A stretch of 54,178 bases of DNA, counting the filler, from Theionarchaea archaeon (GTDB lineage: Archaea > Methanobacteriota_B > Thermococci > Methanofastidiosales > SZ-28-30), in NCBI GenBank assembly GCA_018992565.1. It is 4 parts of 4 records of this genome, joined end to end, with 100 filler letters (N's around TTAATTAATTAA, not from the genome) between each part and the next. Parts side by side here need not be neighbours in the genome. Positions count along the whole stretch, not along the records: positions 45,842 to 49,988 come from JACVGW010000136.1; 3 more parts are not named here. One strand, written 5' to 3'. The notes under the pieces are model-generated. The model did no database searches. It was not told the DNA's origin and saw nothing but the letters and a program-made list of their open reading frames with translations. Below, piece by piece: positions 1 through 54,178 of the stretch (position 1 is its first letter; each line of letters opens with the position of its first letter). The position numbers were made by a program, and so were the translations under genes.

Positions 1-68
1 ATAACAGCACCCATAGCAGCTTCTATCTTGGCCACCGAAAGAACGTCAAATTTCTTGATTTCTTGCAC
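1..68 (-). CDS. Partial (5' end only) small membrane protein, DUF3566-like
   Basis: GTG at 68 after a GGTGGT RBS-like motif reads MQEIKKFDVLSVAKIEAAMGAV and runs off the window; resembles the DUF3566 N-terminus; not in the ORF track. Confidence 0.45.
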   Translation of the reverse strand, partial: MQEIKKFDVLSVAKIEAAMGAV

Positions 69-418
69 TAAACCACCAGGCCTCCTACCACTTCCACCCT
101 TTTAAGGGTTCTCCAATCAGGTAAGGCTCCAACTAGTGAAGAGAGGTGTAGTCTGGTTCAGTGAAACTGTTCGCACATTTCAAATAAGCATACTGCACCT
201 CTACAACCTCTTTTCATGCATCTCAATGAGCTTTGAATCTGGTATAGTTCAAGAAAAAAAACCTTCGGAGAATATTACAACAACACAGATGAAAAGAAAA
301 GATTTTAAAGTGTAGCTGTGGATTATTTCTCTTTTTTTAACCAAGTGGCCTATTTTCTGAACGGTTGGATAATCGTTTTACAGCAACATTAAAAAGGATA
401 ATTCTGCAGAATATCGTC

Positions 419-1702
419 ATGAATGTTTGCGTCATAGGATTGGGATACGTAGGACTTCCTTTCTGTATCGCTTTTTCCAAACGCCATACAGTATTCGGCT
501 TTGATATCAGTGAAGAGCGAGTCTCCCAGCTTAGTGAAGGAACCTCTTACGTGGAAGACATATCTGACCCGGAGCTGAAAGAAGTGCTGGGGAAGACCTT
601 TTTCCCCACCAACGACCCTGAGAAAATCGAAAAGTCAGAATTCATTGTTATCTGTGTTCCTACCCCTATTGATGAAAAAAAATGCCCTGATTTATCCTAT
701 GTCGAGTCTGCATGCGAGACAGTCCGTGCCCACCTCAGAAAAGGACAAATCGTAATTCTAGAGAGCACTACTTACCCCGGGACCTCGGAAGAAGTCATGA
801 TCCCCATACTGGAGAAATCTGGCCTGAAAGCTGGCGTAGACTTCGGAGTTGCCTTTAGCCCTGAACGTATTGATCCTGGAAACCCGGACTACAAACTGGA
901 GAATACACCAAAAGTCATAGGGGCCCTCACTGAGAAAGACCTGAAGAGAACAACTGACCTGTACTCTACGGTTATCAAGGAGATCGTACCCGTGCGAAAC
1001 CTCAAGACGGCAGAGGCTTCAAAAATACTGGAAAATGTTTTCAGGGCAGCGAACATAGCATTGATCAATGAAATCTCCCTTATCTTTGAATCCATGGGGA
1101 TCAATGTGTGGGAAGTCATCGAAGCAGCTTCTTCAAAAAAGCCCAGTTCCTTCATGCCTCACTACCCAGGTATAGGTGTAGGTGGTCACTGTATACCCGT
1201 TGATCCGTACTACCTGTCCTGGAAGGCCAAGAAAGTGGGGCACTTCGCCAAGTTCATTGAATTGAGTGGAGAGATTAATGATTACATGTCCATGCATACA
1301 TTCTATATGATCTTGAATGCCTTGAAAGGGAGAAGAAAGGTGGAAGAGGCAAAGGTAGCCGTATTCGGGGTAGCCTACAAGAAGAATATTTCCGATGTAC
1401 GAGAATCCCCCGCCCTCAGGTTAATTGAATTGCTTGAGGAATACAGGATGAACGTGGTGTTTCATGATCCCTATGTCAAGGAAATTCGCACCAGGCACGG
1501 CGTGATGAAAGGGTTATCACTTGATGATGCTGCAGGGAATGCTGATTGCGTGGTATTTGCCGTTGATCACTCTGTGTTCAAGGACATTGATCTCGATCAT
1601 CTGAAGGAGATCATGAGGACCTCCATTATCGTTGACGGGAAGAATGTTCTTGACAGACCAGAAGGATTCCACTACTATGGAATCGGGAAGGTGAATATAT
1701 GA
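419..1702 (+). CDS. Nucleotide-sugar dehydrogenase (UDP-N-acetyl-hexosamine dehydrogenase, WecC/WbpA family)
   Basis: GLGYVG Rossmann motif, ESTTYPGT, SPERIDPG, GGHCIPVDP catalytic Cys; start moved to ATG 419, about 30 nt after an AT-rich box. Confidence 0.92.
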   Translation: MNVCVIGLGYVGLPFCIAFSKRHTVFGFDISEERVSQLSEGTSYVEDISDPELKEVLGKTFFPTNDPEKIEKSEFIVICVPTPIDEKKCPDLSYVESACETVRAHLRKGQIVILESTTYPGTSEEVMIPILEKSGLKAGVDFGVAFSPERIDPGNPDYKLENTPKVIGALTEKDLKRTTDLYSTVIKEIVPVRNLKTAEASKILENVFRAANIALINEISLIFESMGINVWEVIEAASSKKPSSFMPHYPGIGVGGHCIPVDPYYLSWKAKKVGHFAKFIELSGEINDYMSMHTFYMILNALKGRRKVEEAKVAVFGVAYKKNISDVRESPALRLIELLEEYRMNVVFHDPYVKEIRTRHGVMKGLSLDDAAGNADCVVFAVDHSVFKDIDLDHLKEIMRTSIIVDGKNVLDRPEGFHYYGIGKVNI

Positions 1703-2796
1703 AAATCTTGAGTGTCGTTGGGGCACGACCCAACTTTGTGAAGATGGCGCCTCTTGCCCGGCAGTTTGAAAAAAAGGGGTTCACCCATGTGCTGGTGCAT
1801 ACTGGCCAGCACTACGACTACAATATGTCAAATGTGTTTTTCAAAGACCTGGACTTACCCAATCCGGACAAGCATCTGGGAGTTGGCTCAGGTACGCATG
1901 GTGTGCAGACGGGAAGGATGATGGCTGAGCTGGAGAAAGAGCTTCTGGAGGAGAGCCCTGATCTTACCCTGGTAGTGGGTGATGTGAATTCTACACTGGC
2001 TGCTGCTATTGCTTCAGTGAAGCTGGGAATTCCGGTGGCTCACGTGGAGGCTGGGTACAGGAGTTTCGATATGCACATGCCTGAAGAGATTAACCGTGTG
2101 CTGGTGGATCGTATATCTCAGCTCTTGTTCGCTCCCACCGAGAATGCAGTATTGAACTTGATGAATGAAAGTATGAGGCGAGAGTCTATTCACTTTGTGG
2201 GGAATATTATGATCGAAGCACTTCTGGGGAATATTGAAAAAGCAGAAGATTCTCAGATCCTGAAGAACCTGGAACTTGCGAAGGGTGAATACTTTGTAGC
2301 TACCATTCACAGACCGCACAATGTGCAAAAGGAGAATTTGAAACTCATTCTGGAGATGCTTTCAGACGCGCCATTGCCAGTGGTGTTTCCCGCTCATCCC
2401 AGAACACGGGAAGCAATCAGCAGATACGGTCTGGATGATGTGATGACAGAACAAATTATGATAATCAAGGCACTGGGTTATCTGGATTTTATTGCACTGC
2501 TGTCGTCTGCAGCAGGTGTCATGACTGATTCAGGTGGTGTTCAGGAAGAGGCGCTGGTGTTGAAGATTCCCTGTTTGACACTGAGAGAGACAACAGAACG
2601 AATTGAAACAGTACGAGCAGGAGCAAACAGGCTGTGTGGATTGGACAGAGAAAAGGTCAGAACTGGGCTGAGAGAAGCTCTGGAGAACCAGTGGCGATTT
2701 GAGATACCTCTCTTCTGGGATAACCGCGTCTCAGAGAGAATTGCTGACGTCATTGAACAGGAAGACTTCTCCATACCGGGACATTCCATGCTGTAA
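1699..2796 (+). CDS. wecB: UDP-N-acetylglucosamine 2-epimerase (non-hydrolysing)
   Basis: VVGARPNFVK, HTGQHYD, HVEAG, PEEINR, TDSGGVQEEA motifs; ATGA overlap with the upstream gene. Confidence 0.95.
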   Translation: MKILSVVGARPNFVKMAPLARQFEKKGFTHVLVHTGQHYDYNMSNVFFKDLDLPNPDKHLGVGSGTHGVQTGRMMAELEKELLEESPDLTLVVGDVNSTLAAAIASVKLGIPVAHVEAGYRSFDMHMPEEINRVLVDRISQLLFAPTENAVLNLMNESMRRESIHFVGNIMIEALLGNIEKAEDSQILKNLELAKGEYFVATIHRPHNVQKENLKLILEMLSDAPLPVVFPAHPRTREAISRYGLDDVMTEQIMIIKALGYLDFIALLSSAAGVMTDSGGVQEEALVLKIPCLTLRETTERIETVRAGANRLCGLDREKVRTGLREALENQWRFEIPLFWDNRVSERIADVIEQEDFSIPGHSML

Positions 2797-2945
2797 GATG
2801 AGGGATGTTCCTGGAGGCCTGTTTTCTCATCTTTTCCCCTCGATTCACAGGATGAAATCACCTGCCAGTGGTAGTTCCTGTACCGTGAGTTGCCCTTCCC
2901 TGACTCCACAAGACTTATATATGTTGAAAAGCCAAAACAAAGAAG

Positions 2946-3659
2946 ATGCGAGTCAAAACTGGAATTGAAGAACTGGACAGCAAATTAGGGGGAGGATTCT
3001 ACAGAGGTTCCACAGTGGTGGTGTCTGGTCCCCCCGCCGTGGGTAAGACAATTCTGGGACTGCAATTCCTCTTTAATGGTGCCCGCAAATTCGGAGAGAA
3101 GGGGGCATACATCACGCTCTCTGAACCTGTTTCCAAGACAATGACATTTTGTGAGAAGCTCAATTTCTATGATAATTCCCTTGTTGAAGACGGAATGATC
3201 ACCTTCATGGATCTGGGGCCCATCATGATGCGTCACAACATTGACATCAGGTCTGTGCTCCACGAGGTAGGGCTCCTCATGGATCGAATTCTCCCTGAAC
3301 GAATTGTTGTCGATCCAATCACTATCATTTCTTTTGCAGTGAGAGACGCGTATGAAAGCAGAATTGCTATCCTGCGCATGGCAGGTGTCATTTCTTCTAT
3401 GTCTTCCACCTCGATTTTAATATCTGAAGCAAATGAAATGACGGGAATTCCTTTTTTCCCCATTGAGGAGTTCATTGCAGATGCTGTACTGCGCATGGCT
3501 GTTCAGCAAGGAGATATGGCCAAGGAGTTTGAAAGAATGATGCAGATACGTAAGCTGAGGGGCTCTGACCATGAGCGTCGATGGATCAGGTACAGCATCA
3601 CTGAAGAAGGTATCGTAGGGATCGGGGCTGACGTGGCAGAAGTCCTCTTTAAGAAATGA
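2946..3659 (+). CDS. Single-domain KaiC/RAD55-like RecA-superfamily ATPase
   Basis: TGIEELD-x3-GGG, Walker A GPPAVGKT, RIVVD Walker B, IRKLRGS motif. Confidence 0.9.
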   Translation: MRVKTGIEELDSKLGGGFYRGSTVVVSGPPAVGKTILGLQFLFNGARKFGEKGAYITLSEPVSKTMTFCEKLNFYDNSLVEDGMITFMDLGPIMMRHNIDIRSVLHEVGLLMDRILPERIVVDPITIISFAVRDAYESRIAILRMAGVISSMSSTSILISEANEMTGIPFFPIEEFIADAVLRMAVQQGDMAKEFERMMQIRKLRGSDHERRWIRYSITEEGIVGIGADVAEVLFKK

Positions 3660-3668
3660 GGTGATACA

Positions 3669-4028
3669 GTGAGCCCGCCTTCACGATCGTATACAGGCCC
3701 TCGATTTCTTCTGAAGAAGTCTTTTACCTCAGACGACCTGGCAGCAGGTGATGGATATACGGCCTTTAAATGGTTCTATTCCCGGGGAAAAGAGACTATT
3801 CCCAGAAGAAATGACCACTTCATCGTCTATGTCACTGCCAGAACATCAAGGGGGAGCTGGTTTAAAGCTCAGGTTTCAATCCCTGTCACCTTTGGTGAAC
3901 CCTGGAGAGAGTCACTGAAACAGAGAATTGAACACGAACTGAGAACTAACCTGGATCTCATGGGAGTCTTTTTAAGTGACTATGATGTAGAATGGGCTAG
4001 AGGATTCCAACTCTCATGGGAGGACTAG
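3669..4028 (+). CDS. Hypothetical protein
   Basis: GAGGTGA RBS before GTG; fills the space between co-oriented genes. Confidence 0.7.
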   Translation: MSPPSRSYTGPRFLLKKSFTSDDLAAGDGYTAFKWFYSRGKETIPRRNDHFIVYVTARTSRGSWFKAQVSIPVTFGEPWRESLKQRIEHELRTNLDLMGVFLSDYDVEWARGFQLSWED

Positions 4029-4032
4029 AAAG

Positions 4033-4458
4033 ATGAATACCAGCAAAGACCTGGATTATGCCAGAAGAGAATTTGAAGATAGGAAGATGGCTTTTGTCAT
4101 GGTGAAGAACGGAAAAGTGCTGGCTCAGTCAAAAGAAAAGGGAGTAGCTCCTTTTTTTTCTGCTGTAGTCAGGAACAAGGTGGATGGAGCAAGTCTTGCA
4201 GACAAGATCATAGGAAAAGCTGTAGCATCACTGTGTGCATACAGGGGGATTGCTGCAGTATACACTCCCGTGGTCAGTGAACCTGCTGTCTCTGTACTGG
4301 AAGAGAATCAGGTCTCATGGCAAGCAGAGCAGGTTGTGCCCATGATCATAAATAGAACGGGCGATGGCCAATGCCCCATTGAGAGCGCCATTGTAGCTGC
4401 CACCACACCTGAAGAAGCATATCTCATCCTCAAGAGAAAATTCGAGGGAGTAGAATGA
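4033..4458 (+). CDS. DUF1893 (TM1506-like) protein
   Basis: GVAP, ADKIIGKA, SEPA, IINRTGDGQCPIE motifs. Confidence 0.85.
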   Translation: MNTSKDLDYARREFEDRKMAFVMVKNGKVLAQSKEKGVAPFFSAVVRNKVDGASLADKIIGKAVASLCAYRGIAAVYTPVVSEPAVSVLEENQVSWQAEQVVPMIINRTGDGQCPIESAIVAATTPEEAYLILKRKFEGVE

Positions 4459-4982
4459 AGTGCAAGAACTGCGGACATGAAATAGACAATGTCTGGGGAT
4501 TTTGTCCCCACTGTGGAGACTTTGCAGGGGGATTGGAAGACAGCTTCATGAATATTGCTCGTATGTTTGGGGGAAAAGTAGTAATAAAGCAAGAAGGCGA
4601 CTCCTTTGTTGTGGTTCTGGAAATTCAAGGAACACGACAGGCCTTCAGGGTAACACCCGTTGATCTGGATGAGCTCTCTCACAGCCCTCTCCCTGAGCCA
4701 CCAGAACTGGAAGAACCCCCCCATGTAACCCGGCGATTTAGCAGGACTGAAGAGCCTGAAACGGATGTCAATTTTGCAGGGGATAACCTGTACATCAGGG
4801 TAACATTGGCTGATGTCCCGGAAGAGAACGTAGAAATTGACAGACTGGAAGAATCGATAGAAGTGAGGGCCTATAAAGGAAGAACTCGTTTTTTCAAGTT
4901 GATACCCGTCCCCCGTGAATATCAACTAGTTTCTAAGGAATTTTTGCCAGGAGAAGCTTTTATTGTCCTGAAGAAGAAGTGA
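4455..4982 (+). CDS. Zinc-ribbon plus Hsp20/alpha-crystallin-like domain protein
   Basis: N-terminal CKNCG...FCPHCG; C-terminal EPETDV...IEVRAY...FFKLIPVP typical of archaeal Hsp20-like proteins. Confidence 0.75.
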   Translation: MKCKNCGHEIDNVWGFCPHCGDFAGGLEDSFMNIARMFGGKVVIKQEGDSFVVVLEIQGTRQAFRVTPVDLDELSHSPLPEPPELEEPPHVTRRFSRTEEPETDVNFAGDNLYIRVTLADVPEENVEIDRLEESIEVRAYKGRTRFFKLIPVPREYQLVSKEFLPGEAFIVLKKK

Positions 4983-5082
4983 GCAGGGACGTCACGTTGT
5001 GAACGTGTGCTCAGAAGAGAATGTATACTGAAAGGTCAACTATTATATAAGGTGACTGCATTCTCAAAGCGAGGTTGATGAG

Positions 5083-5460
5083 ATGGTAAAAGTGTCCACG
5101 GTAGAAGTGCTGACAACCCTCCTGAGGAATCTGGAAGCCAGCCTGCCAGATATTGAAGCTTCTGCCGTGATAACAGTGGACGGGTTTATGGTGGCTTCAG
5201 CTTTGCCTCCTGAGCTGGAAGAGGATCGAGTAGCTGCCCTGTCTGCTGCCATGCTGCTGCTGGGAAAGAAAACAGCCAAAGAATTGGAGAAGGGAGAACT
5301 TTCAGAAGTATTTGTTGGAGGAGAAAACGGCTCAGTAGTACTGATTGCTTCAGGTGAGAGTGCGGTCCTGACTGCCCTGGTCAGGAAAGATGCCAAGCTG
5401 GGATTGGTTTTTCTGGATATGAAGAGGACAGCTGACGATGTGTCCGGAGTCTTGAGGTGA
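5083..5460 (+). CDS. Roadblock/LC7 (MglB-like) domain protein
   Basis: DIEASAVITVDGFMVASALP, EDRVAALSAAMLLLG, AKLGLVFLDM. Confidence 0.92.
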   Translation: MVKVSTVEVLTTLLRNLEASLPDIEASAVITVDGFMVASALPPELEEDRVAALSAAMLLLGKKTAKELEKGELSEVFVGGENGSVVLIASGESAVLTALVRKDAKLGLVFLDMKRTADDVSGVLR

Positions 5461-5538
5461 GGCTACGGGTGGCATTGGATCTCTCTTGCCATTTAGAACC
5501 TGACTGAAGTTGAAAAACGGTAGGGAACTGATTCTAAT

Positions 5539-6840
5539 CTATTTCCCGTATTCTTTGACAAAGCTGGGGTGCCAGTGACAATAGATGCTACGCATCACAA
5601 CAAGAACTGCTACAATTCCTGCAATGACTCCCAGGGTTACAGGGTCTTCTGCATATAAGTCGTACGCCAGCATGCATACTGCTGCTATGCATCCTGCAGT
5701 TCCTGAGAGAGGAAGAACTCTCATCCAGCCTGAGTACTCCCTGTGAATGTACGCTGAGAGGTTGACCACACTGAACACAGACAGAAACACGAGACTGGAA
5801 AATCCCACAATTTCATGGAGATCGCCGACAAATTGAATGACAATTGCACACCCACTGGCCAGAATAAGAAACCACACAGGAACACCCCCAACCTGCCTCT
5901 CAGTCAAACGGGGAGGTAGCTGGCGAATCCTGGAAATTCGATCTGCCAATCTGGAGACCGAGAACAACGTAGCATTAATAGCAGAGGCTGTGGAGAATAC
6001 CGCAGCTACCAGGACCATTACCACCCCAGTTCTCCCCAGAAGAGGCTGCGCCACATAAGCCAGAACGATTTCTTTTTTTCCTGCAATGTCCTGGTTGGTT
6101 AAGGACCCTGTCGTGACAAATGCAATGGTCATGTACACTGCAGTTACCACAGGAATCGATATCCAGATAGCCCGCGGCAGATTACGCCGGGGATGGTCAA
6201 TGTCCTCAAAATCGTAGGTGAGCAGTTGAAACCCTTCATACGCTACGAAAACCAGGGCTGCAGCAGTAACCACTCTAGACATGGAGTATTCAAGAATGGG
6301 AAATGCTTCTTCCTGTCTCACTGTCAGGAATCCTACTGCTGCCACCACTATCAGGATGGAAAGCTTTGCATATACGAGAATGTCCTCTGAAAGTCCTGAT
6401 TCACGGACTCCCAAAAGGTTGATCACAGCAAAAAAAGCCACAATTCCTCCACCAAGGTATCCGTTGAAAGCAGGATCAAGACCCAGCAATGTTCCTGCAT
6501 AGGCTCCGAAGGTGTATGAATACAAGCTCATGGTAAAAATGTAGCCCAGCAATAGAAACCACCCAAGTGTCCCAGATACCCTGGGCCCTGCAATTTTCTC
6601 CACAAACAGGAAGCTGCCACCCGCCTGGTTGAAACTCAGGGTAAGACGAGAATATGATATGCCGGTGACAAAAGCAAGGATGCCTGCCAAACCGAAGCTG
6701 ATGAAAGCTGCATTTCCACTCTGGTGAACAGCTTCTCCCAGGACAGCAAAAATACCTCCTCCGACCATGCCTCCAATTGCCATACCCACTGCGTCTCTGA
6801 GGGTCAGTTTCTCCTGAGAAGAGGTGTTGGGGGGTTTCAT
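5539..6840 (-). CDS. APC-family amino acid permease
   Basis: GGMVGGGIF in TM1, FVAYEGF in TM6, about 12 hydrophobic segments. Confidence 0.9.
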   Translation of the reverse strand: MKPPNTSSQEKLTLRDAVGMAIGGMVGGGIFAVLGEAVHQSGNAAFISFGLAGILAFVTGISYSRLTLSFNQAGGSFLFVEKIAGPRVSGTLGWFLLLGYIFTMSLYSYTFGAYAGTLLGLDPAFNGYLGGGIVAFFAVINLLGVRESGLSEDILVYAKLSILIVVAAVGFLTVRQEEAFPILEYSMSRVVTAAALVFVAYEGFQLLTYDFEDIDHPRRNLPRAIWISIPVVTAVYMTIAFVTTGSLTNQDIAGKKEIVLAYVAQPLLGRTGVVMVLVAAVFSTASAINATLFSVSRLADRISRIRQLPPRLTERQVGGVPVWFLILASGCAIVIQFVGDLHEIVGFSSLVFLSVFSVVNLSAYIHREYSGWMRVLPLSGTAGCIAAVCMLAYDLYAEDPVTLGVIAGIVAVLVVMRSIYCHWHPSFVKEYGK

Positions 6841-6994
6841 GCTTGCATGTGTCTTTAAGGAGGTACCTTTTAAATATTCCCTCTCTGATCTGCCGCCTTT
6901 TCTAAGCTGCCAGAGAATGAGTAAATACTGCCCAGAATACTCACCCGCCTAACCAGGTGAAGAAATGCTCATCAGATTCTGGAATGTGCCTGGT

Positions 6995-7681
6995 TCATGA
7001 TTTAACATAGTCTGTCAGCGTTTTCTGAAAGGGTATAGGCCCGGGTTCAACAACATATACAGTGTATGCATCGAAAAACCCGCATCTGAAGGCATCAAGG
7101 TTGATTCTCAGCCGGGCAGAGAGCATCCGGGTATACCAGTAGACCTGACAGCAGGCAAATATCTCCTGAGATGCATACGGTTTGTAATCCCATACTTCAA
7201 CCTTATCAGTTAACCTGACCAGATCGATGTGACCTGTAAGGTTAGAATCAAACATGTGAGATTCCCGGGGTGTCATCCACACCGGTACCTCTACAGCCAC
7301 ACTGGCTCTGTCTGAAAGCATGAGAAAAGCTTGCATCCGTTGATGCCTGCTCCCCTCAAGAGAAATCCGATGGCACTGTTTTGCAAACTCCCTCAGAGGA
7401 TGATCCACAGAGTATGAGTTCACCATGGGAAACCGCATTCCAGAAGCACGGGGGGGACTGGAGAACCCATCGGGGAGACGGCTGTTGAGAAGACCTCTAG
7501 CATAGTCTAAGAATCGATTCTTGTATCTATTCTCTGAGTTCACTATCTTCTCCTCATCGAATGAAAACGTATATGGTATTCCGTGCTGGAAGGTCCTGTC
7601 CACTCTCATTGTCATCCTTTCCTGTAAAGTGTGCAATTTCTTGAAAGTAAGTAAACCCGTACTTATACTTTTCGGTTCCAC
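6995..7681 (-). CDS. PD-(D/E)XK nuclease-superfamily protein
   Basis: AVEVPVW...TGHIDLV...VWDYKP...QVYWY RecB/Cas4-like motif order; start uncertain. Confidence 0.75.
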   Translation of the reverse strand: MEPKSISTGLLTFKKLHTLQERMTMRVDRTFQHGIPYTFSFDEEKIVNSENRYKNRFLDYARGLLNSRLPDGFSSPPRASGMRFPMVNSYSVDHPLREFAKQCHRISLEGSRHQRMQAFLMLSDRASVAVEVPVWMTPRESHMFDSNLTGHIDLVRLTDKVEVWDYKPYASQEIFACCQVYWYTRMLSARLRINLDAFRCGFFDAYTVYVVEPGPIPFQKTLTDYVKS

Positions 7682-7815
7682 ACATTGTTCAATTAATAAC
7701 CATATAGTTCAGGTAGTCCCTGTCACATCAAACACCAGCCCTTTTCCGGGGGTTCCATTGAGAACATGAACCAGTGCAAAAAAGAAAATGGATTGTATAA
7801 AGAAGAGCCTGAGCC

Positions 7816-8610
7816 TCACGGTTTCCTCAACATGTCTTCCAGGTCCTTCTTGATTTCCTGATAGCGTTCTTCTGCAACCTCTCCTCTCGCTCTCCTGAGC
7901 TTCAGAGTACGCAGTGCATCTTCCACATCATTTCCTTTTTCTGCCTTGTACCCCTTCATCAGGTATGATGCAATAGTCCCTGAGAGGACACCGATCAACC
8001 CAATACCGGTGAACATCAAAATGACACCTATGACCTTTCCCAGCGGAGTGATGGGAACCTTATCACCATACCCCACGGTAGTGACTGTCACAATGCTCCA
8101 CCACAGGGCATCACCAGCACTCTCAATTTCTGGGTTGACTCTGCCTTCAAAGAGGTAGATACCAAAAGCAGACATCAGGAGAATAGTCATGAGAATAAGA
8201 AACGCATACTGGAGCTCATTTTTCACAAATCGCTTCTTGTACAGCCTGGAAAACCGTTTCAACAGTGAGTAGACCCGCACCAACCGGAACAATCGCAAGA
8301 TCCTGAAAGTCCTTGATATGTTGAAGATGGTGAAGGGAATCATTCCAGGTATTTCAAGCCAGTGTGTCTTGAAGAACATTACTCTGTCTTTTTCCTTCCA
8401 GAGTCTTCCAAAGAACTCCACGATGAACACCATACAAATCCAGAAGTCCAGTCTGTGAATGAGGGTGACTTTGGCTCTGACTTCCTCCACTCCTTCGCGA
8501 GCAACGTCTTCGGAGGAAATAGTCATTTCATAGAAGAGGAGAAAGACCGTTAAAAGGGCGAGAGTTATCATTGTCAGGTCCCAGTAAAGGGCCAGTTTCT
8601 CTCTGTTCAT
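7816..8610 (-). CDS. Voltage-gated potassium channel with a C-terminal SHOCT-like helix pair
   Basis: S4 segment RTFRILRLFRLVR, selectivity filter TTVGYGD, tail LRTLKLRRARGEVAEERY. Confidence 0.92.
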   Translation of the reverse strand: MNREKLALYWDLTMITLALLTVFLLFYEMTISSEDVAREGVEEVRAKVTLIHRLDFWICMVFIVEFFGRLWKEKDRVMFFKTHWLEIPGMIPFTIFNISRTFRILRLFRLVRVYSLLKRFSRLYKKRFVKNELQYAFLILMTILLMSAFGIYLFEGRVNPEIESAGDALWWSIVTVTTVGYGDKVPITPLGKVIGVILMFTGIGLIGVLSGTIASYLMKGYKAEKGNDVEDALRTLKLRRARGEVAEERYQEIKKDLEDMLRKP

Positions 8611-8758
8611 AGGAGGGATGTCATCTCCAGGATTATAAGGGTTTGCATGGCACAGGGCAGGGCAAACTCAGAAATGTGCAGCTGGTACCAGGAGAATCCA
8701 GTCAAGTAACGTTCAGGAAAAGACCTCACGCTTAAATAGATGAGCTCTTAGAATTGAC

Positions 8759-9349
8759 ATGAGTTATAGAAGAAAGGATGGTTACTGGAGACAGGCCAAG
8801 AAGGAGGGGTACAGATCCCGGGCATCCTACAAATTAATGCAGCTAAATAGCACGTTCAGGCTTCTGAAAAAGGGGGACGCTGTCCTGGACATAGGATGTG
8901 CTCCTGGAGGGTGGATGCAGGCAGCGCGGGAAATAGTGGGAGATCCAGGGTACGTTTTAGGTATCGATCTGCAGAAGATTGCTCCTTTTGAGGAGGAGAA
9001 TGTAGAGGCTCTCCAGGCAGATATTACTCGCAGTGACATCCTGACCATAATCAGAGAACGAAAAGAAATGTTTGACGTAGTTATTTCTGATATATCTCCT
9101 AATATTTCCGGTATATGGGATGTAGACCACTTTAGATCTGTTGAACTCTCTGAAAAAGCACTTGATCTTGCCGTTGAGCTTCTACGAAACAGGGGGAACT
9201 TCCTGGTGAAAGTATTCCAGGGGGAAGCTACCCGGGATTTCTTTGAAAAAGTCAAGGCTCACTTTTCCTATGCCAAGATCTCCTCACCCAAGGCCTCCCG
9301 TAAATCATCAGCAGAAGTGTATGTCATAGGGAAGCACTTTTCCAGGTGA
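8759..9349 (+). CDS. rlmE: 23S rRNA 2'-O-methyltransferase RlmE/FtsJ
   Basis: GYRSRASYKL, DIGCAPGGW, KVFQG, PKASRKSSAEVY. Confidence 0.95.
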   Translation: MSYRRKDGYWRQAKKEGYRSRASYKLMQLNSTFRLLKKGDAVLDIGCAPGGWMQAAREIVGDPGYVLGIDLQKIAPFEEENVEALQADITRSDILTIIRERKEMFDVVISDISPNISGIWDVDHFRSVELSEKALDLAVELLRNRGNFLVKVFQGEATRDFFEKVKAHFSYAKISSPKASRKSSAEVYVIGKHFSR

Positions 9350-9407
9350 TGAGCTGTCTTTCTGCGGCATCTGAAGCAGCATTGATGATCAGAAGTCTTC
9401 ACACTCA
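9346..9407 (+). ncRNA. Possible box C/D-like sRNA or K-turn element overlapping the rlmE stop codon
   Basis: GTGATGA (9346-52), CTGA (9371-74), TTGATGA (9382-88), degenerate CTCA (9404-07). Confidence 0.3.
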
Positions 9408-9496
9408 AAGCATACGCCCAAAAGAGGTCAATCTGTCAAACATCAATGACGCAACCTTTTTATAGTATTCTGGAAAGTCTCATCTGAGGTGATCTT

Positions 9497-11476
9497 TTGA
9501 GAGTGTTAGTAACTTCAGCCCTACCCTACGTCAATAACATCCCACATCTGGGGAACTTGATCCCTGTGCTGTCAGCGGATGTTTTTGCTCGATTCAAAAG
9601 GCTTAAAGGAGAAGAGACTCTGTATATTTGTGGAACCGATGAGCATGGTACTGCCACGGAGACTGTGGCTATGCGGGAGGGTATGACACCTCAGGAGGTC
9701 TGCGACAAGTACTACAAAATCCACAAGGAAAGCTATGAATGGTTGAATATATCTTTTGATCATTTCGGGAGAACGTCCAGACCTTACCAGCACAAGATCA
9801 CCCAGCATATCTTTCTGAAGCTGTATGAGAATGGATACATTTTCGAAAGGGAGCTGGAACAAACATATTGTCCATCCTGTGAACGGTTTCTGGCAGACAG
9901 GTACATTGAGGGAGAGTGCCCTCACTGCGGATACGAACATGCACGGGGGGACCAGTGTGAAAACTGCGGAAAAGTATATGACTCTAAAGATTTGATCAAT
10001 GCGAAATGCTCCATATGTGGAGAACGCCCCATCATCAAGAAGACTCAGCATCTGTTTCTGGACCTCCCCCAGTTTGAGGAATGTCTCCTGGACTTCATTG
10101 AAGAGAGGAAATCTGTCTGGTCCAACAATGCAGTGAACTTCTCCATTGCCTGGATCAAAGAAGGGCTGGAACCACGCTGCATCACCCGTGATCTGGAGTG
10201 GGGAGTCCATGTTCCTCTACCTGGATGGGAGCACAAGGTGTTCTACGTGTGGTTTGATGCATGCATCGGGTACATTTCCATAACCCAGGAATATTGCCAC
10301 GAGACACATACAGACTGGGAAGAATGGTGGAAAGACCCTGATAATGTGCTTCTATACCAATTCATGGGGAAGGATAATATCCCCTTTCACACTGTAATTT
10401 TTCCTGCTACCCTGATGGGAACTAGAGAAAGATACACTCTGCTGAACCAGATTTCAGTGAACGAATACATAACCTATGAAGGAGGTGCCTTCTCCAAATC
10501 CAGAGGAATAGGAGTCTTCTGTGACGATGTCATGTCCTCGGGATTGCCTCCAGATGTGTGGAGATACTACCTGTATATCAACAGGCCAGAAAAGCAGGAT
10601 TCAGACTTTTACTGGGAGGACCTGCAGGAGAAGACCAATACTGAACTCGTAGGAAACCTGGGAAACTTTGTGTATCGTACCCTCAGTTTTGCCCACCGAT
10701 ACCTGGATGGGCACATAGCAGAACAAGAATTGAATGAGCAGGACAGGATCTTTCTCCAGGATATTGCACAGCAGATTGATTCAGCAGAACAAGCTCTGGA
10801 AGCATGTGAATTAAAGACAGCCCTCAAGACTATCATGGTAATCTGCCGCATGGGGAACCAGTACTTCCAGGAGCATGAACCCTGGAAACAGAAAGACACC
10901 AGGGAGAAGACAGTGTACGTCTGTGCAAATGTGGTTGCCAAACTGGCAATATTGCTGGAACCATACATCCCTCAAACCTCACAGACGATGTGGAACCAGT
11001 TGAACCTTTCTCAGCCGCGTGTCTGGAACCTCGCCAGGACTCTTCCTGTATCTCATACCACAATTGAAGCTCCAGAACTCCTGTTCACTCCCATAGAAGA
11101 TGAATTCATCCTGAAGATGAAAGCTAAATATGGAGGGAAAACCGTGGAATTGAAACAACCCATACCCTATGAGCACTTCGAAAAACTTGACCTGCGAGTT
11201 GGTGAAATTGTCAAGGCGGAAAGCCACCCCAATGCAGACAAACTGGTGGTCCTGACTGTCAATATCGGACAGCCTGTTACCGTGGTGGCAGGAATCAAGC
11301 AATGGTACGACCCTTCAGACCTTGTGGGAAAGAAGGTTGTGCTACTGGCCAACCTCGAACCCATAACGTTGAGGGGAGTCAAGTCCAACGGCATGATTCT
11401 GGCAGCCCAGGACTCCAGTGGCGTGTCATTGCTGTCTCCTGACAAACCAGTAGCCCCTGGCTCCAAGGTCTTGTAG
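9497..11476 (+). CDS. metG: Methionine--tRNA ligase with C-terminal tRNA-binding domain
   Basis: ALPYVNNIPHLGN, zinc-knuckle CxxC pairs, FSKS, C-terminal Trbp111-like domain; TTG start after GAGGTGA. Confidence 0.97.
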   Translation: MRVLVTSALPYVNNIPHLGNLIPVLSADVFARFKRLKGEETLYICGTDEHGTATETVAMREGMTPQEVCDKYYKIHKESYEWLNISFDHFGRTSRPYQHKITQHIFLKLYENGYIFERELEQTYCPSCERFLADRYIEGECPHCGYEHARGDQCENCGKVYDSKDLINAKCSICGERPIIKKTQHLFLDLPQFEECLLDFIEERKSVWSNNAVNFSIAWIKEGLEPRCITRDLEWGVHVPLPGWEHKVFYVWFDACIGYISITQEYCHETHTDWEEWWKDPDNVLLYQFMGKDNIPFHTVIFPATLMGTRERYTLLNQISVNEYITYEGGAFSKSRGIGVFCDDVMSSGLPPDVWRYYLYINRPEKQDSDFYWEDLQEKTNTELVGNLGNFVYRTLSFAHRYLDGHIAEQELNEQDRIFLQDIAQQIDSAEQALEACELKTALKTIMVICRMGNQYFQEHEPWKQKDTREKTVYVCANVVAKLAILLEPYIPQTSQTMWNQLNLSQPRVWNLARTLPVSHTTIEAPELLFTPIEDEFILKMKAKYGGKTVELKQPIPYEHFEKLDLRVGEIVKAESHPNADKLVVLTVNIGQPVTVVAGIKQWYDPSDLVGKKVVLLANLEPITLRGVKSNGMILAAQDSSGVSLLSPDKPVAPGSKVL

Positions 11477-11558
11477 ACAGCTCACGACTGCCTCTTCACA
11501 CCTATTCGCGAGAATCGCGAAGAAATCACCGAAATCGCCCCCCACATATATAGGCTAA

Positions 11559-11594
11559 TTGTAATATTTACAACAACACCGAAAGCTTTATATA
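11559..11594 (+). promoter_or_regulatory. Palindrome plus BRE/TATA promoter
   Basis: TTGTAA-TAT-TTACAA (11559-73) followed by GAAAGC TTTATATA (11581-94). Confidence 0.6.
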
Positions 11595-11616
11595 GGAGGC
11601 GGAGGTACTAGAAAGT

Positions 11617-11730
11617 GCTCGCGATTATGCCCCCAAGTGTGAAGACACACAGTATCCTCTCCTTTTCCTCCAGGGGCCGAATCCGAGAATGGGCTCCTTG
11701 GATCTCGGGGCCCTCGTATTTTATTTTTTT
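11617..11730 (+). ncRNA. Candidate small structured non-coding RNA
   Basis: Begins about 30 nt after the TATA box; GC-rich stems; ends in TTTTATTTTTTT; the next gene has its own TATA at about 11801. Confidence 0.5.
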
Positions 11731-11830
11731 GTATTCACTTGAGGGTTGTCACGTTGCCGTCTCAGGCCACAGCAAAGATCTGCTGTCTGGAAATGACAAC
11801 TTTTATATGGAGACCCAACCATCCATTGAT

Positions 11831-12862
11831 ATGAAAAAGCTGTTCCTGCTATTCATCATTTTGAGTCTCGCTCCACTGGCAGCAGCTCAATCAGAGGTCA
11901 TCTACTTCTACGAGGAAGGGTGTCCTCAATGCACCAAAGTGTCACTCATCCTCGACCATCTTTCAGACGAAGGCACTATCAACGTCACTGCATACGATGT
12001 GGGAACAGTGGAAGGGTTTGAGAAGTTCAAAGAGTATGGATTCACCTACACGCCAGCCCTGGTGATAGAAGGACAGAAGCTTGCAGGTGAGATCGAGCTC
12101 GCTGATATCATGCAGGCCCTTCGCGGAGGAGTTCCCTGGTTCTACTGGGTTCTTGCATTAATACTGGGAATGGCATCAGGACTATCTCCCACTCTGATGA
12201 CCCTGCATTCTGACATTATCAGCGAAGTGGCCAGGACTACACGGGATGAACTTGATGTTCTGCTACGCTCACTGGTGTTTTACGCAGGAATCTTTGCGGT
12301 CATGACGGTGCTCTTCTTGATATTGAATGACGGAGACTATGCGCGATTGGCTGCTGCGGTCTTAGGATTCGCCTGTGCCATCAACTTGATGAATGCAGGA
12401 CTGCATACCTTCAATTCCTATACCAAAATCGACCTCTATATACGGGCCCATTTTATCAGTCTCAATTCTCTTTCCACGCTGAAACTTGGATTCCTGCACG
12501 CGGTTGCCAAATTCCCGGACTCTGCCCCCCTGTTCATGGGCATTATTTATTTGGCTGCTCTCAAGGGGAAGTTCGTCTACGACATTGGACTGTTTATACT
12601 ATTCCTGACAGGAATCACTGTTGCATTTGTCCTGGTTCTTCTTCTGGCTATGGCCCAAATCAGCTCATTCAAATCCTTAAGCAGTCAGTCGTTGAGCAGG
12701 CTGTACTTCACCAGTGCAGGAATCGGGGTGATGTGTGTTTCCATACTCCTGTTCTGGGAGACTGTTGAGTCCTTTAACATAATCGTGGCATTTGTGATAG
12801 TGCTGTTGGCATTGGCGGCAGGAGGTCTTCTCATCGGCTTCAAGAGGAGACTTATCGTGTAG
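11831..12862 (+). CDS. Secreted thioredoxin/glutaredoxin domain fused to a CcdA/DsbD-like membrane domain (degenerate)
   Basis: Signal peptide MKKLFLLF, CPQC, YTP cis-Pro, 6-7 TM; real start ATG 11831 after TTTTATAT. Confidence 0.75.
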   Translation: MKKLFLLFIILSLAPLAAAQSEVIYFYEEGCPQCTKVSLILDHLSDEGTINVTAYDVGTVEGFEKFKEYGFTYTPALVIEGQKLAGEIELADIMQALRGGVPWFYWVLALILGMASGLSPTLMTLHSDIISEVARTTRDELDVLLRSLVFYAGIFAVMTVLFLILNDGDYARLAAAVLGFACAINLMNAGLHTFNSYTKIDLYIRAHFISLNSLSTLKLGFLHAVAKFPDSAPLFMGIIYLAALKGKFVYDIGLFILFLTGITVAFVLVLLLAMAQISSFKSLSSQSLSRLYFTSAGIGVMCVSILLFWETVESFNIIVAFVIVLLALAAGGLLIGFKRRLIV

Positions 12863-12913
12863 CTCACTCAAGGATGCGTAAACCTTTTTAAGGAGTCCTG
12901 CTCATGACCTGTC

Positions 12914-14095
12914 ATGAAAAAGTTGATCATATTTATCATTCTCACCGGGCTGCTGCTGGCCCCTGTTACAGCGGAGAAAATCGAGATAGTCATGTTTCAT
13001 ACTCCAGGCTGTGATTTTTGTGCTCAGGTGGAGGAATGGCTGGACGAGTTAAAGGCTGAATATGGAGACGACATAACAATCAGGACAGTTGATGTCACAT
13101 CCAGAGAAGGGTGGAATGAGTTTAAGGGCTACGGGTTCTCACTGACACCTGCGGTGGCAGTCAATGGAGTCAAGCTCGAGTCTGAAGAGATCACCAAAGA
13201 AAGCCTGATTGCGGCCATTGAAGAGGGAGGTCAGGAACAGGAATCTGAAAAATCCATCTCATTCTTAACATTAATGTTTGGAATCCTATCTGGGACAACA
13301 GCATGTGTTTTGGCAGTGGCAGCATTCATGTTTGCCATGGTAACCAGCAGACAGAGCAAATTCACCAGCATCCTGCTGACAGCTATATCTTTTGGACTGG
13401 GACTCATAGTAGTCTTCATGGTAATGGCCGTAATCCTGGGCATAGGATCTTATTCGCTCACTGGAGGAGCTGCATCTACCGTGCGCTTCTACGTTTCACT
13501 GGCACTGGCATATGTTGTTCTCGTCCTGGGGTTAAATCAATTCAACTATGCATTTGAGGTTGTGAAACTTCCTATATCTACAAAAAAGTTTTTTGAGCGC
13601 ATTCTTGAGGGGACCTTGGGAAGAATGGGATATCTTGGTGCATTTCTGTTCGGCATTCTGTTTGCACCTGTCAAGCTCCCCTGTGCTATTCCTGCATTAG
13701 GACTCGTGATGGAACGAATCCTCCTTAAGGGAGACCTGGTGGAAGGACTGGCCCTTGCTGCAATCTACGGTGTTGGTGTACTGATTCCCCTGATTGTGGT
13801 AGCCATTATCAGTGGAGGTTCTGCTCAATACGCTTCCAAGTTACGGTGGAGTGAAACGTACAGGAAAGTGAGCTGGGGTATAGGAGGAACTATAGTTCTT
13901 ATTGTGGCTGCCTGGATCTTCTGGAATACCTTCAAGATTCCCCCGGAAGTCACGTCAGAGCACTACATTGCACTGGCAGGATTCGGTGTCGCAACTGCAG
14001 TGATCACGGTTCTCTTCATTAGGTATGGTGCAATTGTCACCAAGAGTAAGACATGGAAGAGAGCTTCCAGGGCCCTGCATAAGAAATTCCGCTAA
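12914..14095 (+). CDS. Secreted thioredoxin domain fused to a CcdA-like disulfide-transport membrane domain
   Basis: Signal peptide, CDFC, TM cysteines in SGTTACVL and KLPCAIP, GAFLFGILF. Confidence 0.85.
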   Translation: MKKLIIFIILTGLLLAPVTAEKIEIVMFHTPGCDFCAQVEEWLDELKAEYGDDITIRTVDVTSREGWNEFKGYGFSLTPAVAVNGVKLESEEITKESLIAAIEEGGQEQESEKSISFLTLMFGILSGTTACVLAVAAFMFAMVTSRQSKFTSILLTAISFGLGLIVVFMVMAVILGIGSYSLTGGAASTVRFYVSLALAYVVLVLGLNQFNYAFEVVKLPISTKKFFERILEGTLGRMGYLGAFLFGILFAPVKLPCAIPALGLVMERILLKGDLVEGLALAAIYGVGVLIPLIVVAIISGGSAQYASKLRWSETYRKVSWGIGGTIVLIVAAWIFWNTFKIPPEVTSEHYIALAGFGVATAVITVLFIRYGAIVTKSKTWKRASRALHKKFR

Positions 14096-14162
14096 ATCGA
14101 AAGAGGTTACAGGGTCTGCATTCCCTCACTTCACATCCGAATGCAGCTCCTGGACTCTATTT

Positions 14163-15509
14163 TCATGTTCCCGGCCACACCTGGTTAAATGCGCCTTTTG
14201 GGAATCCACAGAAGGGGCACTTTTCAGGAGGCTCAGACCCATAGTGGATGTATCCACAGACTCTGCAGCGGTACGCCTTTTTCCCTGGCAACCCCTCTCT
14301 GGCATCTTTTTCTGGATTATTCCCCCATAGCCTGGGCAGGTCTTCCAGCGCAGGCATAATAGATCTGTGTTGATTTTTTATCAGCCGTGATAGTAGTATC
14401 CGCTGTATTTCGCTTGTCCCTTCATAGATCATCAGCACCCGAATGTCCCTGTAGATTTTTTCTACTGGATAGAACGCAGTATATCCATATCCTCCCAGGA
14501 CCTGGAGGGCATCACTGACCACCTGAAAGGCAGCCTCCGACCCATAAAATTTGGATATGGAGGCAGCAATGGTAGGGTCCCTTCCCTGATCAGCCTCCCA
14601 GGCCGCTTTCCATGTCAAGAGGCGAGCAGTCTCCACCTTTTGAAACATTTCAGCCAATTTAATTTGAATTGCCTGGAAATTTCCAATTTCATCACCAAAT
14701 GCATGGCGTTTTTTGGCGTAATCCATAGCAAATTCCATGGCTGAACGCGCAGCACCAGTAGCAAAGGCGCCAATGATGGGACGAGTTCTTGAAAAAGTCT
14801 GCATTGCCAAGATGAACCCTGCTCCTGGCTCAGCAATGACGTTTTCCTTGGGAACACGTACATGATCAAGTTCCACGCCTGCAGTATTGGAAGTTCTGAG
14901 CCCCAGTTTGGGAATGGGACTACCCGTGGTAACCCCTTCCCAATCTTTCTCCACCAGGAAGGCACAGACCCCCGCGTGGCGGCTCTTGGGATCCGCAGTG
15001 GCAAAGAGAGAGAAGTAATCTGCATACCCACCGTTGGTAATCCAGTACTTGGTGCCAGTAAGAATCCAGTCATCACCATCCTGTTCCGCCCTGCAGCGAA
15101 TACCTGCAACATCAGATCCCATGACAGGTTCTGAAGTGGCGAAACTGATGAGCTTGAAATTGTTGACAATCTCCGGAAGGTATGTCTCCTTCAGGTGCTG
15201 GTTATCTGAAAGAATTACAGGTTCTGCTCCCAGAGAATTATCGAAAATCGAAGTGGCCACTCCCACGCATGCAGCAGCAATCTCTTCCACTGCTACTGCG
15301 TGGTCAATGAGACCTCGCCCCTCTCCTCCATGTTCTTTGGGAATCCCCATGTTCATCAATCCTCTGTCAAATGCTCTTCTCAGAAGAAAATAGGGCATTT
15401 CATCAATGTGGTCAAAATACCCTACAACAGGAAGAACCTCTTCCCGTGCGAACGTGCGAGCCTTCTTCTGAAGGTCGAGCTGTTCTGGCGTTAAGGTAAA
15501 ATCCAACAT
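14163..15509 (-). CDS. Acyl-CoA dehydrogenase with C-terminal rubredoxin-like domain
   Basis: FATSEP, GTKYWITNG, QVLGGYGY, IYEGTSEIQR; tail CRVCG...CPFCG. Confidence 0.93.
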   Translation of the reverse strand: MLDFTLTPEQLDLQKKARTFAREEVLPVVGYFDHIDEMPYFLLRRAFDRGLMNMGIPKEHGGEGRGLIDHAVAVEEIAAACVGVATSIFDNSLGAEPVILSDNQHLKETYLPEIVNNFKLISFATSEPVMGSDVAGIRCRAEQDGDDWILTGTKYWITNGGYADYFSLFATADPKSRHAGVCAFLVEKDWEGVTTGSPIPKLGLRTSNTAGVELDHVRVPKENVIAEPGAGFILAMQTFSRTRPIIGAFATGAARSAMEFAMDYAKKRHAFGDEIGNFQAIQIKLAEMFQKVETARLLTWKAAWEADQGRDPTIAASISKFYGSEAAFQVVSDALQVLGGYGYTAFYPVEKIYRDIRVLMIYEGTSEIQRILLSRLIKNQHRSIMPALEDLPRLWGNNPEKDAREGLPGKKAYRCRVCGYIHYGSEPPEKCPFCGFPKGAFNQVWPGT

Positions 15510-15680
15510 TCAACTCACCTTCTTATCAGGACTGGCAGAAGAGACTCTGTAGCAGTGAGTCTGCCAGTGTCAGTACGACATATATATTTCAGAGTCAGTG
15601 CATAAAAGGATACCCATCCGTGCCCTCTTTCATCAGAGTCCATGCTTCAGAGAGGCAAAGAGAGCTGCCTGAACTGCACC

Positions 15681-16316
15681 CTAGTCGGTGGATCTCTTTT
15701 TCCATATCCTGAAGACATCAGCAGGATCTCCTCTTGCCTTACATTGAATTTCTTCTACCTTGTGGGCATGTCCTGTAATCCATTCCAGAGATGTCTCAAG
15801 GTTACCAACGTAAACATGGCAGGAAGGATTCTCCGAGACTATCCCTTCGCTGGTATAGCTGTCCTCATCAATGAACAAGAAATAATCCTTCTCTTCCCTC
15901 AGTTCTATGTGTGGTATTCCCTTTAATGAAGGTATTCTCCTATCAGATTCCTCTGCAAACCGTTCAAGGGATAATCGCATCTGTCTTACCTCTGGGAGAA
16001 GTTTGATTGCAAGTTTCATTGATTTTACCACAGCAGGACGCTTTTCCAAAAAAGTAAATGTCATTCCACGTCCAATCCTCAAAAGAATGCCCCGTGCACC
16101 TTTCTCACCAAAGAGGTCTATGAGAGACTGATGCAGCTTCCTGAGATCCTCTCTTGGAATTTCCAGCTCATCATTATCAGGGGGAAGATTGTTGATATAC
16201 TTCTCCAGGCCACCATAGTTCAACACTGAATTCAGTCCTTGAGACCCCAAAATATTCTGTATTGTATCAAGATAGACTCTCATCAACGTGTTATCAACCT
16301 GGTTCCTTTCTGACAT
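15681..16316 (-). CDS. V4R (4-vinyl reductase) domain protein
   Basis: GLNSVLNYGGL, GARGILLRIGR, PSCH...EEIQCKARGDPADVF; GAGGAGG RBS. Confidence 0.8.
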   Translation of the reverse strand: MSERNQVDNTLMRVYLDTIQNILGSQGLNSVLNYGGLEKYINNLPPDNDELEIPREDLRKLHQSLIDLFGEKGARGILLRIGRGMTFTFLEKRPAVVKSMKLAIKLLPEVRQMRLSLERFAEESDRRIPSLKGIPHIELREEKDYFLFIDEDSYTSEGIVSENPSCHVYVGNLETSLEWITGHAHKVEEIQCKARGDPADVFRIWKKRSTD

Positions 16317-16714
16317 TAGTAGTGCCTCCTCTTAAGAATAGCTGCCCATGAAAGACTCTTTTCTCCGATTGTCTTTCAATTGCGTTACTATGTCACCTAC
16401 TCCTAATACACTTCTCTCATTTCTCATCCCAGCACGTTGACCATGTTTTTTCCCCTTTTTCGTAGAAATTTAAGTTTATAATTATATGTTCCACCTATAA
16501 CAGCAACTTGTTCAGAGGCTGTTCTCTCACACTGCTTTGAGGAGAGATATGAAGATCAGGATACACAGGGAGAGTAGATGGTCTCAGCATGACCCATTAA
16601 GGAAATTCGCCGTCGCTATACAGGATCCATATCTTTAGCAGCAACATCCAGAAGGTTCTCTGGCATCCTCAGGTAACCGCATACTCTTTATAGGCTGAAT
16701 TCTTTAGATGAACA

Positions 16715-16967
16715 ATGAACTTAGAGGTAAGAGATACTGCAGAAAAAATCAAGAAAATGGAAATACGTGGAGCTGGCCCGATTGCCAGAGCTGTGGCACA
16801 GGGGNNNNNNNNNNNNNNNNNNNNNNNNNNNNNNNNNNNNNNNNNNNNNNNNNNNNNNNNNNNNNNNNNNNNNNNNNNNNNNNNNNNNNNNNNNNNNNNN
16901 NNNNGCCATTCTCATTTTGACTGAGCAGTACGGGTGGAAGATTTCAGAAAAAGAGCCATGGGAGTAA
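16715..16967 (+). CDS. Ribose-1,5-bisphosphate isomerase (eIF2B-like); middle lost in an assembly gap
   Basis: N-terminus AEKIKKMEIRGAGPIARA and C-terminus ILTEQYGWKISEKEPWE* flank the gap 16805-16904. Confidence 0.8.
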
Positions 16968-17188
16968 CCCACTGTGACTCCTGGAGCATTTTCATACTCC
17001 TAGGAGGTATGTATGACTGAGATTGGGAGGCAAAAAACCAAGAAAGACCCACATCTCAAGAAATCCCACGAAAGATCAGGAGCCGTGATCTACTAAAGGC
17101 AACCTGGGTGAGCTGACAGGTCTCACTGTATCGCGTGCCTGTCGAAACCTTTAAAATAATCACTCTCAGAAAGTGTATAGTGGTACTA

Positions 17189-18826
17189 ATGACATCAATT
17201 GAAGATCTAAAAAAGAAGTGGGAAGCTCAGGAACTGAAAGAACGTTCAAAGTCATTTGCCACCATCTCTGGCATCCCCATATCTGCAGTGTACACACCTG
17301 TAGACGTTGAAATTGATTATTGTGAAGACCTGGGATTTCCAGGAGAGTACCCCTTCACCAGAGGAGTATACCCCACCATGTACAGAGGAAGATTATGGAC
17401 CATGCGCCAATATGCGGGGTTTGCTACAGCAGAAGAATCCAATAGACGATACCGGTACTTGCTCTCACAGGGGCAGACTGGGCTCAGTGTGGCCTTTGAT
17501 CTGCCGACACAAATAGGGTATGACTCAGATCATCCCTTTGCAGAAGGAGAGATTGGAAAGACAGGAGTAGCCATTGACACATTGAAAGACATTGAGATTC
17601 TGTTTGACCAGATCCCCTTGAACAAGGTTTCTACCTCCATGACTATCAACGCGCCTGCTGCTGTTTTACTGGCTATGTACATTGTCCTGGCAGAAAAACA
17701 GAATGTGCCCATGAATCAGATTTCCGGGACAATTCAGAATGACATTCTCAAGGAGTATATTGCCAGAGGAACCTATATCTTCCCTCCGGGTCCATCCATG
17801 CGCATCATAACTGATATTTTCGAATATTGTTCAAGAAATGTCCCCCGGTTCAATACAATTTCCATTTCGGGGTATCACATCAGGGAAGCTGGATCCACTG
17901 CAGCACAGGAAGTAGCCTTCACCCTGGCTAATGCCATAACCTATGTGGAAGCTGCCCTCTCCAAGGGATTGGACGTGGATGCTTTTGCTCCCCGACTATC
18001 CTTCTTCTTCAATGCTCATATTGACCTGTTTGAGGAAATTGCCAAATTCAGAGCAGCCAGGCGGCTATGGGCCAGGATCATGAAAGAGCGATTTCATGCT
18101 GAAGATCCCCGGTCCCTGATGCTGCGGTTCCATACGCAGACTGCAGGATGCTCCCTGACTGCCCAGCAGCCAGAAAACAACATTGTAAGGACCACGCTGG
18201 AAGCTCTATCTGCCGTTCTGGGTGGGACCCAGTCACTGCATACAAATTCCATGGATGAAGCCCTTGCCCTACCCTCAGAGAAGGCAGTACGAATAGCTCT
18301 CAGAACTCAGCAGATTCTGGCATATGAATCTGGAGTCCCCAATACCATTGACCCTCTGGCAGGCAGCTACTTCATTGAGAACATGACCTGTGAAATTGAA
18401 GAACAGGCCCAGGATTACATCAAGAAGATTGATTCCATGGGAGGAGTACTCAAAGCCATTGAAACGGGGTATATCCAAAGAGAAATCCAGGAAAGCTCCT
18501 ACCAGTACCAGAAAGAAGTTGAATCCAAAGAACGGACAGTTGTGGGACTCAATGACTTTGCGGTAGATGAACCTGTGACTATTGATATTCTGAAGGTAGA
18601 CCCCGAAGTGGAAAAAAGACAGATAGAACGTCTCACACAAACCAAAAGAGACAGAAATTCAGGAGACGTAGAAAAGGCACTTCGTGCTTTGGAATCTGCC
18701 GCTGAAAAAGATCTGAACCTGATTCCTCCCATTATCGAAGCCACCAGGCAGTACGCCTCCATTGGGGAAATCTGTGGCGTGTTGCGGGAGGTCTTTGGGG
18801 AGTATAAGGCACCTGTCGTATTCTAG
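17189..18826 (+). CDS. Methylmalonyl-CoA mutase, large (substrate-binding) subunit
   Basis: [47 protein letters not shown]; no B12-binding domain. Confidence 0.95.
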
Positions 18827-18838
18827 GAGGTGACAATA

Positions 18839-19222
18839 ATGAACATACATCATATTGGAATTGCCGTGAAATCACTGGAGAGAGCACAGTTCTGGAACCA
18901 ATTCTTCAACTTGGAGACTGAAGATATCAAAGAAATCCCTGACCAGAAAGTGAAGATTGCCTTCATACCAATTGGAGAAAGCAGGCTTGAACTATTAGAA
19001 CCTACACAGGAAGGGCCTGTATCCTCATTCCTGGAAAAAAGAGGGGAAGGGATCCATCATCTGGCCATTGAAGTGGAAGACATTGAAAGTGTTTTGAGAG
19101 CCATGAAAGCCGCAGGCATCGCCCTCATTGATGAGACTCCCCGTCTGGGAGCTGAGGGGAAGATCGCCTTTGTCCATCCCAAGAGCACAGGAGGCATCCT
19201 ATTGGAGCTGGTGGAGCCGTAA
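18839..19222 (+). CDS. mce: Methylmalonyl-CoA epimerase
   Basis: [46 protein letters not shown]. Confidence 0.93.
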
Positions 19223-19861
19223 TATTTCTCCGGAATATATCTTCATTTCTTTTCCATTTTCCAGTCTGAGTATTAATCTTCCCTTCTCATCTACATCTAC
19301 TGCAGTTCCCGTGATCTCTCTCCCATTTTTTACTATGACGGTGCTGCCAATGGTTGAGGAGTATTTCCGGTATTCAGTGAGGAAATCATCCTGAATAACA
19401 GCATTGAAAGTTTCCACGAATTTCTCAAGAAATTCCATCCTGTCAACGACATTTCCCGTTTCCGTGACGTAGGAGGTGCCGGGGATATCTTCAGGAAATT
19501 CCTTATTATTCAGGTTCACACCCACACCCACAATGATGTAGTCGCCTTCTGTCTCAGAGAGTATGCCGCAGATTTTTCGCTGATCAACGTGAACATCATT
19601 TGGCCACTTCAGCCTGGTCAGCAACCCAAAATGCTCAAATGCTTTGGAAATTGCCAGAGCAGCTGCCAGGTTCAGGACAGGAGCAGGTTCATGTTTGACT
19701 ACCAGAGAACACCAGAGTCCTCCTTCAGGAGAGTGCCATTCTCTGGCATGACGACCCCTGCCTCTGGTCTGGGTGTCTGCCATGATGACGGTTCCCTCTT
19801 CCAGATACTGCCTTGCTACTTCATTGGTGGAGGTAACCTCCTTGAAATGATGGATTTTCAT
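19199..19861 (-). CDS. birA: Biotin--protein ligase (monofunctional)
   Basis: STN, QTRGRGR, KWPNDV, KICGIL, GVGVN; no HTH domain. Confidence 0.93.
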
Positions 19862-20041
19862 TCTTCCACCTTACAGTGTTATATCACCATATAATATATT
19901 AGCGTTTTAAATGTTATGCTTCAAGACCTGCGATATTCTCAACCTGCCCTGATTATTTCTGGAGACTCCTCTTCCTGTGCAGGGTATCACCTGCAGACAG
20001 TGTGACCAACCCTTTTATAGGTGGTAATCGCAGTAAGTCTG

Positions 20042-20881
20042 ATGATTTCAAAGACAGAAATCGCCCGGGTTCAGGAAACTCTCAAAGAGCTGGGGCTGGG
20101 AAAGTATCAATCTGCAGTACTGGCTCATATGTATGCTCTGGGAAAAAGCAAGGTGTCAGAACTCTCCAAAGCCTCCAGTGTCCCCCGGGCGAAGATCTAC
20201 TCTGTCCTGGAAGAGTTATGTACATTGCGGCTGATCAGGCAAACGGGTACCCGACCTCTCCAATTTGAGCCTATAGAACCTGAAACTGGATTGGAAAACC
20301 TCAGAATCGCCAGGAAAATACAATTCGAAAAAGATGTGAGAACAATTGCCGATATTGCAGACTCTCGATTATCCATTCTCAAATCCCTGTATGAGAAACG
20401 ACTGGCAACAGAAGCAGAAGAAGAGTTCCTGGAAATCATCACCGTGGGGACAGCTTCCGAAATAGAGACTCGAACCCTGTATACCAAGGCTGAAAAAGAG
20501 ATTAATGTAGTTTCCAGAGCATTTGAGTACCTCCCCAAGGTACGGGAGAGTCTGGAACCCAGGTTGGGGAATGTTGTCTTAAAAGTGATTTTGCTCCACG
20601 GGGACTACCTGTCAGAAAGAGACCTGAACATTCAGAACAATATGAAGGACATACTGCTCAAAATAGGTGCCCGGGTGAGAATATCTCCTGGCAGACTGCC
20701 TATCCGGTTCACCATTATTGACCCCAGTTTTGACTACGACAAAGGGGCTGTGCTTTTCCTGGTAGAAGAAGAGGCCATCCCTGTTTTCATGCGGTTTGCA
20801 GTCCTCTCAGAGAATCACAGCCTGGCTGCAGGGTTCAAACAGTATTTCGATTTACTATGGAAGGAAAGTACGCCAGTGTAG
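20042..20881 (+). CDS. TrmB-family transcriptional regulator
   Basis: LKELGLGKY, VPRAKIYSVL wHTH and a PLD-like C-terminal domain. Confidence 0.88.
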   Translation: MISKTEIARVQETLKELGLGKYQSAVLAHMYALGKSKVSELSKASSVPRAKIYSVLEELCTLRLIRQTGTRPLQFEPIEPETGLENLRIARKIQFEKDVRTIADIADSRLSILKSLYEKRLATEAEEEFLEIITVGTASEIETRTLYTKAEKEINVVSRAFEYLPKVRESLEPRLGNVVLKVILLHGDYLSERDLNIQNNMKDILLKIGARVRISPGRLPIRFTIIDPSFDYDKGAVLFLVEEEAIPVFMRFAVLSENHSLAAGFKQYFDLLWKESTPV

Positions 20882-20978
20882 AACCTACAGGACTGTCAAT
20901 CTGAAACAGACAATCTGTTAATTATTGGACCATAATGAGCATAGGTACTCTTTCGGGAGTTCATTTTTTGAATATGGT

Positions 20979-21608
20979 TCATTTCTTTCCCAGGAGCACA
21001 AGGTATGCCACAATTCCCAGCTGGTATATATGGTTCCACTTCCTCTTCCTCTTTTTCTCAACATGCGCAATTTCAACTGGTACCTCCACTATCCTGGCAC
21101 CCTTTGCATGTGCCTCCAGAACAAGAGTACCACACGTACAGGTTCCCACAATATCCAGGTTAACAGCCAGTTCTCTGGTCATTGCCCTGAACCCTGTTCC
21201 ATGGTCCCGTACTGGAACCGTCGTTCTCACCAGCATGCCAATCATTCGTTCTGAAAAAGAAGGTATTTTTCCCCTGCTTCCCAGCACCAGGTCTGCCTTT
21301 CCCGCTATAACAGGTTCCACCAGCAGAGGAATCTCAGAGGGTTGATGCTCACCATCTGCATCCAGCGTCACCACAACGTCTCCCTGACATGAAATGATTC
21401 CCCGCTTAATGGCCTGTATGTACCCTTTGTGATGCTGCTGTATCACCTGAGCCCCCGCTTGAGATGCTCTCTTGTACGTTCCATCTTCTGATCCATCATC
21501 CACCACCCATACCTCATCCACGTACTTCAAGGTCTCCGCTACCACTTCACTCACAGTGTTCGCTTCATTATACGCTGGAATCACTGCGCTGATTATGCCT
21601 CTAACCAT
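20979..21608 (-). CDS. Glycosyltransferase family 2 (DPM-synthase-like)
   Basis: VIPAYNEA, VDDGSEDGT, DADGEH, GFRA; start trimmed to ATG 21608. Confidence 0.9.
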   Translation of the reverse strand: MVRGIISAVIPAYNEANTVSEVVAETLKYVDEVWVVDDGSEDGTYKRASQAGAQVIQQHHKGYIQAIKRGIISCQGDVVVTLDADGEHQPSEIPLLVEPVIAGKADLVLGSRGKIPSFSERMIGMLVRTTVPVRDHGTGFRAMTRELAVNLDIVGTCTCGTLVLEAHAKGARIVEVPVEIAHVEKKRKRKWNHIYQLGIVAYLVLLGKK

Positions 21609-21733
21609 ACACCCTGTTCCTTTCCATGAATAAAAACCTTCATCTCCCCGCCTTCCTCCAGGAAATAACGCCTTCTCTGCCCTTCTCAAGGGGCAAAAGA
21701 AACCTTTATAAACCTTTGAAAAAGTGACCACTG

Positions 21734-22465
21734 ATGGAAGAACTGACATACAATCAGGAGCGTTCAATCCATTACATAGAAGAACTTCTTTCCCAGAAAG
21801 TGTATAATGTAGGTTCTTCAGGAATTGTGTTTGGTGCTTCAGGACTGGGCAAGACAACTCTGCTGGCCAGTACAGCAGCCCGTTACATCGAAGAAGACCA
21901 TAAGGTCTGTTATGTATCACATGAACTGGCCTTTCCTCAATTCCTGGATACCCTTCAGTTGAACCTGGGAAAAAGATCATACGAGGGACACCTACTGGGG
22001 ATTATCCTCCCCATTGATGTGCGGTACCGCAAGTACTACAGGAAGGTGCCCTTGATCAAGACAGTGAAATCTTTCTACCTGGATAGTGAATATAACCAAT
22101 TTCACCTTCTGGATGCAATCATGCTCCTGAAAGAAAAAGCGGGATGCGACCTCTTCCTGGTAGATTCTATTGATGATCTGGAAGCTTTCAGAATTGCAGA
22201 AGGAGTCATAGACCGGTATAATGTCAACCAATTCACCTATGCTTTAATGTCCAGCGGGATCAGCACGGTCTCTACCAGTGTGTATGACCACCAGATCCAG
22301 GTGAACACCAGGATAGAGTTGAAAGAGGTACATGAACGAGAGGGTCAGATCCAGAGGGTGGCAATCATCCACAAGGGGATGAAACGGTTCCCGGCCAAAG
22401 AGTATATTAACTACCAGGTTCATGGAACTATCGTATTTGATTATTCAACAGCACGAATTGTCTAG
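21734..22465 (+). CDS. Divergent RecA/KaiC-like P-loop ATPase
   Basis: Walker A GASGLGKT, YVSHE, FLVDSI Walker B. Confidence 0.75.
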   Translation: MEELTYNQERSIHYIEELLSQKVYNVGSSGIVFGASGLGKTTLLASTAARYIEEDHKVCYVSHELAFPQFLDTLQLNLGKRSYEGHLLGIILPIDVRYRKYYRKVPLIKTVKSFYLDSEYNQFHLLDAIMLLKEKAGCDLFLVDSIDDLEAFRIAEGVIDRYNVNQFTYALMSSGISTVSTSVYDHQIQVNTRIELKEVHEREGQIQRVAIIHKGMKRFPAKEYINYQVHGTIVFDYSTARIV

Positions 22466-22473
22466 GTGATGTT

Positions 22474-22974
22474 ATGATACAACTTTACAGATGGCAGCGT
22501 GTAGGAATATTTGTAGATACCCAAAATCTCTACTATTCAGCTAAGAACCTGTATGGTGCTAAAGTAGACTTCAGAAAGGTTCTGGAAGTAGGACTCAATC
22601 AAAGGCAGTTGATTAGAGCTATTATCTACGTCATAAAGGCCGATATACCTGAAGAAGAGGGATTCTTCGAAGCGCTGCGGAATATTGGGTATGAAGTTAA
22701 GATCAAGGAATTGAGAACGTACTACGATGGCACAAAGCGAGGAGACTGGGACATGGGGATCGCTATTGATACCATTAAGATGGCAGAGAAACTGGATACT
22801 GTGGTCCTGGTTTCAGGTGACGGTGACTTTGTGGCTCTGGTAGATCATTTGAAGGCTAAAGGAGTGAATGTTGAGGTTATGGCCTTCGGAAAGAGTACGT
22901 CCTCTGATTTGAAGAGAGTAGTCAATGAATTCATTGATCTGGACATGAATTATGAGAACTTCCTCATCCGATGA
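22474..22974 (+). CDS. NYN (LabA/DUF88, PIN-like) domain protein
   Basis: FVDTQNLY, KRGDWDMGIAID, VSGDGDF. Confidence 0.92.
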   Translation: MIQLYRWQRVGIFVDTQNLYYSAKNLYGAKVDFRKVLEVGLNQRQLIRAIIYVIKADIPEEEGFFEALRNIGYEVKIKELRTYYDGTKRGDWDMGIAIDTIKMAEKLDTVVLVSGDGDFVALVDHLKAKGVNVEVMAFGKSTSSDLKRVVNEFIDLDMNYENFLIR

Positions 22975-22994
22975 GATTTTGAACCGGTTGAAAG

Positions 22995-23094
22995 NNNNNN
23001 NNNNNNNNNNNNNNNNNNNNNNNNNNNNNNNNNNNNNNTTAATTAATTAANNNNNNNNNNNNNNNNNNNNNNNNNNNNNNNNNNNNNNNNNNNN
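22995..23094. other. Artificial contig-join linker
   Basis: N44-TTAATTAATTAA-N44 six-frame stop spacer. Confidence 0.95.
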
Positions 23095-23259
23095 GCTATT
23101 GAATCATATGAGCTTTCCATAGCATACTGGAGTGAACGAATTAACAATCACCCTGGCATGCCCCCGCCACCTCCTCCACCACTACCACCGAATGGGAATA
23201 TTCCACCTGCGGTGAGTGACAATGGAGACAGCGGAAAAGCGTACACATCTTTCATGTAA
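23095..23259 (+). CDS. 3' fragment of a protein with a polyproline tail
   Basis: Open frame from the contig edge: AIESYELSIAYWSERINNHPGMPPPPPPPLPPNGNIPPAVSDNGDSGKAYTSFM*. Confidence 0.55.
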   Translation, partial: AIESYELSIAYWSERINNHPGMPPPPPPPLPPNGNIPPAVSDNGDSGKAYTSFM

Positions 23260-23445
23260 ACATGGACATTTTTTCGGGATTTAAAGGTTAGGTCTCATGG
23301 GTGAAAATCATGATACTGAATATACAGAAACCCAAAGTTGAACAGTTTACCGGCCCAAAAATGGACAAAGTGTGCAGTAATTTTCTACATGTCTATCTAC
23401 TGTTCGAGTCACAAAGTATTTAAAGGGATACCAATGTTGAAGGAT

Positions 23446-24639
23446 ATGAGAGTTCTGGCTGTATTCATGATTCTTTTGCTGGTGACAGTATCAGCACCAT
23501 ATGAATTTGGACATGCCTCACAGGTAATCCTTCTGGTTGTTGACGGAGGTGACCCTGATGTATTTTCCCTGGAAGGGTTCTCTATTGAAGGTTCAAGTAC
23601 AGCTGTCTTCCCCCCTATGACCAGTCCCGGGCATATATCCCTGCTGACTGGAGTGTACCCTTCTCGGCATGGTATCCTGGCCAACGAGTACAATGATGAA
23701 CAGAAAACCCGTAACTACACGCCTGATATGATAGAGGCCACAATTCTTTTTGAAATACTGAAGGAAAACGGAAAGAAAGGAATATTCATTTCTGGCAAGA
23801 AGGGACTGGCTGCCCTTGCAGGTGCAAGAGCTAACCTGACAGTAGCTCCCGAGTTCCATCCAGTATATCTGAGAGATCCTCCTCAGGACCCGGAGGAACT
23901 GACCCGCTGGCTCTTTGAGGCACTCACAGAAATTGACCTGAGGGAACATCCTGACTTTTTCTGTATTAATATTCCCATTGTTGATAGTGTCGGTCATACG
24001 TATGGACCTTCCTCGCAGGAGTGCAAAGAAGCCGCACAGCTGGTTGAGGATTTGATTTATTCCTTAAGAGACTCCCTGGACAGTGAGACTGCCCTGATTG
24101 TAACCAGTGATCACGGGATGAGCTCTGTATCCAAGAGTGTTCCCATCCATGCGCTCCTGAGAGATGCAGGGTATGCGACCTGGCCCCTGCACGTGGGACG
24201 ATGTGCATTCCTCTATGACGTAGAAGAGGGTGTGAGAGAGTATGTCTCTAGCCTTGAAGGAGTGGACAGGGTTGTTGAACCTGAAGAGTATTCAGCCTTC
24301 CACATTAACCATAGGAATGCTCCTGACCTGATCCTCCTGGCAAAGAAAGGATACCTGTTCATACCTGAGCCCTTGCTGCAGTACTACAAGGGTATGCACG
24401 GTTCACCAGATGAACAGGACGTGCCTCTCTACATGACAGGGGCAGGGATTCCAACAGGATATGTGGAGTGCAGCCAGGTGGACATCACCCCGTTGGTGGT
24501 AGAGCTTCTGGGCCTTGAAACGGATGTTAAGTTTGATGGTTCAGTGCCTCAGATACAGGAGAAAAAGGCTCAGGGATACGGAATTCTGGTGGTTGCTGGA
24601 GTTGTCTTCTATATCATCGGAAGGAGGCTGTGGGGATAA
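23446..24639 (+). CDS. Alkaline phosphatase-superfamily nucleotide pyrophosphatase/phosphodiesterase, secreted and membrane-anchored
   Basis: VVDGG, FPPMTSPGH, DSVGH, TSDHG, GMHG; signal peptide and C-terminal TM followed by RR. Confidence 0.88.
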   Translation: MRVLAVFMILLLVTVSAPYEFGHASQVILLVVDGGDPDVFSLEGFSIEGSSTAVFPPMTSPGHISLLTGVYPSRHGILANEYNDEQKTRNYTPDMIEATILFEILKENGKKGIFISGKKGLAALAGARANLTVAPEFHPVYLRDPPQDPEELTRWLFEALTEIDLREHPDFFCINIPIVDSVGHTYGPSSQECKEAAQLVEDLIYSLRDSLDSETALIVTSDHGMSSVSKSVPIHALLRDAGYATWPLHVGRCAFLYDVEEGVREYVSSLEGVDRVVEPEEYSAFHINHRNAPDLILLAKKGYLFIPEPLLQYYKGMHGSPDEQDVPLYMTGAGIPTGYVECSQVDITPLVVELLGLETDVKFDGSVPQIQEKKAQGYGILVVAGVVFYIIGRRLWG

Positions 24640-24762
24640 GACCTCCACTCAGCACGGATGCTGGTTGTCATAGTAAAGCTCATATGGATTGAGGTCCTTG
24701 CATTGAGTGATGGTTGAGCTAACTCAGTGGATGCTCAATGGAGACTAGCATGAGGTGTTGCC

Positions 24763-26205
24763 ATGGATATTCTGAATGTGCAGCAAGGGTTGAATCCTGA
24801 TGTAGAGAAAATGATAATAGAGAGGGACATTCAGGGACTGATGACTACATTAGAGAAGGGAAAAGACTTTGCAGCCCGAATGAGAGCAGCTGAAGGCCTG
24901 GGATCTATCAGAGATGAGAGAGCCATAAAGCTGTTATTGAACCTATTGAAAAGGAATCGAGGTGACGTCAAAGCTCTTGCAATCGTGGCTCTTGGGAGAA
25001 TTCAGGGCAGAAGGGCCACTCAACTCCTTATTGAGACGTTGAAAGATGATTCTCCTTACTGCCGCGAAGTATCAGCGATAATGCTAGGAGACTCAGGGGA
25101 TGAGAGAGCTATCGCCCCACTGACGGAGGCATTGAATGACCTGGACCATATTGTTGGGGAGAAAGCACGTTGGGCTCTGGTGGAGTTAGGAACGATGGCA
25201 GTGTATCCGTTAATAGATGCACTTGATCATGGAAACACAGTAACTCGAGAGGCAGCAATCCGGGCTCTGGGAGAAATAGGTGATGAACAGGCTACCTCTC
25301 CTTTGATATGGACACTTGAGGATGAAAAGGATACCATACGCGAGGCAGCAGCTCAGGCCCTGGGAAAGATGAAGGATAAGAGAGCTGTTCAACCCTTGAT
25401 TCGCCTTCTGGAGGACAGGAACCCTCATTGCCGCGAAGAAGCTGCCCGGGCTTTAGGTCTGATCAGAGATGAAGGAGCAGTAGATGCTCTCATCAACATC
25501 TGTGGAGACGAAAACAGGGACGTTCGAGAATCCGTAATTCAAGCACTGGGAGAACTGGGTGACAGACGAGCGGTTGACTCGTTAACAAATTCTCTTCAAG
25601 ACACGGATAAAGAGGTTCGGAAAACAGCAGTTCGATCCCTCGGAAAAATAGGAGAGGAACAGGTGAAAGAGCTTCTTCTTCAGCTGTTACAGGATAGTGA
25701 CAGCACAATACGGGAAGGAGCAGCAGTCGCCCTAGGAGAGCTTCAGGAACCCAGAGCAGTGGATCCTCTCATACATGCTCTGGAAGACCCGAGTGAGGGA
25801 GTCCGTGAAGCAGCAATTAGAGCACTGGGGATACTCGGAGACAGAAAAGCTCTTGATCCATTGAGACAGGCGCTCAAAGAAGAATGGGTTCGATGTAGCA
25901 TCAGGATGATGGGCTTTGAAACCAGAGTCTCCAATTTGCCGGCCCTGGAGAACAATTGGAATCAAATGCAGATTCTGAGAGCTCTCTACAGAATTCAGGG
26001 TGATAGGGCCACACAATCATTGATTGGAGCTCTCGAGGAGGAACAAATCAACATTGGGAGAGACCTGACCCAGACCATCCACGACTACATTGAGAGATGG
26101 GGTGAGGTATTCCCTGGAGTCAACCGTGCTCAAAACAGATCCATGAGAGCCTGGAGAATCCTCAAAGAAGGGCTGGCAGACACAGAGCGGGAATCGTACC
26201 AGTAA
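24763..26205 (+). CDS. HEAT-repeat (PBS lyase-like) protein
   Basis: About 11 copies of a ~31-aa R-x-AA-xALG-x-IGD-x-RAV-x-PLI repeat. Confidence 0.92.
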   Translation: MDILNVQQGLNPDVEKMIIERDIQGLMTTLEKGKDFAARMRAAEGLGSIRDERAIKLLLNLLKRNRGDVKALAIVALGRIQGRRATQLLIETLKDDSPYCREVSAIMLGDSGDERAIAPLTEALNDLDHIVGEKARWALVELGTMAVYPLIDALDHGNTVTREAAIRALGEIGDEQATSPLIWTLEDEKDTIREAAAQALGKMKDKRAVQPLIRLLEDRNPHCREEAARALGLIRDEGAVDALINICGDENRDVRESVIQALGELGDRRAVDSLTNSLQDTDKEVRKTAVRSLGKIGEEQVKELLLQLLQDSDSTIREGAAVALGELQEPRAVDPLIHALEDPSEGVREAAIRALGILGDRKALDPLRQALKEEWVRCSIRMMGFETRVSNLPALENNWNQMQILRALYRIQGDRATQSLIGALEEEQINIGRDLTQTIHDYIERWGEVFPGVNRAQNRSMRAWRILKEGLADTERESYQ

Positions 26206-26261
26206 CCTGTAGAGCAGGGCACGACAATAAGAAAAGGCAGAAAAAAGGTTATAAAGACTAT

Positions 26262-26768
26262 CTAGGAGACCTCGAGATCAGTAACCCACCATACCCAGGC
26301 CTCGGGAGCGTACACCTCTTGAGCATCCTCCGAAAATACAATTTTCAATGGTCCGCCAGATTTTGCACCGATCTCCTCGCCATCAGCCGTATAGGCAATG
26401 AGAATTCCCAAATCCAGATCTTCTGCCTTAATCACTGCAGAATAACCATCAGTTGCCACCACTTTTACCTCTGTGACATTCTCTGCACCGAGGTAATCCA
26501 GGATATCCTTCAGCAAGACGCCACCGTATTCTATGGTGACCTCCAGGTGGGGGTCTGGAATGGCAATGGTGGTGTAGAGCAGTGATTTCAGAGTCTCCAT
26601 GTCGAATTGGAAGGAGTCTCCTGCATTGACCTTCCCAATGGTGCCAGATACGGTGAGTACCACTTCTCCCTGTGGCCCAGGGACACTCAGAGATTCTGTC
26701 TGTGATTCAGGTTGCTGGGTGAGGCAACCTGCAAGGAAAATCAGTCCGAACACAAGCAGTCGTTTCAT
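26262..26768 (-). CDS. Lipoprotein with a molybdopterin-dependent oxidoreductase-like fold
   Basis: Lipobox LAGC; GVLLKDIL, ATDGY, GGPLKIVF, WVWWVTDLEV; GAGGAGGTGA RBS. Confidence 0.75.
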   Translation of the reverse strand: MKRLLVFGLIFLAGCLTQQPESQTESLSVPGPQGEVVLTVSGTIGKVNAGDSFQFDMETLKSLLYTTIAIPDPHLEVTIEYGGVLLKDILDYLGAENVTEVKVVATDGYSAVIKAEDLDLGILIAYTADGEEIGAKSGGPLKIVFSEDAQEVYAPEAWVWWVTDLEVS

Positions 26769-26773
26769 CGCTA

Positions 26774-28336
26774 TCACCTCCTCACAAAGTTGGTTAGTCC
26801 GAATCTTTTCAAGGGGATGACTACCCCAATGCCAAATACAGTGGCAAAAAATGTCATAAACATTCTCTCCACAGGATAGATGAATAAAAATGCTCTGAAA
26901 ATCCCTGTGTTCAATTCAAGCACCTGAATAGCCAGGAAATTTCCAATCATTAGATCAGAAAGAACTGCAAATCCAGAGATCACAAAATATGCCACAGACA
27001 GTTTCTCCAGAGAGATGTTCAAGAAGTATGATATGCCCAGGATCATCAACGCGGCAAATACCAGAACCCATCCCAGGTGATTCATGTAGAGGGGCACTAC
27101 TTTCTCAAGGTAGTATGCCAGGTTGCTGGTGACTGTAACCTCGCGCCCGAGAGACCCAGTGACAAAGGGAACTGACTCATCAAGCCGCAGCAGTTCAGAT
27201 TTCATGACCTTAGACTGCAGAGATAGCAGCAGAACTTGCTGCATCAGTCCGAGAATTCCCGCACCTAACAATGCGAATCCACACCATTTTCTCATGGATT
27301 CTGAGATCCTGAAATTCACCACAGCAAAGAGAAGAAATCCCAGAATGAGTGCTGTATATGCCAGAAGCCTGAAGAGAGGATACCACCCGACGTCAGCGCC
27401 TGAGGATACTGCCTCAATTCCCAGAGCAAGAGCAGCAGAGGCCAGCAATGCGCTGAGAGACATCAAGAACCACATCCTGAACCTACCGGAGACCACTGCC
27501 AGGGCCCCAAGAACGCAGGTAATCCCAAGAATCGTGACACTCACCAGTATAGGGCCACTATACATCCCGTATGCTCCTGCAGCAGTCGCAATTCCACTGA
27601 ATGCCACCAGCCCGCTCGAGACCTTCTTCAATCCAGGCTTATCTTTCACCACAGAGACCAGAATGCCGGCCACACCTGCTGTACCACACACAACACCTAT
27701 GCCTGGAATCCACAATCCACCAACCATGGATAGTGCCCAGGCACCTCCTACTAGACTCACCCCTGCCAGCAGGAACCAGGTTCCTGCTCCTCTGAACCCT
27801 ACCAGCTCATTATATTGTACATGGATCCACTCCCCCAAATGGTCTCTGAACACCAGTCCTAATCCCAGAAAGAGAAGCGGCATGTACGGGTAGTAGTACA
27901 ACTCCCTTCCAATTGAGGTTGAATACCAAAGCAGGAGGACGCCCACCATGATCCCACATGCTGTTTTCCATTTCCTGTGGGCAAGCAATCCCGCAGCGGT
28001 GGCTCCCACTGTGGGAGGAATAAAAGTCAGCAGTCCAAAAATCGCGCCTTGGGGTGCGAGAATCTGTCCAGCAAAAGCACCTGCAGCAGCAGCGTATGTC
28101 CCCAGGACAGGGCCCAGCAAGACACCTACCAGGGGCTCCAAAGCCACTGCAGCAGAAATGACCTTCCCCACGCCCGCTACCACAGTCACCGGTATGAAGG
28201 CTGCGACTGCCATGACTGCTGCCATAATCCCACTGAAAGCAATTTCCTGAGCAGTAAGCCTCTGGGGAACTATCACGTCAATTCTATCACGCACTCGCTG
28301 ACCAAGTGTCATCGATATCCATCCTGTGTAGATCAT
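26774..28336 (-). CDS. ECF S-component-like membrane protein with a large internal membrane insertion
   Basis: N-terminal PLVGVLLGPVLG and C-terminal FIYPVER segments of archaeal S-components, separated by about 270 hydrophobic residues; alternative start 28312. Confidence 0.65.
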   Translation of the reverse strand: MIYTGWISMTLGQRVRDRIDVIVPQRLTAQEIAFSGIMAAVMAVAAFIPVTVVAGVGKVISAAVALEPLVGVLLGPVLGTYAAAAGAFAGQILAPQGAIFGLLTFIPPTVGATAAGLLAHRKWKTACGIMVGVLLLWYSTSIGRELYYYPYMPLLFLGLGLVFRDHLGEWIHVQYNELVGFRGAGTWFLLAGVSLVGGAWALSMVGGLWIPGIGVVCGTAGVAGILVSVVKDKPGLKKVSSGLVAFSGIATAAGAYGMYSGPILVSVTILGITCVLGALAVVSGRFRMWFLMSLSALLASAALALGIEAVSSGADVGWYPLFRLLAYTALILGFLLFAVVNFRISESMRKWCGFALLGAGILGLMQQVLLLSLQSKVMKSELLRLDESVPFVTGSLGREVTVTSNLAYYLEKVVPLYMNHLGWVLVFAALMILGISYFLNISLEKLSVAYFVISGFAVLSDLMIGNFLAIQVLELNTGIFRAFLFIYPVERMFMTFFATVFGIGVVIPLKRFGLTNFVRR

Positions 28337-28394
28337 TACACTGGATGATCATATTGTACAATAGGTATATAAGGTTTTTCCTCCAAAGCACCTC

Positions 28395-28853
28395 ATGGAA
28401 CAACCGCTGCTCTCCATAACAGATGACCTGCTGCCCTACGTCATATTTCTGCCCTCAGATAGAGAGGCCCAGATGGAAATGCTGTCTGCTGTCTTTGGTT
28501 CTGAAGTCAACCTGAAAATACTAACCCACTTTTGCGGTAGTGATAGAGTATACCAGAAGGCTCTCATTGATGAATTACCCTACTCCAACAAGACCATTAT
28601 CAACCACTTGAAGGAACTCGTCACGCTGAAAGTTCTGAAAGAAGGAATGGAAAAACAGGAAGGGGAAAAGAATGTATGGGTCAAGTATTTTGAAGTGGAG
28701 CCTTCCAGAAGATGGCTTATCTTTCTCATTTATGACCCCGAAACCATATCTCCAGAAACTATGCAGGAGCTCATTATAGAAGTGGTCCGGTACTACTTCA
28801 AGAGAATCATGGAACTGGCCGCTGAGTATGGAATAAAAGAAGGGACCATCAGA
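28395..28853 (+). CDS. Winged-helix transcriptional regulator (3' end in gap)
   Basis: VFGSEVNLKIL, YQKALI, YSNKTIINHLKELV. Confidence 0.75.
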
Positions 28854-28953
28854 NNNNNNNNNNNNNNNNNNNNNNNNNNNNNNNNNNNNNNNNNNNNNNN
28901 NNNNNNNNNNNNNNNNNNNNNNNNNNNNNNNNNNNNNNNNNNNNNNNNNNNNN

Positions 28954-29127
28954 ACTACGGGTGCGGGAGATGCTTTCTGTGCAGGGTTCATGTATCAGAT
29001 ACTGAAAGGGGAGTCTGTGCTGGGGGCTCTCCGATTCGCCAATGCCGCTGGAGCAGCATCCACCACCAGGTATGGGGCCATGGACAGCATGCCCTCACTG
29101 AATGAGGTGGAATCACTCCTGGAATGA
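28954..29127 (+). CDS. PfkB-family carbohydrate kinase, C-terminal fragment
   Basis: TTGAGDAFCAGF...FANAAGAASTTRYGA, in a frame missed by the ORF track. Confidence 0.9.
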   Translation, partial: TTGAGDAFCAGFMYQILKGESVLGALRFANAAGAASTTRYGAMDSMPSLNEVESLLE

Positions 29128-29598
29128 CGGAGGGAGCCTTTTCAAGCATTCTGAACAGAATTTTACACTCTTGTAGTCAGTGTCAGATAGCGTGTTGGAG
29201 AAATGCATCACACATCGTGGATTTGAACAGTGACCAAGCGACAGGACATGACCGAGTTCATGGACAGCTTCTTTTACTGTCCGTTCTTCAAGACGAGCTC
29301 CCTGCAGCCTGGCTATGGAAATAATGGCATTGGGGCCAGGAGCATAGCCGAAGATGAAATTGAGGCCTTTGATGTAAAGATCAACACTGGTAATGAGCAG
29401 ATGGTGTCCCTCTTCGGTGTTCACCAGATCTAGGAATTGATGCACCAGATACTGATTTCTTAGAGGGTTGTACGCTTTGTCAGGGATTGAATGTTCTTTT
29501 GAAAGAAAACATGAGAAGCCCAGGGATTCCAGACGGGCCTTCACAGCTTCCAGAAGTGGTCTTCCAATGGTACCAACAGGCATCAGAGTCACATCCAT
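29113..29598 (-). CDS. amzA: Archaemetzincin zinc metalloprotease
   Basis: AYNPLRNQY, HELGHVLSLGHC-x3-CVMHFSN, FC-x2-C. Confidence 0.93.
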   Translation of the reverse strand: MDVTLMPVGTIGRPLLEAVKARLESLGFSCFLSKEHSIPDKAYNPLRNQYLVHQFLDLVNTEEGHHLLITSVDLYIKGLNFIFGYAPGPNAIISIARLQGARLEERTVKEAVHELGHVLSLGHCSNPRCVMHFSNTLSDTDYKSVKFCSECLKRLPPSFQE

Positions 29599-29922
29599 AG
29601 TCCCCTTTCATTTCAAAACATAAAGAGTCTTCTCCATGCGGTGGATAATAAGTATTGCTCTCACAAAATCCCGGTGTCAAAGGTTTTCTGCAACCTCTGG
29701 TGTTCTATTACCATCAAGAGTGGAAGTACCAGTTATCCACCGAGTTTTGAATAGCTTTCAGGTCACTATACGGTGGATAATTCACTGAGAAGGGAAAACA
29801 GACACTGTGCATCATTGGAATTTCCAACACACCCGCTCCGTATTGCGACAGTTCACCAACATTTCCTGCACCTCACAACCTTTTTATACCTCGACTATTC
29901 TTCCCACGTGCTGGGTTTTACT

Positions 29923-32109
29923 ATGGCAACTGATAGAATCTTCATCAAAGGTGCATCACAGCACAACTTGAAGAATATTGACCTAGAGATACCGCGAAAC
30001 AGCCTGGTGGTACTTACAGGTGTTTCAGGTTCTGGCAAGTCTTCTCTGGCTTTTGATACTATTTACGCTGAAGGGCAGAGGCGCTACGTAGAATCACTTT
30101 CTGCATATGCCCGTCAGTTTCTGGAACAGATGGACAAACCTGACGTGGAGTACATAGAAGGGTTATCTCCTGCTATCTCTATTGAACAGAAGGGAGTCAG
30201 TAAAAACCCCCGCTCCACAGTGGGAACAGTCACCGAGATTTATGACTACTTGCGATTGCTGTATGCCAGGATTGGCGTCCCTCACTGTCCTGAATGTGGA
30301 AAAGAGATCAGAAAACAGACCCCTCAGGAAATTGTGGACCAGGTGCTGGCATTCCAGGGGAAAGAAATCTCTGTACTATCCCCTATTGTGAGAGGGAGAA
30401 AAGGGATTTACAAGCGAGAGCTGGAAAACCTGCTAGCCCAAGGATTTACCAGAGCACGTGTTGACGGGACAATCAGGCACCTTGACGAAGAAGAAGTAGA
30501 CCTGGAGAAGTATAAGAAGCATGACATTGAGGTGGTGGTGGACACGCTTACCGTCTCTCCAGAGGAGAAAGAACGGATCGCTGACTCTGTGGAGATGGCT
30601 CTGGATCTCAGTGATGGGCTGGTCATCATATCGACACCTGAAGACCACATGTATTCAGAACACTTCTCCTGCCCTGACTGTGGAATTTCCTTTGAAGAAC
30701 TGGAGCCACGGATGTTCTCCTTTAACTCGCCCTTTGGGGCATGTCCTGAATGCCACGGACTGGGAGAGAGGATGCGCATTGATCCAGACAAAGTGCTGGA
30801 CACCAAACGATCCATACGAGGAGGTGCTATCAGGCCCTGGAAGTCCTCCAACCAGGACGGGTACTACATGTCAAAGCTGTCTCAGCTGGCAGCACACCTG
30901 AAAATCCCCATGGACAACCCCCTGAACGAGGTCCCCCAGAAGAAGCGGGATATAATATTATATGGCACTCGTGAACCTATCCACTATGTATTTGAAGGAG
31001 ACAGGTCCAGGTGGGAGTATACAGGAGGGTTTGAAGGAGTTATCACCAACCTCAAGAGACGGTACAGCCAGACCAAATCTGAATACATCAGATCAGAAAT
31101 TGAAACATTCATGAGCAGCATTGCGTGTCCTGTATGCAAGGGAAAACGGTTAAAGCCAGAGAGCCTGGCAGTAACCATTGCAGATAGATGCATCACAGAT
31201 GTTACAGAAATGTCTATAAAAGAAGCACAGAAGTTCTTTGATACACTTGAACTGTCAGAAAAGGAACAAATAATTGCAAAACAGATTTTGAAAGAGATTA
31301 AGGAACGCCTGGGATTCATGGTCTCAGTAGGGCTGGAGTATCTGACCCTGGACAGAAAAGCTGCCACCCTGTCAGGAGGAGAGGCCCAGAGAATCCGTCT
31401 GGCAACACAGATAGGATCATCGCTGGTGGGTGTCCTGTACATACTGGATGAGCCATCCATCGGCCTTCACCAGAGGGACAATGCCAGGTTGCTGGCCACC
31501 CTGCAGCAGTTGAGAGACCTGGGAAATACAGTCATTGTCATTGAGCATGATGAAGCTACCATGAGAGCTGCTGACCATATTGTTGATATGGGACCTGGAG
31601 CAGGACTGCATGGGGGGTATGTGGTGGCCCAGGGAACAGTATCAGATATCTGTCAGAACCCCCACTCATTAACAGGGAAGTACTTGAAAGGCGAACTGTC
31701 CATTGACGTGCCTGAGCAGAGGCTGGAATGGAACCGGTGTCTCACCATGAANNNNNNNNNNNNNNNNNNNNNNNNNNNNNNNNNNNNNNNNNNNNNNNNN
31801 NNNNNNNNNNNNNNNNNNNNNNNNNNNNNNNNNNNNNNNNNNNNNNNNNNNCTCAAGAAACTGGTGAAGCGAGGGAATACTATCCTGGTTATTGAGCACA
31901 ACCTGGATGTGATAAAGACGGCAGATTACATTATCGATCTGGGACCTGAGGGTGGAGAGGAGGGGGGCTATGTTGTGGCCAAAGGTACTCCCGAACAGGT
32001 TGCCCAGACAGATACCCACACAGGGAGATTTCTGAGGAAGGTGCTTCAGGAAGAGACTCGTAAAATTGAGAATTCAAGTCCAGAAAAAGCTGGCATCTCT
32101 GCATCCTAG
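29923..32109 (+). CDS. uvrA: Excinuclease ABC subunit A (internal gap)
   Basis: [53 protein letters not shown]; gap 31752-31851. Confidence 0.97.
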
Positions 32110-32301
32110 CTGTACGCAGAGAACACTTTTCTTCTCCTTCATTATTTCCTCTCACTGGAATACATTGAGTCACCTGAATGGGTTCCCGGGGAGTGACCTC
32201 TCTTAGTTATTTTTCCGCTGCTCTTGCGTAACCTCTTTATGGTATGTTCTGCTAAACATGAATGTGTTCGTAGCATACAGAAATGAACAGAGGTAATTCA
32301 A

Positions 32302-32580
32302 ATGGAAAAACAGGAAGAATTCATAAAAATGCTGGGTTCTAAGGCCACTCGGAGTATACTGCAGTTTCTGGACAGGGAGGAGAAAGCGAGATACAAGCAA
32401 TTTCAGGAGTTTGTGAACACACATACGCTGAATACTCGCCTCAAGGAACTCATGGATTACGACCTCATACAGCATCACATGGTCCGGGAAGACACCAGGA
32501 AAGAATGGTACGAACCAACGGAACGAGGCCGAAAAGCTCTCCAGTTGCTGAATGAACTGGCAGAAATGGTAGACTGTTAG
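32302..32580 (+). CDS. HxlR-type winged-helix regulator
   Basis: TLNTRLKELMDYDLI...WYEPTERGRK. Confidence 0.8.
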   Translation: MEKQEEFIKMLGSKATRSILQFLDREEKARYKQFQEFVNTHTLNTRLKELMDYDLIQHHMVREDTRKEWYEPTERGRKALQLLNELAEMVDC

Positions 32581-32876
32581 AGCCTTCCGGGACAGTTCTG
32601 TTCCGGTATGAATCCGCACGGTTCTACATGTCATCTGCCTGGCTCGCAGGGGCGAGAAAACACTCATTTTTTTCCGCTATTAACAGACCAGATTCACTTT
32701 TTCAGTAGTCGTCCATTTGCGAACTGAGAAATCACATTAAGATTAGAAAATCACTTCATACAAGAAAGAAATCAATTCTGCAGCTTTTATCTTATCCCTT
32801 GTCCATATTCTTGGCTATGAGGATACAGTAATGGTCAACCAAAAAAGTTAATAAGCATTTGAAGCATATAGAAATC

Positions 32877-33338
32877 ATGAAGAGAATAGCACTTGTGATC
32901 TTGATGTTGATGGTACCGGTTTTTGGGTTGACACAACAGGTGCGTGGAATTCTGCCTGAGGAAGGAAGTGAGAATGTTGTGATATTGCGGGTTCAGTATA
33001 CTGCTACAACGCTGGATGATGAGTATGTTGTCATTTACAACAAAGGAAAGATACCTGTTGATTTGTCAGGATGGATATTATTTGATAGTTACTATGAAAC
33101 TTATAGACATCTCACGCCTCTGGAACGCATGGCGAACAACCCTCTTCCGCATATGTATAGAATACCCTATGGAACGCTCTTGAAATCTCACTCCTGGATA
33201 AGGATCTGTTCGGGATATGGAAGGAACAATGAAGACTACTTATATCGAAACCTCACAACGCAGTGGCTGAATGATGAAGGGGACACTCTGTACTTGATGG
33301 ATGATTTCGGCAATTTGATCAGCGAGTTTAGCTGGTAG
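32877..33338 (+). CDS. Secreted lamin-tail-domain (LTD) protein
   Basis: Signal peptide; EYVVIYNKG-x3-DLSGW, WLNDEGDTLYLMD. Confidence 0.85.
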   Translation: MKRIALVILMLMVPVFGLTQQVRGILPEEGSENVVILRVQYTATTLDDEYVVIYNKGKIPVDLSGWILFDSYYETYRHLTPLERMANNPLPHMYRIPYGTLLKSHSWIRICSGYGRNNEDYLYRNLTTQWLNDEGDTLYLMDDFGNLISEFSW

Positions 33339-33794
33339 ACAAAAAGAAAAAAAAGAGGGATTGGATCGATCTCTCTTCTAAAAACCTTCTTCTTTCTCTT
33401 TCCCGTATCCCCACTTTAATCTGAAGATCCTTTCTTATAAATATTTGGGAGCTCTTGCATTTTTTTGTGAAATTCGTAGATTATGTGCCATATCCTGACT
33501 ACTTGCAAGGCAATGGCGTGGGTTCCGCCAGGAAATATGGGGGAGCACACGGTGAGAACCCCGTTGATGTATTGCTAGAATCAGGACTGACGCTGAGGCC
33601 TCTGGGGCAGAAAACTCTTGGAGAAATCCTGGCCTGTGGCAGAATGTCTGAAACTGAGACGTCACTATACTCTGTAGGGTTTTAGAATAGCACGCTGCAA
33701 TCCTCTTATATGATCTCTCAACCAACAGCAGCATTCTGGCAATCTGATTATACAAGAATCCTACATGACGACCGGAACTGCACAACAGAATGTA

Positions 33795-33867
33795 CGCCGC
33801 CGCCAGGACTTGAACCTGGAACCATCCGCTTAACAGGCGGGCGCTCTGCCAATTGAGCTACGGCGGC
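33795..33867 (-). tRNA. tRNA-Asn (GTT)
   Basis: Cloverleaf GCCGCCG...CGGCGGC-G, anticodon loop CT-GTT-AA, GGTTCAAGTCC T-arm; TTATAAA about 29 nt upstream. Confidence 0.97.
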
Positions 33868-34433
33868 CGTGAGAATCTCGGACCATCAGTTTATAAGCCT
33901 TCTCATTCCAGTTGCTCCAGCAAGTTCTCAATACAAGAGAGAGCCTCAGAAGCTCCTGTCAAGTATAGTGAGGCTCACAGAGCTTGCACATAAAAGCTTT
34001 TCGGTCATAGCCTTCTTTTGGAATACTCCTGCATTCTCACGTTAGTACCAAATTCCTGTACTTCGCAAATTCAACAACGCTATTCATCTTTCATTTAAAA
34101 GTATTATAGTAAAAAAGTTAGACTATTGTCAATTCCAGTTAAATGATTATATGTACCAACTTCTTTCTAAATTTTCACATGATCCATAGCCTTTTCACAA
34201 AGATGTTGGCAAGCCGACAGTAAAGGAGATGCCAATGTTGCCGGAGTAACAAGATTTCATGATGAAAGTCTGAATCTCGATTTCCCTTGCATGAGGGCTC
34301 TCACTCCAGTCGGGGAGACATGAAGTGGGTCTTTCCGGCCTCGTTGCCTGACTGACCTCCTTGGTTCTCTCTGAGAGAAGTAACGTCAAACCTGGGGCGG
34401 TTTCATCCGGGCATATGAGTTCTGACATTACAG

Positions 34434-34877
34434 CTAGTCTCCAGTGGAGCTGCAAATCTCAATGCATTCTCTTTCAATTTTTATCCAGTCTCCAGTGCTG
34501 ACACAGGACAGGATGTCAGGGCACTCCACAATCGGTGGTAGTCTCCTCTCTTCCAGCCACATCTCGGCCAGGACTGCCCCTGAAACCAACAGGGTATCTA
34601 CTTCTGCAGTCACAATCCCTCTGGGCGCAATCCCCTTACGGATAGCCTCCAGGAGAAAGACTCCCCCTCCTGTGCTCCCTGAACAGCATGGCATCACCAG
34701 GATAGCGGTTCTCAGGTCTTCCCCATAGAGTTCATGCCTATTATCTGATATTCTCCCTGTTTTCCAGGGGAGAGCAAGGTTTCGACTGTAGGCTGCCAGA
34801 AAATTCACAGGCTGCTCAGTGACGACTGCAATCCCTTCGGCCTTCCCCACAAGCACTTCTTTTCCCTCAACCTTCAT
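34434..34877 (-). CDS. Aconitase X swiveling (small) subunit, DUF126
   Basis: GKAEG, HELYGEDL, GSTGG, APRGIV. Confidence 0.85.
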   Translation of the reverse strand: MKVEGKEVLVGKAEGIAVVTEQPVNFLAAYSRNLALPWKTGRISDNRHELYGEDLRTAILVMPCCSGSTGGGVFLLEAIRKGIAPRGIVTAEVDTLLVSGAVLAEMWLEERRLPPIVECPDILSCVSTGDWIKIERECIEICSSTGD

Positions 34878-36060
34878 GGTTAACCCCTCCTGTTGCCTCT
34901 TCCAAACACCTATTCAAAGATGCGTAGTACACCGGTGCATAATACCTCATCTTTCCTGAATTAGTGACAATCTCCCATTTCCTCAAACGAGGGGTCTCAA
35001 ACAGAGCAAGAGGACACAATGATACCAAAGTGGCACCCGTTCTCTGAAAAGACGCACCATATTCACTGTCCACAAACTCCTGCATGACATGCTTGCTGGT
35101 ATTCACCCACAGGTTCACACCTCTTCGCACTGTGGCGCCTTCAAGAAGAGTTGAAATGTGGACGAGCTCGCTGTACGAAAGATGAGGACATCCAATAAAG
35201 ACCATATCAGCCCGGTTCAGTCCCGCGCTCAGCTCTTCTTTCTGTTTAGAAAGTATCTCGTCTGTGATGACAACTGTCTCTGCATCATCACGGAGCATGT
35301 CCTCACCAAGAGCTCTGGCTTCTGGAGTGATCCCGTCAACATGGTACAGTCCCACGCCACCTGAGGCTGCCATGGCTGCCCCCATGTTTTTGAACTCATC
35401 ATCACTCCCGTGCAAACCCCGAATAAAAGGAATCTTATTCTGGATAACCTTTCCGATGACATAGCCGAGTACAGCATACGCTTCTTTTTCAATCTCAGCC
35501 TCGACAACAACCTCAACTGTTCCCTTCCTGTTCTCATCCAGCAGCAAACCAGTAGAGGGAGTAACGCCCAGGACTGCGCTGATCAAATCAATGATCCCGG
35601 AATTACGATTGGTCTTTGCACCGAGAACTGCATTTGCATAAATGACTGCACTGGATTCTGCCCATGCTATAACATCTCCTTTCCGTGGGACATTTCCACA
35701 CAGATAGGGCGTGCAAGAATAGGTTTCTATTCCTCCCAGTTCTCTGAAGTGCTCCCTGAATGTCTTGTCCTTCTTCAGAATATATCTCTGGATCACTCCT
35801 GGATTGTCCGTGGTGAAGTGAGGGTTGACAGTGGTGGGTACAGCAAACTGGATTCTCTCTCTCGTGAGGTGGCTAACGATGTCAAGATATGTCTTGAATA
35901 GAATTGACCCACAGCTCATGACAAGATGGGCACTCTGTATGGGAACCAAGGTCTCTGCTTGATAAAACTGACCATACCGTACAAGAGTCTCCATACATTT
36001 TTGCAATGTCTTTCCTTTTCGGCCTGCCAGAATGGCTTCGTGTTCAGAAGAAAGGTTCAT
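34867..36060 (-). CDS. Aconitase X catalytic (large) subunit, DUF521
   Basis: SCTPY, AWAESSAVIYANAVLGAKTNR, GAAMAASG, IGCPH, TNSGKMRYY. Confidence 0.9.
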   Translation of the reverse strand: MNLSSEHEAILAGRKGKTLQKCMETLVRYGQFYQAETLVPIQSAHLVMSCGSILFKTYLDIVSHLTRERIQFAVPTTVNPHFTTDNPGVIQRYILKKDKTFREHFRELGGIETYSCTPYLCGNVPRKGDVIAWAESSAVIYANAVLGAKTNRNSGIIDLISAVLGVTPSTGLLLDENRKGTVEVVVEAEIEKEAYAVLGYVIGKVIQNKIPFIRGLHGSDDEFKNMGAAMAASGGVGLYHVDGITPEARALGEDMLRDDAETVVITDEILSKQKEELSAGLNRADMVFIGCPHLSYSELVHISTLLEGATVRRGVNLWVNTSKHVMQEFVDSEYGASFQRTGATLVSLCPLALFETPRLRKWEIVTNSGKMRYYAPVYYASLNRCLEEATGGVNHEG

Positions 36061-36236
36061 GAGGTCACCTGCTGGTCTTGGTATCTCACGTTGGCTTTGA
36101 TGTCCATCCCGTAATCCTATAAAAATGTTTCCATATTACATCAGGTTCTCTTCGCAATTTTAAAACCTAATCTGCATTTATTTTCATAGGTTTTAACTCA
36201 ATGAACATGGCAAGAAAGGACTAAAAAAACGACAAC

Positions 36237-37151
36237 TCACTTCTGCAGATTGTCTCTAACACCTGCCACAATGAGAGGAAATGCAATAGTAGCATCACAG
36301 TAGCAGGTGCACAATCGGGAATTTTTCGACACTTTTCCCCAGGAAATCGCTTCTTCCAGAGTTGCTCCTGACAATCCACCATATTCAGGCCTGTCAGTAG
36401 TAATCTGAAGAGCATATTCAAATGTACGGGGAGAGAGCAGCATAGCCTGAAAAATGAAATTCTTGGGGACTCCTCCCCCTAGAAAAATGGCGCCTGCTTT
36501 ATGTCCAGCGCTGGTTAATTCCACCATTTTACCAATATCTCTGACATGATCAACTGTCAGGGAATGTTCCTGTGCATACAGGAAGGTATGCAGCCCCAGA
36601 ATGCTGTCAGTGAACGCAGGAACAAAAACAGGGACCTTCTCCAAGAAGGCCTGTCTGATGAAGGAATACGGCGATTCAAGATGTCTGCCAATCTCCCGCA
36701 TCAGGTCACTCACAGATACATCCCCCTCTACAGTGTGGAAGACCTCTTTGATCTTGTTCTCAAAGAGGACAAAAGATTCGTCCTCAATATAAGCATCATA
36801 GATCCTGTCTAGACCTTTCTCCCGCAGCTGAGAATCATTCTCTACTATACCTTTGAAGTGAGAGCCTCCAAAGGCCTCTATGAGATCATGAGTGACATTG
36901 GCTCCTGTAGAGACTACCACATGGACCATGCCGTCACGTATCAGATCGGCGACCATCTTACCCAGCCCAGCAGGGACTAAAGCCCCTGCCAGTCCCAGGA
37001 AGACGGTACAGCCCCCGGTGAGCATCTCAGTGTAGAGTCCAGCAGCCTCTGCAATGGTACCTGATCCGAAAGCGCCTTTCCCATACTCTCTTATGAGATC
37101 AGCTGCTGTCATGCCTTTCTTGATGTCCAGGGGATGTATTTTCTTAGACAT
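36237..37151 (-). CDS. dys: Deoxyhypusine synthase
   Basis: STGANVTHD, GGGVPKN, YGGLSGATLEEAISWGK with catalytic Lys, DATIAFP. Confidence 0.93.
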   Translation of the reverse strand: MSKKIHPLDIKKGMTAADLIREYGKGAFGSGTIAEAAGLYTEMLTGGCTVFLGLAGALVPAGLGKMVADLIRDGMVHVVVSTGANVTHDLIEAFGGSHFKGIVENDSQLREKGLDRIYDAYIEDESFVLFENKIKEVFHTVEGDVSVSDLMREIGRHLESPYSFIRQAFLEKVPVFVPAFTDSILGLHTFLYAQEHSLTVDHVRDIGKMVELTSAGHKAGAIFLGGGVPKNFIFQAMLLSPRTFEYALQITTDRPEYGGLSGATLEEAISWGKVSKNSRLCTCYCDATIAFPLIVAGVRDNLQK

Positions 37152-37962
37152 GAGCTTTCCTCCAGAAGGCAAGCATCTTGTACAATACGTGAGCCGCTGT
37201 TATGGCAGTCCTGTCTGCATACCGGGAACACACCTCACAGATATCAATACTGGTGATAGTATTTCGGGTGATGACCTTTTCGATAATGGAAAAGGCAGTG
37301 TCCAGAGATATCCCGCGAGGGACAGGGTTGGAGACATGAGGTGCTATACCTGGGTCCAGGACATCCATGTCAAAAGACAGGTGGACCCTCTTACCTTCAG
37401 GGTACGAGGCATTCTTGAGGTGCCAGGGCTGGTACGCGGGAATGGTCTTCTCTCTCAAGAATGAGAATTCCTCGCGTGAACACTCTCTGTATCCATATAT
37501 TGAGACGTCACAGAGTTCCAGCAGCCGCCTGGACGTACAGGCATGGGAGAGTGGTTCTCCCAGAAACTCATCTCTCAGATCCAGATGTGCATCCAGTACA
37601 ACTGCAACTTCTGGACGCGATACTGACACCAGTGGATACGCAATGGTGTGCTCTCCTCCAAGTGCAATAAAGGGTTGCTGAAGGTCGGCGCCCGCTTTTC
37701 TGATTATCTTGTGAGTGAGACGGGGATCTCCAAATGAGCAATTAATGTTCCCCACGTCTCTCACCCGAATGTCAGTGAGGTCAAGTTCCAGATCACAGTC
37801 AAAGACTTCCAGTTGACGGGATGCCTCCCTGATTGCATCGGGTCCGAACCGGGCACCTGCATTACCACAACAGGTAGAGTCATAAGGTACACCACATAGA
37901 ATCCAGTCAGGTTCTTCTTCACAATGGAGTGCAAGGTTCCCGGGTGAAGAGAAGAAGATCAT
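37144..37962 (-). CDS. speB: Agmatinase (ureohydrolase family)
   Basis: [36 protein letters not shown]. Confidence 0.88.
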
Positions 37963-38369
37963 GAGCCTTTTCCTTTTACCCTGACAATTTTGTACCGTCC
38001 CAGCGTCTCCAGATATTCTACTTCAACACTCTCATTCAGGTCACCTTCGACTTCTCCAGGGCTGGGCAGAGGAACCTCAAAGGTTTCGTACGATTCCATG
38101 TCCATGAGCTGCACTCTGTCGCCCATGATGGCTGTAACCATGCCATTCCTCTTGTCGATGATAGGTGCATCAATTTTGTCTCCGGTAGGCTTTATGATGC
38201 TCCTCTTCTTGTCATCGAAGATTCCAATTGCCTCGATTCTGGCCTTTGCTGACCCGTGCTTTCCTGGGGATGATGTGGTAATATCTGAGATCTTGCAGGG
38301 TTCTTCCTCTACGATGATGTAGCGTCCCTTTTTGAGCGTCCTTACTTCTACAACAGTTTTTCCTCCCAT
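37959..38369 (-). CDS. eif5a: Translation factor aIF5A
   Basis: [12 protein letters not shown] hypusine motif; start ATG 38369 after AGGTG. Confidence 0.96.
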
Positions 38370-38491
38370 TGAAACACCTGTGATAACTATCNNNNNNNNN
38401 NNNNNNNNNNNNNNNNNNNNNNNNNNNNNNNNNNNNNNNNNNNNNNNNNNNNNNNNNNNNNNNNNNNNNNNNNNNNNNNNNNNNNNNNNNN

Positions 38492-39693
38492 ACACCTATG
38501 TCGTAGAAGTGAGAACCCATCTTTTCCAGGATATGAGAGGGATCGTTGATGAAGAACGGTCTGGGAAGAGGTGGAACCTCCTCCATTCCAGGGACAGCTG
38601 CAGGGCCTGGATTGCCGCCAGTGTGAGAGTACATGTGCTCCATGCGTGGGGCAAGCTCTGCACCTATATCAAGGTGGTTCAATGCCACATCATCCCTGGG
38701 AGTTCCTCCAGCGTGCATGAAATCCCCCGCACCGTACGCCCCAGTAATTAACAGGAACACAAGAATCCAAAAGGAGACTAAGTAAAGCCACATATTGCTC
38801 TTTCTGGACTCAGATAAGAGCACATCTGTTCTCGATGCAAAATCGGACTTAATTAATGGGGTTGAAGTAATTGAGAGAATTGACCTCTTCTTCTCAATGT
38901 GCAGTTCACCCAATCGAACCACTGCGTACAAGAAGAGGACTTTCTCTTTTTTTATTTCAGATACTCTGTCTGCGAGAAATTCTCTTTCTCGTGTTATCTT
39001 TCTGCTTAAAATATGTATCACAGGATTCATGAACAGAAAAATCCGTAGAGAAACCAAGAGCGGTTTCAAAATGTTATCATGGTTCTTTATGTGATTCATC
39101 TCATGCCTCAAGATCAGTGCAAGCTCCTGGTCACTTGTGTTTCTCAGGAGATCTTTCCCCACAGCCAACCCTGCTGGAACCCCAACCACAAAGGCATTAA
39201 CGCCTTCAACAAGAAATACCTCGGGGATCTTCATATTCATGCTGCAACACACTGTTTCGAGGATATGTGTGAGCCTGGCATTTACACATGTCTCAGCAGA
39301 GAATTGCCTCTTGATGTAGTATTTGGACAGGAAGAGTGTAGTCACCAGGAAGAGCAAAGACACCATCAGGAGAACCGTCATCAAGAATCGAAAATCCAAG
39401 ATGGCTGTATCTCCAAACCAGTGAGAACTCCCTGCCCTTAACGTGATCTCCAGTTCTCTGAGGATATTTGGGACATATAAGAGGAGACGGTCCCCTCGTG
39501 CTTGAACATTAAAGAGAAACGGAGCATACAGAATGCTAAAAAAGCACGAGATAAGTACCACCATATACAGGCGAGATTTCTGTGAGCTGCATCGTATCTG
39601 TGTCAACCTGATTATAGATTCCACCAGGAGAAGCCCCAGTATAGAAATGGCCACACCTACAGAGAATCTCTCCAGGAAGACTACATCAATCAC
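38492..39693 (-). CDS. BlaR1/MecR1-like M56 membrane metallopeptidase (3' end in gap)
   Basis: TM helices, HEMNHIKNHD, FMNP, REREFLAD. Confidence 0.88.
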
Positions 39694-40066
39694 GCTTCAT
39701 CTCCTCTTCTAACCGCTTCTTGAGCTCCCGTATTTCTGCTTCTTCTTCATCAAGTGTTTCTGACAGGTAGTTGACAGTTGCATGCTCGAATTTTTCGAAA
39801 AGACTGAACAGGATTTCTTTCACTCTCTTTTCTTCGAACTCCTTTCTTGACCTGGCAGGAGAATAAACATATTTGAACCCACCCCTTGACCTGATTTTTT
39901 CTCTCTCCAGCAGTCCTTTTTGGAAAAGTCGCACCAGTGTTGTATTGATGGTGGAATATGTAGTTTTTCGTTTTTTTCTTACTGCCTCATAGACTTCGCG
40001 GGCATCCGCTTTTCCTCCTGTCCACAGCATCTCCATGAGTTCTCGTTCAAGATACCCAATCTCCAT
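39686..40066 (-). CDS. BlaI/MecI/CopY-family repressor
   Basis: LERELMEMLW, YSTINTTLVRLFQKGLLER, YVYSP; likely leaderless ATG 40066. Confidence 0.92.
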   Translation of the reverse strand: MEIGYLERELMEMLWTGGKADAREVYEAVRKKRKTTYSTINTTLVRLFQKGLLEREKIRSRGGFKYVYSPARSRKEFEEKRVKEILFSLFEKFEHATVNYLSETLDEEEAEIRELKKRLEEEMKRD

Positions 40067-40100
40067 GCTGCTGAACCAGCCTTTCACTATTTAAATCTTG

Positions 40101-40123
40101 TGGTACTATCCAAAATAATACCA
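40101..40123. promoter_or_regulatory. Putative BlaI-like operator 1
   Basis: TGGTACTAT-N5-ATAATACCA inverted repeat adjoining the repressor TATA box. Confidence 0.5.
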
Positions 40124-40725
40124 TTCAGGTTAAAGACATACTGATTGCAGCGTAGACAACTGCACTGCAGGGTTCTGAGGCACCTTCAGCCACTATATTC
40201 TCAAAGTATACTGCATGCAAGTGTATGGAGACTGGAGCACTGACAGGATTGACTGAATATATAGAACCCAGCCAGCATGGTAATTCATTCACGGGCAGGG
40301 GACTTCCAAATGGTAGTAGTAGCATCAACGAGAACTGCTCCTTCACATACCAGGCAGGAAAAGCGCAAAGCGTACAGTGAATCTCCATACAGTCTCTCAG
40401 AGGGGAGTACTGCAGGGGGCCAAAGTATATAAAGAGAGAGAGGTCTATTCATCTGAATATGAACTGGAGAGCCAGGCTATTACTACCAGATGAGAAAAAG
40501 CAGATTACTCAGAATGGAACAAGAGAGCCTCGCTCACGTGGTTCGTTACTGAGGATTATGCTCAAAGGTACTGTGGTGTGTCTCTTCCCCTACCTGATGC
40601 ACACCAGTGTCCAAGAACAGGTGGAAATGCTGTTCTCGATCCTGATAAGAGGAAGAGAATGGATCGATACGTCGAAGCACAGTCCATCCTGGTCATGTAC
40701 ACTTGTACACCACAAGGTTTTTAAA

Positions 40726-40748
40726 TAGTATTATCGGCGATAGAAGTA
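40726..40748. promoter_or_regulatory. Putative BlaI-like operator 2
   Basis: TAGTATTAT-N5-ATAGAAGTA directly after the TTTTTAAA TATA box on the + strand. Confidence 0.4.
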
Positions 40749-41308
40749 TGACCAGTAACCCATCTGGTAGGGTAGATCGTGAGGAGTGATGACCTGAAAG
40801 ACCAGGACTGGGTACAGCGAGACTGCAAATCTCAGAAGCTGGTCAACGTGGTGAGAATATGGCGACAAGAAAAAGATGCATTGGAGCATTGCTGCTGGTC
40901 ACAGCAGATGTGACAGCACCTGTTGTATGTGCCTTCCCTGAACCTGTAGAAGCACGTGAGGGCAGAGGGTGAGGGAAATGGAACACGCAAAAAGCTGTCT
41001 GTATCAATCCACAGAACAGCGGGGAGAGGCACTGGAGCAGATACAGGAGTGGAAACCGAGTGCTGGTCTCCATGAGATGGAAAGTGCTACATTCACCTTC
41101 AGAGAGAAGCGCAGAATGGACAGGAAGAAGGGCAAACTCGTGGGGGGGACTTGATGGGAGGAATCTGACATGATATTCATTGCGTTACAGCTATACTCTT
41201 TTCACCTTNNNNNNNNNNNNNNNNNNNNNNNNNNNNNNNNNNNNNNNNNNNNNNNNNNNNNNNNNNNNNNNNNNNNNNNNNNNNNNNNNNNNNNNNNNNN
41301 NNNNNNNN

Positions 41309-41944
41309 ACCATAGTCCAAGCCCTCCGGGGAGTATCACTGCAGGTAGACGAAGGGGAGTTCGTATCTATCGTGGGTACAAGTGGCTCTGGGAAGTCTAC
41401 ACTGTTGAACCTGGTGGGGGGGCTGATGAAACCCACATATGGAAAGGTGTACGTCAAGAGACAGGACTTGACCACAATGAATGAGAACGAACTGGCCTTG
41501 TTCAGAAGGCAGTACGTTGGATTCGTTTTCCAATCATTCAATCTGGCCAGTATGCTGACTGCGGCAGAGAATGTGGAACTTCCTTTAGTGTTCTCCGGGA
41601 TTCGTTCAGGAGAAAGAGAAAAGAGAGTGAGAACTCTTCTCACGAGTCTTGGGCTGGAGGAAAGGCTGGATCATAAACCCTCCGAGTTGTCTGGTGGTCA
41701 GCAGCAGAGGGTATCCATTGCCAGAGCAATAATCACTGAACCCGAGATCATTCTCGCAGACGAGCCCACGGGCAACCTGGACTCCCACACATCTCAGGAG
41801 ATAATGGAGGTCCTGTATGCCCTGAACAAGAAAGGCCAGACCTTTCTGGTGGTCACTCATGACATGGAAGTAGCCCACTACGGAAATCGTATCATCCATA
41901 TGATGGATGGTAGAATCACAAAAATTGAGGAGGTGTCATCATGA
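41309..41944 (+). CDS. ABC transporter ATP-binding protein, LolD/MacB type (5' end in gap)
   Basis: GTSGSGKST, GFVFQSFNL, LSGGQQQRV, DEPTGNLD, VTHD. Confidence 0.95.
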   Translation, partial: TIVQALRGVSLQVDEGEFVSIVGTSGSGKSTLLNLVGGLMKPTYGKVYVKRQDLTTMNENELALFRRQYVGFVFQSFNLASMLTAAENVELPLVFSGIRSGEREKRVRTLLTSLGLEERLDHKPSELSGGQQQRVSIARAIITEPEIILADEPTGNLDSHTSQEIMEVLYALNKKGQTFLVVTHDMEVAHYGNRIIHMMDGRITKIEEVSS

Positions 41945-43029
41945 AAAGTGGATTCATTGTTGTATTGATCTTACTGAGCTCGGTGATAGTCCCATATGCT
42001 GCAAGAGCAGAAGAGTATGCAGAACTGACAGTCGTAGTGACAGATATATATGGGGATTTAATAAATGACGCTCGAGTGTCCATCAATTATGTGTTCCCTC
42101 AAGATGATGATGTTGATATTCCCTACCAGTTTACCAAGAACGGGAAAGCAACATTCTCTCTGGAAGCTGACCGGGAATACTCAGTTTCTGTTACGAAAGC
42201 TGGGTTTTCTGCTCACTCTGAACAAGTGGATCTCGAAGAAGATACTACCCTTTCTGTCATTTTGGAATATATGCAGAGTATTCCTCTTCTCCGCATGAAA
42301 CGATACTCTGTAACGCCAGAACAAGTCGGAGCAGGAGAATCGTTCCAGCTGTATGTGGTAATTGAAAATGGGGGAACGGGAGACGCACTCAATGTGACAG
42401 TCACGTTCAGTCAAACGGAGGACTTCTCGCCAGGACAGCCCTCAAGTTCAGCCTATTTTGAGCGATTGGATACGAAAGAACTTGCATCTGTCTTGCAGAC
42501 GTTTGTAGTCTCTGGAGAAACGCCTTCAGGTGTCTACGACTTGACTGTGACTATATCGTATTCTGATGCTTCAGGCTCGTCGTACACCACGCAGGAATCA
42601 GTGGGAATATCTGTATTGAGAAAGCCGCTGATCAAGTTGTTGAACGTGGGCTATTCAATGCAGGTGACACAGGACGAATCTTTCAAGTTCTCTGCAGACA
42701 TAGCCAATATCGGTCGGTTCACTGTCAATGGCGTGTATCTGGAGGTGGAAAGTGACATGGACTGGGAATACACCTCATACTATATTGGCAGTCTGGATGC
42801 GGGAGATTTCGATTCATTTGAAGCGGACGTCGTCGCCACAGAGCCGGGAGAGCACACCTTCATCATCAGGATAGGGTTCGTTGATGATTTCAACAAGGGA
42901 CATTTCCAGGAGGAATCCTTCTCCCTGGTGGTTACAGAAAAAGTGGTACAGCAGACCTTCGTTCCAGAGGAGAAAGGGTTGTGGCAGCGCTTCATTGACT
43001 TCCTGAAATCATTCCTGGGGCTGAATTAA
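41941..43029 (+). CDS. Secreted Ig-like/CARDB (COG1361-type) accessory protein
   Basis: Signal peptide; IENGGTGDALNV, ANIG...YIGSLDAGD; C-terminal amphipathic helix. Confidence 0.75.
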   Translation: MKSGFIVVLILLSSVIVPYAARAEEYAELTVVVTDIYGDLINDARVSINYVFPQDDDVDIPYQFTKNGKATFSLEADREYSVSVTKAGFSAHSEQVDLEEDTTLSVILEYMQSIPLLRMKRYSVTPEQVGAGESFQLYVVIENGGTGDALNVTVTFSQTEDFSPGQPSSSAYFERLDTKELASVLQTFVVSGETPSGVYDLTVTISYSDASGSSYTTQESVGISVLRKPLIKLLNVGYSMQVTQDESFKFSADIANIGRFTVNGVYLEVESDMDWEYTSYYIGSLDAGDFDSFEADVVATEPGEHTFIIRIGFVDDFNKGHFQEESFSLVVTEKVVQQTFVPEEKGLWQRFIDFLKSFLGLN

Positions 43030-44322
43030 ATGCGCTTCGACGACCTGATCCGGATTGTGCTTCGAAATCTGAATCGAGTACGGACGAGAACCATCTTGAC
43101 TACTTTAGGTGTAATAATTGGGGTGGCAGCCATTGTCACCCTACTGTCTGTTGCCATGGGATTTCAGCAGAATATTACTGAGCAGCTGGAGGGTATAAGC
43201 GACATTACCCAGATCACGGTTTCTCAGGCACGATTTGGCCCAGGAATGGTTCGGGGAGGAGGTGCTGTAGCACAGTCAGAAGAGACCAAGATACTGGATG
43301 ATGATGTGATTGAAGAGATCGAATCATTTGAAGGTGTGGAATCAGTCATGGCAACCCTTTCTGCAACGGGCACCATGGAAGTAGGACGGTATACAACCCG
43401 GATGAGTTCTATCACTGGAATCAATCCAAAAGATGCTGAAGACATGGAGATCGAAATGATGGACGGACGGTTCCTGCGAAGCAATGACAAGAATGTCATC
43501 GTAGTAGGATACAGTGTGAATGACGAATTCATGGAAAAGAAAACAGAGAAAACAGTGGAAGACCTGAATATCATGGGGAAAAATGCGGAGATTATAATCG
43601 AAAGGACAACTGATGAAGGCGAAGAGGAATCCAGGGCTATTCGAGTAAGAATAATTGGAGTAATGGCAGAACAAGGTACAGAGAGCGATTACAGGATTTA
43701 TGCCCCCTTGGACCTGACCATCGAAATGAAGGAATGGATGAGGCAGGAATCGGACATTATGGATGAGGAGGGCTATGATAGACTCACCGTAAAGGCCATA
43801 GATTCCAGTTTCGTTGATGGACTCACCGAAGAAATCACTGAGCTCGGGTTTCAAGCATTTTCCTCAAAACAGATTGTAGACAGCATGAATCAGATCTTTG
43901 TCATCCTGCAGATTGTCCTGCTGGGAATTGGAGCAATTTCCTTGATTGTTGCTGCTTTAGGAATTACCAATACCATGATGATGTCCATAATGGAGAGAAC
44001 GAGAGAAATCGGCATCATGAAAGTCATAGGCGCCTCCAATTCAGATGTCACGCGAATCTTTCTTATGGAAGCCCTGTTTATCGGCTTGCTGGGGGGTGTG
44101 GGAGGTGTAATACTGGGTATCGTGGTTTCAAAAATCGTAGATTTGTTCGCTGGCATGTATCTATCGGAACAAGGGGCAGCTGTACAGTCAATTTCAGTAG
44201 TGCCTCTCTGGCTGATTGGATTTGCCATTGGATTCGCCATGCTTGTGGGATTGATATCTGGAGTATATCCTGCAGGAAAGGCGGCGAGACTATCCCCTGT
44301 GGAGGCCCTACGCCATGATTAG
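43030..44322 (+). CDS. MacB/FtsX-family ABC permease
   Basis: RTILTTLGVIIG, ERTREIGIMKVIGA, YPAGKAARLSPVEALR. Confidence 0.95.
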   Translation: MRFDDLIRIVLRNLNRVRTRTILTTLGVIIGVAAIVTLLSVAMGFQQNITEQLEGISDITQITVSQARFGPGMVRGGGAVAQSEETKILDDDVIEEIESFEGVESVMATLSATGTMEVGRYTTRMSSITGINPKDAEDMEIEMMDGRFLRSNDKNVIVVGYSVNDEFMEKKTEKTVEDLNIMGKNAEIIIERTTDEGEEESRAIRVRIIGVMAEQGTESDYRIYAPLDLTIEMKEWMRQESDIMDEEGYDRLTVKAIDSSFVDGLTEEITELGFQAFSSKQIVDSMNQIFVILQIVLLGIGAISLIVAALGITNTMMMSIMERTREIGIMKVIGASNSDVTRIFLMEALFIGLLGGVGGVILGIVVSKIVDLFAGMYLSEQGAAVQSISVVPLWLIGFAIGFAMLVGLISGVYPAGKAARLSPVEALRHD

Positions 44323-45741
44323 TGGAGGCGAGAAATCGCAGATAGCACTTGGGGTTCTCGTCATCAGTCTCTTGTGTTCACCATATGTGGATGGTGCCTC
44401 AGGATATGAATCCATTCCACATTCATTTTTCGTAGACCTGAATGGACGTCAAAACTGCCTCATTGTGGTCGGTGAACAGGCAGATGCTACAGACATCATA
44501 GAGGCCTCACGACTGGCAGTCACTATTGGTGAATTGTTCAGTCTGAAACAAGAGATACCAGTGGTGCAGGAAATCGATATCACTCATGAGAATGTACCTC
44601 CAGACACATGTATTGTAGAGACTCCCTTGGAATTGAGTACCTTATGGTATTTTGATGATTATGAAAACGGAGTGTATGGAAACGGGAATGCAAAATTCGA
44701 CCCATGGGAAACCCATGAAGAAATCCAGTTGATCATTGACGATATTGAGGAGGCTGACCCATTTCTGGGGTTTTCTGTGGGAAACAAATACCTGGACTTT
44801 TTAACTATCTACAGAATCGATAATGTACGATGTCCCCCGTATGTGTGGGTGTACTCATATGTGGAAGGCACCAGAGGAGAACACATTGCCGGGTTTCAGA
44901 ATCAACAGGTGAGAAGCTATGCAATTATTGACCCCTACTTTGTTATAAATGGGTACCTGCCTGAAGTCTGCATTTTTGGTGTAACATATACTGTGGTCTA
45001 CGTAAGTAGTTCCGTGTTGATAACAGGTGAGCCACATTTGAAATATGTGTATTTGTATGGGGGCCAGCCTTTCACCACAGAGAAGTTCACCATCTCTCTG
45101 CTGGACGTTGATGTGGATCACAACAAGTGTTATCTGAGTGTCCAGAGTTCTGGTGTCCGGGAAGAATTCTGGATGGTTCTGGACCCTCTGCATGGATTTT
45201 CACCTGATATTCAGGAGATGGGTTCACAGGATGTCATGGCCTATGATTTTGATGGAGACGGAACGGTGGACTACAGTGACAAGACACAGACAGGACTCTC
45301 AGAACTGGATGTATGGGGTCACAATATGGGTGGGGGAGCAGCTGATCTGGTCATTGATGGAATCAAAATCTTCATCGGGGAAGAAATAGGGGTATACCTG
45401 GGAGTATACTGGGTGGAAGATATTGTGACGTGGAATGAGTATTCCTGCTGCGACCCTTTTGTAAAATACCCGCAGTACTACAGTTTTCAGATCAGGCCAG
45501 AAACCGTGGCGCTGCAGGCTGTTGAGGATGCCTATGTGGACCAGGGGTTACCTCTTCAGAATTTTGGAGGAGACGCCTTCCTTTCTGTGAGGTCTTCCCT
45601 TGGTGCAAATGCGCGGTCCTTTGTGAAGTTCAACCTCCCCACACTGCCAGAAAAGGCCATCATCAGCAAAGCAACACTGCAGCTGAGCCCTTTGAATGAC
45701 CCAGGTTCCAGGGTATACGAGGTTTCCCGGGTTACATCACC
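44315..45741 (+). CDS. S-layer-like secreted protein with a DNRLRE-like domain (truncated at contig end)
   Basis: IVVGEQADATDIIEA S-layer N-terminal motif; DFDGDGTVD; EDAYVDQ...NFGG...RSFVKFNL. Confidence 0.7.
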
Positions 45742-45841
45742 NNNNNNNNNNNNNNNNNNNNNNNNNNNNNNNNNNNNNNNNNNNNTTAATTAATTAANNN
45801 NNNNNNNNNNNNNNNNNNNNNNNNNNNNNNNNNNNNNNNNN
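45742..45841. other. Artificial contig-join linker
   Basis: N-TTAATTAATTAA-N. Confidence 0.95.
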
Positions 45842-45927
45842 TCGGGTCGGATGAGAGTAATTGTATCTGTGCACAATCCATACACACCAATGAAGGAAAT
45901 TCCTTCAAAGTCCAGCTTGGAGATCAT
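45842..45927 (-). CDS. eif6: Translation factor aIF6, 5' fragment
   Basis: MISKLDFEGISFIGVYGLCTD directly after rpl31e, matching conserved archaeal gene order. Confidence 0.8.
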
Positions 45928-45928
45928 A

Positions 45929-46195
45929 TCACTCTGCCAGTTCAGCCACTACAAACTCGTGGTCATCTTCTACGTGCTTTGTTGCTCTTACCCGCACCCT
46001 AGGTGGGGGTTTCTGAATTCCCCTGGACCATAACTCCTCATTCAGTTTCTGCTCAATGACCACGCTCTCTGTCTTGGTGTGACGCATGAGAAATGAACGC
46101 AATTCATGTACTGCGCGAGGAACTCTCTTCCTGCGGGGGACACGCTTGGCACTCCGCAAAGGGACCACATATACTCGTTCTTCTCCTTCTTCCAT
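45929..46195 (-). CDS. rpl31e: 50S ribosomal protein L31e
   Basis: ERVYVVPL, LNEELWSRGIQKPP. Confidence 0.95.
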   Translation of the reverse strand: MEEGEERVYVVPLRSAKRVPRRKRVPRAVHELRSFLMRHTKTESVVIEQKLNEELWSRGIQKPPPRVRVRATKHVEDDHEFVVAELAE

Positions 46196-46199
46196 GTTC

Positions 46200-46355
46200 T
46201 CACTTCTGCAAGTTTGTTCTTCTCCAGTGCCTTCTCCTGGGATGGGTTCTGACATGCAGCTGGGTTTTCATCCACACCCAGACAGGCACTCTCCTGTTCT
46301 GCTTCCGTGCTTTTCCCAGCCTTAATTTCTTGGCCAAAGTCTTATGCTGTGACAT
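46200..46355 (-). CDS. rpl39e: 50S ribosomal protein L39e
   Basis: [17 protein letters not shown]. Confidence 0.96.
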
Positions 46356-46356
46356 G

Positions 46357-46671
46357 CTAACGCCTCTCAATATGAAAGTCCTTCTTCCTGCTGCCAAAAA
46401 CTTGCTGGATTAACTGCTTGAACTGGTCTTCTGTCAAGCGACTCTTTATCCTGCCTGTCTGTAACAGCTGAAATAAGACAGCTTCTATTTGCTCTCCATA
46501 TGGCGGATTGGCCATCTTGATACGGGTCAATCGCTCCCTGGCATTCGCATCGAGAATCTGTTTCAGTACTGCTTGTTTTTGGATTTCTTGTTGAATCAGT
46601 TCCTGTTCTTCATCTTGTTGTCTCTTCATTTCCTCTAATTTTCTTTTCTTGACATCCTCTATATCTTCCAT
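46357..46671 (-). CDS. PDCD5-family DNA-binding protein
   Basis: [18 protein letters not shown]; conserved position between rps19e and rpl39e. Confidence 0.92.
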
Positions 46672-46679
46672 GGTATCCC

Positions 46680-47123
46680 TCAGTACTGTTCTAGTTCTCC
46701 CACTCCTGCTGCCAGTTTCACCTCGTATGCCAACCGATCCATATATGATACACCCTTTGGAGTCAATCTTCTTCCTTTGGGTGCAGGCTCTACAAACCCA
46801 GCTTTCTCCATCTGCTGGAGCAGCCTTCTGATAATTGCACCGCTTGCTTTTCCAAATTTCTCTGGCTTATGTCCACGGTCTTTCTTTCCTCCATAATGCC
46901 TTCTCAACCTCTCAACACCTACTGGACCATCAATGTACAACCGGCGCAATAGCGATGCTGCCCTGATATACCACCAGTCTTCCTGCACGGGAGGTCGCTC
47001 CTTGTGAGTCCCCGTTTTCACATATTTTGACCAGTCAGGGGGTTTAATGTCCCCTACTTCCTTGAGTTCCTGAGTGAGCCTGGCCAGCAGATCATAGGCA
47101 TTAACATCATAAACACTAGTCAT
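46680..47123 (-). CDS. rps19e: 30S ribosomal protein S19e
   Basis: VKTGTHKERPP, WWYIRAASLLR, GPVGVERLR. Confidence 0.97.
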   Translation of the reverse strand: MTSVYDVNAYDLLARLTQELKEVGDIKPPDWSKYVKTGTHKERPPVQEDWWYIRAASLLRRLYIDGPVGVERLRRHYGGKKDRGHKPEKFGKASGAIIRRLLQQMEKAGFVEPAPKGRRLTPKGVSYMDRLAYEVKLAAGVGELEQY

Positions 47124-47198
47124 GATCCCCAATTAGAGTGCACCTTAAAAAGCTTTTCACCGGTAGTCTCTGATTTTGACTTCACAACCGTATCTGTC

Positions 47199-47975
47199 TC
47201 AAGAGAATCTAGGAGTTCGCTTCTCCAGAAATGCAGTCATTCCTTCCTTCTGATCAGAGTGTGCAAAACACAGAGCAAAGAACTGCCGTTCGATTTCCTG
47301 AGCCTTTTCAAAGTCTACCTCACACCCATCATCAATTGCATGCTTTGCTGCAGCAAGAGAGAACCTTCCAAGTTCAGCAAGAGAGTGAGCTACCTTCATG
47401 ACCGCGTCCATCAACGTATCAAGGGGGACAACCATAGTCAGTAATCCGATGGCTTCTGCTTCTGAAGCTGGAATCGCCTTCCCCGTCAGCACCAGTTCCT
47501 TGGCCTTGGTCTTACCCACCAGACGAGCCAGTCTCTGGGTTCCTCCCCACCCGGGAATGACTCCAATCTTGATTTCAGGCTGCCCTACCTTTGCTGTATC
47601 TGAGGCAATTCGCAGATCACAGGCCATGGCCAGTTCCAGCCCCCCGCCCAGGGCATAGCCATTTATGGCTGCAATGACTATTTTATCACTTCTTTCCATG
47701 GCTCTCAGAGTCGCCTGGCCATTCTGTGCAAAAGCCATAGCTTGCAGTGGGTCTATATCCTGCATTTCTGAAATATCGGCCCCTGCAATGAAGGCTTTTT
47801 CCCCTTTCCCTGTAATAACAATCACTCTCACTTCGGGATCAGTATCAAGAGTTTCGAATCCAGACCTGATCTCCGAGACAACTTCTGTGTTGAGAGCATT
47901 CAGTTTATCAGGTCTATTCACTGTAATAGTGCCGATTGGACCTTTTTTCTCCAGGAGTATGTGCTTAAAATCCAT
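47199..47975 (-). CDS. Enoyl-CoA hydratase/crotonase
   Basis: NRPDKLNAL, AFIAGADI, GGGLELAMACD, GQPE, PGWGGTQRL. Confidence 0.93.
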   Translation of the reverse strand: MDFKHILLEKKGPIGTITVNRPDKLNALNTEVVSEIRSGFETLDTDPEVRVIVITGKGEKAFIAGADISEMQDIDPLQAMAFAQNGQATLRAMERSDKIVIAAINGYALGGGLELAMACDLRIASDTAKVGQPEIKIGVIPGWGGTQRLARLVGKTKAKELVLTGKAIPASEAEAIGLLTMVVPLDTLMDAVMKVAHSLAELGRFSLAAAKHAIDDGCEVDFEKAQEIERQFFALCFAHSDQKEGMTAFLEKRTPRFS

Positions 47976-48199
47976 ACAATCACCTGAGACTCCTGTCAAA
48001 ATTTCCCATAAAAAGGTTTGGTAGTACCAGGTCAGATAGACTGTCAGCTCTCAGAATATGAATCCCTCCCTGTAACCACCCTGACACAAAGAGCATGAAG
48101 AATGTTGCAAGTGGCAGGCTGAGACCCTGCGAACAAAGGCCAAGTGAAGACAGACTGGAAGGGGGAAACCTATTTATTCTCAGTGAATACTCTCACTCT

Positions 48200-48949
48200 A
48201 TGAGACGGCTGGGACTTCTGGATGTACTCTATCTCTCAATTGACAGTCTGAAAAATCAGCCTTCTCTTATTATTCCTGCTCTGTCTGTGATTGGATTCAG
48301 CTTGTACATCTTTTCAGTCGCCTTTGGGAGCTTTTCGTCAATTTCTGAACTTCTGGAGACAGTTCCTCTTTTAATGGGAGAACGATTCAGTCAGCTTATA
48401 GTTTTATGTGCCGTCATCTTACTGATTGTGGTGTGCGGAGCTGCAGTCATCTGTGGTATGACCAAAGTTGGAATCGCCACAGGGGACTCATCCATTGGAA
48501 AGGGAGTTCAAGAGATAGAGAGCCACATATTCTCCATCATTGTGGCCTTTTTTGTCGCAGGGATAATGTCCGGAATTTTAATTATTGGAGGAATACTAGC
48601 TGTCACCCAGATAATATCAGAACCTGGGCTTGTGTCTGCATTGCTTTATGCTTTCGTGGTGCTGCTGGGGTTCATGCTGGGAATCCTGTTTATGTATATG
48701 ATGCCTGCTATTGTGGTGGACGGGCTGGATTCTGTCACTGCCATTGGATTGAGCATTGGGATTGTGTTAAATCACTTGAGAGAATCACTGCTTCTGGCTT
48801 TTGTGACGTTGCTCTCATTGACTGCGGTGTATCTAATTTCGGATCTCGTATCGGGGGCCACCCACTTTGTGGTTTTTCTCTTAGGTTGTTCCCTGGTTCT
48901 CACTATACTGGTTATTGCAGTCACTGTAGACTATGTAAATCTGAAATGA
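48200..48949 (+). CDS. Hypothetical multi-pass membrane protein
   Basis: About 6 TM; PAIVVDGL...AIGLS pattern of glycerophosphoryl-diester-phosphodiesterase-anchor-like proteins. Confidence 0.75.
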   Translation: MRRLGLLDVLYLSIDSLKNQPSLIIPALSVIGFSLYIFSVAFGSFSSISELLETVPLLMGERFSQLIVLCAVILLIVVCGAAVICGMTKVGIATGDSSIGKGVQEIESHIFSIIVAFFVAGIMSGILIIGGILAVTQIISEPGLVSALLYAFVVLLGFMLGILFMYMMPAIVVDGLDSVTAIGLSIGIVLNHLRESLLLAFVTLLSLTAVYLISDLVSGATHFVVFLLGCSLVLTILVIAVTVDYVNLK

Positions 48950-48958
48950 GGTATCGCC

Positions 48959-49603
48959 ATGATAGAACCATTACTGACAATAGTGGAAATGGCACTTCTT
49001 TGCTGCTGTGTATGTGCTGCGCTCTTTCTTATTTATCTTCGACACCAAAAATGGGAAGAACCTCCAGCCACTGCACAGAACCTCATGATTTTGGGTCTGT
49101 TATCCTCAAGAATGAATGTGAAACCTTCGCTACTCACCGTGTTACTACTCTTTTCTGTTGCCGGCCCTTTCTTAGTGTACACAGAATTGTTGACATGGCA
49201 TCTCGTTGTTGTTCTCGAGATATCCATTGTCCTCCTGCTGGTGGTTACAAGGGAACTCAAGAGGATGATAAACAGGATAACTCCTTCTCCTGAATTCGAA
49301 GCTCAAAACCCTCCAATCCCTCCACGGTCTGCTGTACTGTCCGACAAAAGAATGACTCTCCTGAAAATCGGAGTTGCCCTGATTGCAGTCTTCCTTGGAG
49401 GGAATGCACTCTACCACATGAAGATGTTGCTATCCTCCTCTGCACCCCCTGAAAAGGAGATTCTCATCACAGCAACAAGTCTCGTGGGTTCTGCACTATG
49501 TACAGGGCTGTTGAAGAGCCTCCCAATTCTCAGAGAGATGCTCAGCTCCCCTTCGAGAGACGAGGTCAAGCCACGCGTCAGCAAATTCAAGGGAAAGAAG
49601 TGA
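48959..49603 (+). CDS. Hypothetical membrane protein
   Basis: GAGGT RBS; about 5 hydrophobic segments. Confidence 0.65.
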   Translation: MIEPLLTIVEMALLCCCVCAALFLIYLRHQKWEEPPATAQNLMILGLLSSRMNVKPSLLTVLLLFSVAGPFLVYTELLTWHLVVVLEISIVLLLVVTRELKRMINRITPSPEFEAQNPPIPPRSAVLSDKRMTLLKIGVALIAVFLGGNALYHMKMLLSSSAPPEKEILITATSLVGSALCTGLLKSLPILREMLSSPSRDEVKPRVSKFKGKK

Positions 49604-49794
49604 ATAGACAATCCAGTCTTACCATCTCCTGACTTTGACCTATCGGAGAATAAGCACAAATCTGGGTTGCCACCTGTCAAAAGGGGTGATACTTCCTACC
49701 ACAATACTTCTGGCAAAAGAGCTGTTCCTGAATGTCATGTTGTCCCAGAAAACCATATATTATGATTTCGTAGAGTTTTTCTCAGGTGATTGAT

Positions 49795-49890
49795 ATGAAA
49801 GGACTGAAAGGATGGCCATTTGAACCTGTCAAAAGCATAGTTCCCTATGGTCTGCTGGGAGATGGCCCTGGTTCTGGAATGCCTTGTTGA
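49795..49890 (+). CDS. 31-aa small peptide MKGLKGWPFEPVKSIVPYGLLGDGPGSGMPC
   Basis: AGGTGA RBS, upstream ATATATTA TATA-like box, downstream terminator; below the ORF-track length cutoff. Confidence 0.65.
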   Translation: MKGLKGWPFEPVKSIVPYGLLGDGPGSGMPC

Positions 49891-49917
49891 GATTGAAATC
49901 GTTCAAAACTATACATT

Positions 49918-49957
49918 GGGGAGGATACACGAAGATCGTGTATTATCCCCTTTTTTT
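49918..49957 (+). terminator. Hairpin plus T7 terminator
   Basis: GGGGA-G-GATACACGA-AGA-TCGTGTATT-A-TCCCC followed by TTTTTTT. Confidence 0.7.
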
Positions 49958-49988
49958 CTAATTGCAGTATGCTGTCAATCTCAAGACG

Positions 49989-50088
49989 NNNNNNNNNNNN
50001 NNNNNNNNNNNNNNNNNNNNNNNNNNNNNNNNTTAATTAATTAANNNNNNNNNNNNNNNNNNNNNNNNNNNNNNNNNNNNNNNNNNNN
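49989..50088. other. Artificial contig-join linker
   Basis: N-TTAATTAATTAA-N. Confidence 0.95.
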
Positions 50089-50130
50089 GGTTATCAGCCG
50101 GACGCTCTAACCAACCTAAGCCACGGGCCC
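50089..50130 (-). tRNA. tRNA-Ile (GAT), 5' half, truncated by contig end
   Basis: GGGCCCGTGGCTTAGGTTGGTTAGAGCGTCCGG-CT-GAT-AA-CC. Confidence 0.9.
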
Positions 50131-50318
50131 GTGAAGGTATGTACACCTTCTTTCATCCACCCCTATTTAAGGTTTTTCCTTTGATTGATCATGTGAGTAA
50201 GAACGTGGTCTCATTGGCAGACTTCAGGCAGCTACCCTACTGGAAACCATTTTAATGTAGGAATACTAGGTGTATAACAAGCCGTAGATATGTGGAGAGA
50301 CAGCATCAAGGTGACTAG

Positions 50319-52412
50319 ATGAAAGGAGAAAATTCCTCACCAAATCGGCTCATCCATGAGAAAAGCCCGTACCTTCTGCAGCATGCCTACAATCCCGTGG
50401 ATTGGTATCCCTGGGGGGAAGAGGCTTTCAAGAGGGCACAAGAACAGGAAAGGCCAATATTTTTATCTATAGGTTATTCTACATGTCACTGGTGTCATGT
50501 CATGGAGAAAGAGTCATTTGAAGACAAAGAAGTAGCGTTGCTGCTTAATAAGTGGTTTGTATGTGTAAAAGTTGACCGGGAGGAGAGACCTGACCTTGAC
50601 AGCCTGTATATGACAGTGTGCCAGGCCATGACAGGACGTGGAGGATGGCCACTCACTATTGTCATGACCCCTGACAAGAAGCCGTTCTTTGCAGGAACCT
50701 ACATTCCAAAGGACTCCAGGTTTTCACAGGCGGGGCTGTTGGAGATACTCCCCAGGATTCATGAGCTGTGGATCGGTAGAAAAGAGGATTTGGTTGAGAC
50801 CGCAGAGACTGTTATACAGTCTATTGCTGCTTCTGAAGTCCTGCAGGGAGAGGATCTGCACAGCTCTATTCTCGAATCTGGATATTCAGCGTTAGCAGAC
50901 TTGTTTGACGACGAATGCGGGGGGTTCAGCACTGCACCTAAATTCCCCATGGCCCATCACGTGCTCTTTCTTCTGAGGTACTGGAATAGAACCCAGAAGA
51001 AAAGAGCGCTCTTCATGGTAGAGAAGACGCTGCAATCAATGAGGCGAGGAGGCATCTATGACCATGTCGGGTTTGGAATTCACCGGTATGCTGCTGATAT
51101 GAACTGGCTGGTTCCTCACTTCGAGAAGATGCTGTATGACCAAGCTCTAACGAGTATGGCTTATATAGAAGCATACCAGGCTACTCAAAACCCCCTCTAT
51201 AAGAAGACTGCAGAAGAGATTTGTGAGTACGTGCTGCGAGATATGAAAGGCCCCGAAGGAGGATTCTATTCTGCTCAGGATGCTGATAGCGAGGGAAGAG
51301 AGGGGAAATTCTATACATGGAATGAAGCAGAGATAGACCAGGTAGATCATGCCGAATTGATCAAGATAATATTTGATATCAGGAAAGAGGGGAATTTTCC
51401 TCAATCTCAGGGTCAGAACATCCTCCATATGGGGGCGCCTGTATCAGAATATGCTGGACGTCTGAAAACATCGCCTCGGGAACTGCAAGATATCCTTGAA
51501 CACGCCAGGAGGCAGCTGTTGGAGATGAGAACCCAGAGAGCACCCCCTGGAATAGATGACAAGAGACTGACAGACTGGAATGGTCTCATGGTAGCTTCCT
51601 TGAGCAAAGGGGGACAGGTCTTTGGTAACGAAGAATATACGAAAGCAGCTGAAAAAGCAGTCACCTTTCTTTTGGAGACCAATATGAAAGATGAATCCGT
51701 ACTCTACCATCGATTCAGAGATAGTGAAGCAGCAATTCCTGGATTCTTGGATGATTATGCCTTCCTTGCCTGGGGCCTCCTGGAGTTGTATGAAGCCACC
51801 TTCACCCCGGGTTATTTACGGAATGCAGTACTGGTGACTGATTCCATGATAAAGCGTTTCTGGGATACATCGGGGGGTGGGTTCTATTTTACAGAAGATG
51901 GTACCTCTGCTATGACACGCAGGAAAATCTCGTATGATGGAAGCTATCCTTCTGGCAACTCTGTAGCAGTCCTGAATCTCTTGCGCCTGGCCCGTATGAC
52001 AGGAGATCACACGTATGAAAAAAGGGCAGCACAAACCATGAAAGCTTTTGGTCATGTGATTCGTCACCTGCCCTCGTCCCACACTATGTTCCTGGTGGGC
52101 TATGATTTTGCGTTGGGGCCATCGGCAGAAGTGGTCATAGCAGGATCACCGGGAGACCAGGATACTCAAGAGATGATACATGCTCTACGGAGGATATATG
52201 TTCCAAACAAGGTTGTTCTCCTGCGGTCTGGAAGAGATGATTTACTGGACGAAATCTGCCCCTTTGCAAAGGATCTCGTTCAAATCCAGGGGAAAGCTAC
52301 AGCTTACGTATGCCATGACTTTCAGTGTAACCTTCCCACAACGTCATCAGATGAGGTTGCCTATCAACTGAGAGAATTGTCTGCCCATTCTTCTCGCTGT
52401 AACAAAAACTGA
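50319..52412 (+). CDS. YyaL/SSP411 (DUF255) thioredoxin-domain protein
   Basis: [43 protein letters not shown]. Confidence 0.93.
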
Positions 52413-52502
52413 AAAGAATTCACAAAGCAGAAAGCTCATGATCTTCTCAGTTTCTGTGCTCACTTGCAGCCTCTTTTCAGAAGCTTTGGGAGTGGCACCA
52501 CA

Positions 52503-53360
52503 TCAGATAAGTGAACACACACTGTCTACTTCTCTTAGGAATCCTTCCTTCTCCAGCTGGTCAATGATTCTCGTCACTCTTTGAAAGGAACCACATTCTC
52601 TGATCAGCACTCCTGTGGGCTGAGGGGCTTCAAGAAGAATGCGCAGGATTTTGCCTCTGATCTGCCTGTCACTTCCCTCAAAAGGAGACTGGGCGTGATG
52701 GCGGGCACTCCTCCTCCCTGGATTTTTCTCTGCCTTTTTGAGCATGCTCCCATAGTCCATCAAAGCGTAGTACCACTCTCGGGGGTTCTCAAAGTCCAGC
52801 GTTTCCTTCACAAGAGGCAGAATCTCCGTATCCCTGATGTTTTCTTGATCATGAAAGAAGACATGTATGAATACTGCCCTAATGTTAGTCTCGATGAAGA
52901 TGACAGGCTTTGAAAAGGCGAAAGCAGCAATTGCACCTGCTGTAGCCTTGCCAATCCCGGGAAATGTTTCCAGGATGGCAGTATCTGAAGGCAGCTCCCC
53001 CTGGAATCTTGTGACTACTATCTCTGCCGTTTTCCTCAGGTTCAGAGCTCTGCGGTTATATCCCAGCCCTTGCCACACTGCTAACACATCCTTGAAAGGG
53101 ACTTCATTCAGTGCGCGAAAATCGGGGAATGCCCTGATAAACTGATTGTATTTTGCTGTAACCCTCTGAGTCTGAGTCTGCTGGAGCATGAATTCGGACA
53201 CCAGAATGTGGTAGGGATCTGTGGTTTCTCTCCACGGAAATGACCTGCTGTGCATTGAGTAGTAATCATGAATGAGGATTTGAAAGGCCTTGATCGAGTC
53301 AGGAGTCAATGTATGCACTTCATATTTCTTATCCATAGAGCGGTGGGATATTCTCTTCAT
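52503..53360 (-). CDS. MutY-like A/G-specific adenine glycosylase (HhH-GPD), without Fe-S cluster
   Basis: PWRET, VSEFMLQQTQ, WQGLGYNRRA, PGIGKATA. Confidence 0.85.
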   Translation of the reverse strand: MKRISHRSMDKKYEVHTLTPDSIKAFQILIHDYYSMHSRSFPWRETTDPYHILVSEFMLQQTQTQRVTAKYNQFIRAFPDFRALNEVPFKDVLAVWQGLGYNRRALNLRKTAEIVVTRFQGELPSDTAILETFPGIGKATAGAIAAFAFSKPVIFIETNIRAVFIHVFFHDQENIRDTEILPLVKETLDFENPREWYYALMDYGSMLKKAEKNPGRRSARHHAQSPFEGSDRQIRGKILRILLEAPQPTGVLIRECGSFQRVTRIIDQLEKEGFLREVDSVCSLI

Positions 53361-53497
53361 GCTGGAAAGAGAAGGTTACTCATTAAAAGCTTTCACAGGA
53401 CCATGAGTCCAGAAGAGAGTGTTAGGAAGAAGAGAGGAGAATAGCACCAGTTTACTGTCATTCCAAAAGCTTAAAAATCACCATCGAAAAGAGAGGT

Positions 53498-54178
53498 ATG
53501 GTCACCATTGCCACATTAGGTTCACATTCTGCGTTGAATATCCTTGCCGGTGCTAAGGACGAAGGGTTCAAGACGCTCCTCTTATGTGAGAAATCCCGTA
53601 CTTTCTACGAACGGTTTAATGTTGCTGACGAAATCATGTACCTGGACAGCCTGTCAGATATTAGAGCCCTGGAACTGCAGAAGACCCTTATCAAAAAAGA
53701 TGTAGTCCTCATTCCCCACGGTTCCTTTATTTCTTACCTGGATATAGACTATCTGGAGAATGAGTTTTGTGTTCCTATTCTAGGAAACAAATATTTATTT
53801 AGGAATGAATCCGACAGAAATTTGGAGAGAGAATGGTTCTTAAAGGCGGATATACGGATACCGCGTATTTTCGAGCCTGATGAGATTAATACGAGAGTTA
53901 TCGTAAAATACCACGGAGCTAAAGGGGGAAAAGGGTACTTCACAGCAAATTCTCCTCAGGAGTTCTACCAGAAACAGGAAGAAAGTGGGCAGGGTGAAAT
54001 CCAGATTCAGGAATGGATCCATGGTGTGACCATGTACTTTCACTATTTCTACTCTCCACTTAACGAAGAGCTGGAGTTGACCAGTATTGACCGCCGGTAT
54101 GAGACCACAGCAGATGCAGTGCTCAACTTACCAGATAGAGAACCAACTTATGTGGTTGTGGGTAATTTCCCGCTGGTG
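53498..54178 (+). CDS. purP: PurP-family FAICAR synthetase (ATP-grasp), runs off the window
   Basis: IATLGSHSAL, GAKDEGF, IPHGSF, GAKGGKGYF, IDRRYE, VVVGNFP; not in the ORF track. Confidence 0.9.
   Translation, partial: MVTIATLGSHSALNILAGAKDEGFKTLLLCEKSRTFYERFNVADEIMYLDSLSDIRALELQKTLIKKDVVLIPHGSFISYLDIDYLENEFCVPILGNKYLFRNESDRNLEREWFLKADIRIPRIFEPDEINTRVIVKYHGAKGGKGYFTANSPQEFYQKQEESGQGEIQIQEWIHGVTMYFHYFYSPLNEELELTSIDRRYETTADAVLNLPDREPTYVVVGNFPLV

Follow-up and report, generated by a model that had tools for sequence, protein, structure and literature searches.

The small gene at the end of one contig of a Theionarchaea archaeon raises the question of what its 31-residue, Gly/Pro-rich product might do, and which other gene it belongs with. 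The window, i.e. the whole stretch of 54,178 nt that was analyzed, contains parts of the genome G000 joined by linkers (N44-TTAATTAATTAA-N44) at 22995-23094, 45742-45841 and 49989-50088. These linkers join unrelated contigs, and genes on opposite sides of them (DUF255 at 50319, for example) are not genuine neighbors. The peptide gene occupies 49795..49890 on the plus strand, with the ATG at 49795, 31 codons, and a stop codon that ends at 49890. Its product contains LKGWPFEP at codons 4-11, followed by a variable linker, a P-x-G junction (PYG) and a Gly/Pro tail with an MPC end. On the same strand, the Shine-Dalgarno word AGGTGA is located at 49784..49789; the putative promoter (49747..49762), 30 nt 5' of the RBS, is composed of an A-rich BRE-like stretch and a TATA-like box (CCATATATTA, 49753-49762), which is kept in the sister species. 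These elements, the ORF and a T7 tract downstream were all found where a preliminary description of the locus had placed them. Among the family loci described below, an SD-type word (GAGGT, AGGTG or GGTGA) precedes 45/45 class A peptides, and TATA-like words are most frequent 25-30 nt 5' of it (22 matches in two bins, 45 loci). A 12-nt direct repeat of 49823-49834 is also found at 49671-49682, upstream of the promoter, which might be due to chance or be the remnant of an older copy. The peptide, the regulator protein P0001 (see below) and both membrane proteins of the window matched no Pfam or NCBIfam family above weak noise. In L001 and L032, Rfam found 0 matches; sequence look-ups gave no result for either the peptide or P0001, and no RNA dataset was present among the 23 sequencing runs listed.

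The gene had been described as a self-contained unit whose downstream context is lost at the contig end, and both statements had to be given up. The peptide is located at the end of contig C149 of G000, the last 99 nt of which are the first 99 nt of contig C154. In the genome of a sister species of the same genus (G001), the locus lies on a single contig (L086). Moreover, public contigs from three runs, which may be the source DNA itself, extend beyond position 49988 and show no mismatch on the stretch. A convergent regulator gene has its 3' end here, and the final 46 nt of the peptide ORF and the entire hairpin behind it are antisense within that end. This gene encodes 297 aa: 283 codons are located on C154 (positions 1-849, L023), and the reading frame continues for 14 codons into the window, to the stop at 49845. 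The window thus holds the last 47 codons and the stop codon (49845..49988, minus strand), and 46 nt are shared by the regulator and the peptide gene, which are arranged tail-to-tail. Between the regulator start and a BMP lipoprotein gene on C154 (L023:850-1820) there are about 970 nt without a long ORF, partly conserved in G001 and with no Rfam match.

The single peptide was searched in 61 genomes at E ≤ 1, which gave 2, 6 and 9 matches in G000, G001 and G002, respectively. Five weak single matches elsewhere (E 0.055-0.65) were taken as chance; the two of them that were inspected, L004 and L005, contain no small family ORF. A 17-row peptide profile gave 4, 8, 12 and 0 matches in G000, G001, G002 and G003. 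After five duplicates were removed from 62 sequences, 57 distinct Gly/Pro-rich peptides of 27-48 aa remained, including 45 of class A and 12 of class B. Each class A peptide was collected tail-to-tail with a double-Lrp regulator, and the range given for the peptide is that within the genomes and loci examined. Class A has the layout MxxLKGWPFEPL, linker and G/P tail, and by eye no secretion signal is present in any of its 45 members, including the window peptide. Class B has a start that by eye is hydrophobic and signal-peptide-like, an acidic linker and a G/P tail. The lineage-specific tail of about 10-13 residues follows the P-x-G junction, which is found 8-15 residues from the end in 29/45 class A and 3/12 class B peptides. 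Of the 45 class A peptides, 44 have a penultimate Pro, 22 end in Gly, 11 end in Cys, and 21 have any Cys after the block. The terminal Cys emphasized earlier is therefore no family feature.

The conserved block also shows the signature of coding sequence. Over its nine codons, the 45 peptides show minor-allele shares of 0.153, 0.079 and 0.40 at codon positions 1, 2 and 3, so that third-position variation dominates; all four Gly codons, all four Pro codons and both Leu codon boxes are used. The paralogues with a conserved leader and a variable core and the codon-level conservation, both of which the preliminary description had proposed to look for, were thus found, and its proposal of an undescribed archaeal peptide family holds for 45 distinct homologues. 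The peptide gene is real, conserved and uncatalogued, and it is one half of a peptide-regulator cassette.

Several further arrangements were observed around such peptides. Orphan class A peptides exist (L088 and L018), and L143:8-1114 contains three tandem class A genes with different tails, the middle one followed by a remnant of the regulator C-terminus and 3' end. An identical 12-aa G/P tail is encoded by two small ORFs of G000, at C115:7213-7308, which is tail-to-tail with a double-Lrp-like gene of about 365 aa, and at C18:6310-6399, which has no such gene beside it. Other peptides accompany a distant double-Lrp-like subfamily of about 360 aa (G000:C17:6796-6894, C144:2655-2750 and C147:58084-58278); the last of these is divergent, not convergent, and has a signal-like start. 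A 27-aa peptide (G000:C138:29324-29407, and L049) contains the unit KLGGGPGVPT twice, is identical in G000 and G001, and is convergent with a regulator 125-139 nt away.

The convergent protein is predicted to have a tandem Lrp/AsnC fold, wHTH-RAM-wHTH-RAM in a single chain. Its AlphaFold model (pLDDT 94.2, pTM 0.90) contains two units, each with a helix bundle and four strands; the orthologue P0002 also has 297 aa and is 88% identical. A profile of 68 regulator sequences matches Lrp/AsnC regulators, including PH0140 (4e-8) and LrpA (5e-4). In the Pfam scan, two HTH_24 stretches were found in the paralogue L014, where HTH_24/HTH_AsnC exceed the cut-off, and none in P0001; no TPR family was found in the scans of nine regulators, and NCBIfam gave no match for P0001. 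The best whole-chain structural match is NirDL (4czc; Z 10.5, rmsd 4.3, 230 residues aligned, 10% identity), and single Lrps come next with Z of about 7 per unit. Foldseek gave no match at E ≤ 0.001, NirDL being first with E 2.5e-3; NirDL was absent among the sequence-profile matches.

The pairing of the two genes is frequent. A convergent G/P-tailed ORF was found for 29/65 regulators in G000-G003 versus 11/1403 other long ORFs in G000, a rate that is inflated because the regulator profile was built from peptide-paired regulators. To be counted, a regulator ORF needed an intact 3' end followed by 100 nt or more, and its partner needed at least six G/P in the last 14 residues; two of the 11 control ORFs are, by eye, further double-Lrp-like genes. 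An RBS-based recount with a wider window gave 32/65 pairs (the null of 11/1403 being kept from the first count), and left 33/65 regulators with no such partner; the single copy in G004 is also unpaired. From the reverse view, 11 of the 19 RBS-led G/P-tailed small ORFs in G000 are tail-to-tail with a double-Lrp-like gene, with C144 judged by eye and C115 only a weak profile match. In metagenomes, 36 loci of the window regulator's clade were obtained, two of them without downstream DNA, and the pair is present in 32 of the other 34, several of which are near-copies. In the two unpaired loci, the peptide follows a read-through regulator (L128) or the peptides sit on a second regulator (L143); the pair of L117/L118 likewise sits on a second regulator. 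The stop-to-stop distance is -2 to +4 nt in 39/57 pairs, with 24 at +4. In a tree of 82 regulators, reconstructed in quick mode and with long branches, the window regulator belongs to a clade of 28 rows (SH-aLRT 100), in which 26 class A partners occur.

The regulator profile gave 25, 28, 33 and 2 matches in G000-G003, fragments included. At E ≤ 1e-15 it was found in 5/133 genomes of the phylum sample and in 0/97 of the family f5. There are 290 clusters (50% identity) that score E ≤ 1e-10 with the profile; look-alike clusters occur in other archaeal phyla, and only the first three rows reach 0.9. The named homologues are from Theionarchaea/Methanofastidiosia, and the archaea that carry the peptide family are uncultured organisms of sediments. 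No relative of the regulator clade was found on viral contigs, and a scan of genome contigs gave only two loci, both already in the set. Several cassettes (flanks of L113-L148, inspected by eye) are located among what we take to be defense or mobile-type genes, including RadC-, HEPN-, AbiJ-, TIR- and VapB-like ORFs and a DNA methylase fragment.

Clustering of 266 neighboring ORFs from 59 loci (1.5-9 kb flanks) gave 147 clusters. Besides the regulator, small wHTH-like proteins (clusters of 9 and 5) and a small protein with a Cys motif (6) recur, and most of their genes diverge from the regulator start. The two upstream membrane genes, which had been noted as possible context, do not appear to be members of the unit: the sister-species locus lacks the second of them, and nothing in the other loci is related to the orthologue of the first. 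In this clustering the first gene was represented by its G001 orthologue, a singleton, and the window's own copies were not included.

Block and tail have evolved differently. Among 37 pairs whose regulators are long, the block is 0.67-0.79 identical in all bins of regulator identity, whereas tail identity rises from 0.42-0.44 in the lowest bins to 0.74 in the highest. The Mantel rho with the regulator is 0.47 for the tail (p 0.002) and 0.12 for the block (p 0.18); the tail does not go more closely with any one segment of the regulator than with the others (partial r ≤ 0.09). A constant block with a lineage-tracking tail would suit a shared handle combined with a private ligand; linkage and shared descent alone, however, would produce this pattern in any linked segment that evolves freely.

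Behind the peptide stop codon, a stem of 14 positions (49918..49950, plus strand) is antisense to the codons GIIHDLRVSSP in the last strand of the regulator, and the T7 tract (49951..49957, plus strand), a candidate terminator of the peptide transcript, is antisense to its EKK codons. The hairpin reported earlier as 14 bp was confirmed in position, and its stem proved to include one G.A mismatch and one G.U. The 81 nt after the peptide stop fold at -22 kcal/mol (z -3.33, 0/200 shuffles as good); the hairpin was missed by a simple terminator scan. For 31/45 class A loci the motif was located, and the 14 from other clades were excluded. Across 30 distinct loci, 10.2 of the 14 positions form Watson-Crick pairs versus 5.9±0.26 after synonymous re-coding (maximum 6.6 in 500), and 81% of cells pair in the stem register versus 34-54% in slid registers. 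Two-sided changes number 36 versus 17.5±3.9 (0/500 shuffles), in a shuffle that ignores relatedness and for a structure derived from the same sequences. The T count in 9 nt is 6.43 versus 5.55±0.15 under synonymous re-coding, so the tract is largely, not wholly, explained by the Lys/Glu codons of the regulator. Since the pairing goes beyond synonymous re-coding and the two-sided changes beyond the shuffles, the terminator hairpin is probably selected and dual-coded inside the regulator coding sequence. It may also be a DNA operator, a reading that is kept because G.U (1.13) barely exceeds A.C (0.77); upstream of the peptide genes, palindromic operators are not enriched (5.19 versus 5.14). The hairpin is clade-limited: a strong one (z ≤ -2) follows 7/29 genome pairs and 0/12 class B pairs. 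A covarying hairpin in a coding sequence is unusual, because Term-seq in four archaea, in the part of that study cited here, showed U-tracts without hairpins (PMC8716108).

The overlap itself might be the purpose of the arrangement. The peptide RNA must cover roughly 70-110 nt of the regulator 3' end, and the hairpin pairs and two-sided changes within that coding sequence would also fit a convergent antisense RNA, or a peptide that is a mere target of the regulator with its job elsewhere. We consider this unlikely, because the block is conserved at the amino-acid level across regulators that are <20% identical and the penultimate Pro is nearly constant; the hairpin, strong behind 7/29 genome pairs and no class B pair, is not a common element of the family. 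The preliminary description had proposed a RiPP precursor or a processed signaling peptide, and the second option was rightly offered. The first would require LKGWPFEPL to be a leader read in trans by an RRE enzyme, with a signal or an antimicrobial as the product. The layout of a conserved leader and a variable core agrees with it, and G000 is rich in rSAM/SPASM-like genes (50 ORFs, with many Cys-rich precursors), so that modification in trans is possible. K-x-W near the start, a motif picked post hoc, is found in 5/42 Cys-rich precursors versus 47/3875 small ORFs, and one precursor (C30:26636-26776) shares DG-x-IKPLG with class A linkers. However, a leader common to the peptide and the rSAM precursors is not significant, as the leader profile misses these precursors (best E 11), and in class B the same tail type follows a signal peptide-like start. 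The true partner, the convergent tandem-Lrp protein, had been missed in the preliminary description, and of the suggested maturases none is a recurrent neighbor: no rSAM, YcaO, LanB/C/M, lasso B/C, peptidase or exporter recurs beside the 59 family loci. With few terminal Cys, and with a Cys after the block in less than half of class A, the RiPP reading is weak, and we regard it as improbable. An rSAM trio does lie 3 kb downstream of the peptide, past the BMP lipoprotein; it has its own Cys-rich 35-38-aa ORF directly upstream, and this clustering is limited, among the 59 loci, to the peptide locus and its G001 orthologue. These genes (L023:3190-7850 in C154: the Cys-rich ORF, two rSAM/SPASM genes and a B12-type rSAM, kept in G001) are a separate RiPP cassette; the best NCBIfam match of its two rSAM/SPASM genes is CefB, under the cut-off. 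As an observation on its own, several Cys-rich ORFs beside rSAM/SPASM-like genes of G000 start with MK-x-NKK(L/T)W.

The top structural match to NirDL, a siroheme decarboxylase, would agree with a double-Lrp protein that is an enzyme or chaperone reusing the Lrp fold, as in NirDL/AhbAB, with the peptide as its substrate. Such a role has only the slimmest chance of being correct: NirDL is simply the available structure of a single-chain double-Lrp, the sequence profiles match transcription factors instead, both HTHs are kept, and no invariant catalytic column was found across 68 sequences. The many profile matches per genome (25-33) and the recurrent small wHTH neighbors also fit regulators. 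The family might otherwise be functional while the window copy is decaying, which is highly improbable here. The sister-species orthologue has ACG for ATG, also in a public contig, and five residue changes in codons 14-21, so the window copy may be under relaxed selection. The PLGE junction of close relatives is changed to PYGLL/PYTLS, the regulator frame extends for 14 codons within the peptide gene whereas in most relatives it ends at the junction, and a decayed 55-nt tail/junction copy lies just upstream of the peptide in G001. Against this, the ATG, RBS, TATA-like box, block and tail of the window copy are all intact, and codons 2-13 differ between the two species by synonymous changes only (3/3). 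A peptide-and-receptor switch is most likely when compared with a modified-peptide precursor, as judged from sequence.

Comparison with known systems showed the closest cassettes to be the RRNPP(A) systems of Bacillota and phages (Rap-Phr, PlcR-PapR, NprR-NprX, Rgg-SHP and AimR-AimP), as they are described in the cited parts of PMC12700828 and PMC10518010. In both, a cytoplasmic regulator is located beside a small propeptide gene, many paralogous pairs occur per genome, the C-terminal part is variable, and some propeptides have a signal peptide or, here in class B and by eye, a hydrophobic signal-like start. The archaeal receptor is a tandem Lrp/AsnC protein rather than HTH plus TPR, and the double-Lrp regulator does not contain the at least five peptide-binding TPRs that define RRNPP(A). 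The host is an archaeon and the system is known here from sequence alone; the paired genes are tail-to-tail with abutting stops, and class A has a non-hydrophobic conserved block in place of the signal peptide. The leaderless communication peptides of the RopB-SIP clan likewise have no secretion signal and are located beside their receptor; in the cited part of PMC10518010, their mature forms are hydrophobic, 8-9 aa long and encoded divergently from a TPR receptor, whereas the present ones are 27-48 aa, Gly/Pro-rich and convergent. In Agr-type systems, AgrB and a conserved Cys/Ser ring residue are characteristic, and neither was found: AgrB (PF04647) was detected in 0/5 genomes (the control rang in 1/14, none over the cut-off), and Cys after the block is not constant. 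No C39 peptidase was found in the five genomes of 84-99% completeness.

The regulator shares the unit of wHTH plus ferredoxin-like RAM with the Lrp/AsnC proteins (PH0140, 7fby/9w4v; LrpA, 1i1g; ST1022; AsnC). This unit is present twice, two being fused per chain (280-350 aa in the family), whereas the typical protein is a single oligomerizing unit of about 150 aa; the identity is 8-14%. The known effectors of Lrp/AsnC proteins are single amino acids, and the titles of the Lrp structure matches name Ile/Leu/Gln complexes. We know of no linked peptide genes of Lrp/AsnC regulators. NirDL has the same single-chain double-Lrp architecture; however, it is a heme d1 synthesis enzyme and not an expanded family with peptide partners. 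In the literature searched (listings and abstract starts), no description of a tandem-Lrp/peptide pair was found. The novelty is in the components: a tandem Lrp and a tail-to-tail peptide gene are not known to be combined in any family, while the logic resembles RRNPP.

In the switch proposed here, the small gene would be expressed from its own promoter, its transcript ending at the hairpin and U-tract written into the opposite gene. The peptide would combine a shared N-terminal block (LKGWPFEPL in class A, a Sec-like signal peptide in class B) with the lineage-specific Gly/Pro tail, and the tail would probably be released by a host protease. The tail is predicted to bind the single-chain double-Lrp protein in place of an amino-acid effector, and binding would switch the DNA binding of the regulator at its predicted targets, each paralogous regulator reading its own peptide. 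The idea that the cognate peptide, through its tail, binds or modulates the double-Lrp protein encoded next to it is reasonably probable. A complex prediction of the peptide with the regulator (alignment A4, without the last 14 residues) scored 0.03 against a mark of 0.32, the controls not being folded, and thus speaks neither for nor against binding. The class A peptide might act either inside the cell or between cells. The 12 class B partners, with the tail behind a signal-like start, have the layout of exported propeptides; since class A has no signal peptide, its export is a prediction only.

According to the cited part of a 2026 paper, quorum sensing in archaea is still 'largely unexplored' (PMC13464002); those archaeal signals that the cited part of PMC12240190 names are small molecules. 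More speculatively, and with considerable doubt, Theionarchaea might run dozens of parallel gene-encoded peptide channels with the doubled Lrp fold as the peptide receptor. One branch would export the Gly/Pro tail by Sec; the window branch would use the invariant LKGWPFEPL as an address for an export or processing route, end its RNA at a hairpin terminator co-encoded with the last strand of the receptor, and diversify by duplicating the peptide together with the receptor 3' end. The pair is directly testable, with a small protein, a confident fold and dozens of natural cognate pairs that form a specificity matrix. If true, it would represent a gene-encoded peptide signaling or control system outside the TPR and histidine-kinase types.
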